Shown here: piece after piece, positions 1 to 64,000 of the stretch
How the letters are laid out: each line of letters starts with the position of its first letter
Numbering within the stretch: the stretch's first letter is position 1
From: Yuukianura sp. NJ FZ-2021
Taxonomy: Eukaryota
Assembly: GCA_046563655.1 (NCBI GenBank)
Contig: CM102285.1
Coordinates: 2,914,001-2,978,000, forward strand
Length of the DNA stretch: 64,000 nucleotides
Direction of reading: 5' to 3'
Position numbers and translations under genes: made by a program
Notes under the pieces: generated by a model
Databases searched by the model: none
Told to the model about the DNA's origin: nothing
What the model saw: the letters and a program-made list of their open reading frames with translations, nothing else

Positions 1-689
1 CTAATCAAATCATTTTAGTTTAGTTGCGGTAAAATGAAAGTAAAAAAGAAGAAGCGTCTGCTTTTACAGACAAACTGACTTCGATAAATGACAAGACTTT
101 TCACGCGTGAAGTAACAAAGTTTCAGAAAGAGAAAGAAGAGCGGCAATTTTCGTTTTCCGTTTGTTTTTGGTGCTGAAACTTAAGGGAAAGCTTTAAATG
201 GGAATCCGTGAAAAGACAGTGGTTTCCATTAGGTTAAATGACTTTCACTTACTCATTCTGATTTCCAACTTCCCCCTCATACTTTACGTTCTCACTAAAA
301 ATGACGCATTTCCACTCATTCCATAGCCTTGTAACATTTTCAAAAGGAGAAGAAAGTTTGAAATGGTTGAAGGAAATGATGGAGTAGTAGAAACCAGAGT
401 GTTTGATTGAGAACACAATTTCATGACAAGGATCGGTCGCCATAATTTTGAAAGTAAAAGTTGAAAAAGTTGGAGGGAGTAACTACTGAGATGGAACAGA
501 GTAAATAGAATGATACATATTTCATGAGTGTGTTGACCAGCAGAAGCACAACTCTGATTGGAAACTGTTTCCAATCCAAAGCCCAAATGTGTCTCACTTT
601 CTTTTCTTTTTTTTTTTACATGCGAACATTCCAATTTGGTAGTTGCCTCTAAACAAGTTGACATGGTTTGTGCCTTGAATAAAATCACT

Positions 690-890
690 TGCGGTTTTAA
701 TCGATTAAAAACAAATAAACCGTTGTAAACGAATTACCCCTGGACCATGTGAAGTTCATCTGCGAAGACAGATTGTAATTCGGTCCAGTGGTTGCAGAGT
801 GATACACGCGCGTAGACAGACAGACGGAAGGACAGACAGACAGACACGGGCAAAAACATAAAGTACCGAATAAATTCGCTACTTAATAAT
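690..890 (+). mobile_element. Helitron/HINE (DINE-1/Lep1-like) non-autonomous element remnant
   Basis: (GACA)n microsatellite at ~814-846, followed by a short terminal hairpin aagtaccgaat-aa-attcgctactt (~861-884); this layout is typical of arthropod HINE-type elements. The 5' boundary is uncertain. Confidence 0.4.
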
Positions 891-3781
891 TTAAAGTTGA
901 ATAGACAATAAGCGCTTATCTAAAAGTAGAATCTTATGAAAATTTCAGCAGAGAAAGAAAATATGGAAATTCAGGAAAAATTTAATCAAATGAGCGCGGA
1001 AGTCTTGTGAAACTGACTAATCGTAAGTTTTAATTCAAACGATTAATAATGCAGGTCAATATACGGGAAACCGTCTTAGGAAGGAAATGCGGCAATCATT
1101 ATTCATTGTATAATTTTTGGAGTTTTTTGTAAACTCACAAGCATTTTAATCGATTACGGGAATTATCCGATTAAAAGGAAATACGTATTGATTGTAATGC
1201 AGTGAACCTTGTGTGGATGGATGGTCGGAGTGTAATGATGGACTCTGCGTCCGATGCCCATTTGTGTGTCTGAAAGTGATCAATGGCTGTGGCTGGCTAA
1301 TGTTCTGTGACTTGAAGGACTCCCGCCTCCCCGCCCGTGTCCTCAATCCTTTCCTCTTGCTTTCATTATGACGAGGAAATGCCGCCGCTTGTAGGGTGCG
1401 GCAAAAGCCAAGCACAAGAGGGTGACGCCGGGAATGGGACTCTCCTTTCCGGCGGGAATTTTCATTTCATTTCATTTCATTTATTCTCCTGTTTCTGGCA
1501 GGCTTTTCAGAATAAGTAATAGTGATAGTTTTTTTGAAGTGTAATTAATATTAGTTAATATAATTAGTGTACATGTAGGGAATCTTTAAAAAACGGGCAA
1601 AAAGAGAGCGGGGGAGGAAGTTTCCTAGAATTTATTTATGACTTTCCGCCTGGCATTTTTGGGCAGGCAGAGTTCCCACTCCCGCCGTTTCCAACGTCTG
1701 CACATCGAATCCCTTTTAGCTTCATTTCCTGTGCATAACAGTCTCCAAAAATCCAAATGGAAATTATCACTTTTAATACATAACAGCCTCTTTCATCTCT
1801 CGGCCTTGAAACGACATTTTTTTAAACTTTATCCACAAATTTTGAAAAATACGCTTCGTTTCCATTTTGGCCCAAAAAGAATTTTGTCATAAAATAAAAT
1901 TTTTGTTTAAGAAAATCATCTTTTTGGCATTCTCATCCTCATCAACGACGTCCTAAATGATTCCAAATTTTCGCCAACATTCATAATTCAATTGCTGATA
2001 ATTTTCAAGAAAAAAAGTCTTCTTTTTGAATTCTTCTTCTATGTCAACGTTCATGTACTAATTTTGTTTAGAAAATTAGGTTCTTTTGTGCGCTAGTTAC
2101 CAAAATGGGCGAATTTTTATAGCCCCGTTTTCATGTGCTCCAAATTTTCCCCGCCTTTCTACAAAATCTAAATAACAAATGAAACTTCAAAAGTTTTCTT
2201 GTGGGAAAGCAGAAAACAAAAAGAAAGAAGCAGCAGGTCAAAGTTTATTATTATTTTGGATGAACCGCCAACAAACTTCGGCAAAGAGGAAGAAACTTTG
2301 CTTCTCCCTCCTCCTTTCCGTTTATATTAAATTTACAAACCAATAACTTTCTTGACTTTTCATAAAAACCAACCACTTTTTCTTGTTTCTGCACAACTTC
2401 GAAAACACTGTAAGGTTAATCAAGCATCTTGTGGTTTTGATTTTGAATTTCAAAATGATCCGTGCTTTTCCTAAAATTCAAAAACTAGCCACAAAAAAAA
2501 TTTATCCATCTTATTTTATTTATTCATTTTGTGAATTTAATGTAAATAAGCAGGGAAGCCAGTGATTTTGTTTGTATGTGGAGAAATGGTATTGGATTTT
2601 TCTCAAAATTTCCGTGTCTTTTTTTGAAACTTTTCCATTTTGTAGTTTCTCCTACTTTTTTCGTTTTTTATTAAATCAAACCCTGTCCTGTGCCTAACTG
2701 CCTTCTAACGTCCTGTCTTCTTCCCGCTTCTGTTGTGTACAGAATTTTTTTTGAAAAAGAAAAGGCAGTGTTTGAGAACAGCGCGACCTCTTGTAACCTC
2801 ATGCATGATACATAAGATGCTGATGGAAAAGTTTCTATTTTTTGAATTCTCTCTCTTTCTCTTTCGGTTTTCCATAAGTCTTAGAATTGTAGGAAAAGTT
2901 TCCATTCCATTTGAGATTGAAATGTTGAGAGACACGATCAGAAAAAAAAAGAACAGTAGTATGTGGTTGGAACTCTGGATTTCGTGATCCGTCTATCTTA
3001 ACAAATTCAATTGATCTAGTCAAAATCGTAATTGAATCAAAACTTTAATTTAATTCGCCTCTTTTACTCCAGCAGGTACGAACTTAAAAAACAACGCATT
3101 TTCCAAAATAGGAGATTATTTTTTCTTCTATTTCCTCTCGAAATTTTTTAGACCAAACTATATGACAAAAGAGCTTTCTCTTTTCTTTTTTTTTCTATTT
3201 TGCTTTGTCTATTGTTATTTGGAGGACAGTAGTTGGAGAGTCCGTTTTGGAGAAGTTGTGACAATGGATAAAAAGTAAAGGGTGGACAGAGATATTTCGA
3301 TATGTGGAGATAGCATCGCTGTGGAGAGAAAGTAAGGAATTTCCTCTGCTTTTCTATTGATGTCCTTAACAATAGTTTTTTTGAAGCACAGTAGATTCGA
3401 ACACATTCTTCCGTCTGTTTCCTGTCTTCTTTTAAGCTTCATATGTAACTTCCAATCCAATTCTCAACTCAAACTGATTTCAGCGGAGAAAACCGTCTGA
3501 ATTTCGATTCAAACTTTCCTCTTTCTCCTTTTTCTCAATTCGAACTCCCTTGTCGTGTCTAACTGAATTTTCACCAAACTGGATTTCTTTCTCAACATTG
3601 ACAGATATTGGCTCATGTAGTCTCCTTTTCAAATTGAACTTATTATACACCAAAGAATAAAAATTTTATTCAGCATGATGTCAAAACTATGACGAAGGGA
3701 CAATTCTTAAGCAACTGACTGAAATTCTTCAACATGAACTTAACTTTTTTGAAAATTTAGTTGACTTTTGTCAAAAACAAG

Positions 3782-5774
3782 TCATACACGACATATACCG
3801 TGTCCAGGTAAACGAACAGTCGAAAGAATCTCTGCAATAAGAAGCATAAGGGCCAAACTACTTCCAAGAATCAGCAGATAGAATCCACTGGCAATGTCCC
3901 TTAAGGGCACTTGGACGGGAGATTTAAAGCAGAGCGTTTGTGGAATGTCAGGGATGCAGCGTTTGCGGAGTAACTGCATCACACCACGCTCGTCCATTTT
4001 GAGTAACCTGAAATAGTAGTAAACCTAAAAGTATAATCTAGGTAAAAATGTAACTATTAGGCCAACTTGTTTCGCGTTACAAATTTTTTTAAATGATTTC
4101 TATTCGGGTGTTCCAGAAGTTGGTTTCATTTTTCTCTGCACAAACTCGTAAGCTCCAAAAACTCAATGGTGGGAGATTAGAGACAAGATGCAGAAGTTAC
4201 ACATGGAGGGAAAAATGATGAAACTAACTTTTGGAACACCCGATACAACTACTAACAAAGCGTTGATTTCCTTCCGGTAGTGAAATCCTTTGCGCATGTA
4301 CATGGACCACGGGTAACGAATCCCTCTTACGTCTAATCTACTCCAGCTACACGGAACTTTTCCAATTGAAGCTCTTATTGCGACTACGATTCAAAAATTA
4401 ATTAATTCAAACTTAAACAAAGTATCAAAATTTAACTATTTTTTTGCTACTCACTCCTGCCGCTGTCATCGTCGGTAACAAACGCAACAGGACCGTCGCG
4501 CACGCTTTCGATTGCTTTGCGAAAAGTGTCAAACTTTACCGGACAAACTGCTGCCTTTCGAAGTAAAAGGTCAACATGGGTATCCTCTCTGCGCAATTTC
4601 TGAAAAAGTGAATTGAATTTAAATATGGCAGTGTACATTTTTTTTTTTTCGAATTTTCAAAAATTTAAAATTTGACATACTTGGAGTATGACCTCAGTTG
4701 AGGATTTATTCCCATAACCCCTATCAAGCAAAATGAAGTATTTGGACTTAACCAATTCCTCAAGAGAGTCGATAGAATTCTTATGGACTGAAGAAATTGC
4801 GACAATCCAACCGGAGTACGCAACAACCAAAATGAAAAAGCACAACGACGTTACTGTCGCAGCAGTTCTGAGGCTATCAGCACTTCTTTGCAACCTTTGA
4901 GAACCTATGAAGTTATTAAACATTGCAAAATGCAAATTACTCTCATTTAATTCTGAGGATTAGTCACCTTTTTGCAGAATTATAGACAGACTGTCATAAA
5001 GAAGATGAAGGTCAACCTGGAAATTACGTTGACCAGTTTTTATAAAATTCAAAATTTGAAATGTTGCTACACAGGCAAATGCTGTGCCAAGTATGAAGAG
5101 CCAAACAGAGATATCCACACTTGCAAAAAGTAAATCTTTGCCGATATCTTCGAAGTCGTGGTTCAAAAATGCTTTGAGACTGTTATAAAATAAAAATTAT
5201 ATATTTTGCTATAAATGTTGAAGAGTAATCACCATAAAAATTAGATTATAGTTTAGTTTGAAATACGTGGATTGTCCTGTTATATAACTTGGGTCAACAA
5301 CAGCAGCACGACTAGCTTTCAAAGCGTACGAAGCCATGTAGAGGTCAACTTCCGTTTGACCTTTAGTTTGATTTCCACGCTCAAAGGCATACTCGGACAC
5401 ATCCGACATCAGCTGAATTCTGGGAAAAATTCAATAAGTGAAATTCAAAATTTTGAAAATTGTCAGTCTTACCTGAAACCAAGATACTTCACAATAAGCA
5501 TGAAGAGTTCCACGGAGAAACCGCTTTTGAGATTGCAAAACACGCCATTTTTGTGGTCAATTGCAATTCTGTCAAGATCAACTGCGGCCATAGAGTTGTT
5601 CGTTAAAATTCCCGCCAATTTTTGACATTCCACTTCAACATCATACTTGTACACATTTCCCATCTAGACATTCAAACAAAAATTTTAATCCAAATTTTCT
5701 GAAGCGAATTTTCATTTCAAAATTATTTCAGTATCTTGACTCACTCGAGTTGTAATTCGAATTACGTTGCTCAT
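3782..5774 (-). CDS. Divergent ionotropic receptor (IR, iGluR-related chemoreceptor), 8 exons
   Basis: Exons join in frame through GT-AG sites (approx 5774-5745, 5663-5473, 5419-5268, 5180-4968, 4904-4681, 4599-4454, 4383-4259, 4007-3782). They encode M1 (DISVWLFILG), a pore region (SLSIILQKG), M3 (FFILVVAYSGWIVA..IDSLEEL), S2 (MRKGFHYRKEINALLLKMDERG) and M4 (LRDIASGFYLLILGSSLALMLLIAE). The start codon is uncertain. Confidence 0.75.
4103..4245. mobile_element. Small Tc1/mariner-type MITE in an IR intron
   Basis: Inverted repeats tcgggtgttccagaagttggtttcat / atgaaactaacttttggaacacccga, with TA next to the ends. Confidence 0.6.
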
Positions 5775-5987
5775 TTTCCTCCAGTTCACTAAAAATTTTC
5801 AACTATTGTGAAACTCCCCATCTCCGCCTATAATTTACTTGTTCATTTTATAGTCTTTCCAAAATTTGAAATCTTGACACGAAATCATAATCATGTAACC
5901 ATTGTAGGATTGAATACACATGTAAAATTGAAATGACATTGTTAGTCCATGTCCATTGTGTTCATGATTGGACTCTCGTGACAAAAG

Positions 5988-6087
5988 NNNNNNNNNNNNN
6001 NNNNNNNNNNNNNNNNNNNNNNNNNNNNNNNNNNNNNNNNNNNNNNNNNNNNNNNNNNNNNNNNNNNNNNNNNNNNNNNNNNNNNNN
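5988..6087. other. Assembly gap (100 N)
   Basis: Run of N; a near-identical ~46-bp sequence lies on both sides. Confidence 0.99.
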
Positions 6088-9000
6088 TTAGTCCATGTCC
6101 ATTGTGCTCATGATTGGACTCTTGTGACAAAAGCTAACCCGACAAAACATCTGTTGGCTTCCGAGATTACTTTCAGTTCCCGTTTGCTGCACAGTGAAAG
6201 TTCCCAGAGATGTGACGGCAAGAGGCATTAAAGTCTACGTGTGACATCCTCATAATTTTAGAGAAGGTGGTTAGGTTATGTTACGCTAAGCAATGTGTGA
6301 GAATATTGTGAAGTAATAGTGATTTTAATGGTCGTTTCCACCAGATGAAAAAAGAATTTAGGATGATTTAGAGCACACTTTGGCAACGAGAATTGCTTTC
6401 ACCTTTGACCTCTCCCTCCCACCTAAGCTCACTTTTATTCCTTCTCAAAGAACTTAATTCTCATCCACATTCTGCCCATCCAATCGACTTCATCCTGACT
6501 TTTCTATTGAAAAAAAAGTACTTTTGAAAATATTTTTTGGAAAAAGTACATTTTTATTGTTCGATTTATCGGTCTTCGTCTTGAAAAGAAAGAATTGAGT
6601 GCGAGCGTCCCTTAGTGCAATGGAAATGAGGAGGAAGGAAGATAGTAAATCGTGCCATTCCTCGGAATTGGCAGATTCGTCACAGAGAAAGTGATCAACG
6701 AAGGGAGAGTTGAAAGGGCATCGGAGGAGAAGGTGTGACTCAAATGAAAGAAATTCCGAATGGAGAGGGCGTACATAATGAAACTGGACTTCAGGTTAGG
6801 TTAGCCTAGGCGTTAAGAGGTGAAAGTGCCACCGGAAGATATTCCTCTAACAATTCTTTACGTATGACAGCCCAGGAAACTCTGGTCGTCAGGCTCAAAG
6901 GAGATGAGATTGGCGATTCCTCTGAAAGATCAGACACAAAGACGAAATCGAGCACTGGCGCCAACGAAGAAGAAGGAGAAGCTTAATGCCCAACTTTCTC
7001 TTTCTTAGATACAATCTTGGACACGACCTTGTGTCAAAAACTCAATCACAAAAAAGCTGAAGGTTTTTGGAAATTGAGAGAAAAAAACGAAATTGTGAAA
7101 AGTGTTTGCTTAAGCTAAAAATTGAAAAAAGAGACGTTGTTCCCATTTTTTAAACAAAGAGGAGAAAGTGACGGAGGGAAGTGAAAGGCTCATAACTCAT
7201 ATCATTTGTATCCATCAACATCAGGATCCCATCAATTTCCCATTAGGATTCTCAGTGCTTCTCCTCCATGCTCTCGTGACTCAATCCAATGTCAACTTAC
7301 ACTTTGGCATGTCAAAAGTACTTTCACTTTCCATCCTTCAATGCAATCCTAAAGTGGACTCTCGTTTTTTTTTTTTGGAAAAAAAATAAAACTGTTTCAA
7401 AATTCAATTGAGATCGGAAATGTGATTTTTGAAGTATTTCGAATTGAATTTATTTTTATTTTTAGAATCTTGAAAAACAAATGACTCAAATCATTTGTCA
7501 ACAGCAAAACTTTTTTTTTTGGCAAGTGCCAAGGCTTTTTAGGTTCATTTAATTAGGTAGGGAATTGAAGAGGAAAAATTCAATTTTAGTGGGGCGTTTC
7601 CTTTGCTTTACGGTTCGACTAAAACTGAGAAAAATCTGAAAAATCAGTTGACAGAATGGAATGCAATTATTTCACTTCTCTGCTCCCAATGTCTGCTTCT
7701 TCTCTTCCTATAATTAATTATACTTTCCAAAAAAAAATTATCTGAAAAAAGTTTTCCCTTTTTGAAAAAGAACTGTTAAAAAGTGACTAATTTTTCCCAA
7801 AAAGACGAATTCTTTTTAACTAAAAATAGCAAAACCCAATGATCTGATTTAAACTACCCCTCCAATATCTACAAAAAATCTGAATCAGCAGCACAGTACT
7901 TTGCAAATAAAATTGCGGCTTACCGAGAAGCCTTTTTGTTTCGCATGTAGAAGATATTGTTCTAGGAAGTTGTGACTTTTGAAATCCGTTATGAATAAAA
8001 TATTTCAATCTGGTTGAAGCAGCCTTCCAGGAAGTCCCTGCGTGTCTCCAGTTCACAGAGCTTAATTTCATGCTAATCCTGTCCTTTCTCCACTCTACTT
8101 TCACTTCAAAATGTCAAAATCTCTGTCTAAGGATTTCGACTTCTCATGCTTGTAGAACAGCCACCATCGGCTAAACTCCACCACAAGTCCACCAATCCTT
8201 TGAACTGATTGTCACACAGTCCGCCTATCCTCTCAGCTTCTACTTTTCCTTTCAACGGAATTTTGAATTTAGCAAGATGAAATGCCGCCTCTTTGTTTTC
8301 ATTTCATCACATTCTGAAAATCTCTACGAAAATTCCATTTCAGTTCAAAACTAGGCTAATCCTGATTAAAAAGTTGCAAAAACAAAAGCACATACACGTT
8401 TGTTGGTGATCTCATCTTGAAAAAAATGAAGAAGTTTAAACAAAATGTGTCTTAAAGCTGCTTTTACTTTAATTTCAAGAATAAAATCCCCGTTGAAACG
8501 AAACTTTATACGTTTTCCAAAACAAGAACAAAATCAATTCGTGGAAACTCAGATTTTGTTTTTGAAATTTGATCTTCTACGGTACAAAAACTTTTGTAAA
8601 TGGTTTTGTTTCGGATTTTTTTTTGCTGACTACTTGGAAAATGATTTTGGTTTCTCCAGTTTGCAACGCATCTCAATCTTAAAAGCCTTTCAGCTGAAGC
8701 TCATTATCAGGCATGCCAGAAATGTTTTCTAAACCTGCCAAAGCATTCAAATGCCAATCCTTTTTACTCAAAAACTTTGAAATTTTGACTTAATTAACAT
8801 CATGGGGATAAAAAACGCAATAAATATTTAGAAATAAACGACAGAAATACTGCTTCTCTTCAAAATTATCAGCCAGGAAACAACATATTTCTGGCATGTC
8901 TGCTCATTACACGCGCCTACAAAAAAAACACATCATCGTAACTCGAGATGATTCTATAGCAACAGATACAATTTCCATGGAAACGCTATCTACCTGTGCC

Positions 9001-11437
9001 AAATTCCTTCGCCTATAATTTTCTCCGCCTTTCGCCTTCATCATCTAATGAGACTTTCCGATGAGCAGCTCAGGTAACAGTCATTGCGCTTTCAAATCTT
9101 TTGGAACAAAACTATCCAAATAGCACCGCCCCCACGCCTACTCAGAATCAGATTATGCCTTGACATGCCCAAGTCCCCCCTCCTCAATCATCTCTTTGCT
9201 GAGCTCCAACTACCGTTGTAAGCTGCGACCAAAACGACAGGGGAAATGATGAAGTCAAACAAGTGAAATGGAAGGAGAAACTCCTATCTTTTATTCTCCC
9301 GCTCTTCCCATTCCGCTCAGTGCCATTTCGAAGGGGATATGAGATCAGATCTGTTTTCATGGAACTCCTGCACCAGCATCTTGTTGTTCTTCGTCCTGAG
9401 TCAAGACCAAAAAAGGCAAGATGGAGAAAGCATAAAATCCACAAAGAAAATACTAGGAGAGACTCCCAGGGAGATGAAAACAGAAAACCAAGGTTTTATA
9501 TGCCTCTCTCTCCTCATTTCCGTCATACTTTTCAAATTTTCGCTCCAAAAGATCCTCAAACCCGATCCAAATCTAAAACATGCTCCTTTAACTCTTGGAG
9601 TTTTTGGAAATCGGCTCATATAAGCTCAAATACAAAACTAAAAAGTGCAGTTAAACTGAACTGTCTCGTAAATACTAACTTTGAACAATTCAAAATCAGC
9701 TAACTGGGTTTTAGTAGGTTGTAAAGAAGTGGTATTAATCGATTAATATAGAAAGCGACTGAAACTGACCCATGGCAGAACATTGGATGACGAGGCCTGC
9801 TCGTCTTGTCAAAATGACAAATGACAAGCTATAGTACATGAACTAATATGAGGACAACTGAAGCCATTTCAATATTCCCCCATGGCCTTCCATTGCCTTC
9901 CACTCATCATTGTAGTTACTCCCTCCAAATTTAAAAATTCGGAAAAAATGTTTGTATTGGATGCTTCTCGGCACAAATACGGTCAACTTTCAATGAATAC
10001 AAAGATTTGTTGAAATTTCGCCATTCAGTTGAAACTTTCGCCCATCAGCCATCCACTTTCAGCCATCAGCCGGCTGAAAGTGGCAAAAACAGATTTTGTC
10101 TCTTCTCATTTTACTTTCATCAGCTCGACCGGTAATCATTCCTGTATGTTGTAATGAGCTCTAGGTCCTTTCCCATGTTTTCTGTTAAAATGAGTACCAT
10201 GTATGTGATTTTTTTTCAAATTTTGAATGAGAAAAGAGCGGGAAAATTCAAAATGGTGATGGGGCTGTATCTGTGCTGAGCATCTTTTCTCGGTTGGCTT
10301 TCTCCGCATTGGGAAGAGTAATTGGTTGTCTTGAGAATCTTCCTTCGCCTCATTTACCACCAGCTATCACTCCCTTCCGAGTTTTAGTCGGCTCCAAGGG
10401 AAGAAAGTAAGCAATTTCATATTTCACGCCTCCCGTAACTACTACACTCTGCATCCCAAAGAACATTAGGCAACAGCAGCAGTCTTATGCGACTTTGAAT
10501 CCAAAGTGGATTCCACGGTGGATGGGACGCGCCGTGATCAGATTCAGATCACTTTCTCCTTCCAGCTCTTTTTCACTTGCATTATTCCATCATTTTTCCT
10601 ACGAACCATCAACACCGACAGACTGCTGCTCTGTACCGAGAGTGAGCGGAGGGAATTCACAAGTACTCACACATAACCTAACAACCTAACCTAACCTAAC
10701 AACGAACACCATTACGTTTTTCTAGGAAAGCCAAACCCTAGTCATCAATATAAAATTTGGGCTCCATCGTCATAGATTTTGGTGGTAAACCTAATGCGTT
10801 TCTTATGTAATCTTTTCTCTAACCAACACCATCCACTTCCTTCTCCACTCTGTTCGATTATAAAAACAGGAAACGATTTTCCAAAATGTTGAAAAGTAAA
10901 ACTATTAAAAAACTTTTAAGAAAAATTCGAATCCTCAACGTATTTAAATTTCAGTTCAAAGGGTCGTCGAACGAAAAGGAATAAAATCAAGGAAGAATAA
11001 TATTTTTTAGGGCAAAGTTTTTTGAACTTTTTTGAACAATTTCTTCTAACTCTAACACGTCAGCTATTTTTCGAATTTTCAAATTGGGCACACTTGCCTC
11101 TTCGATTATGTCAATCAACCTAAGACAATGCAAAACTTAAAGTTCCACCGCAATTGTTCTTGCTAGAATTTTCACATTACAATTCAGCAAAATCTCCACA
11201 ACTGTCTGTCTTCGTGGTTTAAAATTTTTAATGTATTCGGTCACCTACTTTCCGAATCGGTTAAATATTGCACTCCAGAGAGCCTTCCGATCAACAAAAT
11301 CTTTCACTTCTTACTTCAACTTTACTCTGATTTTGAAGTTCTTTGAGGTTTTGACGAAAAAGTAAGCGTCTTAAAATCGAAATACTCGTTTAACGCAATT
11401 TGGTTTTAATTCTTGCCTTTTTTTTTAGGTTTTCAAG

Positions 11438-11780
11438 ATGAATCGTACCGTGATTGCTGCGCTGGTTCTGGTTGTCGCTTGTGCTTTCGTGATTGTTAAC
11501 GCAGCAGCTCCGCCACCGACGACCAATTGTGCGACGAAACCCAATCGGGAAGAGCAGTGCAAGTGCTATGGAGACCAGTGCAAATTCAGTAAGCATTTTT
11601 TTAAGAAAATGGTATTGGAATAGTCATGTTCGTCTTGATACCTTGCGGTTTATATGATACCTATGTCAATTGTGTGATGTAGATCCAAACGGTGACCAAA
11701 CCACGCCGTTCGTGATGCTGTGTGATCAATTGGTCAGTAACTGCAAGAATACGTCGGTTCCTACCGGGAATGGCACCTAA
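11438..11780 (+). CDS. Small secreted cysteine-rich peptide (~82 aa, 2 coding exons)
   Basis: Signal peptide MNRTVIAALVLVVACAFVIVNA. Exon 1 is 11438-11588, then a GT-AG intron, then exon 2 at 11683-11780 in frame (NPNGDQTTPFVMLCDQLVSNCKNTSVPTGNGT*). The mature part has 6 Cys. A probable 5'UTR intron lies at ~11362-11428. Confidence 0.75.
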
Positions 11781-14700
11781 ACATCCAGCGGTATGTTTTT
11801 GCGGAATTTGAAAATCGGAATATTGAAGTAATCGGAACAATATTAATAATTGTAACAATTCTAGATTTAGAATATAAAATTTTGTTGTCAAATTCCTGCT
11901 GTAAACAAAAATTAAAAACTACTTCTCCTTAGCATCTGAAAATGTTGAATTTGGTACACATATACCTACATATTGGTATACACATGCATAAAACCAAATG
12001 AAGATTGAATATAAATGAAAGTTGTTTGCGCAGAAGAAAGTAGAAAAGTGGAAATGGGTCCTTGACTTCTGTCGAGTCAGAGGTTTAGCCTCACTCCCAA
12101 TTTCACATATTAATTTATTCATAAGCGAGCACGGTTGGCTAAAAGTTTGAATTGCTGGCGCTTCCCTGCTGTACCTCCTGACTCATCACTTTGTTCATAA
12201 ATGCACTCAGAAATGACTTTGTAGTACCCCTGAACAGAAGTGTTTGACTCCACTTTCAAAAGTCCCACCACAAAACCCACCACTTTACATGTGCTCCACC
12301 GAGTACACATTCATATTTCAACAAAATTCAAAAAGAAACGCCTGAGTGATATTCCACAACCTTTGATCTCGCTCTGACCCCTTGTCAAACCCATTCACGC
12401 GCATTTCCAAATTTCAAAATTTCCAACTCTCAGAAATTTATGAATTTTTAGCGCCCTAAATAACTTGATGTTCAATTAAATTTATGCGTTTCACTACTTC
12501 CATTTTGATTCGAGGACAGTTTGAAGTTAATTTTCAAACAATCCGCATGATCAAAACGTCACACAACTTCAAAGGGATTTGGACTAACGTTACAAACCCC
12601 CCTCCCATGGTCGTCGTTATACATACAGAAATGCGCTATTCCGTATTTTGACGTGTTATACGTGTGTAAATCACTTGTTTTAGTTCTGACTTTCTCTACA
12701 TTAAATTTCATCAAAATTGAATCCAACTAAGATTTTTTTTGGGTTGAAGATCTTTATTTCCCAAAAAATGCTCTTGAAAAAATTATTTTTTGGGAGTCTG
12801 ACTAAAACTGTGTTTTGGTTTTTTTCTGCCGTTGGTCAGATTAGGTTTGGGACGATGTGGGGCTTAAGTTGATTAAGAGGAAGATCCTAATCGTGTAACT
12901 TCCATCAAATGAAGCTCTAGTACTGTCTCTTCTATATAACGAAATGAGAGTCCTAATTGTAATCTCTTTACTTACCTGCGCATGCCCTTCTTTCTCCAAG
13001 CAACAGGCCAGAGCACGCTTTCCCACTAAATTTCAAAATTAAATTACACCCTAACGACGCTTGGGAAAAAAACAAAAATGAAGCTAAGTCTAAACCTAAT
13101 TTTACGGATTAAGATTTTTGGAAAACCTAAGAGTCATTGGCTTTACGCTCCAAGCAATTCCAGTGCATTCATGATATAAAAAATTTGATAAATGAAATGT
13201 ACAGTCAGAAATTTTTCGAGTAACATCAAAACTCACTCCAAATTGCAAAAATTTTCTGTGAAAAGGTATTTTTTTTTTAAAAAGTGTATGCTCGGTCGAC
13301 ACAGCTCGACAAACTTTGTTGTGTCGTACATTTTCAATTTCGTTTGTGATTTATACGTGCGTGTCATGCCTGTATAGTTTGGTTCTGGCGGTCTAAACTT
13401 TATTTTTTGAAAAAGTACAAATTTGTACAACTTTTTTTTGAAGAAGAAGAACTGGAAACAAGTTTTGAATGAAAAAAAACGTATTGGATTGTCATTGTGT
13501 GTTCAGGTTCGTTGAAAGTCTTAAATTAAAAACTTGGCTTTTCCCTCTCCTTTCTTCCTCCCTCTAAAATGAGAATAAAAGAATCCAAAGTAATGTGATA
13601 AACTTCCAAAGTTTTTGTGTGTCCAGTCCACTTTTAGTCACAGAATCGACAGGGCCCTTCTGTTCCCTTTGAAGGCCCTTACAGTCACTTCCAGAAGGAC
13701 GCAAAAGCCCTTCTTTCTTCTTCCAAACTACGCAATTTCCGACAGTTTTATTTACAGACTTTTCGACAACAAAAGGAGAAAAGAGAAAAAGTTTAGAATT
13801 TGAGAACTTTTTATCTTTACAATCACTCCCTCTCCAAATTTACAAATACTTAAATTTTTATTTAAAAGAAGAAATTTTTAAAAAAGAAGAGGAAAAATAT
13901 ATTTTAAAAAATAAGGTTTTTCAAAAAATGAAAAAGTGGAAATCTGTTTCTTGAAAAAGATGACACAAAGAGAGAGAGAGAGGAGAAAAGAGAAAGTGTA
14001 AACAGGATTTGAAATGCCACTTTCCCTTCTTTGGAAATTCCAAATTCCCTCTCCTGTCTTGTTTGTCATGTTCGGATCTTCATGTTGGGATCCTAGGAAA
14101 CTAGTGAGAAAAATCTGAGGAAGCAGAAAGGGAATGTGAGGAAGCTTGCAAAGAATATTGGGAAGATGCTACGAGGAAATGGGAAATCTATCTATCATCT
14201 TCATATCCACTTTCTCTTTTTCCTGAAAGAAAAAAAAGAAATTCAGTTTTCTCCTGCCTTTTGCATATGGACTCCCTGTCACTTTTCTCAAATTTGAAAG
14301 ACGTGAGCCTAACTCTCTTACAGCCCTCATCACCTTTCTCTTTTTTACAAACCTAGACTTTCTTTTTACTACGTCAAAGCATCAAAACCTAACATACGCC
14401 AAACCAACCTAACGTCGTAGCAACAACGTAGGTAGTCGCTATGTAACTTAGAGATGTTAAGCCTAAACTCAAAAAATTCGTGTTAGAAAATTTTAGGCTA
14501 GAAGTATCCGTTAAAAATTGTTTGTGCTACATTAGGTTACGTAGGTTTGTAGTAAAAGAATGTTAGGTTAGTGAAGGTGTTTGAAGTAAAAGGAAAAAGT
14601 AAAGTTTATATTCTGGCAGGGAGTTGATTGATGAAGAAATCTAAGAGTGGATCTTGTGAAGTAAGCTTGGAAGAAAGAAAAGACGGGGGTTTAGGATGTT

Positions 14701-15538
14701 ATAAAGGTTGGATTAGTTGAGCCATCTCCACCCGAAGACTTCCCCCCTGACATCCACCATCTCCCCACCCCATGAAATCCACCCCTTCCGCATTTCCTGA
14801 CATCCACCCCCTCTAAAGTCCCCACTCTTCAGTCTCATCTTCATTATTAACGATTTTTTAATTCTGCCGCTTCCACTTCTCACGCTCTCCTCATCCCGCT
14901 TTTACCAAACAAACCGCTCTGCAGCTTTACTTTGACTATTTTCGTTTTGAAAATTCACAAACTCTTTGGATTTTGGTGCGTACTGAGCTAGAACTCGGAA
15001 GATGTGAATGACGTGTAGTAATTCCATTCCAGCCGCCCCTCATCTTAATGTTTCCTTGGAGCAGAAAAGAGAAAGTGGAAGAATCGTTTGCTAAAGCTGA
15101 ATTTGATGGATTTGGACCATTAATCATGTTTAGACGAGGAGAGAAGATTGTGACGGAATTAGTAAACTAAACACAAACGGACTATGCACACCCTTCAATC
15201 TCTCCTTTCATAAAAGAAACTTGGATTACTCAATCTTTCCACGTAAACAAATCTTAATTCTGCTTATAAACAACAAAACATGGTTTAAACACAACTTAAA
15301 CGTTAGATACTGTGTTAAAACTATTGTAAAAAACAGGAAGTTAGAAAAGTGTCGTTCCACTTTTCAATTGGAATGAAAGTAACAGGAAAAGTTTTCATGA
15401 GACTTTATGACATTCCTTTAAACTTTTGAGGTCAAACAAAGTTTATTCAACTTTCAAAATTGAACTTTTCAAGTTATAAGGTTTTCAACTTTTGTTGAGG
15501 TTACAACTCTTGAGATCACTACTTTCTCCAAGGAATTG

Positions 15539-16124
15539 CCCCAACTAGAAATCGAAAGTTAAAACAACGTTTTATTTCTGTTACCACGTAACGTTGCGCT
15601 AAAGTGATTTGTGGCCGCGCTTTCCACGTGAAATTAATGTTGAGAGTGTGGAAAAACATAACGTTGCATTGTTGTTGCGAGAGTGAAAAAAAATAACTCC
15701 CGTGTGGAGCTTTGCACTCCCACCTTCTCTTCCCTTCTCTTCCTCTCACTCCTATGCTCTGCACCACTTCCACAAACTCACATTGTTGGAGTCTCACTAT
15801 CCTTTTCTAGCAGTCATGCCGGTTACGGAGAAGAGCGGGAGCGATGTGAAAAAGAGGTGAAAATAACGTTGCGCCTCCTACTACAGCACCACAAGTTAAA
15901 ACGACGTTAAATTTAGGTTATTTTCGCAAAATTGGTAACAGTTGTAGAATGATGCGTTGTAAACTTGTTATAAAAACACATCACCCCAACGTTATTTTAA
16001 CTTCTAAATTAATAGTTGAAATTATGTTGTAAATACAGAGTCCGGTTATAATTTACAACATCACTGATTTTTCACACTTCCAACGTTAAATTAACATGAA
16101 TTTAAGTTTCGTTTCTAGTTGGGG
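15539..16124. mobile_element. Non-autonomous DNA transposon (CCC-ended TIRs, possibly CMC/EnSpm-like)
   Basis: TIRs ccccaactagaaa(t)cgaaa / tttcgtttctagttgggg and many internal AACGTT sub-repeats; the superfamily call is inference. Confidence 0.55.
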
Positions 16125-19100
16125 ACATTAAATCATTCCTATTCCCGCGTTTTCCAGTTTCAAATTCGACTTTCGAATTATCCCTCCAGCAATTCGACTT
16201 TTTTTTTCAGTTCTTAGGAGTTTGGAGACAATTCAATTTAGTCGTGAAAACACAATCATTCCTTAAGACAATAAACTTTGACATAAGGTATTTTCCGGCA
16301 TTTTTTTTGAATATGTTAGATTAGGCTGTGCAACGATTGGATTTGTGAAAAAACTTCAGAAAGTGTCCACGAGTTCGAGTCCCCCAGGACAAGCAAAAGC
16401 TTAAAATTCAAATTGAACAATGATTTGGTTACAATTCCCTAAAGGTGCATTAAGCTCACAGAATTGTTGTTTTTTTTTTTCAAGTGAAAGTCAGGAAGAA
16501 AAGAAAGCCCGCTCGTGTTGGCGGGGATTTCGGAAGTGTGTTTCTGTCCGCGGATTTTCCTTTGGCAGAATTTGCCGGCACCTCCTTAAATCCATGTTGA
16601 TTTATTACTTTTGTTTTTGGCTCCTTCAAGAGTCGAACTGTATCTCCCCGCGCTCTTTTTTGAACAAGATGGAGACGGAGTATTTCCGCCTGCCGCTGAA
16701 CAACTTCTTTCACGTCCCATTAGTTATTTGCTTTCTCAATCTCAAGGACTTTCTCTCGAATGATAAATTATTCCACACTCCCCTCCAGCCATCAACTTCC
16801 TCCTTCAAACAAAAACAAAACGAAAAAACAAAGGAAATTAAAACGAGAGAAAAACGATACGACTTTATCTAAAGAGCGGGAAGACTTGGAAACATTTTTT
16901 GAAAGAAACAAATGCGAACTAATCACAAAGCTCATGTCAAAATGTCTTCCATCAACAATTATATCTGACTGAAAAGAATGTTTGAAACAAAACGTGGGTG
17001 TTTGGATTTCGAAGGAAGAGAAATTCGTTAAGTGTTGGGCATTTACGGTAAAACGAAAAGGTAATGAATCACTGGTCGATTAGAAAGAAGCGAGAAACAA
17101 ATGGCAATAAATTCATTAGCCAACTTTAACTTTCCCGCGAAGCTTCAAACTTTCTCCGATACGAAGAATGAGACACCAGCAGCTCCACCTATCGTCATTT
17201 TGGCACCAACTTTTTGAATTTTTCATTTTTGTGGACTTTCACATACTACCTAAGACATGCAGAATATAGTTTGAAAAATGATGACAAAAGAAAAAACAGC
17301 TCTAAAGTTACTTTCAGGATATATTTCGAGTATAAAAACGTTTTGATTTACTTTTAATTCTAAGTTGTGTTTTGGAATTAAGTGACGGTGTGCTACATAA
17401 ATGAACTTTGACCTCCAAAGGCCAAAGGTCATCCATATGGATGTAATTCCCGTTATAATTTGGAACAGAATTTCATTTCATCATCTTTTTCCTAATTCCA
17501 ACAGGATCCAATTATCCTTCTCACTTTTACCACACTTTCCTTCAAAAACGACACAACATCCAGGAGGAATTTGTTGCTTTCATTTCATAACGACGACACG
17601 GGAGCCGCGAGGTGGTTTCAATTGGGGCAAAGTGAGTCGTGACTTTCGCCCTTTGAAGTGACTAATTCACATCTAATTTGTCATTCATGAAATCCTCCTC
17701 CTTTGGGGGAAGAGAGAGTGCGGAAGATTTGAAATTTGGATGATTTTAGGAGGAAATGAAGAACCTAAAGTCATTACACGCTGTGCGGACGCTTCTTCAT
17801 CATAAATGAAATTGAATCTCTAATGAGATAAACCTTCCCGCCTTTACCAAACTAACCTAACGTTCTACTCTGGTGCGTACTTCTAACCCTAACCTTAACA
17901 AATGGAAAAACAAAATGAAAGTCTCCTGGAACACGTAATAACCAATCACCTCAAGTACCCGCCGTTCCCCTCCCAGCAATTTTCCTGCCATTTTCAAGCA
18001 TAACAACCTCACTTTCAAATCACAAACTCAAAATTAACACTTTCCATTCTTGGAAAGGTTTACTTTCTTCACTCACCTCTAACCTGTACAACTTTTGTAC
18101 AATTCCAAGGTTTTCTGTTTCTTACCTTAACATAAGCCTGAACATGATATTAACAAAACTAAATTGTCAAAAGCAGAGATGTTACTCCACTTCCGTTTCA
18201 CATAACTCCACTTGACACTTGCAGGAAAACATTGGTGGTAAGTGGGGTTGGAATTGGCGGGAGACTTTGAAAGTGTTTTTTTTCTACGTTTCAGCCGGGG
18301 ATTTCAACCGGCAGCGGTCAAAACCAGAGGAAGTTCCGTCGTGACGCAAATCGTGATGAATTGACTCTACCTCATAAATTAACACAAAAACTTATATAAA
18401 ATCGCAAGTCCTCCGTGCTTCCTTTCCAGCTCAAACTGTATCACTTACAAAAAAAATATGTCAAATACACTGACGCATATGTTGTCCCAAAAAATGTATC
18501 CAAGTCTATAGTAATTCGAGATGAAAACAGAATTTGATTTCTCATTTCAACGGTTTGAACGAAAAGTTGCGATTTTCAACGAAACGTAAGCTTTGTACAA
18601 TTTGTGTGAATTTTGAATTTGTCCAGAGTTAGAAAAAAAAGTGTAAATTAAATCAGAGTTGTTGAAAAAGAGAGCGGGAAGGGCGAGAGGCAATTTGAGC
18701 CTATTTTCTCCTGTCATGTTTCCATTTGGAACCGAAGCTGGGGGAGCATAATCTATTACAGTTAAAGGAACCATAAATCTGTTCCACTTCCGAACCAAAT
18801 TCAAACACTCTCCTCATATTGAAAATCCAATCCCACCTACTACCAGGTTAGGTTCGTAACTGGGAATCGGATATTTATAAAGGTAAAGGCACAATTTCAC
18901 ATAAATTTGAATCTTGCCACATATCTTCACTTGGGCGCTCCAATAGAATCACACACCTAAAACCTAGTCTGATTGCCTACGGAATTCTATATAACACTAG
19001 ATAGAGAGAGTGAAAGTGATTGAAATCTCCATTCACTACCGCACTCTTTCAATTTCTTTCAATCTCGCCCAAATTCAAAAAAAAAAGTCCTGCCAAATTA

Positions 19101-20962
19101 TTATTTCCCTTGATTTGACAATATTCTTGTTCCGTTTTATGCATTTTACTCCGCTGTCACTCTGTCAACAGAGAAAACATTGCCTAGGGGCATAATAAAT
19201 TTTATTTCATTTTCAATTTCCCTTTCACCAATTGAATTAAACCGCCAAACTTTGATGTTCAAAAACTCGCTCCTTTTTTCTTGTATGGTTTGATGTGGGT
19301 AATGTTGTATTTTATGGTCAATTTGAAAAATCAATCCAGCGGCGACAGGAATAAATTCACAATCACAATTGAAAAATTTTGCAGAGAAAGGAAAAAAGGG
19401 CGAGAGGATTGTATGCGACAAGATTAAATTTGAATTGGATTTGAACTTTTTCCATCTTTTTGCTTTTTATGTTTAGATTTTCAAAGTTCCTGTTTTTTAA
19501 AAAATTTTCGAACAGTTTGTTTAAAAATTGAATATTTTATGTTTGTATGTCTTTTAAACCTTATGTTTAATTTTAAATGTCTGATTTTTTTTTTTGGAAA
19601 TGAAATTCAACTCCCGAAAATTGAAACGCACTTGAAAATGTAGAACGGAGAAACTTTTTTTTTGGTAGAAATGGATGGGGAAAGTGAGTGACTTGTGAAA
19701 GTTTAAGAGTTCGATTCATTTCGGAAAAGTGTACATTAAGATGACACGAGTTGCAAGTGATTTCCACTCTGCCCGAGAGTTTCACTTTCATTTCCAGAGT
19801 TTGTCTAGGGACTTTCAACTTTTGGCGGGAAATATCCATTTGAAAAGTGGGGCTTCTTGTGTAACTGCTGCGGATGGAGGACAGGCCACTTGACATGTCA
19901 AATGAAGAAGGAAATGGAAAAGTCGCCTGTCACGAGTTGTTGCGGAGGAAATATTATTATTAGTATCCAATACAATTCCAGACTCAAAGTGAAAAACTTT
20001 ACTCTCCAAATTTCAAAATTTCAACAAAAGAAACTTTCTCCCGCTGACGACCAAGCTCATACATTATACTCCCATTCAGAAGCCAATGAAATTCAATGAG
20101 TCGAATCCCGTCAAACGACAAAGTTATCAAATATCTGAAACTCCACTTCAAACCAAACAGGGTGGCAACAAAGCAGCCCCGCCCGCAAAAATCAAAAACG
20201 TCAAAAAAACGTTAAAAAAAATTCCTGCTTCATACCAACCACTTTTCATTCGTCTTGAAAATCTAAGAAATGGATTGAGAACTCGATACTTTTGAAATTC
20301 CAAATTCCCCACACATAATATACCTTCATCGTACGAAGTGGAGCATTCTTGGAATGGAAAGCATTAAAATGTTCCACAAAATTTCAAAAATAAAAGAATA
20401 TGTAAGGAAAAAAAGTCTGAAATGGTGCGGTGAGAGCATAATCTGCCTATAAACAAGGGTTGCAGAAAAAGTCACGTTCTGGAAGTCATAAGGACTAGAG
20501 AAAGCTTTCACTCCACTCGTTCCCACTTGAAGGCTTTTTCTTTGTGCCCATCTACAACCCCCCCCCCATACCCCTGACCCCCCCCCCTCTTGCTCACTAC
20601 TTTATTACAATGGGGGAAATTGTGGAGCTCATGACTCTTGGCAGGGGTCTCCATCTTAACTTGGGCTGACAGGATATTTCCCTGCATACGAATTCGATTT
20701 GAGTGTTTGACTTGTTCCTTCCAGCAGAGCTCCACGCATAAGCTACAAAGTGGAAAATTTCATATCTTCTCCGTGACTTTTCCCGCGGAATGTTTCAAAA
20801 AACTGCTTACAAAAGTGTATTAGGAGAGCCAGTCAAGTGCACCCACTCTTCCCTTGATGGGAAACTATTCAAAGGCTTATTTCAAATCCAACCGCCACTG
20901 TTCCCCCGCCCCCGTCTTTTCTTCTTTGGTTATGAAATTACTACAAAGAAAAGTCGCGTCCG

Positions 20963-22124
20963 TATGGAGGGGTATTAGCGACTTCAAACATTATTTATTT
21001 ATTTTATATTTTTTAAATATTTGTGTCGTTGAGAAAAAAAAAACTTTACAAAAAGAACAAAAAAGTTTCTAAAAAAAAATTTTTTTTAATTTTAAAAATA
21101 ATTTTTGCATTTAAAAATATATCTCTAAATTTGAAATACATTTTTAAAAAAATTTCGTTAAAAATATTTTTATTTATAAAGTTATTTTTTTATAGAAAGA
21201 AAAAACTTTATTTTTGGCCAAAAAAATATAAATCTGGAGCACTGTCAAAAAACTTTAGAAATAAAAAAAGCTTTTTTTTATTAGAAATGCTGAAGTCGTG
21301 ATTGTGACGTCATAAGCCAGGATTCGGTGGTCACTTGTGTTCTCCCAATTGCATACCACGGCAGTCCACTGTTGCATGTTTTGAAATTCAGGGAGCCCAC
21401 GCCTTGCGTTGGAATAGAAGTGATCCAGGTGCAAATGTTTGGTGGACAATGCATTTGCATGGAGAGTCGGTGGCGCTAGTCTGGCGGAAAGAATGTGAAG
21501 CACATGATATCAGCAATAAAAGGGGCTAGAATTGATAACGCTGGAAAGAAAAAGATGTTTCTCATTCTTTCCGCCAGACTAGCGCCACCAACACTCCATG
21601 CAAGTCTATTGTCCTCCGAGCATTTGGACCACCCACACCCCTGTTCCCAGGCACGAGAAATAACTGCCTTGTCAACGGCGTGAACCTCTCTGTAGTTCAA
21701 AACCGGCAACAGTGTACTGGCGTGGTATGCAATTGGGAGAGCACAAGAGACCACCGAATCCTGGCTTATGACGACACAATCCCAACTTTAGAAAAAAGTT
21801 TTTTTTCCTTTTTTTCATTTGAAAAGTTTTTTCTTTTCACAGTGCTCCACATTTATATTTTTTCGGCCAAAAACAAAGTTTTTTTTATACGAAAAAAAAA
21901 ACTTTATAACTAAAAAATATTTTTATAACTTTTTTTTTAGATATAAAAATATTTCTAATTTAGAAAAATACTTTTTAGTACAAAAAATAATTTTTTTTAA
22001 TACAAAAAAAAATTTTTTTTTCAAAACTTTTTTCTTTTTGTAAACTTTTTTTTATTTTAAGGAAAAAAAATTTAATTATAAGATAAAAATAATAATTAGT
22101 GAAAGGCGTTATTGCCCCTCCATA
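20963..22124. mobile_element. ~1.16-kb palindromic foldback-type element
   Basis: Ends are tatggaggggtattagcg / cgttattgcccctccata. The arms are inverted over ~530 bp (21301-21385 vs 21696-21780 match at 78/85) around a ~65-bp spacer. A direct repeat cgtccg lies on both flanks. Confidence 0.8.
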
Positions 22125-23417
22125 CGTCCGTGTGCATTTCAAGGAAAAAGAGGTCAAGGGTCAACCGCCTTCTGTCAAAATATGACTTAATCCCTCCCTA
22201 ACTTTTAGAAGAATGCAAAACTAAACTAAAAATGAAATTTCAAATTTATGTTGTTGAACTTGTTGTTGTTGCTCTAGGTGTCTAACTTATCATTGCTAAC
22301 CTCGTGATTTCATTGGTTCTATTTGCCCCTCAACGTCCGTAGGAACAATTGAATCAATTGAACACTATAATCGGTAGTTTGATAGTTGTGCTTGTAAAAT
22401 TTGCCTAATCTAAACTGTTTGATTTGTGAAATTGTCGAGTGGATGGAAAAGAACTGGCAGACCTGGGACAACTTTTTTCCTCAATTCAACCGTCGTTTAC
22501 TTTTTAGTTTTCTTGGCACTGGAAAATTTTTAAAACAAAGGTGCGAAAGTTTTTGCCGTTCTTTCCGCGGCATAACGGCATTTTACTGCATGACCGCCCC
22601 GTTGAAAAAACGCAACGCTTATTTGATGTCCTACGTTTACAATGACATGATCACACCAAAAGACTGAAATGAATAAACTACATATTTAGGTGTGACGAAA
22701 TTTATTTTGCTTTGAAATTCCATTTCCGTCTGATAATAATAAGCAGGATATTAACACTTCGAAAAGTCGAAAACGTCGAAAAGGGCTTAACCAAATTATG
22801 TTTTAACGCGTTTGAACCATAATTGGTGGAAGATAAACATGAGTGATAAAGTTGCACAGAACTACGTATGTCTCTTAGATTATGACAATACTACACTCGC
22901 ACATAAAATTGCACAACCAATGTTTACATTGGCTGCCCTTGGCATGACCTGGCAGACTCTGAACACTCAAAACACACATGTAAATCTACTAATGCTGACG
23001 GATCAATCAGCCGAGCTATATAACTCGTTTCGTTAATAACACAATTTAATTTTACGTAGGTTTTTCTGATTGATTTTCAGAACAAGTTCATTTTGAAAAT
23101 TGATTTTTCAGAGTCTGCTTTTTCGTCAAGAACCGATTTAAAAAAAAAGAACCCATTTAAGTGTATTGAGTTTTTTTCCCTACACTCCCTCTGCTCTTGT
23201 TTTGAATTATTTTATCTCATTTCAGGTGTATGTTTTTTTTAAACTGTTTTTTTTTATTTATTCCGTATCAAAAATTACCACACGTCCTAATTCCTATTTC
23301 AGACGGGAAAATTGTATTGCCAGTACTTGAAGAATTTATCTCTGAATTGTGATATCTTTTGACATCTGAATTTAAACCGGGTGGGTTGAATCGCTTGAGA
23401 AGGAATAAATGTGCGGG

Positions 23418-23425
23418 TATAAATA
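23418..23425 (+). promoter_or_regulatory. TATA box of the LRR gene
   Basis: TATAAATA ~80 bp upstream of the ATG at 23501. Confidence 0.5.
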
Positions 23426-23500
23426 TGTAAACGTACTTTAAACAGAAAGTATTCTATTCGAATAGAACCGGCGACGAACGTACTGTAGTAAAGAATCGAT

Positions 23501-24847
23501 ATGTTCCGAAGCATTTTCCTTGCTCTGCTGTTATTGACACAGCAAGCATCTGCGCAGGACCAGCAGTGTCCGGATCGATTCCCCCAGGAATGCAGCTGCA
23601 CCGACACATACAATGGCATTGAAATCAAATGCATCACAACAGAACTGGAGACGTGGGATATCCAAGCTACATTTGACGAAATTTCGGATCTTTTCAACGG
23701 TAATGAATCAGTCTACAGCGTGTACATTGACGGTCTTCTGCTTGAACGCGAGCAAGAGGTAAATCAAACAATCAAAATGTCAACTTTTGCTCCTTGTCAT
23801 CACGCAAATGTCCGGTGTAAGCACTACAGGTAGTCATGCATGAGCCACTAGTTCAAAGTGAAATAGAGACAAATGGCAGAAAATGCTGCCCTTTGTACCT
23901 ATGTTGATCCCTCGAAATATAATGAATGAAATAAACAAAATTCTTATACTTATAATCATCCTGCAACTAATCATTGGTATTTGCAGATTCTCGCTCATTC
24001 TATTTCGACTTTGAAGCCTAAAATGCTGCACATTTACGGTTGGAACAAATTTACCAGAATTGATCCAGAAGCGTTCTCCGGCAGTCACGATTCTCTCGAA
24101 TACCTTTATATATACGAAACGGATTTACCAGAAGTCCAAGAGGCTTTTGACCTCTTCAACAACTTTAAGTCTCTTCGTGTTCTCGGACTGATGTCTACGT
24201 CTAGAAGTACGACTTTGCTTGAAATTTCAACTCATGCGTTCAACGCCGCTCTAGTAAGCTTAACCGAAATTTACATGATGGATATCGGCCTGCAGTCAAT
24301 TGGTGAACACGCGTTTGCCGATCTTATAAACCTTGAGTGGGTCGACCTACAGGGAAACGAACTTACCCTAGCTAACATTTCCAAAAGTGCATTCGTCTTC
24401 GCCAAAGCAGGGGTTCATCTGCTCCTCCAAGACAACCCTGGAATAACTCATTTGCCGCAAGAGTTGTTCGGAGATTATTTGAAGGACGACCTTAACACCA
24501 TTGTTGTTGGAGCTGATTGCAGGTTTGGATATTGCGACCCTTCGAAATTTCTGTTCTGTGACGAACGAGTCGACTGGATCTGCGAGACAAGGATAACTGG
24601 AATCATTGGTTACTACTGCAGGGAGTCCGAGTACGATGATATTTTCGAATACTGTAGAAAAAAGTTTCGAGCGAGCCGTTTCCACAGAGAAGAGAAGAGA
24701 GGGCAACTCAAAGAACTCGAACTAGCAGATCGCATGTATCGTGAGACGTTTTACGAAGAAGAAAGGTATAGTCGTGGGGCTACACGTCAGAACAAACGCA
24801 AGAGTCCAAAAGCAAGCCGAATAACCCAGTGGGGTAGTAATAGTTAA
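23501..24847 (+). CDS. Secreted leucine-rich-repeat protein (~370 aa, 2 exons)
   Basis: Signal peptide, LRRNT cap (CPDRFPQECSC..IEIKC), intron 23759-23986, LRR motifs (LQSIGEHAFADLINLEWVDLQGNELT), LRRCT-like Cys cluster (LFCDERVDWIC) and a charged C-terminal tail. Confidence 0.85.
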
Positions 24848-27800
24848 ACCACCTGTCAAGTCGATACGTCTCACAAAATGCTATTCTCAAAATCAGTTTT
24901 GATTTTGCGATGTAAAAATTTCGATTTGAAATAAATCAACCAATCAATTGCAACAATAAATCTGACGTTGTAGTTATTACAATGGTGAAGCTATTATTAT
25001 AATAGTCTTCATGTCTGTCTATCTGTCCATTCCACCGCAAATGTATTCTACTTTAGTTTTTTTAGACTGAATAATAACGACGGAAAATGTGAGGACGAGG
25101 CTGCATACCTATAGCTCACGATATCTACGAAGAAGGAAGTTGTTGAGATGTTTGCTGTTGATGATGTTCAGAAGCAATCTATGTGGACTGAGAGCCGTTT
25201 GTGTTCCCTGTTTGTGTTGGAAAGTAAAAGTAGTGAAGGCGGAATTCAATAAAAGTGAAACAAAGACATTAAAATCAGGAGAGTCTTGAGCTACTTTCTT
25301 GGTTGGCAATAGTTACTCCCTCCATAAAAACTTCATCTTGTGCCGAGAAGTAGCTTAAGGAAGCCAAGGAGAAAGAACTGCTCGGAGCTGGGCACATAAA
25401 CTTTAATTTTGTTGGTTCACTTGTTGTTTAAACAAATGGAGAAGTCCCAAACTCCCGCCAATAAAAAGAAGAGTTCCAAATGGGCTTCACATAAAAAAGA
25501 CGCAGGAGTGAGACCGAGTAAATATTTGGACTCGCTTTATGCCTGGCCTTCTTCCGTACAATGAACGTCGCAAGACTCTTATTACAATCGCATTCTTTAC
25601 GAAACAAAGTTTAGACAAACTTTTCGTTACTCCCTCCACCAACTTTGGTCGAAATTACTAATGAAATCTTTCGGAACAAAAAGGGCAGGTCAACCTCATG
25701 AGGAGGTTATAAAGCTAAGTAAAAAAATCTTATAAGTTTTTTCTTAGTAAGCTTTTTTCACTTAATTGCATTTTTGCCCGTTTCAAGTCCACTAACTTTT
25801 TCTTAAAACTGTAAAACCTTTTATAAAAATGTGTGCAATTAAGTTTTTACACGGCAGAAGTTTCATGTGAAAGTCAAATTCAATGTTCAAGAGAACCTCA
25901 TTGCCATAAATAGAAACAGGAGTTCGAAATAGGTTTTCGAAAAACTCAATACGCTGAGAACTACACAAACATGCAAACACTTTCTCCAAGGAGTAAAGTT
26001 CCATGCTAAAATGGGTCCTTGATTTTGAAAACATGGATGAAACAGAATGAGTCTCATTTCCACGCAATAAAACGTAATTAACCAACAGATTCCACAACCA
26101 AAAACGTCCATAAACAGTTGCACTACCTTGGAACATGTGACGCCTTTTACCACACGCCAGAAATTCATTTTCCACCAACCTTTACACAGAATTTACATTT
26201 AAAAAATTTACAGCTTTTTTCCTAAACGAAACATATTCAAGCATAAAAAACGCATACTTTTTCTCCTATTTGTCACTGTTGAGAGTAGACGTAGTAAGTA
26301 AAAGCGTGTCATTAATTACTTTCTCTTTTGCAACGACATTCGAGCTCCACTTTCACTCTCTTTCTTCCTGTCGTCTGCACAAAAAGTCTTCGGAATCTAT
26401 TATCTCCACAAGTAACTAATACCTGGCAATTCTTCTCTTTCCATCCTCATGTAACATCCAAAAAGCCTACTCTGTTAGGTTTAAAAAAAGTAAAAGCAAA
26501 CCTAATGTTAACCTAACGTAAACCTAAAAGGGAACGCAGGGGATTAGGTTCTTTTGAAGAACATAATAATGGAGTTGGGGAATAATATGGCAGACCTAAG
26601 CCAGAAGATGGGCCTGATAAGTTCTGGAGCATCTGGAGACTTTTGCATCTCAACGACTTTCTTACTTCGAAGGAAGAGAAAGCAACTTTCTGCGTCCAAT
26701 TCCATGATTTTGGTTCAAAATGAGGAGAGGGAGGATGTAAAATATTTAGTCAGACGAAGATTCTTCCTCTGCTCTCTATCTTTTCCTCAGATCCTGATTA
26801 ATGGTAATAGTCTATCTCCATTGAGTCATTGGCTTTAGCCTTACTTTCTCTTTGGACAGAGAAAGAGAAAAAGAAACTTCATTTTTAGGAGAAGAGAGCT
26901 GTAGCCCCACTCTGTCTTTACTAAAAGAGTCTAAATAGTACAAAAGAAAGTCTTTTTTAATGCAAATGGAAAGACAAAAGAGTATTTAAATATTCCCGCT
27001 TCTTCGGCCTTTTAGCCAGTCTCTGTAGAATGGAAAACCCATTTCAAATTCAATGAAAAAAGGGACCAACTTTTCGTCGGAAAGAAAGTGCTAAAACCCA
27101 TGCTTCAATAAATTTTAACTTTCTCTCAGCTTTTCTATCCTAATTGCATTCCTTGGGCTCCTGAGATTTAGTGGATTAACTTTAAATAATAGCGGGAGGG
27201 TTCAAACTAATTCTAATTACGTTACTATCCAACCCCAATTACTGTGATAATAATGGGCGGGGCTTTCAAATTTGAAACGTTCCTACGCATTTCCACCGAC
27301 GTTTATGCTTCCCATGGTGGCTTTTTAAAACTGTTCAAATCCAACTATAATTCTACTTTTTTCGCTTCGGTAGCTCACAAACCTCGTAATAATAATTTTC
27401 TGGCTTCTCGCTTATTTTTAAAATTTTTCTGAAAAACCTACTCAAATTTTTTTAACGAAATTCGAATGAATTTTAAAAAAAAACGAGGTAGAAACTAATG
27501 AAAAGGAACTTCCATTTGAACCTGCTTATTACGGAGCTTAAATTTGAAATAGCGACCGGAGTAAGGCAAGATAACGATCTCTATCTCCAATTTGCTTTCA
27601 CTTTTCTACCATGCTGCTCAAAACAACGTTGAGAGTAAAGTGAGGCATGAAAAAATTGAAGCATCTCTTGATGCCAATATGTAGTGCAGATTGAAGGCAA
27701 AGATGGGCACTGTTTGTCCATTCTGTTGAGTACATGGTTGACTGAATGGAGAAAAGCGGGATTATTAAATTGGACAGACAGAGAGAATGTTGAAGAGATC

Positions 27801-30800
27801 GTAATTGAGTCTCGAATGAACAAAAGAAGCACTGATCTCCGTACAACTTCCTTTCATTAAATCCAATCTCTGCAGAAATGGGCACTCTTCAACCTACATC
27901 TCCAAACAACACATTCCTCTAGTTGCCCAACAACGCATATAAGTACAACCATCACCAGCCAACCGAAATCAACAATCCACTAATACTCGGAAAGGCAGAA
28001 ATTACTACTTCAGTCTCCACTGTTCCGCTAATTACACTTATCGATCACGTTACAACATTCCACTCTCTACTGGAATTCCATCCACATTTTCCAGAAAACA
28101 TGTACAGGCTGTTCCAAAAGTTTAGTAAATATTATTAATTGAAATTTCTTGTACACAGGTAAATGTTTCTGGAAATCTAACTATTTCCATAAGCGTGGCA
28201 CTGATATAAACAGAAAAACTCGAGATTGAAAAGTAAAAGTTTTTTCAAAACGAAGTATCGTTGATGTTTTTAGCAAAAAAACAACAACAATAGACTAAAA
28301 GTTACGAGAATTTTTGCTTATTTTTGAAAAAAAAAAAAACAAAATTAAATAAAAATACTTTTGGCGAGAATTTCTATAAGAGAAAAAGCAACAACAATTA
28401 AGAATTTTTGTTACATTTTTTCTTGCACAACAAGATTCATTGCATTTGAGCGGCTAAATATGATGGATGAAGCTTTTAAAGTGGACTGTAACGACATTCC
28501 TTTTCTCTCGCAAGTGGAAACTCATGTACAAAACTTGATTCATTACTCTCCCACCAGAATCCAAATTTGTTTTAATTCCCGAGATTTTTGTGGCGGGAAA
28601 ATAAGTTTTTTTTTTTTTTTCCAAAAAGAAATTTCACGAGACCTCGGGCAATTACGGCAGTTGGAATTTAGCGTCGCGTGAATAATACTTTGTGACTTTT
28701 TGCCACAATGCATGCCATTTTCAACATCTCCAACCACACCCACTTTTCCTGTAATTACCGTCACACTCATTTTGATTCTTCTCCCCTTACCATTGTGTTT
28801 TTAAGTATATTTTTAAGAAAGTTTCAAAAAAGTTACTTATTCGAAATCTTGAAAGTTTTGTTACCCTTGACTCAAAAGTTCATAAAACTGAAATAATTTT
28901 TATCAGCAAAACTTACGTTTTGAGACTTTCTCTTTCAATTAATCCGTTTAATTTTGCGGTGACTTTTTTAACAAGATATGTTTGTTTGTTATTTTTTTTG
29001 AAGCGGCTATATATTGCCCATGCATTACGGAGTACAGCGTGGTCCAGATTTAGTCTAATCCCGTCTAATTTTGACTTTGACATTTTTCAAAAGGCGTCGA
29101 GCTCAACGAAAACTTTCTCCTGGGCCTACCAGCTTAAAAAACCCGCATTTCCTGAGACATGGACAGCGTACTTTTGGCGGGATTTGTCTCTGTCTCTGCT
29201 TCCAAAATCCAAACTTAAAATCGCACAAAAAATCTTGTAGCAAAAGGAATTTTTTGCCTTCTACAAAGTAGAAAGAGTGTGACACCGCTGGAGAAAAGTT
29301 ACGCGCCGCTCCATCACTTTCTCGTGGACGATAAATTTTCAAGTTTTGAGAACAAGGAAAAATGTTAAGAAAATTAATGATTTGATTTTAATCACAAAAC
29401 CTCTGAGCTCAGTGAGGGAGAAAACTTTCAAGGAATTTTCAAAATTTGGAAAACTCTTTTACCTTCTGAAAAATGAAACACGTCACCCCCGTAAACTGTG
29501 GAAACCACAACTTTAAAACTTTCAAAATTTTGAAAACTGGTGGTCGCATATTACCCCCTCTGGATGGTTTGATTAATCGAGCAATATTGAAGAGATGAAA
29601 GGTTGTCCAACAGAGTGAAAGCAGTGTAGAGAAAGCAAAGGAGCATAAAATTAAAGCTTTTGCGTAGTATTTGAACCTGTTTGAGAGGAGACTAAGCTAT
29701 TAATTTAGAAAAGAAGCTTTTTCTCTCATCATTTTATGGCGCGCCCTTTTGAAAATTCAAAAAAACAGGAGAACTTAAGCCGCTTTCTTGCAAAAGGAAC
29801 AGAGAAATAATGAAAATTTCAAAGAGTCTCATCAGTCTGCTTTCTTTTTTGAGGATCCAAAGATGCTCAACTTATTAAGAACGTCCTCCCTCATCAAAGA
29901 TCTTCAAAAGCAGAGAAACGTCCAACGGAATGGAAAGTTTAAAAAAAATGAAAAGTTTAGTTCTCCACTCCAAATGCTCTCGCGATGAGCAAAAACATTT
30001 TCCAAAGATTTGACTTTAATCTCCTTCCCTCCTTACGACAAAGGTAATGAGAGAAAGCGAAAGGTTTTTAAGAGGGATTAAAAAAATCAAAAAAGAAAAC
30101 TAGACAAAAAAACAACGGTCGAGTGACTCCTTTCCACTTCCCATTTTGAAAAAAGAACGAAAAAGCTCTTCCCCTGATTAATTCCAAAAATTTGTACTTT
30201 CGCAGTTTTTAATTTAAAAAAAAATATAAGGCGATGCATATAACTCAGATTTGTTTCTAAAAATTTCAACATCAAAGTTTGTTTCCTCAACTTTTAAAAG
30301 AAAGAATTTACTCAATCTTCCTAAAAATCAAAATGTGTCGAACCAAATGCGTGTGAAGATTTTTAAAAATTTCCACCTGAGTTGAAATTGGCGCGTGCTG
30401 ATGTTGAGTTTGAACTGAAAAGGACGGCATTTTTAACCTAACTTGGAGTCGTGTCTAAACCTCCGTCTGTTCATGCCTCAGTTGGCACTCCCCATTGGAT
30501 TTAATTTCATTGAATTATCGATAAGTTTAAAGAAGAAAGTAGAAAATATTCTCCCTGACTCAGCATCTAAACCACTCACAGGAAATGGTCAATTCTTTCT
30601 CCACTTTCTCCAAAGGCACAAAGAGTCTTATCAAACTTCCAGCCTTAAAAGTTACCTTTTCATCCCCTAACCCAACCAAAACCTACGTTAGTCTCCGTAC
30701 TTTCTCCATTTTCTCCAAAAGAACCGGTCACTCACCATTGACTTTTAGTGACAAAATCATGACCAACGTCTCTTTCGACTTTCTACCGCCAAACAATCAA

Positions 30801-33800
30801 ATTCAAAACCTTTCCTAAGCAGTAGATTCTCAATTTTATTTGTACCTTAGCACCTTTTCACATAAATTTATAAACTTTTAAAACTTACTTCCAAATTTAT
30901 TTCATTTCAGTTTTATTAAATTGAAACATTTTGTTCTAAATCTTTACAAATATATCAAATACGTTTTCTAGTTTTCTCAAAAACAGAAAACATTTCCGCA
31001 CCGCGCCATTTCCTCAGCACTTTTCGAAAATAATAAAGTTTTCACGATTTTCCGTGACACTAAATCCAACAGGACGTAATGTTTTTCGGAGGTCACCAAA
31101 GGTCAAGATGTCAGCATGGGCATAACACTAGTTTTTATGTGAAAGATGAAGAGGATTAATAATCGTAGAGCGTGTGAAGGAAGTCGTGGTAATTTGGGGC
31201 CTTAGGTTAGGTTGTAGTTACGTTTAGCTTAGGTTTATACGTTACACTGAGCAGAACGTGTGTCGAGTGCAAGGTGTTTGTGTGGTACAAAAGTGGCAAT
31301 TAGGGAACAATGGTTGGTTTGATTGGAATGAGGCCAATCTGTCCGCATCTTCATCTTCGTCTCTCCAAAATCCAGATTGGATTTCTCCTCCCAAATTGGA
31401 TGTGACGGAAATACGCACCAACATCATCTAGGACTCCAGTGAGCCTGGACACCAGTCCACTTGGATACATGGACACCGTGGAACGGACGGATGTGACACA
31501 ATAAGTCCACGCCTCAGCATCACAACTAACGAGATTAAAAGTTGGCCACCACCTAATGTCGCTCTGTCCATGTCAATATCTCTCATGTCCACTAAAACAC
31601 GATTTCCTCTCATCAACTCCTTCATTCCCCACTTCAAAAGTTATGGCCAACAATAAAATTGTATCAAAGCCTCTTATTTTTATGAACTTTTCCGGAGAAA
31701 GTTGGAACGTTTACACAATAATTATTAGTTTACCCTCCATACATTCTAAAACAATTTTTAGTAGTTTTCGTTAGGCTGTAAAAAAAAACTAGAAATCACA
31801 TTGAGTTGATTTTTTTTTCAAAATGTTGCTCATGAAGTTTTGAAATTTTGTGTTTGGATGAGGCGATGTTATGTTAGCGTTACTTTTAATCAAGGTTCTC
31901 TGACAACGGAATTGCGTTTCCTACAACTGGTTATCCAATAGCTCAGGGTTTTGAAAAACCTTGCTTCAAACAACTTTTAGCACCAATTTACCATTAATTC
32001 TGTTTATACATTTTTTCCATTTATACATTTTCAATACTCGAAATCGCCTAGGAATAAAATATAATTGGGAAACAAATTCACAAATTGTCAAAAGAATGGA
32101 GGCAAAGTTTAACCTGTTTGGATTTTTTGAAAAGTTTGGCAAACATTGAAAAACCCGAGTTATTGGACAACCTGATGGAGAAAAAACATTTTCTTTGTTT
32201 ACAAACCTTGCTTTTAATTTGAGAGATAGGTTATGCATTCTGTTCTATATGTTATACATTCCCTATATGTATTTTGACATCAGCTGTGTGTTACAAGTAG
32301 TTGGTTGTTGATTCGTGGCAGTTGTGAGAGGAAGCGTAATAAATCAAAAGGAAGTGAGTCTATCTAAATTAATCCTTCCACAAGGACGAACCTGCACGAA
32401 ATAACAATCGTTGTGGTGAAAGTGCGTGCTTTCTCCCCTTTCAAAACTAATGACTAGACACGACTCCATCTTCATTCCGAATCACAATTACACTCCACAA
32501 AGGACTGTCTCGGCCCTCAAGGGCCGTCCCAATTTATTCACAAACTTACTCATTCCTTACTCAACTACGAAACTTATAAATGAGAAACAAAATCATACTC
32601 ACATTTGCATGCACCACAACGATACCAATTCCGCACGCACTTCTACAACTTTCCACTGAAAACAAAGTTGTTCAGTAACAAGTTTCCAGAAATATCCAGA
32701 AATATTGTTTTCCAGAAATGTTTTGCAAGATTTTTTAGGTGAATCGTCTCAGTGACTAATTGTAAGGGTTACTCAAACAGTTTTCCTGAGTTGACCTTTG
32801 ACCTCTTGTGATTTGGAGAGGAAACATGTGAAAGTTTGGTTAGTAATGGGAGTAATTAGGTGCTTTATTGACTTTTCCCCATTCCACATTCCATTCCATA
32901 GGTTGTAGAGCGATGATCAAACACGGGAGTGGATTGAAAGCAGTGCATTTTCATCCGACTGAATGGAAATCAAATTTGCGTTTAACGATGTAAAACTTCT
33001 CTTTTGAAATTTGGCGCTTTGATTATTTGTTCGCCTGACGCAAACAAGGATCAAAGACACTGATCACCCTCACCACACCTTCACACCAACCGGTGTCACA
33101 AACACCACCTAAATCCAAGACACATCAAATTTTCAACTCGAAAGTAACTTTTAGTAGTAATTTGCAATAGAAGTAGAAAAATGTTTTACGTGACAAATCC
33201 CACGTCAATGATTTTGGCAAATTACAGCCAATTTCTGAATCCTGATGAGTTACGGATGCGCAAAATTATTTCCAGTTTGAGAGCTAGACAAAAAAAGTTG
33301 ATGATTTGAATTGCAATTTGATCAGGCGAGAAACTGGCAGTGAATTATAAGATAAACGCTAGAAAAAATTGCAACCTTGAGAAAAAACTTCTTTTTTGTT
33401 CAAGCATTTGTTTCATGAATTTGAAGCTTTTTTTTTGTCTCATTTTTTTTTTACGTAAACGGATCCAGAAAATATAACAGGGGCAAAAAAGAGAATAAAG
33501 TACGTGATCAATTCAAAAGAAAAGAACAGAAAAAACTGCCACGTCTTCATTTCTTCACCAAATCTAACAGACCATGAACCAAAATAAGTTTTTTTTCTGC
33601 ACTTTTTCTTATTGCTTTTTCAGCAAGATTTTTTGCATTGTTTTGTTAAAGCCTTTTATAATAATAAGCCATTACATTCCTCATAATTCATCGTCAACTC
33701 CTCGAATTGTTAGGATGCTACCTGGAGATTTCTTGGAAAATCATGACGCCTTCTCGCCAAATGCATCCCATTTTTGTCCTTGCTCGACTTTCCTCCAAAA

Positions 33801-33801
33801 C

Positions 33802-33810
33802 TATATAAAT
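33802..33810 (+). promoter_or_regulatory. TATA box of the Gly-rich gene
   Basis: TATATAAAT ~90 bp upstream of the ATG at 33896. Confidence 0.55.
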
Positions 33811-33895
33811 CCAAATTTCATTTTAAAAGCCAAGCATTACCTAATCGCAATTTTGAAAGAAACAAACATCTTTGCCAAAAAAAAAACCTCTCAGC

Positions 33896-34314
33896 ATGGT
33901 ACACAAGGTAAAATCTAAAGCTGTAACTTTAAGAAAAAATGAAAAATTTAAATAGTTCGTTTTACTTCGAATTCTTTCTCTTTCTAACTTCAGATTATTG
34001 TGGTGGCCTTATTGGCCTTTGTTGCTGTCACTTTTGCCCAAGATTATTCTATTTTGCCATACCCAAACAATAACCACGGTGGTAACAGAGGAGGTGGTTA
34101 TGGAGGTAACCGAGGCGGTGTGTCAGGTGGTTACAACAATCAAAATCGGTACGGAGGTGGTCGTGGACAAGGTTTTGTTGACGAACCATCATATGGCAAT
34201 AGACGTCCAATCATTGACCCACCACGAAGACCTCATCAAGGCGGACATGGACGTAATAGACCAGACTATGGTAACAACGACTACAGAATTCTTGGCCAAA
34301 ATGGTGGATACTAA
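33896..34314 (+). CDS. Small secreted Gly/Asn/Arg/Tyr-rich protein (cuticular or antimicrobial-like)
   Basis: A 12-nt first exon (MVHK, 33896-33907) and intron 33908-33993; exon 2 completes the signal peptide (IIVVALLAFVAVTFA) and carries GGNRGGGY repeats. Confidence 0.8.
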
Positions 34315-35114
34315 AAACACAGCATCGATGAAACTGTGTTTTAGAAATTAAGATTCCGGACCATCACCAACATACATTAACCTTAAAAGTACAAGTTAGA
34401 CAATTTTAAGAAAAGCTGATTTTTTTTTTGTAAGAAAAATTATAGCTGTTAAAAAATAAAAGTTTGTTCAAAACAAAATAAAAAAATTTGCGTTGCAAAA
34501 TTTTTAGTACGCTCTATGCCTTTTTTTTGCAATTTAATTAAAGGATGACGTCTTTGAAGACCTGTCTTTTTACGCACACGTCTTCGAGCCACAGTTTAAA
34601 ACTGAAAAATAGTCGCTTTTGCGATTTTTTATGAATTTCGTAACGAAGTTAGTTGTTGTTGTGAATTGTTTGAGGATGACGCGGGACATGATGCTTCATA
34701 GGATACGACAACGGAATTCACAGTGAATCATTCCATGATCACCTTATCTTAACTCGTAGTTCTGCCAGGTGACCTAGCAGTGACCTTTAACAAAAATGCC
34801 AAGGAGTACCTTTATGCTAAAAATTTAGGCATTTACTGGCTAGAAATGTCAAAGGTACCGACAGCTATGTTATGCAATCACAACTTCTCTGTGACCTTCG
34901 ACATCAAATGAAAACTTGAATTGTCACTGGTTTTGGTTTCAATTAGCGAAGAGTCAGTTCAACTTTTTTGCTAAAATAAAAAATGGAAAACCTGGTTGAC
35001 ATTAACGTCATTCCGTGGCTAGAGGAATCGTCCCAAACTGGTTATTGCAAATTTGCAGAAATTTTAGGTCCTGGACAGTGTGGTCACTGTCTGAAAACAT
35101 GTCCACCTTAAAGC

Positions 35115-35122
35115 TATAAATA
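35115..35122 (+). promoter_or_regulatory. TATA box of the Pro-rich repeat gene
   Basis: TATAAATA ~95 bp upstream of the ATG at 35212. Confidence 0.55.
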
Positions 35123-35211
35123 TCCCGGTGTTTTATTCATAAAACAGCCACTTTCACTTTTAGATTGAATCATCCCGTGTGGAAGAGCTTTAGTTTCTTA
35201 AGATTTTCAAC

Positions 35212-36355
35212 ATGGTACAAACGGTAAGACATTCTTAAACCAAAACTGAATGTGTAAAAATTTTAGCTTAACAAAATTTGTATAACAATGTCCACATCTT
35301 TGAAATTTTAATCACTGAAAGTGGTGTTAATAAGTTGGAAGCATATCCAACAATCACTACTAAAAAAAAATAATGAGAAATTCTAAAAAAAAAAAAGTTG
35401 CTTTCTCTTAAATTTCTAGACGCTTTTCACTTGCTTGCTGGTGGTCGGCGCAGTTTGTGCTAGCGGTTATTATGGCAAACAGCCTTCCGAAGATGAAAAC
35501 CAAATAAATCCGGGGTTTCAGCAACCGAAACCCGTACGATACCCAAAACCGAACTACAGACCGGCTCCGCAATACCGACCGCATTTGAACTACCCCAAGT
35601 ACACTCCCGTGATACCGCAGTATGTTCCGGTTGCTTACCAACCGTATCCTGTATTCCATTACGTACCACAATATGTGCCGCAGTATGTCCACCACACACC
35701 TCCAGTTCAAGAAGAAGAGCAAAACATTCAACCAGCATTTCAAAAACCAACTCATCGCCCTACTTCACCTCCAGTCCAAGCTTACCCGGAATTCAAAGAT
35801 ACAACGCCCTCACCTCCAAGAGATGAAGAAGAACAAGATATTCAACCCGGATTTCAGCAACCTACTACCCGCCAACCTCCTGTCCAGTCTTACCCGGTTT
35901 TCCAACCTGACGAAGAGGAGCAAGACATTCAACCCGGATTTCAGCAACCGGTTCCAGAATCCAAACCGGTTTTTCCTGCTGTTGTACGGACACATGGGTA
36001 CCCATCTTTCAAAGTTCCAACGCCTTCAGTTCGTCCGGCTCTTCCTGTCCCTGATGAAGAAGAAACCGATATTCAACCTGGATTTCAACCCGCTCCGACA
36101 CCAGTACCGTCATTTCCAGCTCGTCGTCCATCATACTCCGCTCCCGTTCCGGACGAAGAAGAACAGGACATTCAACCCGCATTCCAACAACCAACCGTAC
36201 CGCCGGCTCCAGTCATACCGGTTCGTCAACCGGAACAACCTCGCTTCGACCCCTACATTGTCAACTATAGAAAATCTCCTAAGCCAAAGATTACCGAACA
36301 AGAACAAAGTATTCAAAATGCTGGTAAAAAGCCAATTGACCGATACCGGCGCTAG
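35212..36355 (+). CDS. Secreted Pro/Gln-rich low-complexity protein with repeated DEEEQDIQPGFQQP motif
   Basis: A 12-nt first exon (MVQT, 35212-35223), intron 35224-35419, signal peptide TLFTCLLVVGAVCA and a long open exon 2 with six motif copies. Confidence 0.85.
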
Positions 36356-37201
36356 ATTTTCAAAAACTTTTATTAGTTTTAATTGCCTGTTTTCTAACTT
36401 ATAAAAGAATACACAAAAATATAACTTGAAGTCCTTTTTGATCATTTTTTGACATAGTACAACAGTAAGGTTAACTCAAACTAGCTTTCTTTGTGTTTCA
36501 AAGCTTTCCAAGTGACATTTTCAAAGTATCTAAATAAACGATTAGTTGAAATGGGGAAACCCATAACCCTAAAAAAGTTCTTTCTTCACTACTAAAACTC
36601 TGTGAACCAAATTATGAGTATTTGTTCTTGAATTTCTTCCTTCTTTAAACACAAGAAATGGGAAGAATGAGAATAAAAATTTCATGAAATTTTTCTTTTC
36701 TGGTTTTATGAGAATGGACTCATTCAAACCTTATGAAGGATGAAAAATTTGACTGTTTTTTTCCTTTGTCTGTTCGTGTTAGAGAGAAAGTTGCAGGAAG
36801 TCGTCTGCCCTCCAAAATGAATATTTTCAAAGTTTCATAATCTCATGACTGTCACCCATTTTTAGGCAACTAACCAATTCTAAAACTTTTTTTGCCGCTG
36901 TTATTCAAAAATTTAACCCAGACACGAAGTAAAAAATTACACTAACTTTTTATAAAAATGTGGACAATTTGGTTCCAGACAACCTTCAAACAGGTTCAGA
37001 ATTTCTTAACTAATTAAGCTATGATAGAGGAGATCTTCTTCAGCCTACTACGTCAAAATTTGAAAGACAAAAAAACAGGTGACTAGTTTTCCATCAGTTT
37101 TTAAAAATTTTGACGAACATTCTAGAAAACAGGTTTGGCTTACGAAATTAGTGAGGAAGTAAACCAGTCAGTTTGTTAGTTATGCGGTTTGTCTTGAACA
37201 A

Positions 37202-37210
37202 TATATAAAT
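37202..37210 (+). promoter_or_regulatory. TATA box of the EF-hand gene
   Basis: TATATAAAT followed by a short non-coding exon, a GTAAGT donor at ~37272 and an acceptor just before the ATG at 37807. Confidence 0.45.
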
Positions 37211-37317
37211 TTTGGTAGTTTCATCGGTTATACAGCAGTAGAAATTCTGCGGTAAACAAGCAAACAGCCTCGTAAGTTAACTTTAAACTAAAGCTATTTA
37301 CTACGCACCAAACCTTC

Positions 37318-37538
37318 TACAGTTTGTCTTTTTTTAGAAGGCTCAAATTTGAAAACATTCCGGTCGCCTTTATGTACCTTTAAGATAGAAATTATCAATT
37401 TTCGGAAATTTCATATACAAGCCTAATGGAGTGTTTAAAGAAAGTGTTTTTTTTTTGAAATACTGAATTTTTTCATAAGTATCGCAATGGAACCGAAAAA
37501 AACAGAAACAAACTGCCTTCTGAAAAGAGACAAACTAA
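37318..37538. mobile_element. MITE, same family as 53394-53644
   Basis: TIRs agtttgtc...tagaaggc / gccttc...agacaaact; the interior is collinear with the copy at 53.4 kb. Confidence 0.75.
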
Positions 37539-37806
37539 ACACTCCTACCTTTATTTTAGCGTTTACTTTCTGTTAATTAGAAACTTTGTTAGGTTCAATT
37601 CCAAGTGGTTCATTAGCAAAGTTGTAAAAAATACGTGCTAAAAACCCCCGAAATATTAACAAAAACATATTTTTTTAAATAATTACTTATTTAACGTTAA
37701 ATGCACCGGCAAATAAATCAATATTTAGCCAAATCGACCCCGTAAATATTTTTTAACAGTAGTGGTATAAAGGCTAAATATGTTTGACATCCCTGTTTAA
37801 TAGAAC

Positions 37807-38301
37807 ATGTCAGCTTCAACCATTGATTGGGATAAACCATTCACGGACGATGAGTTGCGTAAATTGACGGACTTTTTCCGAACCCTTCCGACGTATACAG
37901 ACGACGGTGTGGAGCCGTACTTTTTGTCAACGGATGTCGAAAATTGCTTGCGTGGATTCAACTACTATCACGGTCCAGAGCAGTGTGAAGCATACAAAAA
38001 CTATTGGGATAAACACTACGGAGGAAAAATCCACCTCTCCAGGTACGTAGACGTTGTGAAGGGAGCCAATGCAGGTCCCTCTGCTATGTCTTCGGCGATT
38101 GGAAAAGCTTGGGACAGAGATGGCGACGGACACATCTCAGCCTCGGAATTTGCCGAGTTTCTCGATTTCATGATGGTTCATGAACCGAAACTCAAAGGAT
38201 ACGACTACGAACAGTTCATGGAGGAAGCGGATGCTAACAAAGACGGCAAAATCAGCATCGAAGAATTTGCTCAATGGATCAAGGCCAAAGTCCCAAAATA
38301 A
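37807..38301 (+). CDS. EF-hand calcium-binding protein (164 aa)
   Basis: Two canonical EF loops, DRDGDGHISASE and DANKDGKISIEE; single coding exon. Confidence 0.85.
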   Translation: MSASTIDWDKPFTDDELRKLTDFFRTLPTYTDDGVEPYFLSTDVENCLRGFNYYHGPEQCEAYKNYWDKHYGGKIHLSRYVDVVKGANAGPSAMSSAIGKAWDRDGDGHISASEFAEFLDFMMVHEPKLKGYDYEQFMEEADANKDGKISIEEFAQWIKAKVPK

Positions 38302-41300
38302 AAAAAATGATGGCATCTTCCTCGTTTGATTTCAAGAAGTACAACGTGTCGTCAACTTTAAAAGCAAAAAAAAAATATTTAATTAATTAAATTTAACAAA
38401 AACTAATTAACTTGGCAATTAAGTAAGTACTGGAAATACTGGTTTACAAATCCTTAAACGTCAATTATTAGCCAAATTAACGTTCAAGGTTAATTAAATT
38501 ACAAAACCACAGTCTCAAAACTTAATTAAAAAATTGCAAATTGTACCTTTTGTTCTTCAAACCGCAATTAAAACCCTATCTAAATTATATTGCAATCGTC
38601 TTCTTTTAATTTCAAATTTGGCATTAACTGTTACAGGATTTATGAAAAGGTTTTATGGAAGACGGATATGGTTCAGTTTTTTCACTATGACGCAAAAATC
38701 TTTGAATTTTGTTTGAGCTAAAAAGTGGAATTTGGAACTTTCCTTCAGTTGAAAGCTTTTTAAGAGTTTCCACTTTCTCTTTTGTTTTTCCAATTCCTTT
38801 ATCCAGTCAATCACGCTACTCTTCCACTCATCAGCATTCCAATGTTCACTTTGGATTTTTTAGAACAAAGGAATTTAATTTGAAATAACTTTTTTTTTAT
38901 TCAGATGAGTTTTTTCAGATGATGAAGCCAAAAGAGCTGAAAAATCTTTTGTCCCTTTCCGTTTTCCCTCGAAATGTTAAAATATTCATGTTAGTGTTGA
39001 GAGGGAATTGAAATGAAGGCGGGAACTTTCAAATCCATTTCCTCCATTTCCCAAAAAACTTGAGCCTTTTAAGGAAATTAAATTAATGCCATTTCGTTAA
39101 GTCAATTCCCTTCCACATGTCTTCAACTTTTAGTCAGTGGAGGACAACTTAAAAAGTTTCGGATAATCAATCCCATCACTCTGTTTCAAAAAAGTTAGGT
39201 TTGCATTTTAGGTTGGTTAGACTTAGCTAACATAGACGAAGTTGGGCTCCAGCAGGAGCAGTTTGTGGCAAGAAAAAGTTAGGAGAAGAATAGAGTCAAG
39301 CAAAAGGAAATTAAAAATAAATTGAAAAGAAAAGTTTAGTTGTGGTCTGCAGTTTTTTTTCGCTTTTTTTGTTGAGTTTAGAGAAAGTTGAGAAAGTAAA
39401 AGTTTCGAGAAAAACAGTTCTAATTTTGATGCTGCTTTTTAGAGACATCAACTCAAAATGAGAACTGCTGCAGAAGCGCATCATTTTGAACATTAAACGA
39501 GATTAAAAGGAGTGAAAGTTTAGTACGAGTTATCATTTTTTTAACTCGGCGCAAGCTGCTATGATTATAAACTTTTTTGTTAGTTTACGAGCAATAAGCA
39601 CAAGGTCTCGCTTCCTTCGCTCCTCTTTTTGAAGTGTTAGAGTTACAATAAAAGAGGAAGTGTGGAGGTGACAGTAGAAGTCAAAGTGTTTAATGAAGAT
39701 CTCATTACCTTCCCATTCATTATTTCACGCACTAAATTTCCTCAACACGACTTTCTCTTTTGCTTACTTTGTTAACTACTGCAGCATCACGCAAAAGAGA
39801 AAAAGTAATTTTTTCAAAGAAAAAAGTCTGTTCGACACTTTTGAGCTAGAAAAGTGACGGAAAAGTTATCAACATTTTATGGACTCATTTTTTCTCTTAT
39901 TTAAGGACGCAGTTAACCCGCACATGGTTAATTCCTTTCAAAATTAAAGTTTCTGCTAATAACGATTCTAATTACAAAGTATTAAGAGGCACATAAGCGC
40001 AGAAATGTAATAAACATTTTAATGCAACATCATAAAAAGATTCAAATAAAAAAATATTTAAAAAATTGTTTAAGATTTTTGTTACTCTTCTTTAAGTATA
40101 ACATCAGGAAAATAAAAACTTCAGAGGCTGGGAGTAAAAAATCTAGTAAATCTTTATACAAAAATGACAGCAAGAGATACCTCCGCAGTTACCGAAATTT
40201 GAAAATCAAGATTTCAGAATTCGCTGTTGATTGGCATGTACAATCAGATGATTTTCTCCAACTTCAACTAGCTACAAACCCAGGAAAAAAGCTTATTGAA
40301 AAGTTTCGATTTCTATTCAACCGAAGAGTTAGAAAAAGGCAAAGAAACATTTTCTACAAATTTTTGCATTTTTCCGCCTTTTGACAAAAGGAAAGCGCTG
40401 GTGACAGTGGCAGGAGAAAGCATTTGAAGGAGTTTCGCTTCTAAGGACACGGGAGGAAGTGAGACATGTCACTCCATGCATCCGTTACTAACCAACGACT
40501 TGCCTAACCTAACCTAAATAACCTAGTACGACCACCACTACCATCAGAAAACTCCACGAATCTTATTCCTGGAAGCGGGAAAAGTGGCAGGGTTTCCACA
40601 TTTTTGAATTCTGTCTCCATCTACACATGACACTAACATGTTCTGTTTCCTGGATTTCTCAAAAACTTTCTCTGTTAACCCCAAATCCACACCCCTTCCT
40701 CATTTCCCCAGTTTTGGAAATTTAGTTTCTCCATTTTTAGGAACTGAAATAAAAACTTGGAATTGTTCCAGAAGCTAATCAAGGGAATTTTAGTTAAAAA
40801 ATAATGAAGCATATACTTTCGTAGTTGGTTGTACATGCGAACAACTAATTTGGCTTTCTCCTATTCCACAAACAAAAGACTGATTTAAATATTGGCAAGT
40901 AGGCGCGTGATAACAACTTTTGGCGATGCTGCATGTACTCCGGTGACCGATAAGAACAAGGTTCAAAACAATTAAAAACTTCAACTTCGAAGTTAATTCT
41001 TTCGTGTCAAGTTTTGTGGGCGTTTTGTTGCACACCCACCTTTAACGCCCTCCATTTTTTTTTTAGATTGCAACTTTCTAACTAAGATGAAAATGGAAAA
41101 CAGCGATAACAACACAAGACAAAGCGAAACACACAATTTCACGACGAAAACCTAAAAAACAGTAAAAAACTTAAGTTTTACCAAAAGATCTTAACAATGG
41201 GTGTACTTTCTGAAGAAATTTTTTACCGCAACCTTATTTGTTAACTTCCGGGCAAGGCGTGCCAAGGTCACGCTAGTTTCTACAAAAAAAAAGTTTTTCA

Positions 41301-41977
41301 ACATGTTGAGAACTTGCAAAAATGTATTCATTTTCTTCCTGAAATGTACGTTCGAACTCTTACTATGATTTGTTTTACCATTTCATAACGTCATAGACTA
41401 ATTGTCACTGTAATCTTTTATAATATGTAACAGTCACAAAATTTAACAGCAATTTTTACATTTCGCTTCAAATCAAAGTAAATTCAGAACAATTCGTTAC
41501 TGGGAAGTTTTTCCGCTTGAATTTTTAACTAACTTTTAGAGACATTCGTGTGGCTTCTCAAGTATTAATTTGGATTTTGTTTCCGTTCTTCCAATAAGTT
41601 AACATTCCGCAACTAAAAGCATATTTTTTTTTGTTTATTTTGCATTCTCGAAGTACAGTCTAAAAACAACTTCTTAATTAACTTCCTACTTAAAAATTGT
41701 TATGCACTTTGTTTAGGCAGAGTATGTACGTATTTACGCATCTTATTTAACAAATTCCACGCACTTAGACGAAGTAATTTCTTCTCTGGTAACTTTCTTC
41801 CTTCGTTATAGGTTTAGAGCAAGGTTCCTGTAGCAACCATTTGTACAAATTTGTATAGTAAATTTTTAAGTATATTTTAAACAGGAGACGCAGAATATGA
41901 TTTGGGTGCGGTGTAATGAGAAATTTCGTGTATTTCAAACTCTGTCTTGGTATTACCGAGAAGAACCTTTTTCCTTG

Positions 41978-42615
41978 TCAGTTCCATCCAGGTGAATTGT
42001 CTTCTGTATTTAATTTGTTCTCTATTTTCCACTCCTTGCGCCGATTCGTGAACCAAGTTGTGATTTGGCGTTCTGTCAAGCAGAGGGCATGGGCAATTTC
42101 AATTCGTCGCCTTCTCGTAAGATAGTGATTGAAGTGAAATTCCTTCTCCAGTTCCAGAGTCTGATATTGTGTATAGGTATACGTATAACAACCATCCTTA
42201 AGCTCATTAGGAAGTGTGAGTTCCTGCAGCAGCGTCGGCGTTTCCTCGGGGATTTGATGATCCCCCAGGCAGTTGTGTTTTTTATTTTCCACTCCTTGCG
42301 TCGATTCTTGAACCAAGTTGTGACTTGGCGTTCTGTCAAGCAGAGGGCATGGGCAATGTCAATTCGTCGCCTTTTCGTGAGATAGTGATTGAAGTGAAAT
42401 TCCTTCTCCAGTTCCAGCGTCTGATATTGTGTGTAATTGGTTTGACGAGCTCGCTCAAGCTCAATGGGAAGTATGACTTCCTGCGGCGGGGTTGGCGTTT
42501 CCCCAGGGATTTCATAATTCCCCCAGGCGATTGGGGTCATTCTCAAAACCCCAGGGTTTTGGCAGTTTGGGCATACTATGCACAAGTTCTGCATATTATC
42601 GCACAAGTTCTGCAT
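41978..42615 (-). CDS. Divergent Antp-class (Hox-derived) protein with two tandem homeodomains; 1-nt frameshift between them as assembled
   Basis: Two copies of [17 protein letters not shown](K/R)RRRI(D/E)[13 protein letters not shown](K/T)NRR in a 258-bp internal duplication. The frame break is at the C5 run 42262-42266. A TATA-like/Inr-like pair lies at ~42811/42780. Confidence 0.8.
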
Positions 42616-43660
42616 ATTGTCCTTTTCAGATGTGTGCACTTCAGAAACTTTCTTTTTGAAAAAAAGTTAAAACGAAACTTTGAACTCAAATTACGAGAAA
42701 TGATTTGAAAGCAAGGCATATTCAGTCTCTTGGCTGACCCGAAGAACAGAAGAACGAAACAGAGACAGAATTCCAACTAACGAACTATAGCGATGTTCTG
42801 CTGTATTTAAAGGAAAATTTTTAACCTAAGCCTTATGGCGTGAACTTAACAGTAAATAACAGGCCCTTTAAGCGACCTTCAACTAACCCAAACAACAACA
42901 CCCTTCGAGTATTTTATAGATTTTCCTTTAAAATTTCTTCATAAGTTTTTCCCAGAAGAAGGACAAAGTACATTGTTCCGAAAGCCTGGGATCTTTTCTC
43001 AATAAAACTAGTGTTAACAACTGGTGTACATACGAAAAATGAAAACTACCCTTAAGTTGTTTTTCTCCATTTAGAGAACAAAGAGCTCAAAGCATATTTT
43101 GCAAAACAAGCCCTCCTTAAGGATTCGAATGACACTGGGGACATAATAGCTTTTATAAGTTTTCGAAAGTTTGTAAGAAAAAATTAAAGAAACGCCTACT
43201 TTCACTTTCTACTGATTTGAGGTCACAAAATTTACGCTAACCAGGGCACTCGTGACAATAGCGACGAAGGAATGGAAACCCGGATGCGGGCATCTGTAGC
43301 ATTGTTTCTTTACATTTAAGAGTTTCTTTAGTGGATTTTATTGTTATACTTTATAGCTGTAATTATAATTAGAGAATAATTATGAATTTTAGAAGCTAAA
43401 CTTAAGTTACGGGAGCACGAATGCCTTGTTCCAAAAGAATTGTTTCTACGTACTTTTGTTCCAAAAGAATTGCTCAGATCAAATTGATTCTACAAAGACA
43501 AATTGACTCAAAACGTCAATTGTACCAAAGCTTTCTAAAAAGATTGCTTTTAATGCCCTGTTTCAAATGCCGATTCCTTCAAGTCAGGTTGCTTCTACAA
43601 GAATTGTTTAAAAAAGGTACAGCTGAAAAATACACAGTTCTAAAAACAAACTTGAACGCC

Positions 43661-46600
43661 CTACAATTTTACAAAAGAAAATTCCGGCTTTTTGTGCTTG
43701 AGAGGTCGTTTCGGTTCTGGAGGCGGAGGAGGTGGCGTAGCCGTTACTGGGGCGATTTCGTCAAGATCGGCACTACCGGCTCCTAAGGTGAACTTACCAC
43801 CACTGCTTCGTGAAGCCGATTGAATGTCTACGTCAACTTTAATTCCTTGTCCTTTGAGAAATGCATATAAAGATCCTCTAGTTGCAAGGAGATCTTTTAG
43901 ACGTCCAAATTCTGTAATTTGTCCTTTTTCCAAAAAGGCAATGTACTGACATTTTTTCATCGTTATGTACGAGTTGGTTACAAGCAGGGTCGTCCGGCCT
44001 TTGACCACGCTGTACATTGTACGTAGGACCGTCTGAACATAACCAACAAACAAACGAAGCATTTAAGCAAAGGTTTATTAATTTTAATTAAGTTTAAGTC
44101 TGATTTGAAACGAGAGCTGATGAAAACATACTTTTTCTTCCTCTGCATCTAGCGTACTTGTTGGGTCATCAAAAAGCAAGATCGGAGGATCCCTATAAAC
44201 ATAAAACCAAGTTAATATTTATTTAGAATCAGAAGTATAAATGGCTGAATAAACTTACTTTATAGTGGCTTGGGCAATTGCAATGGCTTGTCGTTGTCCT
44301 GGATTTAGTTTCTTTCCCTGCTCTCCGCATTTTGTATCATATTGCTACAAAGTTATCGTTTTAGTTTAGAGTGGAAAAATTTCTACTTTAGTTAACATAA
44401 ATTTAAGTTTATATTTCCTGATACTTATAAAACTATATTACACTACTACATATACTACCTAATAAATTATACACGTTTGTATTGTATCACTTACATGTGG
44501 AAGCTCATCAGCAATAAATTTTGCATTGGCAGCAGCCGCCGCTTCTTCTACAAGGACCTGAAGATCGCCACCTTCTTCAAATCCTTGGTAGCCGTAGGTA
44601 ATGTTATCCTTAACGGAGATGTCAAACAAATTAAGGTTTTGAGGAACGTAGCCAAGGTGGTTCCGCAGATACGCAACGTTAAAGTCACACAGGTCAATGC
44701 CATCAATGAGCTGCCGTTGAAACACAATTCAATCAAACATTTACATGCAATATTTTGTTTTATATAAATTATATTTTTTGTCTTGTAATTTTTTTTATTG
44801 CAAATTCTCACCACTCTACCGCCTGTAATTTCATAAAATCTTTCGAGAATCAACAGCAGAGTTGTCTTTCCAGCTCCACTGGGTCCAACTGCAATTTTAA
44901 AAACGCGGCAAATATATTTTTCGAAACACAAAATTCTTTAAAAAAGCGAAAGTACCTATTGCGACTACAGATCCAGCGGGGATTTTGAGATTGACCCCTT
45001 GAAGTACTTGTGTTTGTGGATTCTTAGGATAACTGCACCAAACATCCTTAAACTCAATGTCTCCTTTGATGTTCACTGGTTGAAGTCCAGTGGGACTGTA
45101 GGGGTCAAGGTCAGACTTTGCATCGATTAGTCTGAAAATGAAGGCAGCAGAGATCCTGGCCTTGAAAAATTCTGGAATGAAGCTCGTTGCTTGCCCAAGA
45201 CTCAAACTCCCAAAAGTGAGAACAAAAAATACGCTGCAATAAATTCCATTTTTTATAAATAACCAAAGGTAGTAATAGTTTTCCATTAAATTGTAGCAAG
45301 GGCAAAACATATTTCTTACATGAAAACATCAGAAACTTTCTTACATGAAAACATCAGAAACTTTCTTACATGAAAACATCAGAAACTTTCTTACATGAAA
45401 ACATCAGAAACTGCAAGCACTTTGGTTCGAATTAACTCTGCGCCAATCATGAAAGTTGCTCCAAATATGAAAAACATGAGACACTCGGAGGTTGCGTAAA
45501 CCAAAGCGTACCAAGCTGCTCTTTTGTGATCTTCACTAAATAAGAAAATTAGAAGTTACGCAAATTTTCATATGCTGAGCACTTCTATACTTACAATACT
45601 TGTTTGTAGTTGGAAAATTTATCTAAATTTACTGCTATTAAATTTCTAAAGAAATGTTAAAATGTGTTGCAACTTACATCAGAGCCGGATAAATTATGTT
45701 TTCTGTTTGACGACATATTGCAAATGCTGTACATGATGTCTGAATGGCTTCAACGTTCTTAATTACAAGACTCGTGACCTATGCAATTGAATTATATTGC
45801 AAACTATTTTAGTAAAATTCCTCAGTAAAAATAATTCGGTGAATGAAAATTTTAAATGTTAAAAATACAGTGGATTCTCTAAATAAGGGAAAAAATCACG
45901 ATTGGAGGATTGGTAGTAGGCGCCTCCCCCAGTACCGTAAGATTTCTGGTAAACGGTCACTTATATGGAATTTAAAGCTAGGAACACCATTCTAATGAAA
46001 ATTTCCTGTTTCGAAGTTCAGAGTATATAATTAATATTAATATAATATTCATATATTAATGCTAATTATATGTGATATCTATATACGTATCAATATTATA
46101 TGGTATATTATATGCAAATTACGTTGTGAATGTCACCCTTATTAAACAGGTTATATAATATAACATATTATATACAGTGCGCAGTTGCGCAGTTTGTGCG
46201 CAGTTGCGCAGTTATATATATATATATATATATATATAGCATAACTATATAAATATTATATATATATTAATGTTAGTTAATTTCATTTAATTATCTAATT
46301 ACTTTTGTTTCGCACCAAAAAAAAATTAACCAAAAAAAACAATCGTAAAAAATATGCCGATAAACTGAAACATACGTTCCCTCCAAAATTAAAACTTTAC
46401 GGTACCGCGACTTCGAGTGAAAGTGAGAAAGAGGAGGAGCTCATGTCCCTTATTTAGAGAATCCACTGTACTCGGATTTTTTTTAAATGCTTTTCTTACG
46501 TTAACAAGGTGGCGTCGAATAGTGGTCATGTTTGCATGCGACTTGCGTAATACTTTCCTGAGCACGTAGAAGCATATGATCAGAACTGGTATCGTCGAAG

Positions 46601-49600
46601 AAGCAGCGAGGGCAAGTTGCCAGCTAAAAATTGCCGCAATAACAAGCCCTGTGATCAATGTCATAATGGCACTAATAGCAATCCCCAAACGCTGACCTAT
46701 TGCCTAGTTAAAAAAATAAAAACAAAATTACTAATAACAAAATTTCCAACTTTAAAACAGACAATTGTAACAATCATGTTAAGTTCGTCTGTTTACATTT
46801 CTAATAAATGGAGTGTCGGATGCAAGTCGAGCGTACAGGAGTCCTGGAGTGTTCTCGTCGAAATCAAACCAACTTATGTGTTGCCTTAGAATGGATTCAA
46901 ACGATGCCAAGCGCAAACTCACTCCCAGTTGTTCTCCAAAAATTCCAATGAAAATTGTCCTGGCACAGTATCCCACTCCAGCCAAAAAGGCCAGTAGAAT
47001 TAACATTTCCACCCAGTGGATTCCAGAAGAAAATAAATTTTGTGTAGGTCCAACAAACATCTACAAAGAAAAATAACTTCTTTTAGAAAGTTCAACAAAA
47101 CTATTAGAAATGAGTCGTTTTCAATTTTTGATCAAATATACGTTGAGGATTTTTCCTAGACACAGTGCCAAAAGCGGAATAACGAGTCCGCTCAGTAAAC
47201 ATCCAAAAATTCCAAAATAGAGCAGGCGCGACTTGTCGGGCAGTGTGTGAACAACTCTGCAGATGGAAGGAATATCTTGGAAAATGGCATACTCATCTTC
47301 GAATGACTCAATCTTCTTGATTTGTACGCCAGGAGCGAAAGTGACTTTTTCTTTTTGGATCTAACTCCTTCCGAACGCTCTTTTTCGGCAATAAGATTTT
47401 CTTGAAGCAACATTCGCAGGTAGTCTCCTTCCAATTTCTGGAGTTCTTCATCCGTTCCACTTTCTGACACTTCACCATCCTGGTGAAACAAATTTTAGAA
47501 AATTTCAAAAACTAAACTTTTTGACTGTACAAAAAAATTGAAGTCACGATACGATGGGATGTAACGAATATCTTCAATATAGTATCTTTGCCAATTTAGA
47601 AGTGACATACCTTAAGCACAAAAATCTTTGTAGCGCCTCTCACAAGCGCCACTTTATTGTCCACTATAATTGTGGATGAAGATTTTCTCCACTCGGATAA
47701 ATTTTTCAAAATTTGTTCCGCTTCGATAGGGGCCAATAAAGACAGAACCTCGTGCAGTATCAAAATTTTCGGATTTGAAAGAATATATTTTGCAATGTAA
47801 ATTTTTATCCTAAAAATTCAACAAACTGCATGTGTCATGGTTCTCACTTTGTGTCATTAAAGTCAGTTTGTTTTACCGCTCTGTTGTCGAAAAGCTTCCG
47901 CCGTCTGGGCATAGAGCATTTGAAAGGTACCCCTGCAAGTAGTTTGATACAGACGACTTTCTAACTTAGAAAATGTGCAAAATACAAAACGAATGGCAAT
48001 TGCACAAATGGGAGTTAGAAAATCTCCTTACTGTGATGTAATAATGTCATTGCAAAATCTACCCATTTGCAAATTTGGTGGATATTGCACTGACAATAGG
48101 ACCTCAGAGAAAGGCAATTTCCTAACCCCGTTTGTGAAATTGCCATTGATTTTGTATTTTGCAAATTTAAGTTAGGAAGTCTTCTGCACTTGTAATGTGA
48201 ATTAAGTTGATTAATTACGTTGTTGAAATAGAATTACCTGCGGTAATTGTTGAATTCTATTGTGTATTAGCGCCATTTTTGCCGCCTTAATCACATGACT
48301 AATTGTGACTTCTTTTTTGAAGAAACGTATTACATCAAATATCGTCGCCGCATAAAGTGTCTTTAAAAAATGGAAATGGAAAAGTTGCTAGCAATTTTTC
48401 AGCTCCAAAAACTAGTAACTTGAATTTTAAAAAACAATATGGAATAACGGAATTATTAATGCTATCATTACCGGATTACGATTGACGACAGAAATTTGTT
48501 CCCGCAACCATCTCACGTTCTAAATTTTGTTTAAATTTTAGCATTTTGACTCGAGCCTTAAACTCTTATTCAAAGTGTTCTGTGGACTTAACTTACCAGT
48601 GAAGTAATGTCATTGTTGTCGAATATTACTTGACCTACTTGTGGATCGTAGAAACGCAGCATCATTTTTACAAATGTGCCCTTTCCAGAGCCGCCACGGC
48701 CAACAATAGCTGAATTATATGGAGAAAATGTTTAGTTTCGAAGCTTCTACTTTGTTGAGTTTGAACTTCTTACCAAATACTCCTTTGCCAGAGATTTCAA
48801 GGTTCATTTCCTTGAAAACCGGCTTCTGCTCTCGTCCGGGGTAGGCAAACGTTACGTTTGAAAATCTTACTCTGCCTGTAAAATCTCTCGGGCGTAAACC
48901 TAAACCATCAAAACCTATTGTTAAAGGTAACTTATCCTAAAAGTAGTTGAAGTAATTGTAAACTAATAAACATCAGCTGAAACTAGTAGCCTTTCCATAA
49001 CTAAAACTAACGAGGGAAAATTTCCAACCGGATGTCAAGTTTTTGATTTAAAAAATACAGTCATATTTTGAATGACAAAGGAAAATTTTCCGCAATAGTT
49101 TCGGTTGCCAACTCCAAAAAAATATCCCGACCTAGGCTAGAACCCGTGGCGCCACTCCAGTGGAATGAACCCAGAAATTTTTATGTCGAAATCTTCAACA
49201 GAAAACGTGTCTAGGATGTTTTTTCATACAATCTAGACGTTTTCTGTTGAAAAGTTGGACATAAAAAATATTTCCTCACTTTTTTCTGCAGTGGGGCCAT
49301 GGGTTCGAGCCCAGGTCGGAGTATTTATTTTGGCGTTGGCAACAGAAACTACTGCAGAAATTTGTCTTTTGGCATACAGAATATGAGTTTATTTTTTAAA
49401 TTCAAAAACATGACATCCGGTTGGGAATGTTCCCTCGTAAGTTATACGTTAAAACTAAGGATTAGGAACTTGCCTGAAAAACTGTATGGGTCAATTTCTG
49501 GAACAGAGTTTAGTACACTTCCCAATAGTTTACAGGATGCAAAGGAAGCAGCGATGCTGTTAACATACGGCAAGAGCATGCCAATTGCAAATGTACAAAT

Positions 49601-51720
49601 CGTGAGGCTGAAAAACACGGTGTAAATTTCTCCAGGGGTTATCACTCCTTCGGTCAGAAGATTGACGGAGTACCATAGTGCGACTGCGTAGAACGTGTAA
49701 ATCAAAAAGTACATTCCACCAATCCCAATTCCTGTTAAAACTTCCACTTTTTCAGCAGCTTTCGATCCACGCAGTAGCGCTTCCTTATAGCGCCTAACTA
49801 CTTTCCGTTCGCCAGACAGAGCAGCCAAGGTGCGTATGCCCATTAACGCTTCGGAACAAATTTTTCCAGCTTTAGCATATGCTTTGCGTTCCTTTGATGA
49901 TTTTTTCGTAATTTTCTGAAGAAAAAAAAAGAAGTTTGCTTTAAGAAAATTTGTGACAGAAAAATAGATTTTGTGCCAAAATATTTGAATTTTTGTTTTT
50001 ATAACAAAAAAGCTCACTGTCCAAATCAAAATCAGTTTTGTTATGATAAACGGTGCTGCTGCTAGGAAGACCAGCGTCAGTTTTGTGTTCGTCAATAGTC
50101 CAATTCCGGCTCCAAATAGTGCAATCGTAGTGTATTCAATTACGAACGCAAACTTTTGACCAACGCCTTCGCGAAACCGCTCGCAGTCACTAATTCGCAA
50201 AGTAAGTAGGTAGAGAGAAAACGGAATTCAATTGTTTTTATACGTTTATAGTATTTTTCAAGCAAATTTAAAAACTTTGTGTATAATTTTAAATTTTTAT
50301 TAAACTCACTCTGCAATTTTTAAAACAAGACCTCCAGTAGCACGGCGACCAAACCACGCCAGCTCTTGTCGTTGTAGCTGATAAATAAATTTCTGCCTGA
50401 TTCTGTACAGCTGATTTTCAGCAATCCATTCCCAAGTTATTGTCTTACAAAAAAAAGCACAAAATGCAAGTTATTTTGGTTGTGTAAACTTAAAAACAAA
50501 GAATGTTAATCGACAAACTGATGAGGAAGACTATATATGTTTCATTTAAAGCATAAATGCGCATTAATTTTGTGTACCTGAATAAATCCCGCAATAAAAA
50601 CGGCTGTGCCAATGTAGAAGTAATATGTCGAAAATTCTGCAATATAGGACGCAAAGTCCTCTGCCGTTTCAGTTCCGTTGCTGCTGTAAACGCTTAATTT
50701 CCCAAAATAACCGCCACTGCCTATATCATCCGACGATGGGATTCGACTGGAGTTCAATGCAGTATTGACTTTTGTCGTTACTTTGCTCAAGAACGACAAA
50801 GCCAATTGTCCGCTAATACCTAAATTCTGTTCATGCGTTCTTTCAGTAATATTGCTGTTTTGTTGCTCCTTTCAACAAAATGCAATGCGTAATAATTTTT
50901 TGTGAAACGATTTTTTTTAATTCTGGTAATTTGCTCATAGGTTCACTTACCAGAAGTGCATGAGTTATGTATGCATTTGATATTTTGCCAAATATTTTGA
51001 CTATAGAATTGTGTAACATATCAATTAGGAACGTTTTTTTAAACTGGTAGAATAGTTCAAATTTTTGAGCTCACATTGCCAATAATGGGAAACTTGCAGC
51101 ATGGATAATGGTGAAAATAACTCCAATGAAAAGTAAATAGCGATCACTTGTAGATGTGTATTCAAACTGCATCAGGATGCAAGCAAAATAATAGTGAAAA
51201 ACAATTACAAACATGGAAAGAAAAATTTCAAACATGCACAAAAAATTATAAACCGGAAAATAAAATTTTTAATCAAATCTCCGTTCTGTGAAAAGTGCTT
51301 ACCAGTTTTGAAACTTTGTAGAGCAAACCCTGTGCAAGTTCTTTTCCAGTGGCATCTTTTACATCATCAAAATCTTCATCATCCAAATCACTCTCATCTT
51401 CCTCATCATCTGAATGCCTGAATTAAAATGTAATTTTAAGAAATTATGCCATCAAAACTTAGTATGTTAGTTTGTACGAAATGTTAGAGTTTATGAATAA
51501 CAATAATAATACATGCTAAATAAACTGAATATAATAGAAACAATATAACCGTAAATGATAGCAATAAAGCACGGTTAGCTAACTTGTATCCCGTGTCGAT
51601 CAACAATTTTGTAGCTTCTGTTCCATGGAACTGTTGATTTTGTCGTCTAAGGTTTTCTAGTAATGGTTGAACATCCGGATTCAGTAAATATTTTGTTAAA
51701 CTTGACACAATAGAGCCCAT
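43661..51720 (-). CDS. Full-length ABCB (P-glycoprotein/MDR-like) transporter, >20 exons, degenerate NBD motifs
   Basis: TMD1-NBD1-TMD2-NBD2 order with MDR-like segments (ERKAYAKAGKICSEALMGIRT, SILRQHISWFDFDENTPGLLYARLASD, KGDIEFKDVWCSYP, GPSGAGKT). Exons chain in frame apart from two single-base anomalies (~47346-47356 and ~50997). Confidence 0.9.
45312..45411. repeat. Perfect tandem repeat, 4 x 25 bp
   Basis: Unit tttcttacatgaaaacatcagaaac at 45312, 45337, 45362 and 45387. Confidence 0.95.
45866..46470. mobile_element. Tc1/pogo-type non-autonomous element in an ABCB intron
   Basis: Perfect 25-bp inverted ends tacagtggattctctaaataaggga / tcccttatttagagaatccactgta (TA + CAGT terminus), with internal (TA)n and gcgcagtt repeats. 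Confidence 0.85.
47948..48188. mobile_element. MITE with ~80-bp imperfect TIRs in an ABCB intron
   Basis: tacagacgactttctaactta...gcaaaatacaaaa is mirrored by ttttgtattttgcaaatttaagttaggaagtcttctgca. Confidence 0.7.
49011..49437. mobile_element. Mariner-type MITE with ~150-bp imperfect TIRs in an ABCB intron
   Basis: Ends cgagggaa / ttccctcg-ta; the arms are collinear in inverse orientation, and a second hairpin lies in the middle. Confidence 0.8.
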
Positions 51721-52446
51721 CTCACCATCTAGTTTTACACAAATATTTTCTAGATGTCTCAGAAGTTGACTACTAAAACATCATTTTGCGAATACAAAAG
51801 AGACTGCTACCAAGTCTGATCCATTAATAATTTTAATTTAGATTATTTTTACAAATTAATCAATCTGGTTTGCCAATTTGTGGACTTTGCCACAATAACT
51901 TTGTTTTGATTAACACATCCACCGCAAATGCATCTCCTACTATTTAGGATTGACTCCATACTTCTCCCAGTTTTTTCTCACTTTTTAAAGCCAATAACGC
52001 TAAATTGATAGCACTTAAATCTCTGTGGCTTCAAGCACTCGTCCTTCAACTGACGATACAAAAGAAAAGTTGGTCAATTAGTATTAGTGGCGACTGTTTA
52101 AATCACATTTCTGACAAAACTATCACAAAATTCTACGTTTATAAAAAAAAGTATAAATTTTTCCTGTGTACATGCTTTCTGCAACTCTATTCTTATCTTC
52201 AAACTGGTTCAGTTACTATTTTTATACATAAAACGCCATAACTGCTCTTTAGCCAATTAATTCTGTGAAGTTATTCAAACCTTTCAACATTTATTCATTT
52301 TCATCAAAATAAGCTATGGCCATTTAATTATTTTATATATTAAAAATGATTATTATAGACGTTCTGTTCAATTGTCGCTTTCTAACGTAACACGAATGAA
52401 ATAGATTTTATGAAATATTTAGGACCTTCAGTGGAATTTTTCGTTT

Positions 52447-54485
52447 TCAACAAATCAAGCGCCGTGTAGCAACTACGATAGCTAGTATGAGCATTGCGCC
52501 AAATCCAAGATTCTCTTTTCCCGCCATATTTCCACGTGACCCGTTGTAGGTAATCATAACAATTTGATCGTTGCTGTCGTCCGAGACAAACAAGTGACCT
52601 TGCTTGTTAAAAACTGCATTTACAGGCCGAAAACATGTTTGACACCCAATTGGATCATTTTCAAAGGCAATATCAACAACGTTGCCAGTTGGAGCGTAGT
52701 TGCTAGTTTTCGAAAATTCAATTCTGCCAATGGAGTAGCCCGCTCTGATGCTACTGTCTCTCCAGGAACCATGATATGCTACAATTGCGTCGTCTTTCAT
52801 GTCACATGGAAATGCACCATTGACCCCTGACCCCTCGCAGCTTTGTCCAGCGTAAAATTCAATTCCAAGCGGAGCAGTATGAGCGGGTAGAACAAGCACG
52901 GGAGGTATATTCTAGAAGGACATTGAAAAAAATGTTTTTAAGTTAGTTGAGAATACTGGAATAAAAAAATTAATTTGTAGTTTTTTGATGCTTTGCTTTA
53001 CATTTGCTGTAATTCTACACCAAGCATCCGTGTGAATTCCATCGTGCATGAAAGTTGGCCAGGCGAATTGAGTTCCTCTAGGATAACCTTCGAGGATGTC
53101 ACTGCTGAAGCAGTATGGGAAACCATGGTTACCACCGGGCTTACTGTTGCTGTAGTGATGAAGTTCGTCTCCGGGGTTATGGTCACCAATGTTAACACCT
53201 AAGTCAGGTCGATCCAGATCTTCTTCTGCGTTGTCAACTCCCCAGAGGTCACCGGCCTTGTCATAGGCAAGCCCCACCACGTTTCTTGTTCCATCAGCAA
53301 ACACCTAAGGGGTAAAATAAATAATTTTGAGAAAAGTATTTTTTTTCTCGAAAACTACAAATTGTTAATAGGGAGTTTGCGTTATAAGTCGTTTATAGTT
53401 TGTCTATTTTTAGAAGGCGGTTTTCAAATTTGAAAAAATTTTAGTCGCCTTATGGACCGTTAACACAGAAATTATCAATTTTGTGAAATTTTGTATACAA
53501 ACCTAATGGAGAAACAAGGTAAATAGAATATTGGAGAATATATGGAGAAAGTGTTTTTCAAAAACTGAGTTTTGCCATAAGCGTCGCAATGGAAGCGAAA
53601 AAATCAACGAAACAAACCCGCCTTCTAAAAATAGACAAACTATACAATTTACAGCGAGAAGTGACGTCACTTATTAAACTTTTCGGATTTGGAAAGTTTA
53701 TAAACATGGTTCATAAGTGCCATAAATGAGAAAAGTTTGGTAGTGACGTGACAGATTTGAAATCGACCAATCGCGGGGGGCGTAACAAAACGGCTGGCAT
53801 GGGGTTAAAAAAGGCGGGACTTGCTAAATTCTATACTTTCTATAAAATCTACAATTGATTTCAAGTGTAAACTTCCTAATAGAAAAAAAAAATTCTAAAA
53901 AATAACGATTTTGTCTCTTACTTCTCCAGTGTTAAATTCAATTGGAAAGCTAGACTTTGCAGAGATATCAAACCGCCGAATTCTTGCTCGATTTGAATTC
54001 GGATCGACATTGTCTGCTGATCCAACAGTAACGATCAGTCGTCCTTGGGCATCAAAGATCAAAGTCCGTGTCACGTGACCTCCAGTAGGCATTCCCTTAA
54101 TGACGACTTCCTCAGCAGCAGTGACAGTCTTCCTTGTTCCAGCTACATAGCGCCAGCGGTATACAGTGGATGCGCTTGAAGCATAGACATAACCTTCACG
54201 ATACGTAACTCCATGGGTCAGGTCAAGTCCTCGACCATCCACAATCATATTCTTAAAAAACGCTTGTCCTCCATCTATTTCCTTCATTGCAAAAATACAA
54301 GAAGTGCCGGATGACAGAATTAAAATGTCACCTGAATCATCCACAAATAGTCCCCGCGGCTTTTCGATTAAAGCAACCTGTTGAGCCCTGTAGCCTGACG
54401 CTGTTTGAATTTTTGCAGCACCATTTTGAAATGAAAGTACCAGAACGCAGGATACCAAAAGCGATATATTAAGTAATGCGATCAT
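52447..54485 (-). CDS. Secreted PQQ-type sugar dehydrogenase (sorbosone dehydrogenase / CAZy AA12-like beta-propeller), 3 exons
   Basis: Exons 54485-53922, 53304-53002 and 52911-52447 join in frame. Signal peptide; motifs GGHVTRTL, VTVGSADNVD, DGTRNVVG, WGVDN, NPGDEL, GFPYC, AHTAPLG, YHGSW, RPV; hydrophobic C-terminus. Confidence 0.8.
53394..53644. mobile_element. MITE (TA-flanked) in dehydrogenase intron 1
   Basis: Perfect inverted ends tatagtttgtctatttttagaaggcgg / ccgccttctaaaaatagacaaactata. Confidence 0.85.
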
Positions 54486-54619
54486 ATTGATCTCGTAATG
54501 TGGAAAATAGGCGTTGACGCCAAAATGTTTCTTCTAGGTTTCAAATTTTCACAGGGTTTTTGAAACACAACTAACAGAACACGACTATTATTTAGAAGAT
54601 GTCGTTAGGTTTTATTTAT

Positions 54620-54771
54620 ACTAGACGGAACCCGTGATGTTTACACATCACGATGACATGAAGGAAGGATGAATTTGAACATTTTGTCAAAAATCCGCTA
54701 GCTTTTTCGTTTGACCCGAGGTATGACCTAGGTAATTTCGTGATGTCTAAACATCACGGGTTCTGTCTAGT
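54620..54771. mobile_element. Short inverted-repeat element upstream of the dehydrogenase gene
   Basis: actagacggaacccgtgatgttta / taaacatcacgggttctgtctagt (one mismatch). Confidence 0.6.
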
Positions 54772-55874
54772 TGATTCGAAACTGTAATTGTAAAGGCTGG
54801 GGGGGCAAGCCCCCCAGACCCCCTCTTTTTGGCTTTTGAGTTGAGATGATATTTTTGGAAGTCTGTGCTTGGAGAAGTAATGTAAAAGGTACACCCCAGG
54901 ATCGTTCCACTCTTCCACACAGAGAGAGTTTTTTGCACATATAGTTTGCATGGTCATGCTGTTAACATTGGGACGACCAACACTCGTCAATTAGAGTATG
55001 ATTTCAACTGAATAAAGTTGTTAAGGCCGATTATTTGTTAGCAAGATTGGAGCTGATTGCTTCCTAATAATTAAGGTTAATAAACTTGAACTTTAAAGCC
55101 TGTTTACAATTAATACAATTCCAGGCAAGTCAATCAACTATTTACTAAAAACCGATAAGCAAATGACTCATTTTTATTAGTTCACTTTCATAACCAATCA
55201 ATGTAAAATGCCAAAGTAAACAAGTTCAAAACCCTCCTTCACTGAAAAAAAAACACAACCTCCACGCATAGAAATAACTTTTCATCAAAATATAGTCTGA
55301 TTCGTACAAGAATTTGAGATATTCCGAAATACTCATCAAGAGGTGGATTGATTTTTCGTGTATTTTCGTTTGACCTATGAACAGCTTCTACTACGACCAG
55401 AATAACGCAAAAAGTCAATCAAGTCTACCGCAGAGAAACAAATAAATTATAGGCGTTCGATTTGAGTATTGCAACAATATTTATTAGTTGGACTGTGTAC
55501 ATTGGCAGTTCCTATTTATTTTTGTTATTGTTTAGCACTAATGTACAGTAGACGCAAAGTGAGAAAAGTGGAGATAATTTTTGAAAATTTAAAATGTCAA
55601 GCGTGACACTTTTGAAGTTTAATTTCGAAGGTGTTCACAACAAATTTACTCTGTATTGATTCCGTGACTACGTGTTAATTTAAGGCTTATTAAAGTTAAA
55701 TAGTGCTTAATAGTTTTTGCTGAGTATGAGTTTATGTAATACGATGATGAGTAATATTGCATATGTCACAAAATTTTATATACGTATAATAAATTATAAC
55801 AATAATTACTAAAATAAAATTGTGTAACACTATCCATATAGCATGGTTTTAGCCTGTTCCTACACCAATGATTT

Positions 55875-57089
55875 TCAACGTAAAGTAAGTAGTAGGTCAA
55901 TTGTTGTGTTCAAAATAACACTACCGAATACTTGTAGACAAAAGTTTCTACTGCGAATGGTAAACAAGCTACCCATGCTTACTTCAATAGGGCGACAAGA
56001 TTTCCTAAAAGTGCGTTCAAATTTGCTGAGGCACGAATCCGTATATGTGTAGTATCGTGTTGAGTTTACACTAACATATACGCAGTTCTGAATAATCAAC
56101 ATTGAAACAGTGACCACTCCTGTATCCAACACAATCAACATCAAAAGTACACCAACGTTAAACTTAGCCCAAGCCTTGACTATTGTAACCGACAAAGAGA
56201 TGGTAATAAAAGTGTTTGCGTAGTAAGCAAACTGCATGCCAAAGTACAGAAATTCCGTGGTAAATATGTGGAGTATCTGGACTTTTCTGTAGCATTTTTG
56301 CAGTACTTCGCGCCAAACAGCATCTGCAAACCGCTGTTTCTCTGCTACAAATAGAAGAAATTGGGCACTGCGGTAAATTTGGACGAACAAGGGAAGTAGA
56401 CTGAAGCCGGCCCAGTACGCGTTGAATCCATCCACAACCACGAGCACAAAAGTTGTAGCTGTCTTTGCAAGAAGGTTATTCTCAATGAAGATTTTGAAAA
56501 ATGAGGTCAAAAATTCAACCAAAAAGTTGTTTGCAAATGTCGCCAAAATGCTCAAAATAACAGTTTCCAGCAGGATTGATTTGAACAGTACATTAAATGC
56601 TTTTAGGAAGAGGTTGAGCCATTCCATATTTCGTGCCATTGACTCCGAAAATAGGTTCTCTTGTAATCAAAACGTGCGTGTTACTTATAGTTAAACCTGT
56701 AAATTCAAAGTTCACTAATTAGTTAATTTTTTTTACATACTTGCTTCGTTGTCTACTTCCAAGAATTTGTTGACGTAGTTACATGCAGCATGTAAATTTG
56801 TATCCCATAAGTACTCCGTCTGCATTCCATACGCCAGAAGTGTCGCAAACGCCACATTCATTATGAATTCGAACGGTTGGCTTTTCCGGTCATACATCTG
56901 GGCAAAAAACATTAGGAGTTGCGCAATAGAAAGCAAACGGATAACCGTTTTAAGTGGAGTTATTTTTGAGGTTCCCTGAACCAAAATTTCCATTTTCCAC
57001 TTGCAATCTGTGTATGTCAATTTGTAGGGGCAAATTTTTAAAAACCTACCAATACTTAGGTATTTATCGTAGTAAACGCAGTAAAACAT
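55875..57089 (-). CDS. Gustatory-receptor-like 7TM chemoreceptor, paralog 1 (~378 aa, 2 exons)
   Basis: Exons 57089-56741 and 56659-55875; multiple TM segments; C-terminal SCRPIEVSMGSLFTI...ILNTTIDLLL resembles the GR/OR TM7 region. Confidence 0.65.
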
Positions 57090-58176
57090 TTTCACTTCAA
57101 CGTAAAAGGTAAAGACTTAAATACAAGTAACGTTTTATGAAAACTTATTTTAAAAAACTTTAGAGGCAATGGTATATAATTGCGGATCGCAGGACTCGAA
57201 AATCAAACTGGGAATCACTATAAAAATTCGTAAACCAGCATTAGGCTTTTTTAGCTTTGAAAATAGTATAATGAACTGTAAATAATGCATTTGCAATTCG
57301 CGAAGTACATTACTCAACCCAACGCTAAAAGATGTCATGATTGGCGTAGGCTTCCTCTGGATACATAATGCATCACGATATTTGACTCATCAGTGAACGC
57401 CCTATTGGTACTGTTTTGGTGCACTTAAATTTGCAATAAGCTTCCTAATGGTTTTAGGGTTTTACAACCTTCATAATTGATAACTTTGGAACACACATAA
57501 CAGTTTTCAAAAGCAATAGAAAGTTAAAAATGAAAAAGTAATATTGAACAAAAAGAGAAAAGGGATAGAATTTGGAAAACAAGAAAAGACCAATACTACT
57601 GGCAAGCTTTTTATCAATAAAGTATTACTTTAAACTTTAGAAGCAAGTCCTTGAAATATAATTTAGGTTTTAGAAATATGTCTTTGTCGTAAATAATGCA
57701 ACTTATTGGTTTTACTAGAAGAATTTTTACATACTTATTTTTTTCTTTTTACGGTACACCATACTTATAGAATGTCTCTAACCTATAATTAAACAATATT
57801 TGCAACAGCATTGGACAGTTAATGAATATATTACTTGGTGGCAGTAAATCCAACGATTTGGCTATTTAACTCCTGCCATAAATTACAAAGGTCAAAACAC
57901 AAAAGTTTTTAAAAATCATGTCACTACTTTTGGGATGTTAGACTGTCTTATCTCCTATCCAAGGTTATAGTATGTAGTTGCAGGAAACACATGGGACTTC
58001 ATTGCCTGTTTGACACACTCTAAAAGTATAAATTATTCTGCAATCCCCGTAAGCTGCGGAGTGTCGAACCGGAAAGAAATGCATTTGAAGTTAAATTCGA
58101 TCTTGTAATCGTCGGAAAAACGTAGAACGATCGCGAATAGGTGATATATAAGGTTGATTGATAAATAACATGTAAG

Positions 58177-59107
58177 TCATTCCACAGTAAAGTGAGTATC
58201 GGAACTATAGAAGAGGTTGTGGGAAGCGTTGTCATGTGGTGACTGAGGACTAGGTGATTCTTCGATACCGTCTTTACCATCCCCTTCTGCTAGAATGTAT
58301 AGGTCACCTTCGTTGAGTACTAAACTCTTTTCACCTTTCATAGATTCGCGGTACTTTTGAAGGTAGTTCTTCAATGGCTCCACGTAGTTGTCAAATCCTA
58401 GGGCTTGCATGGCAAATAATATGTCCTCGCCGTTGATGGTCTTTCGCTTCTCCTGATGGCATCGCTCCGAGGCTGCGGAATTCACAGACAGTTTATACTC
58501 GGTGAGAAAATATATGCAGAGGAAAATGAAACAGATGCTGTAGGATTTTTACTGCATTGGAAATTAGATTTAACCGACTAAACTAATCAGATTAAAAAAT
58601 GGGGTTTACTTAAGATACCTTCTGAAGTGATGAAGCTTACGAATTCGCTTACGCACTCTTGGACACATTCCCTGGCATCCTTAGCAATCTGTACATACAT
58701 AAAAACCAAGCATAATTCGTTATTTCAAAATTCGTGCTCCGTATTGAGAACTTACTTTGCCGGTTTTTGGAATCGATTTCTTCATAAGTCGAGAGACATT
58801 GGCAATCGGAAGGAACCTGTCCTGTTCTCTTAATACACCGGTTCGATCCGAATCGTCATCATCGTCGTGGCTATCTATTTACCAAAGAAGATGTTGTGGT
58901 AATTAATATGAAGTACGATAGAATATACTAGAAGCAAGTATATGAGCATTCTGAAAAGTATAAGTTCTAATAATTTTAATATAACAGTTAGGCAGAGCTT
59001 AGTACAATTCGCAATGGAATGTTACCTTCGTCAGTGATGATGAACTGCGCAGTTTCTTCTGCAAGGAATGTCGTACTTAGGTCTTCATTCTCACTTGCGC
59101 TGTCCAT
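58177..59107 (-). CDS. NF-YB: Nuclear transcription factor Y subunit beta
   Basis: Exons 59107-59026, 58874-58756, 58688-58619 and 58472-58177 give [84 protein letters not shown]. Confidence 0.95.
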
Positions 59108-59815
59108 TGGTTCGCTATGCTATTCGGACTTGCAATTCCAAATGCTTCTTGTTAATTGTTTTACCAATTACCAATGAGTAGTGGAAGTGGAACTGGAAGA
59201 ACCTGCTGTAACTCCCGTCAAACGCAAACAATTGAAGATGTTGATTTCTTCCTTCGAAAAAAATAAGTCAATATAAACCGAGATTAATTAATTGAACGGG
59301 TTAATAAAAGCTGTAAAGCTAACAGATGAATCGATGATTGATGAATGGTAAAATTGTATTTTTCTATTCCTTTAAATCTGAAATCAAGAACTCACAACAG
59401 CTGACATCACAATAATTTATAAGATCTAATCCAATACCCGACAGGGTGTACCTATTCCACAGAAACAGATGATTTTGCTGATACGGTTGAAATTGAGAAA
59501 CAGTAGATGGTGTACCCTACATCTTTTCAAAATTAAAGCGTACGAATAGTTTTCTTTCAAATTGCTCTGACGAAAGCAAGGTTATGTCAAAGGTCGTGAG
59601 AAAAGTGGATTTACATTAGTAAGTTGCCGCGATATCAGTAGGTGCTTTTACTTTTTGTTTGTTCCAATGAAAAGTTAACGGGAGTTGAAATATTGCGAAG
59701 TTGAGTTGAAAGCAGCTTGACGTAAGATGGTTAGCTTTGGATAACTAATGCACCAAGCTATCTAGAACTATCATGAATTGGTATTTTTTGAGATGTAATG
59801 TATAACAAATGTAAA

Positions 59816-60170
59816 TGACAGTGTTCTTTGTTCCAGCGATATACCGCCAACCATGTACAATTGATGCGTTTGAAGCATAGACATAACCTTCCTGGTACGT
59901 TACTCCATGGGTCAGGTCAAGTCCTCAGCCATCGACAATCATATTCTTAAAAAACGCTTGACCGCCGTCTATTTCCAATTTTGCAAAAATAGAAGTAGCT
60001 CCCGAGGAAAGAATGAAAATGTCACCTGAATGTGATTCATCCACAAATAATCCCCGCGGCTTCTCGATTGAAGCAACTTACTGACCCCTGTAGTCAGATC
60101 CTGTTTGAATTTTAGCAGCACCATTTTGAAATTGACAAGTCAATAAAACACTAATAAGCACATAGCTCAT
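59816..60170 (-). pseudogene. Truncated pseudogene copy of the 5' end of the sugar dehydrogenase
   Basis: Collinear with ~54122-54435; in-frame TAA at ~60078-60080 where the intact gene has CAG; homology ends mid-exon. Confidence 0.85.
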
Positions 60171-60526
60171 TTTTCATAGTTCACATTTATGATCAAAGTA
60201 AAATGCCAAAGTAAACTGAAAGTTCAAATATCTTCTACTAACTAAAGAGAAACAACCTCTCTTTCTGGAAATGATTTTTTATCAAAAACAAAAGCGGGTT
60301 TTTTCAATGAACTTACGAAATCTTCCGAACTACTGATCACGGAATGATTGGTTTTTCGTTCCTGTTCTGCCTAGGGTCAAAGGAGTTATGCTGCTAATGT
60401 ACAACCTCCACCATCTAATTGAATATAAACTACACCAAAAGTGGTAAAAACGGCGTAAAGAACTATTACAACGACCTAACAAGCAAAAAGACATTGAGAA
60501 GAAACCCAAAGAAATTGGCGATCGAT

Positions 60527-60600
60527 TTTGAATTTGAATTTGAATTTTTATTTGACCAAATAGTGCCCTGCTGACAGGTGTTACCATACCATGATACCAT
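60527..60600 (-). mobile_element. Possible 3' end of a CR1/L2-type retroelement
   Basis: The minus strand reads AATAAA followed by (ATTCAA)3, within sequence missing from the paralogous block; the upstream extent is unknown. Confidence 0.35.
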
Positions 60601-61730
60601 GGCGTATTATGAAGTAGTGCTTATTCAATGTAAACAGTTTTGTGCTTTAAGGGTAGACAGGAGATTAAAAATAACAAAAGGTGAATTAAAAGTGTGTCGA
60701 ATGTAAGATTGAAATCTGAATGTCAGAGTTTATGTGTTGCGTCTTGTTGCAGATGATCAATTGGGAGAGCTTGAAGATGATTTACATTGATATTGATTTA
60801 GTTATGCTAATTTAAACTTAATATTGAAAGTGAAAAGTGAAATTGAATTGAAGTGACCGATTGAATTGATTTGAATTCAAGTGAAAGATATGACTATGAC
60901 TTGTGTTCCTATATTCATGCTTATTTGATGTTTTGTTGATTTTTTATTTTTTCGTTGGTGGTTATAGGACGCTACCATAACCTAAGGCTAAAAGTCAACG
61001 CTAAATGTATCCTAAAGGCTAAAAAATAGATGCTATTCTAAATCTATGAGGTAAAAAGCCACAACATATGTATTGCAACAATGTTTATTATTTGGGCGGG
61101 GTATATTCACTATTCCCATTTGTGTTTTTGTTTAGAACAAATGTACGACATCTAAAAGAGTAAACAGCTATTTTGTTTCCATAGAAACAACGAGTTATAA
61201 ATTATGTAAACATAAGGAGAAAGCTGACTCAAAATTTGAAACTTTAGTTAACTCTTATGAAAGAATGTTTTGCAAATCGCGTTATTATATCTCACTCGTT
61301 TTCCCTCCACAGTTTTGCACAATAAACAAATTACTGATTTCTGGGTGTACTCTTTTAGCTGGCGGTTACCGTATAATAAAATTAAACGCAAAAGTGCGGA
61401 AAGTGGAGACGATTTTTGTAAATTCAAAATAAATTTAGCTTAGAGTCAAGCGTGTAACACTTTTAAAGTTTCATTTTGACGGCGTTCTCAACAAATTCAC
61501 ACGCTATTACTCCTGTGACTACGTGTTAGTTTACTGCTTAAAGTTAAGTAATAATAGGTATTAATTTTTTGCTGAGTACGAGTTTATAGTAAAACAATGA
61601 TGGGCAATATTGCATGCGTGATAATATTATATATAGTACGTATAACACCCAATAACAATATACTATAATAAATTTATGTAACACTATTCCTAAATATATG
61701 TTTCTTTCCTATTACTAGACCAATGGTTTT

Positions 61731-62943
61731 TCAACGAAAAGTAAGTAGTATGTCAATTGTTGTGTTCAAAATAACACTACCGAATACTTGTAGACAAAAG
61801 TTTCTACTGCGAATGGTAAACAAGCTACCCATGTGAATTTCAAGTGGGCGACAAGATTTCCTAAAAGTGCGCTCAAATTGGCTGAGGCAGGGATCGGTAG
61901 AAGTGCAGTATTGCGTTGAATTTAGACTAAAATATACGCTGTGCTGAATGATCAACATTGAAAAAGTGATCACTCCTATATCCAAGACAAGTAGCATCAA
62001 AAGTACAGCGATGTTAAACTCAGCCCAAGCCTTGACTATTGTAACCGACAAAGAGATGGTAATAAAAGTGTTTGCGTAGTAAGCAAACTGCATTCCAAAC
62101 CACAAAAATTCCGAGGTAAATATGTGGAATACCTGAACTTTTCGGTAGAATTTTTCAAGTTTTTCGCGCCAAACTGCATCTCCAATCGTCTGCTTCTCTG
62201 CTACAAATAGAAGGCATTGGGCAGTGCAGTAAATTTGTACAAACAAAGGAAGTAGACTGAAGCCTGCCCAGTACGTGTTGAATTCAGCGATAACAACAAG
62301 CACAAATGATGCACCCATGTTTGCAAGAAGGCTGTTTTCCACGAACATTTTAAAAAATGAGGTCCAGAAGTCAACCAAAAAGTTGTTTGAAAATATCGCC
62401 AAAATGATCATAATGGCAACTTCCAGTAGGATTGTTTCGAACAATACATTAAAGGCTTTGAGGAACAAATGGAGCCGTTTATTATTTCGTGCCATAGACT
62501 CCGAAAATAAATCCCCTTGTGATTAAAAAAAAAACACAAAATTTAGTGAACTAAAGTTAACGTTTTCTTAATTTTTTTCTGTTTTACATACGTGCTTCTT
62601 GGTCTACTTCCAAGAATTTGTTGATGTAGTTAATGACAGCTTGTAGATCCGTATCCCACAAATACTCTGTCTGCATTCCGTACGCCACAAGTGTGGCATA
62701 CGCTACGTTCATGATGAAATGGAAAGGTTGGCTTTTTGTGTCATACATCTGACCAAAGAGCATTAGGAGTTGCACAGTATTCAGCAAACGGAATACCATT
62801 TTAAGTCGAGCTGCAATTTTTGAGGTTCGTTGGACCAAAACGTCCATTTTCCATTTGCGTTCTGCGTATGTCAGTTTGTAAGGGCAAATCTTAAAAAACC
62901 TGCCAATACGTAGGTAGTTGTCGTAGTATACATAGTAAGACAT
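61731..62943 (-). CDS. Gustatory-receptor-like 7TM chemoreceptor, paralog 2
   Basis: Exons 62943-62592 and 62515-61731; same phase-1 intron as paralog 1 and aligns to it end to end. Confidence 0.65.
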
Positions 62944-63862
62944 TTTGATTTGAAAGTGCTTTAAAGAAGCAAAAACTAAAATAAAGGTAAAGTTTTTCGA
63001 CGAATTTTTTCAGTAAAACAAAAGTTGGAAATGATTTTTGCTTGATATTCTCCTGCCTTGCAAACGACCAATAACCAGCGGTATACTTGTGGATCATACG
63101 ACTCGGTATCCAACCTTGAAATGGCTATAAGAAATTCATAAGCCAATTTCAGCAGGCTTCTTTTTTCAACCGGAAAAATATATAATGAACTGTAAATAAT
63201 TACTGTACAAAGTTTGGGACGAAATTCTCAACAGTAAAGGATCTAACTCTGTCAAATACTAAATACTTGATGATTGAAGCATGTATTTCCTTGGAAAAGA
63301 AATGTGCTTTGAATATTGTATCAAGATATCCTACTCATTAGTGAACTCCGCATTGGTTCTTCTTTTATGCTATCCTTAGATTAGGCACAATAGCTTGTAT
63401 AAGGTTCTACCACGTTCGCGTTGATGAATTAAAAACTAAGGAAGATAAGGGAAAAGTGAAATTTTGGCCCAAAGTCCAACAAAAAAGTTGCGCTGTTGCT
63501 AAATGCAAATGTTTTTAAAATCAATTACACGTTACTTGACAACGACATGTAATTAGTTTACTTTCGATACAATCAGAAAGTTAAACAAGCAGTTAAGCTA
63601 TTATATGTAAAGTACATCTTATGTTTGTTCGCTTTAAAAAAAAACACTCTAATTTATTGTAAAGATAAACATAAAAAGCAGCCACAAAAATTCTAAAAGT
63701 GCCGGAAATTTTAATACAAGACACTCTGCCTAATAATGCGGTAAACAAAAAAACTGAATTCCATTTCCTAATGAAGATAGAGAAAACACTTAAGCCCCTG
63801 CAAGCAAAAAATAAAGGCTACCGTAGGTCGCTTACGGGACAGGGTAGACGCGTACGGAGCAA

Positions 63863-63926
63863 TGCGCAGTTTGTGCGCAGTTTATGCGCAGTTTGTGCGC
63901 AGTTTGTGCTCAGTTTATGCGCAGTT
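63863..63926. repeat. 11-bp tandem repeat (tgcgcagttt(g/a)), ~6 copies
   Basis: Seen directly; the same gcgcagtt motif is repeated at ~46178-46213. Confidence 0.8.
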
Positions 63927-64000
63927 TAAAATTTATTTTTACTTTGACATTCGACAGGGTAGGTTCGAGCTACCCGTAGGGACTACCATCCCCCAAATTA

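Follow-up and report, generated by a model that had tools for sequence, protein, structure and literature searches.

A probable Antennapedia-type Hox derivative with two tandem homeoboxes in different reading frames and an altered recognition helix

What kind of gene is a locus that carries two homeoboxes of nearly pure Antennapedia (Antp) type in tandem, both with a heavily altered third helix, and how much of it can be read into protein? The locus lies on the minus strand of a 64 kb window (by which we mean the whole stretch of 64,000 nucleotides that was analysed). Our preferred reading, to which we give a probability of roughly 55%, is that it is a lineage-restricted gene derived from a Hox gene of Antennapedia type (central class), with a rewritten reading helix. 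The description of the locus in the original prediction, which saw two homeodomains in one protein, was confirmed in part, and the interpretation that was attached to it is partly supported.

Two homeoboxes in two reading frames

The first box, HD1, occupies positions 42277-42459 on the minus strand, covers homeodomain positions 1-60 and ends in KEWKIKN; the second, HD2, occupies 42017-42196 on the same strand and ends in KEWKIEN. Both are significant when compared with Pfam (E = 3e-18 and 65.8 bits for HD1, E = 8.9e-18 and 64.3 bits for HD2) and exceed the curated cut-off of 22.9 bits for the Homeodomain family PF00046. Each box is one uninterrupted open reading frame, as had been claimed when the boxes were called intron-free, and the peptide strings quoted at that time match the translation exactly.

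The two frames differ. HD1 lies within the ORF 42076-42666 and HD2 within the ORF 41978-42358 (both on the minus strand); the boxes are repeated with a period of 260 nt, which shifts HD2 into the -1 frame with respect to HD1. With ordinary decoding the locus yields a product of 179 aa (42079-42615, minus strand), which starts at the ATG at 42613-42615, stops at the TGA at 42076-42078 and consists of a 52-residue N-terminal part, HD1 and a 49-residue tail. The tail reads TTAWG, followed by 44 residues that come from reading the linker and the greater part of the HD2 box out of frame, so that, as assembled, this product has a single homeodomain, of the K50 type. An in-frame tandem duplication of 21 nt (42580-42621) takes in the start codon. 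The open frame that contains HD2 (41981-42358, minus strand) has 126 codons, ends at the stop at 41978-41980 and holds no Met; translation of HD2 from an AUG of its own is therefore impossible. Both the start codon and the stop of the HD2 frame were borne out by translation. The single "double homeodomain" frame of the original prediction, on the other hand, was not confirmed in the sequence as assembled, and one protein with two "reading heads" is not supported by it: none of the 23 frame-restoring GT-AG candidates gives an intron that joins both boxes intact.

An AF2 model of the 179-aa product has helices at residues 63-75, 81-90 and 95-117, that is, in the homeodomain pattern, and a three-helix homeodomain fold is thus predicted. 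Block-mean pLDDT lies at about 70-80 for the homeodomain and falls to roughly 41-61 in the two regions that flank it, the N-terminal part and the tail.

Antennapedia-type ancestry and changes in the third helix

Next, we asked which homeodomains are closest to the two boxes. In the PDB, the Antp homeodomain ranks first (1HOM, E = 2.7e-26), and abd-A, Scr, Ubx and ftz come next. Of 53 positions compared, 41 agree with the majority Antp-type box, 39 with the abd-A type and 37-38 with the Dfd-like box; identity to further, unnamed boxes, which we take to be Hox2/Hox3-like, is 29-32 of 53. Among the 38 PDB sequences matched at E <= 1e-10 the top ones are all Hox proteins, and the names Bicoid, Otx, Pitx, Gsc and Crx do not occur. 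The derivation from a central, Antp-type Hox gene is therefore supported, and membership in a known non-Hox K50 family, which would have spoken against it, was not found among these sequences.

We were not able to find the altered helix elsewhere. A helix with KEWK is absent from the matches listed in searches that spanned billions of proteins, including the best 150 of 9464 representative matches, and in the length band of 64-207 aa all 120 listed of 862 matches carry WFQNRRMKWKK and none the new helix. The pattern WFxNRRKEWK was seen in one metagenome contig and in no viral contig; we rejected the former as a chance match (the ORF is without homeobox sequence and the contig looks bacterial). 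Several multi-homeodomain proteins (P0123-P0135) owe their place at the top of the representative search to the adding up of scores over several boxes, and we set them aside. Four multi-homeodomain proteins were inspected, and two of them, P0132 and P0220, have K50 boxes with unrelated helices 1-2.

With six Antp-type proteins as queries, tblastn aligned the two boxes only; alignments upstream of the residues ER were gapped and meaningless, and no recognisable N-terminal Hox sequence was found at the locus. A retrocopy of a whole Antp mRNA can be dismissed, as there is no similarity upstream of the homeobox. Capture by a transposon or virus was likewise rejected, positions 39000-45000 being without inverted repeats and without flanking direct repeats beyond those within the locus. 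The Diaphorina citri "retrogene" (PMC9933525) does not offer a precedent either, since it concerns exd and not a Hox gene.

Within the boxes, helices 1-2 are of near-pure Antp type, as had been noted from the start: positions 8-44 are identical to the Antp-type consensus at 33 of 37 sites in HD1 and at 35 of 37 in HD2. The changes gather in the third helix. In HD1, 8 of 16 residues differ from the consensus at positions 45-60 and 4 of 37 at positions 8-44 (p = 0.0035); the figures for HD2 are 6 of 16 and 2 of 37 (p = 0.0065). HD1 and HD2 have T46, T47, K54, E55 and I58 in common. HD1 has in addition K59 and K50, the latter encoded by AAG exactly where it had been placed (42307-42309, minus strand), and HD2 has T50 (ACG, 42047-42049, minus strand). 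The invariant residues W48, F49, N51, R52 and R53 are retained in both boxes. In the N-terminal arm of HD1, R3 and R5 are still present, and HMMER alignment with the Antp homeodomain shows one extra residue (N) between T7 and Y8. The arm of HD2 reads DGCYTYT, without a single basic residue, and is disrupted by a microsatellite-like, TATAC-like expansion. The loss of the basic arm in HD2 is therefore real, and so is the lack of a YPWM hexapeptide: the pattern [YFIL][PKQ]WM does not occur in the six frames of 40000-46000.

Are these changes the result of selection or of decay? The main rival to our preferred reading takes the locus for a dead or dying duplicate, namely a relocated Hox fragment that is never or no longer expressed, in which the odd third helix would reflect relaxed constraint and the likeness of the boxes a recent duplication or gene conversion. 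We regard this as possible, if rather unlikely. The frameshift that separates the boxes, the missing ATG of HD2, the duplication at the start codon, the absence of a hexapeptide and of N-terminal Hox sequence and the lack of an orthologue among the matches listed in the databases searched all agree with it; backbone contacts are lost through K55E and through the replacement of K46 and K58, and both the scrambled HD2 arm and the near-neutral linker are compatible with decay. On the other hand, both boxes are free of stop codons and indels and have kept their invariant residues, and uniform decay would not concentrate the changes in helix 3 while leaving helices 1-2 nearly untouched. The boxes differ from each other at 10 of 159 nt (dN 0.041, dS 0.171), and their dN/dS of 0.24, which rests on only 10 differing sites and has a wide error, compares with 0.85 in the linkers, where 16 of 66 nt differ (box against linker, Fisher p = 3.5e-4). 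A ratio near 1, named beforehand as the mark of a decaying duplicate, was thus not what we saw between the boxes. Moreover, the tract of high identity stops at the domain borders. When private amino-acid changes are polarised against the consensus, four fall to HD1 and one to HD2, and HD2 appears to be constrained even though it is out of frame. While gene conversion could keep the boxes alike, and the box data by themselves leave some room for neutral evolution of HD2, the substitutions on the DNA-contact face, the low box dN/dS and the slower HD2 together point to selection over plain decay.

Under the preferred reading of a lineage-restricted Antp-type gene, copying would have been limited to the homeobox-exon part of the parent gene, since similarity starts at ER, the two residues with which the Antp homeobox exon begins, and the copy would have settled in a gene-dense neighbourhood without other homeoboxes. 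The contact face was then presumably rewritten (K46T, I47T, Q50K, M54K, K55E and K58I), with the fold-forming or invariant residues W48, F49, N51, R52 and R53 and helices 1-2 staying nearly unchanged. As 7 of the changes against the consensus are common to both boxes, this rewriting would predate the internal duplication. The unit was probably duplicated in frame, with an original period of likely 258 or 261 nt, and later HD2 would have changed from K50 to T50 and had its N-terminal arm scrambled by the TATAC-type expansion. For most of its history HD2 would have been part of the protein; at present, either a 1-nt deletion of recent date would separate it from the product or a -1 shift would still give access to it.

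If expressed, the product would be a sequence-specific DNA binder in which K50 shifts the preference from TAAT[TG][AG] towards TAATCC-like sites; we infer this new specificity of HD1 from the known behaviour of Q50K (PMC6177261). It would act independently of Exd/Pbx, because there is no hexapeptide, and its affinity for DNA is probably reduced, because the phosphate contacts of K46 and K55 are lost. Judging from the residues, E55 together with the loss of K46 and K58 may indeed mean weaker DNA binding rather than a new specificity.

Possible routes to the second box

How, then, could HD2 be part of a protein? The tandem duplication (42016-42435) comprises two box cores, 42016-42175 and 42276-42435, which are 94% identical at a spacing of 260 nt, and two linkers, 42197-42266 and 42454-42523, which are 80% identical at a spacing of 257 nt. 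A MAFFT alignment of the two units needs two gaps, one of 1 nt and the other of 3 nt. The 1-nt difference, which sets HD2 out of frame, lies at 42261-42266 on the minus strand (GGGGGA-TCATC against GGGGGAATTATG), in a run of five Gs.

It is conceivable, although unlikely, that both homeodomains belong to a single in-frame protein and that the missing base is an error of the assembly or consensus, or a polymorphism of the individual. The base would be missing from the G5 run (42262-42266), from the adjacent A or from the A6 run at 42278-42283. One added base would let the HD1 frame run through ...AWG[DN]HQIPEETP... into HD2, a stretch that matches the corresponding peptide of unit 1, and the units would then differ in length by the single 3-nt indel; the apparent constraint on HD2 fits as well, and a scaffold gap of 100 N within the window marks the assembly as draft-type. 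Against such an error, 37 homopolymer runs of at least 5 are unbroken in ten long ORFs of the window (6213 nt), a count that is biased by the choice of open ORFs, and two paralogous ORFs in the window align without gaps over 262 aa. Furthermore, a real indel is to be expected in a linker that is nearly neutral.

Another explanation, which we consider doubtful, is that HD2 is reached by recoding, through a -1 slip on a slippery heptamer or through an A added by the polymerase. One gene would then give a single-headed K50 protein and a rarer two-headed K50+T50 protein. A candidate heptamer, A_AAA_AAC, lies in phase at 42277-42283 (minus strand), in the codons ATA AAA AAC for I58, K59 and N60 of HD1, and HD2 is in exactly the -1 frame. 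The HD2 copy of the site reads A ATA GAG AAC, so the heptamer was created by a two-base change specific to HD1, GAG to AAA. Transcript slippage on the A6 run within it could also, putatively, add one A. A hairpin is predicted at 42244-42269 (minus strand), between the boxes, with 3 bp, a 1x1 internal loop, 6 bp and a 6-nt loop; it begins 7 nt after the heptamer, and the 1-nt deletion sits in its stem.

The 36-nt segment with the hairpin has a predicted energy of -16.3 kcal/mol (z = -3.3, with 0 of 200 shuffles as stable), a value reached by 0.14% of control positions and by 0.10% of 5118 36-mers across the window; the equivalent hairpin of unit 1 is weaker (-10.6). As a control, 18 other ORFs of the window contain 13 in-phase XXXYYYZ heptamers in a total of 2831 codons, and none has a comparably stable downstream structure (no 36-nt MFE below -7.3). 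However, the signal was found while seeking bridges between the frames and the 36-nt segment was picked after the hairpin had been seen; in its 60-nt context the z-score is only -1.57, with 13 of 200 shuffles as stable. The hairpin is in part inherited from the repeat unit, and there is no evident pseudoknot. Moreover, about 10% of eukaryotic mRNAs are reported to contain a potential -1 signal (PMC3908577), and the number of conserved frameshifts accepted for nuclear genes is very small (PMC11451614). The compound claim, that an Antp-derived gene repeats the Bicoid route independently and that recoding between the boxes yields both a one-headed K50 and a two-headed K50+T50 protein from one mRNA, strikes us as improbable; if it were true, recoding would switch the DNA-binding valency of a cellular transcription factor.

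Finally, the boxes might be alternative 3' exons that give two isoforms with one homeodomain each, K50 or T50, if the short coding part that comes first supplied a donor (such as ATA|GTATGC at 42576) and this were spliced to an acceptor before HD1 or before HD2. Mutually exclusive splicing classically stems from tandemly duplicated exons, the donor at 42576 together with the AG acceptors at 42245, 42224, 42203 or 42197 opens a frame through HD2, and the adjoining ABC gene has short introns, as read from its overlapping ORFs 44551-44937 and 44900-45328; yet all donors are weak (GTGCGA, GTATGC, GTTTTG, GTCATA, GTCAAA, GTCACA), the acceptors are without a clear pyrimidine tract and one phase in three would match by chance alone, which makes this highly improbable.

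Known systems and the genomic setting

Compared with its best match, the Antp/Hox6-8 homeodomains (1HOM, 9ANT, 1AHD), the locus shares the ER before the arm, Y11 and W56, whereas positions 46, 47, 50, 54, 55 and 58 are all replaced: the canonical Hox helix has I47, Q50 and M54, the locus T47, K50 or T50, and K54. It also differs in the one-residue insertion in the arm of HD1, the non-basic arm of HD2, the missing YPWM, the tandem duplication of the box in one locus and a position outside the Hox cluster, as far as the visible 64 kb go. The PRD-like K50 class (Otx, Pitx, Gsc, Crx) has K50 in common with HD1 only, and overall similarity to it is lacking among the PDB matches. DUX is a double-homeodomain protein of the PRD class whose tandem homeodomains come from internal duplication and are in frame; like DUX, the locus has tandem boxes with differing recognition residues, but it is Hox-derived and the frames differ.

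Bicoid is the classic example of a gene of Hox origin that gave up its homeotic function; Q50K, together with a basic residue at position 54, provided it with a new DNA specificity. The locus is similar to it as a Hox-derived duplicate with K50 and a basic residue 54. The parents differ, being of Hox3/zen type for Bicoid and of Antp type here (41 of 53 against about 30 of 53, with class labels that are presumed), and Bicoid has I47 and R54 whereas the locus has T47, K54 and also E55. According to the part of the literature that we draw on, Bicoid is a Hox3/zen-derived K50 homeodomain of cyclorrhaphan flies (PMC6177261, PMC10914929), the single change Q50K was enough to turn the preference of a reconstructed Hox3-type homeodomain from TAATTA-like to TAATCC-like sites, and in vivo function was gained with M54R (PMC6177261). 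If our preferred reading is true, an Antp-type box that went through both Bicoid steps independently would be a natural replicate of Bicoid evolution, outside the cluster and altered at 46, 47, 55 and 58 as well, and the repeatability of the route to K50 specificity could be tested on it directly. If it is a decaying fragment, the locus is an ordinary by-product of duplication.

The lepidopteran Shx genes and zen2 are also described, in the sections of PMC4207634 and PMC10914929 that concern them, as lineage-specific, fast-diverging Hox-derived duplicates, often in tandem arrays. They come from zen and remain inside the Hox cluster, and the locus, as far as the 64 kb show, does neither. In the portion available of a survey of 243 insect genomes, zen and ftz alone duplicate often and duplications of canonical Hox genes are very rare, with only putative cases for Dfd and pb; that portion does not mention an Antp duplicate (PMC10914929). 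The locus therefore resembles Hox offshoots of the bicoid or Shx kind and differs from them in the variant, and it is probably a lineage-specific gene.

With the cassettes for -1 frameshifting that are found in retroviruses, in other RNA viruses and in PEG10-type genes the locus shares an in-phase X_XXY_YYZ heptamer and a -1 ORF; a stem is predicted downstream, after a spacer within the 5-9 nt of those cassettes. It differs from them in that it is a cellular homeobox with a predicted simple hairpin. If this frameshift-like signal works, it would be among very few recoding events in animal nuclear genes.

The neighbours of the locus are an ABCB transporter, a TrAA12-like gene, NF-YB, an EF-hand gene and an LRR gene, and tblastn found no further homeobox besides HD1 and HD2 in the 64 kb window. 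The term "escapee" from the Hox genes thus seems apt. A TATAAA at 42913-42918 is followed 32 nt downstream by TTAGT (42882-42886), and a second promoter-like pair consists of TTTAAATA at 42804-42811 and TTAGT at 42776-42780; the first AATAAA downstream of both stops is at 41634-41639. All of these are on the minus strand and are consensus matches only. If transcription starts at either promoter-like site, the transcript would contain a further ATG (42719) upstream that begins an overlapping uORF, which would count against the preferred reading of a lineage-restricted Hox-derived gene. Searches of the DNA gave no Rfam match and no tRNA gene. The EF-hand ORF had no match within the length band searched, and the ABC ORF had one, uninformative match (28% identity to a slime-mould protein). 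Look-alikes of the homeodomain ORF and of a neighbouring 7TM ORF fall mostly into arthropod clusters, which we take as a lead only.

Two tandem homeoboxes in different frames

Each homeobox lies in a stop-to-stop ORF of its own on the minus strand: 42076-42666 carries the first (HD1; Pfam Homeodomain, E = 3e-18) and 41978-42358 the second (HD2; E = 8.9e-18). With each box as a tblastn query, no third homeobox was found in the 64 kb window. The peptide strings of the original prediction were exact, and so was its lysine at position 50 of HD1 (codon AAG, 42307-42309); position 50 of HD2 is threonine (ACG, 42047-42049). The predicted double homeodomain is real in that there are two genuine tandem homeoboxes, but they do not share one frame: HD2 is in the -1 frame relative to HD1, because the box cores (42016-42175 and 42276-42435, 94% identical) are spaced by 260 nt, which is not divisible by three. 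The linkers of the two repeat units are 80% identical and spaced by 257 nt. The unit alignment contains one 1-nt gap (GGGGGA-TCATC versus GGGGGAATTATG, at 42261-42266) and one 3-nt gap, within a TATAC-like stretch of the HD2 arm. If the 1-nt difference is removed, the HD1 frame would continue into HD2, paralleling the sequence of unit 1, so the original duplication probably kept the frame.

As assembled, ordinary translation from the start codon of the HD1 ORF (ATG, 42613-42615) gives 179 residues, that is, HD1 and a tail running out of frame across HD2 to the stop at 42076-42078. The HD2 frame contains no Met. For the 179-residue product, AF2 predicts three helices arranged as in a homeodomain (block-mean pLDDT about 70-80), with low confidence for the N-terminal part and the tail.

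The start-codon region is itself repeated by a 21-nt in-frame tandem duplication (42580-42621, 95% identical). This duplication, the 260-nt repeat and the TATAC-like expansion of the HD2 arm mark the locus as one prone to slippage and duplication. The two units (42336-42536 and 42079-42261, minus strand) also share an alternative frame that stays open for about 66 codons and ends in each at the same TGA, within the CLTERQ codons; the box sequence itself thus accounts for the long out-of-frame tail, which is no sign of a second coding layer. On the minus strand, within 42576-42776, a further ATG (42719) starts an upstream ORF of 48 codons that overlaps the main ATG in a different frame. It would matter only if transcription starts upstream of that ATG, as either TATA-like/TTAGT pair (42913-42918 or 42804-42811) would have it.

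Probable Antp-type descent and an altered recognition helix

Among solved structures the Antp homeodomain ranks first (94.4 bits, E = 2.7e-26), as expected from the predicted Antp-type derivation, followed by abd-A (88.1 bits), Scr (87.4), Ubx (85.5) and ftz (80.6), with still lower scores for other classes; the 38 PDB sequences with E <= 1e-10 include no K50 PRD-class protein. HD1 matches the majority Antp-type box of the fetched proteins at 41 of 53 positions, compared with 39 for abd-A-type, 37-38 for Dfd-like and about 30-32 for Hox2/Hox3-like boxes, where the classes of unnamed proteins are presumed. The ER preceding the arm, Y11 and W56 are Antp-like rather than abd-A/Ubx-like, and H24 is the sole abd-A-like residue in this comparison. 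Similarity to six Antp-type proteins begins at ERKRGRQ, which is also the start of numerous incomplete Antp models in the database; upstream of the homeobox the alignments to these six are gapped and meaningless. The hexapeptide is absent, as predicted: no motif resembling it occurs within 40000-46000. Since similarity starts at ER with nothing upstream, we infer that only the homeobox-exon part of an Antp-type gene was copied.

The departures from the Antp-type consensus are concentrated in the third helix. HD1 is changed at 4 of 37 positions between 8 and 44 and at 8 of 16 between 45 and 60 (p = 0.0035), HD2 at 2 of 37 and 6 of 16 (p = 0.0065). Seven changes are common to both boxes (R10Q, R24H, K46T, I47T, M54K, K55E and K58I) and so predate the tandem duplication, while W48, F49, N51, R52, R53 and K57 are retained. 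In homeodomain-DNA complexes, bases are read by residues 47, 50, 51 and 54, and the backbone is touched by 46, 53, 55 and 57. Taken together, the variable reading face has been replaced, with the fold and the invariant contacts retained. This pattern supports the description of the locus as a putative Hox escapee whose reading helix has been rewritten.

In the history of Bicoid, as far as the cited account covers it, Q50K alone moves the preference in vitro from sites of the TAATTA kind to those of the TAATCC kind, M54R adds in vivo target activation only together with Q50K, and caudal repression, once proposed for R54, is absent in the double mutant (PMC6177261). The available portion of a survey of 243 insect genomes gives only putative single-species duplications of canonical Hox genes (Dfd and pb) and repeated duplication of zen and ftz (PMC10914929); Shx arrays are described in Lepidoptera (PMC10914929, PMC4207634). 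The locus would work like these escapees and belongs to none of them: its parent is of Antp type, it lies outside a cluster, it has K at position 54 with changes also at 46, 47, 55 and 58, and its box is doubled. Of the four features that define a canonical Hox gene it lacks three: hexapeptide, recognition helix and position in the cluster.

Selection, decay and the frame difference

Between the boxes, 10 of 159 nt differ (dN 0.041, dS 0.171), and dN/dS is 0.24, a loose estimate given the few differences; in the linker (22 codons) 16 of 66 nt differ and dN/dS is 0.85 (box versus linker, Fisher p = 3.5e-4). When changes are polarised against the consensus, four are private to HD1 (R28K, E33D, I45V, E59K) and one to HD2, namely at position 50, where a single base change in AAG turns K into T. 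On either side, high identity stops where the domain does; selection on both domains explains this better than gene conversion, the less likely cause. We give a probability of roughly 0.55 to a gene that appears shaped by selection, functional or recently so, whose ordinary product would have one K50 homeodomain. The five readings considered here overlap, and their probabilities need not total one. Plain decay of a duplicate seems doubtful to us.

It is unlikely that an artefactual or polymorphic frameshift conceals a true double homeodomain. The missing base adjoins G5 and A6 runs, and the window contains a scaffold gap of 100 N (5988-6087); on the other hand, no break is seen in ten long ORFs that contain 37 homopolymer runs, and the alignment of two paralogous ORFs is gap-free, which suggests decent base accuracy, although this check is biased.

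Recoding, by which HD2 would be reached through a -1 slip or an insertion in the A run, is improbable. The HD1 codons I58, K59 and N60 (ATA AAA AAC) form an in-phase A_AAA_AAC (42283-42277), the classical -1 slippery heptamer, and a hairpin is predicted 7 nt downstream (42269-42244). Its 36-nt segment folds at -16.3 kcal/mol (z -3.3, 0 of 200 shuffles equally stable); over 60 nt, z weakens to -1.57 and 13 of 200 shuffles are equally stable. A -1 slip would lead directly into the HD2 frame, and so would one A added by the polymerase in the A6 run. As controls we used 18 other ORFs of the window (2831 codons), which contain 13 in-phase XXXYYYZ heptamers, none with a downstream 36-nt MFE below -7.3; -16.3 is reached at only 0.14% of control positions and by 0.10% of 5118 window-wide 36-mers. 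The heptamer is confined to HD1, via GAG to AAA, and the 1-nt deletion falls in the hairpin stem, whose unit-1 counterpart folds at only -10.6. Against recoding, the signal was noticed during a hunt for a bridge between the frames, and the hairpin is in part inherited from the repeat unit. Moreover, as far as the cited sources go, computational -1 signals are common (PMC3908577) and accepted frameshifts in nuclear genes very few (PMC11451614).

Alternative splicing of the two boxes is highly improbable. We enumerated every GT...AG pair of at least 40 nt that places HD2 in frame with the ATG, and all 23 candidates, with poor donors, remove HD1 helix 3 or all of HD1, so that a two-headed protein is impossible by splicing.

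Relatives and genomic neighbourhood

Among proteins of 64-207 aa, 862 match with E <= 1e-3, and all 120 matches listed carry WFQNRRMKWKK. In 1.84 billion representatives there are 9464 matches with E <= 1e-3, headed by multi-homeobox proteins because ranking is by summed scores; the best 150 include no KEWK helix. Four multi-homeodomain proteins were examined, and only two (P0132 and P0220) have K50 boxes, with unrelated helices 1-2. A degenerate DNA pattern for WFxNRRKEWK matched no viral contig and a single metagenome contig (L001, 722-751), by chance: the match lies in a 213-codon ORF without homeobox sequence on a bacterial-looking contig. The collections searched thus appear to hold no detectable orthologue, which is weak evidence for an animal of a poorly sampled group.

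An ABCB-type transporter on the same strand has its last exon about 1 kb upstream of the locus, and further neighbours have TrAA12-like, NF-YB, EF-hand or LRR domains or no known domain. Within the 64 kb in view, genes are dense and no other homeobox occurs, unlike in a Hox cluster. For an EF-hand ORF of 165 codons (37804-38298, plus strand; Pfam EF-hand_1, E = 7e-13), the 90-289 aa proteins of a 5.8-billion collection include no homologue with E <= 1e-3. The TrAA12-like gene (PF22807, E = 1.8e-9 and 1.3e-6) is in at least three ORF pieces (52450-54533, minus strand); this family, described chiefly from fungal PQQ-dependent oxidoreductases, seems out of place in an animal genome and might reflect an old horizontal acquisition. 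Finally, a pair of tandem paralogues, each consisting of two ORFs (55878-57116 and 61734-63009, minus strand), has hydrophobic, 7TM-like products. They match no Pfam family, their nearest Atlas clusters are unnamed arthropod proteins, and their large ORFs are 76% identical across 262 aa without gaps.

Follow-up and report, generated by a model that had tools for sequence, protein, structure and literature searches.

A Yuukianura ABCB-type full-transporter gene with both ATP sites non-canonical, a candidate non-hydrolysing ABC protein

To our knowledge, ABC exporters are understood to require at least one hydrolysing ATP site. A P-glycoprotein-like gene in which both sites depart from the consensus raises the question of whether such a protein is retained, and of what it could still do with ATP. 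A gene of this kind had been proposed by a first-pass annotation of the window analysed here (the whole 64,000-nt stretch from Yuukianura sp. NJ FZ-2021). Splicing was rebuilt from frame-compatible donor/acceptor pairs joining homology-bearing ORF blocks. This gave 4140 nt in 25 exons, corresponding to 1379 codons plus stop in one frame on the minus strand, with the ATG at 51720 and the stop at 43663-43661. The interval originally assigned to the gene (43661-51720) is therefore exact for its coding region. The splice model contains 24 introns (23 GT-AG, 1 GC-AG), and this locus was the sole ABCB-protein match in the window (tblastn, E<1e-3). Its features are as follows.

43661..51720, minus strand: coding region of the ABCB-type gene, 25 exons and 1379 codons (splice model and translation)
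49493..51166, minus strand: TMD1, residues 85-455, exons 3-8 (Pfam ABC_membrane, E=9.7e-28, on ORF 49442-50227; fragments P0086 and P0002)
51000-50951, minus strand: exon 4, 50 nt, of ambiguous frame
49474, minus strand: GC donor CAG/GCAAGT at the end of exon 8 (splice model)
49002..49446, no strand assigned: inverted-repeat (MITE-like) insertion in intron 8 (inverted repeats I1 and I2, 82-87% complementary)
47402..48876, minus strand: NBD1, residues 475-714, exons 9-15 (motif columns against 40 and 90 homologues)
47971..48168, no strand assigned: inverted-repeat element in intron 12 (51-nt arms, 82% complementary)
47256..47366, minus strand: linker with a frame switch at the A-run AAAAAGAAAAAG (three-frame view)
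45122..47267, minus strand: TMD2, residues 743-1054, exons 16-20 (Pfam ABC_membrane on ORFs 46779-47060 and 46389-46703; HMM matches)
43853..45064, minus strand: NBD2, residues 1074-1316, exons 20-25 (motif columns against 40 and 90 homologues)
43664..43852, minus strand: C-terminal extension, 63 residues past NBD2, without homologue support (translation)

Several introns were scrutinised individually. A tRNA-derived SINE in intron 8 was rejected, as no tRNA-like gene was detected there. An exon missing from the 875-nt intron 18, within TMD2, was also rejected, since homologues span this junction at equal length. An alternative exon carrying a canonical signature in intron 12 was discarded likewise; that intron holds the inverted-repeat element and, in a three-frame listing, no SGG-type ORF.

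The gene is a full-length ABCB-type gene, as had been proposed. Profile matches ran along the whole locus, and Pfam searches of 10 exon ORFs placed ABC_membrane on three and ABC_tran on two, in the order TMD-NBD-TMD-NBD within a single polypeptide. The closest solved structures were ABCB1 and ABCB4 (exon 8, E=1.4e-33 for ABCB1/ABCB4), with plant ABCB1/19 and BSEP also among the top PDB matches. The closest relatives in sequence were of the ABCB1/4/11 type and not ABCC, ABCA or ABCG, a placement against other ABC families that rests on the PDB ranking, as the tree held ABCB-like proteins only. The best named full-length matches were Mdr65 (cricket) and ABCB1 (bug), and further named best matches were P-glycoproteins. 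In the TMD tree the gene was sister to hemipteran ABCB1 plus P0031 (support 0.875). The likeness to ABCB1/P-glycoprotein and the insect Mdr49/50/65-type proteins included exon-level homology over the full length, as well as N-x-S/T sites in extracellular loop 1 of the model. The highest identity to any full-length protein found was 36%, and a word-based protein search with exon 8 at longer lengths returned one match, a hop ABCB19-like protein (28% identity).

Signs that the protein has been retained, as earlier proposed, are an open frame, coding-type exons, the rare survival of such a frame in simulation and fragments that match without gaps. No in-frame stop occurred in 1379 codons, whereas stop density was 0.055-0.073 per codon in introns and in the alternative frames of the exons, and because of this difference the open frame is not due to chance. 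The gene kept 24 introns and differed in GC content between exons (0.423) and introns (0.290), which does not fit a processed or relaxed pseudogene. Codon-position patterns were coding-like in every domain, and those of the NBD1 exons were the same as in the other domains. When the sequence was subjected to simulated point mutation up to the excess divergence of NBD1, it stayed free of stops in only 1/500 replicates, and 7/500 replicates did so for NBD2, in a crude simulation that starts from the present sequence, allows point substitutions only and treats the excess divergence as one neutral phase. Two fragments from another source aligned with TMD1 ungapped: P0086 with exon 7 (residues 251-313; 42/63 identical, 67%) and P0002 with exon 8 (residues 316-462; 92/147 identical, 63%, 119 positive). 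Immediately beyond the same exon boundaries both fragments diverge from the model, and the coverage of these orthologue-like fragments is confined to TMD1. No NBD orthologue was found with two NBD exons in word-based protein searches that require shared 5-residue words and span limited length ranges (0/1 candidates accepted for the NBD1 Walker B exon ORF; 0/5 for the last exon, in NBD2). The gene is not long dead.

Sequence divergence was concentrated in the nucleotide-binding domains. In the trees, the terminal branch of the NBDs (1.37) was about three times the usual length (median 0.45), whilst that of the TMDs (1.34 versus 0.78) was 1.7 times the usual. Identity to homologues was 0.345 for NBD1 and 0.407 for NBD2, compared with 0.549 and 0.544 among the homologues themselves; the corresponding TMD values were 0.27 and 0.25 versus the usual 0.34 and 0.30. 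The two NBDs of the model were 29% identical to each other, compared with a homologue mean of 57%. The acceleration is thus specific to the NBDs.

The first-pass annotation also held that more than 20 exons stay open with proper splice sites. This stood for the 25 open exons and for 22 cleanly phased junctions; two further junctions, one between exons 3 and 4 and one in the linker, are ambiguous. In the first, canonical splicing puts exon 4 in a frame without the conserved IFG-type segment, and another frame reads it (…PLLA / KIFGKISNAYI…). HMM scores were 18.4 bits for the spliced frame and 21.9 bits for the IFG-carrying frame. In the linker, either a GT-AG intron of 50, 71 or 89 nt or a 1-nt change in the A-run would bridge the frame switch. 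These candidate introns have an exon-like GC content (0.38-0.43), compared with 0.23-0.36 in the other 23 introns.

An A-run is present at each of the two junctions, and either may represent a genuine frameshift. They support reading the locus as a young unitary pseudogene, that is, an already-diverged ABCB paralogue recently disabled by one or two 1-nt A-run frameshifts, whose open 25-exon frame is partly the product of alternative splice-site choice. The neighbouring TrAA12-like gene required no frame repair and gave no sign of general assembly indel errors, which counts towards this reading. However, the absence of stops and the clean phasing elsewhere, together with an exon composition that is still fully coding-like, speak against this reading, and the 3.5-bit gap is a weak difference. 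GT-AG bridges are also available at both places: exon 5 acceptors at 50780 or 50819 offer one in the exon 3/4 region, and an acceptor at 47256 with a good pyrimidine tract permits one in the linker. The two junctions therefore fit odd splicing or 1-nt frameshifts alike. Moreover, the motif loss described below would predate any disabling, because neutral decay cannot explain it. We consider a young pseudogene rather doubtful; if it were one, the locus would represent ordinary gene decay following relaxed constraint.

The motif states at the two ATP sites are given below. All motifs listed in the first-pass annotation were present, in columns that are nearly invariant among homologues.

48701-48678, minus strand: NBD1 Walker A, GRGGSGKG, Lys kept and the following Ser/Thr replaced by Gly
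48489-48472, minus strand: NBD1 Q-loop, VVNRNP, Q to R
47893-47879, minus strand: NBD1 signature, FSTTE, both Gly and the Gln replaced, Ser kept
47766-47749, minus strand: NBD1 Walker B, ILILHE, D to H, catalytic Glu kept
47742-47731, minus strand: NBD1 D-loop, SLLA, D to A
47667-47653, minus strand: NBD1 H-loop, IVDNK, H to N
44886-44863, minus strand: NBD2 Walker A, GPSGAGKT, intact
44647-44633, minus strand: NBD2 Q-loop, VPQNL, Q intact
44308-44294, minus strand: NBD2 signature, LNPGQ, deviating
44179-44165, minus strand: NBD2 Walker B, LLFDD, E to D
minus strand: NBD2 D-loop, STLD, intact
43984-43970, minus strand: NBD2 H-loop, LVTNS, H to N

In addition, the A-loop Tyr and Walker B Asp of NBD2 are intact. 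Counted by composite site, 6/10 key residues deviated at ATP site 1 and 5/10 at ATP site 2, so that the gene lacks the two consensus ATP sites of ABCB full transporters. At each deviating position the canonical residue was found in 37 to 40 of the 40 rows of an alignment of full-length homologues. Among 90 homologues it occurred in 82/83 to 89/89 at most of these positions, and in 84/88 and 85/88 at two positions of the NBD2 signature. The three residues replaced in the NBD1 signature (both Gly and the Gln) were invariant in 89/89 homologues. Judged from their sequence, both composite sites are non-canonical, as first described, and this is rare. Among 82 complete homologues, 76 were canonical at both sites, four deviated at site 1 only and two at both. 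The last two comprise a partial gene model and P0141, whose deviations are much milder.

Could the deviations be an artefact, with assembly homopolymer errors or a gene model missing its canonical motif exons hiding a less unusual protein? The A-runs at the two ambiguous junctions, and a 100-N scaffold gap in the window at 5988-6087, would fit such errors. The degenerate motifs, on the other hand, lie inside well-supported exons whose flanks align column by column with homologues, and the 27 residues from signature to Walker B align ungapped. The two long introns are occupied by inverted-repeat elements, and reading the three frames revealed no other exon with a signature. Furthermore, the roughly 11 independent motif substitutions are not creatable by single-base errors. 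An artefact is very improbable.

The reading we favour, to which we give about an even chance, is that of a selectively maintained, lineage-specific and fast-evolving ABCB full-transporter paralogue in which site 1 would be dead and site 2 would bind ATP and hydrolyse it poorly. At ATP site 1, the residues responsible for holding Mg-ATP and for catalysing its hydrolysis have been lost, through Walker A Ser to Gly, Q-loop Gln to Arg, Walker B Asp to His and H-loop His to Asn, with LNPGQ as the partner signature from NBD2. ATP site 2 retains the binding apparatus of NBD2 (A-loop Tyr, Walker A, Q-loop Gln, Walker B Asp and D-loop), and since these elements are intact, ATP binding there is likely. 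This site lacks the catalytic Glu (Asp) and the switch His (Asn) and faces the NBD1 signature FSTTE; only its hydrolysis is predicted to be impaired. The term 'pseudo-ATPase' in the first-pass annotation overstates the condition of NBD2, whose binding apparatus is intact. We infer that the gene is expressed and that its product still binds ATP at NBD2, with hydrolysis very slow or absent. Hydrolysis this slow would preclude conventional primary pumping, and the more likely roles are those of nucleotide-gated facilitator, regulator or very slow transporter. The first-pass annotation had proposed a nucleotide sensor, channel regulator or scaffold, roles that are conjectural.

A working ATP-driven pump would instead require site 2 to hydrolyse with Asp serving as general base and Asn standing in for the switch His; site 1 would be structural and degenerate, as in ABCB11, TAP or ABCC. 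The elements that NBD2 retains would be compatible with this, as would the Ser kept in the NBD1 signature, and the excess divergence of the TMDs is only moderate, which fits a retained translocation pathway. Against this, ABCB1 in which both Walker B Glu are replaced with Gln, Asp or Ala retains no more than residual ATPase activity (PMC7756269), and here the switch His is lost as well. Site 2 is closed by FSTTE, a signature in which the three invariant residues have been replaced, and the four homologues with a degenerate site 1 are all canonical at site 2. We regard a working pump as unlikely.

Comparison with the asymmetric exporters (ABCB11/BSEP, TAP1/2, ABCC including CFTR and SUR, and Pdr5) further defines what is unusual here. 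Site 1 is described as the degenerate one and site 2 as energising transport (PMC7756269), and asymmetric exporters retain a consensus, hydrolysing site 2 (PMC7756269; PMC7544095). The model shares a non-canonical site 1 with these proteins (GKG, R for Q, H for D, N for H, LNPGQ), and the likeness lies in the changes to the NBD1 Walker B, the H-loop and the NBD2 signature. Its NBD1 goes beyond the usual site 1 degeneracy in losing the Mg-binding Walker A Ser, the Walker B Asp and the Q-loop Gln. Site 2, unlike that of the asymmetric exporters, is not consensus either (LLFDD, LVTNS, facing FSTTE). The Asp-for-Glu change in the NBD2 Walker B, together with the H-loop change, resembles the degenerate NBD of TAP1.

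The only other complete, non-partial homologue deviating at both sites among the 82 was P0141, an oomycete 'multidrug resistance protein' (Globisporangium polare) from a lineage unrelated to the model. Its NBD1 keeps Walker A, the Walker B D-E, the signature LSGGQ and the H-loop, with Arg in the Q-loop as the only change. Its degeneracy is mostly in NBD2, and one site may well be active. In the open-access literature, literal search terms retrieved reviews and single-site cases only, and no description of a natural ABCB protein with both sites degenerate was found.

An engineered precedent is provided by TAP, in which substitution of the D-loop Asp produced a passive nucleotide-gated facilitator, so that nucleotide binding without hydrolysis can gate translocation (PMC4242082). 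The NBD1 D-loop of the model has Ala at this Asp position. The TAP and ABCB1 mutants are laboratory changes in otherwise canonical transporters, whereas the gene modelled here arose naturally, carries many further changes and is known from sequence. By analogy with the TAP mutant, we tentatively entertain a natural 'pseudo-pump', in which a P-glycoprotein fold with neither site hydrolysing would have been selected in an animal lineage, either as an ATP-binding-gated facilitator or channel-like protein or as a membrane scaffold or regulator acting via its C-terminal tail; it would be a natural equivalent of the engineered TAP facilitator.

The gene is, on these grounds, a candidate non-hydrolysing ABC protein. 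If this is true, a natural, selectively maintained P-glycoprotein homologue crippled at both sites would probe the capacities of the ABC fold on nucleotide binding alone (gating, facilitated diffusion, regulation), and would separate the NBD residues required for folding and TMD coupling from those required for catalysis. Besides its two deviating ATP sites and divergent NBDs, the model differs from ABCB1/Mdr-type proteins in the proline-rich C-terminal tail. The tail is open up to the stop, and an earlier donor may exist there. It carries a PPPPPPEP run at 43735-43712 and has a hydrophobic end, the protein terminating in ...FVKL.

The minus strand of 43661-51720 carries a series of short open pieces within an AT-rich window (GC about 0.34-0.40). 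Of ten pieces compared with Pfam, three matched ABC_membrane and two ABC_tran, membrane and ATPase domains alternating twice with the membrane domain first; no family reached E<=0.1 for the other five, one of them the exon that carries the NBD1 Walker B motif. A tblastn search of the window with the plant ABCB protein P0001 gave E values below 1e-3 at this locus only, its two matches elsewhere both having E of 0.86 or more. Exons were assembled from every frame-compatible donor/acceptor pair joining homology-bearing blocks. The resulting model comprised 25 exons and 4140 nt (1379 codons plus a single terminal stop), separated by 23 GT-AG introns and one GC-AG intron (CAG/GCAAGT after exon 8) of 50-875 nt. 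The limits proposed in the first-pass annotation, 43661-51720, coincided exactly with the start and stop of this model:

Ends of the spliced ABCB model
51720, minus strand: ATG start codon
43663-43661, minus strand: stop codon

By its predicted architecture and sequence, the gene is a member of the ABCB full transporters. A hidden exon in the 875-nt intron 18 was ruled out because homologues cross that junction with equal length. The large size of introns 8 and 12 is due to inverted-repeat (MITE-like) elements inside them (49002-49446 and 47971-48168, respectively), in which no tRNA-like sequence was found. P-glycoproteins typically end shortly past NBD2, whereas this model continues for 63 residues (43664-43852, minus strand) that include the stretch PPPPPPEP and close with a hydrophobic end, …FVKL; that this tail is a ligand for a peptide-binding domain is speculation.

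More than 20 open exons with proper splice sites had been reported. All 25 exons do form one stop-free frame, but the splicing is doubtful at exon 3/4 and in the NBD1-TMD2 linker. With canonical splicing, the 50-nt exon 4 reads IQNIWQN..., scoring 18.4 bits against the profile versus 21.9 bits for another frame, KIFGKISNAYI, which matches the IFG segment of homologues. Exon 5 regains frame only via acceptor 50819 or 50780, not the phase-0 acceptor 50868. The linker frame switch is located at an A-run and requires a GT-AG intron, for which the candidates measure 50, 71 and 89 nt and have an exon-like GC of 0.38-0.43 compared with 0.23-0.36 in the other 23 introns. Both doubtful spots lie at A-runs, near 50996 and 47350. 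At each junction the cause may be unusual splicing, an error in the assembly or a genuine frameshift.

Motif columns were defined by aligning the model with 40 full-length homologues, and later with 90. Each motif listed in the first-pass annotation fell in its expected column in both alignments, and the deviating residues replace nearly invariant ones:

Motif states of the ABCB model and conservation of the replaced residue among homologues
NBD1 Walker A: Ser/Thr to Gly (S/T in 89/89)
NBD1 Q-loop: Gln to Arg (Q in 89/90)
NBD1 signature: LSGGQ to FSTTE (G, G and Q each in 89/89)
NBD1 Walker B: Asp to His (D in 88/88), catalytic Glu retained
NBD1 D-loop: Asp to Ala (D in 87/88)
NBD1 H-loop: His to Asn (H in 87/89)
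NBD2 signature: LNPGQ (S in 85/88, first G in 84/88)
NBD2 catalytic Glu: to Asp (E in 82/83)
NBD2 H-loop: His to Asn (H in 83/84)

The NBD2 Walker A and Q-loop Gln are intact. Considered as composite sites, with site 1 formed by the NBD1 Walker A, Q-loop, Walker B and H-loop plus the NBD2 signature and site 2 by the converse, 6/10 key residues deviate at site 1 and 5/10 at site 2, confirming that both ATP sites are altered. Eight of the 90 homologues were incomplete at key columns, leaving 82 for a census, of which 76 were canonical at both sites, four deviated at site 1 only and two at both. Of these two, a fungal entry is a partial gene model with a gapped NBD2, and P0141, an oomycete ABCB protein (multidrug resistance protein, Globisporangium polare), has intact NBD1 catalytic residues. 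In P0141, NBD2 is degenerate (Walker A …GDSKN, signature LSSGQ, Q to N and H to S) and NBD1 has a Q to R change, a polarity that is the reverse of the usual site 1 degeneracy. Given this near-uniform background and the different character of the two double deviants, the observation is real and unusual. An artefact, to which an assembly error at a doubtful junction would belong, is very improbable.

Unlike ABCB full transporters, which have two consensus sites, the model has none. A degenerate site 1 is shared with asymmetric exporters, but the consensus site 2 that defines them is missing. According to the review PMC7756269, whenever a human full-length ABC protein has a degenerate site it is site 1, and transport is energised by site 2. 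Literal-term matching in the open-access literature found no natural ABCB protein with both sites degenerate.

Relative to homologues, the excess of divergence was larger in the ATPase domains than in the membrane domains. In maximum-likelihood trees, the terminal branch of the gene was 1.34 for the TMDs versus a median of 0.78 (1.7-fold), and 1.37 for the NBDs versus a median of 0.45 (3.0-fold). Identity between NBD1 and NBD2 was 29%, compared with a mean of 57% across 38 homologues. On these comparisons the ATPase domains have lost much of their usual extra constraint, NBD1 more so than NBD2, and the membrane domains behave as those of a fast-evolving yet ordinary ABCB protein. The sister of the gene in the TMD tree was a hemipteran ABCB1 together with an unnamed protein (support 0.875).

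The exons nevertheless retain the features of coding sequence. Exon GC was 0.423 versus 0.290 in introns, and codon-position structure, absent in introns, was apparent in every domain, NBD1 included (GC1 0.49, position-1 purine 0.63). In-frame stops are absent from the model, whereas introns and the other frames have 0.055-0.073 per codon. Identity to homologues was 0.345 for NBD1 (0.549 among homologues) and 0.407 for NBD2 (0.544). When neutral point substitutions were crudely simulated to the observed excess divergence, only 1/500 (NBD1) and 7/500 (NBD2) replicates stayed stop-free. The rarity of such frames under neutral decay argues, within this crude simulation, that the frame was under selection while the motifs changed. 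A young pseudogene, a reading in keeping with a real frameshift at a doubtful junction, is unlikely.

The ORF spanning exons 7-8 was used in an exhaustive profile search, which returned 2064 proteins at E<=1e-3; among full-length matches, the best was only 36% identical. Two fragments from a single 1919-bp contig matched far better, both ungapped: P0086 to exon 7 (42/63 identical) and P0002 to exon 8 (92/147 identical, 119 positive). Both part from the model just after shared exon boundaries, and this includes reading through the GC donor. These ungapped matches and shared exon ends indicate that a second copy, diverged but of identical exon structure, exists elsewhere. Protein searches with two of the NBD exons returned no orthologue.

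From the known roles of the motifs, a mechanism can be proposed. Site 1 has lost the Ser, Asp and Gln that coordinate Mg as well as the switch His, a loss that probably leaves no Mg-ATP site at all. Site 2 retains what NBD2 would need for ATP binding, lacks the general base and switch His, and is closed by FSTTE. ABCB1 with Asp at both catalytic Glu positions has only residual ATPase activity (PMC7756269), and TAP becomes a passive facilitator gated by nucleotide when a D-loop Asp is substituted (PMC4242082); the NBD1 D-loop here has Ala at the Asp position substituted in that mutant. Based on the motif losses and these precedents, we favour, at about even odds, a protein that binds ATP with very little hydrolysis and serves as a gated facilitator, as a regulator or as a transporter, though a very slow one. 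A pump still active at site 2 would draw on the retained ATP-binding residues and have to work with the altered catalytic ones, and is rated marginally below the pseudogene. The observation of the first-pass annotation is borne out and its interpretation supported in part: the full-length ABCB type, the degeneracy of both sites and the open exons stand, and the non-pumping roles it suggested are a reading of the motifs.

ORFs neighbouring the gene encode homeodomains, an NF-YB-type histone fold, EF-hands, LRRs, a TrAA12-like protein and a 7TM-like protein whose nearest ESM-Atlas clusters are in Arthropoda. With the hemipteran sister in the TMD tree, these neighbours point to an animal source, probably an arthropod. 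About 1 kb past the ABCB 3' end lie tandem homeobox units (41978-42666, minus strand), Hox-like yet divergent, with repeats at 42016-42175 and 42276-42435 (spaced by ~260 nt, with 94% identity across 160 nt). Both match Pfam Homeodomain (E=3e-18 and 9e-18) in different frames of overlapping ORFs; they may be gene duplicates, alternative exons or the product of a recent tandem duplication. Directly upstream, the TrAA12-like gene (PQQ-dependent sugar-dehydrogenase-type beta-propeller; 52447-54533, minus strand) consists of three ORF pieces covering successive, non-overlapping parts of the profile with no frame repair, and has a hydrophobic C-terminus. Tandem paralogous copies at 55875-57116 and 61731-63009 (both minus strand) each contain one ORF of 127-141 aa and one of 263 aa that is rich in hydrophobic segments; they have no Pfam families, lie closest in the ESM-Atlas to clusters of unnamed arthropod proteins (scores 0.95-0.97), and may represent a lineage-specific multi-pass membrane or receptor family. 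The window also contains a scaffold gap of 100 N (5988-6087) and a 311-aa open frame (35420-36355, plus strand) of proline-/glutamine-rich repeats with recurring …DEEEQDIQPGFQQP… units.
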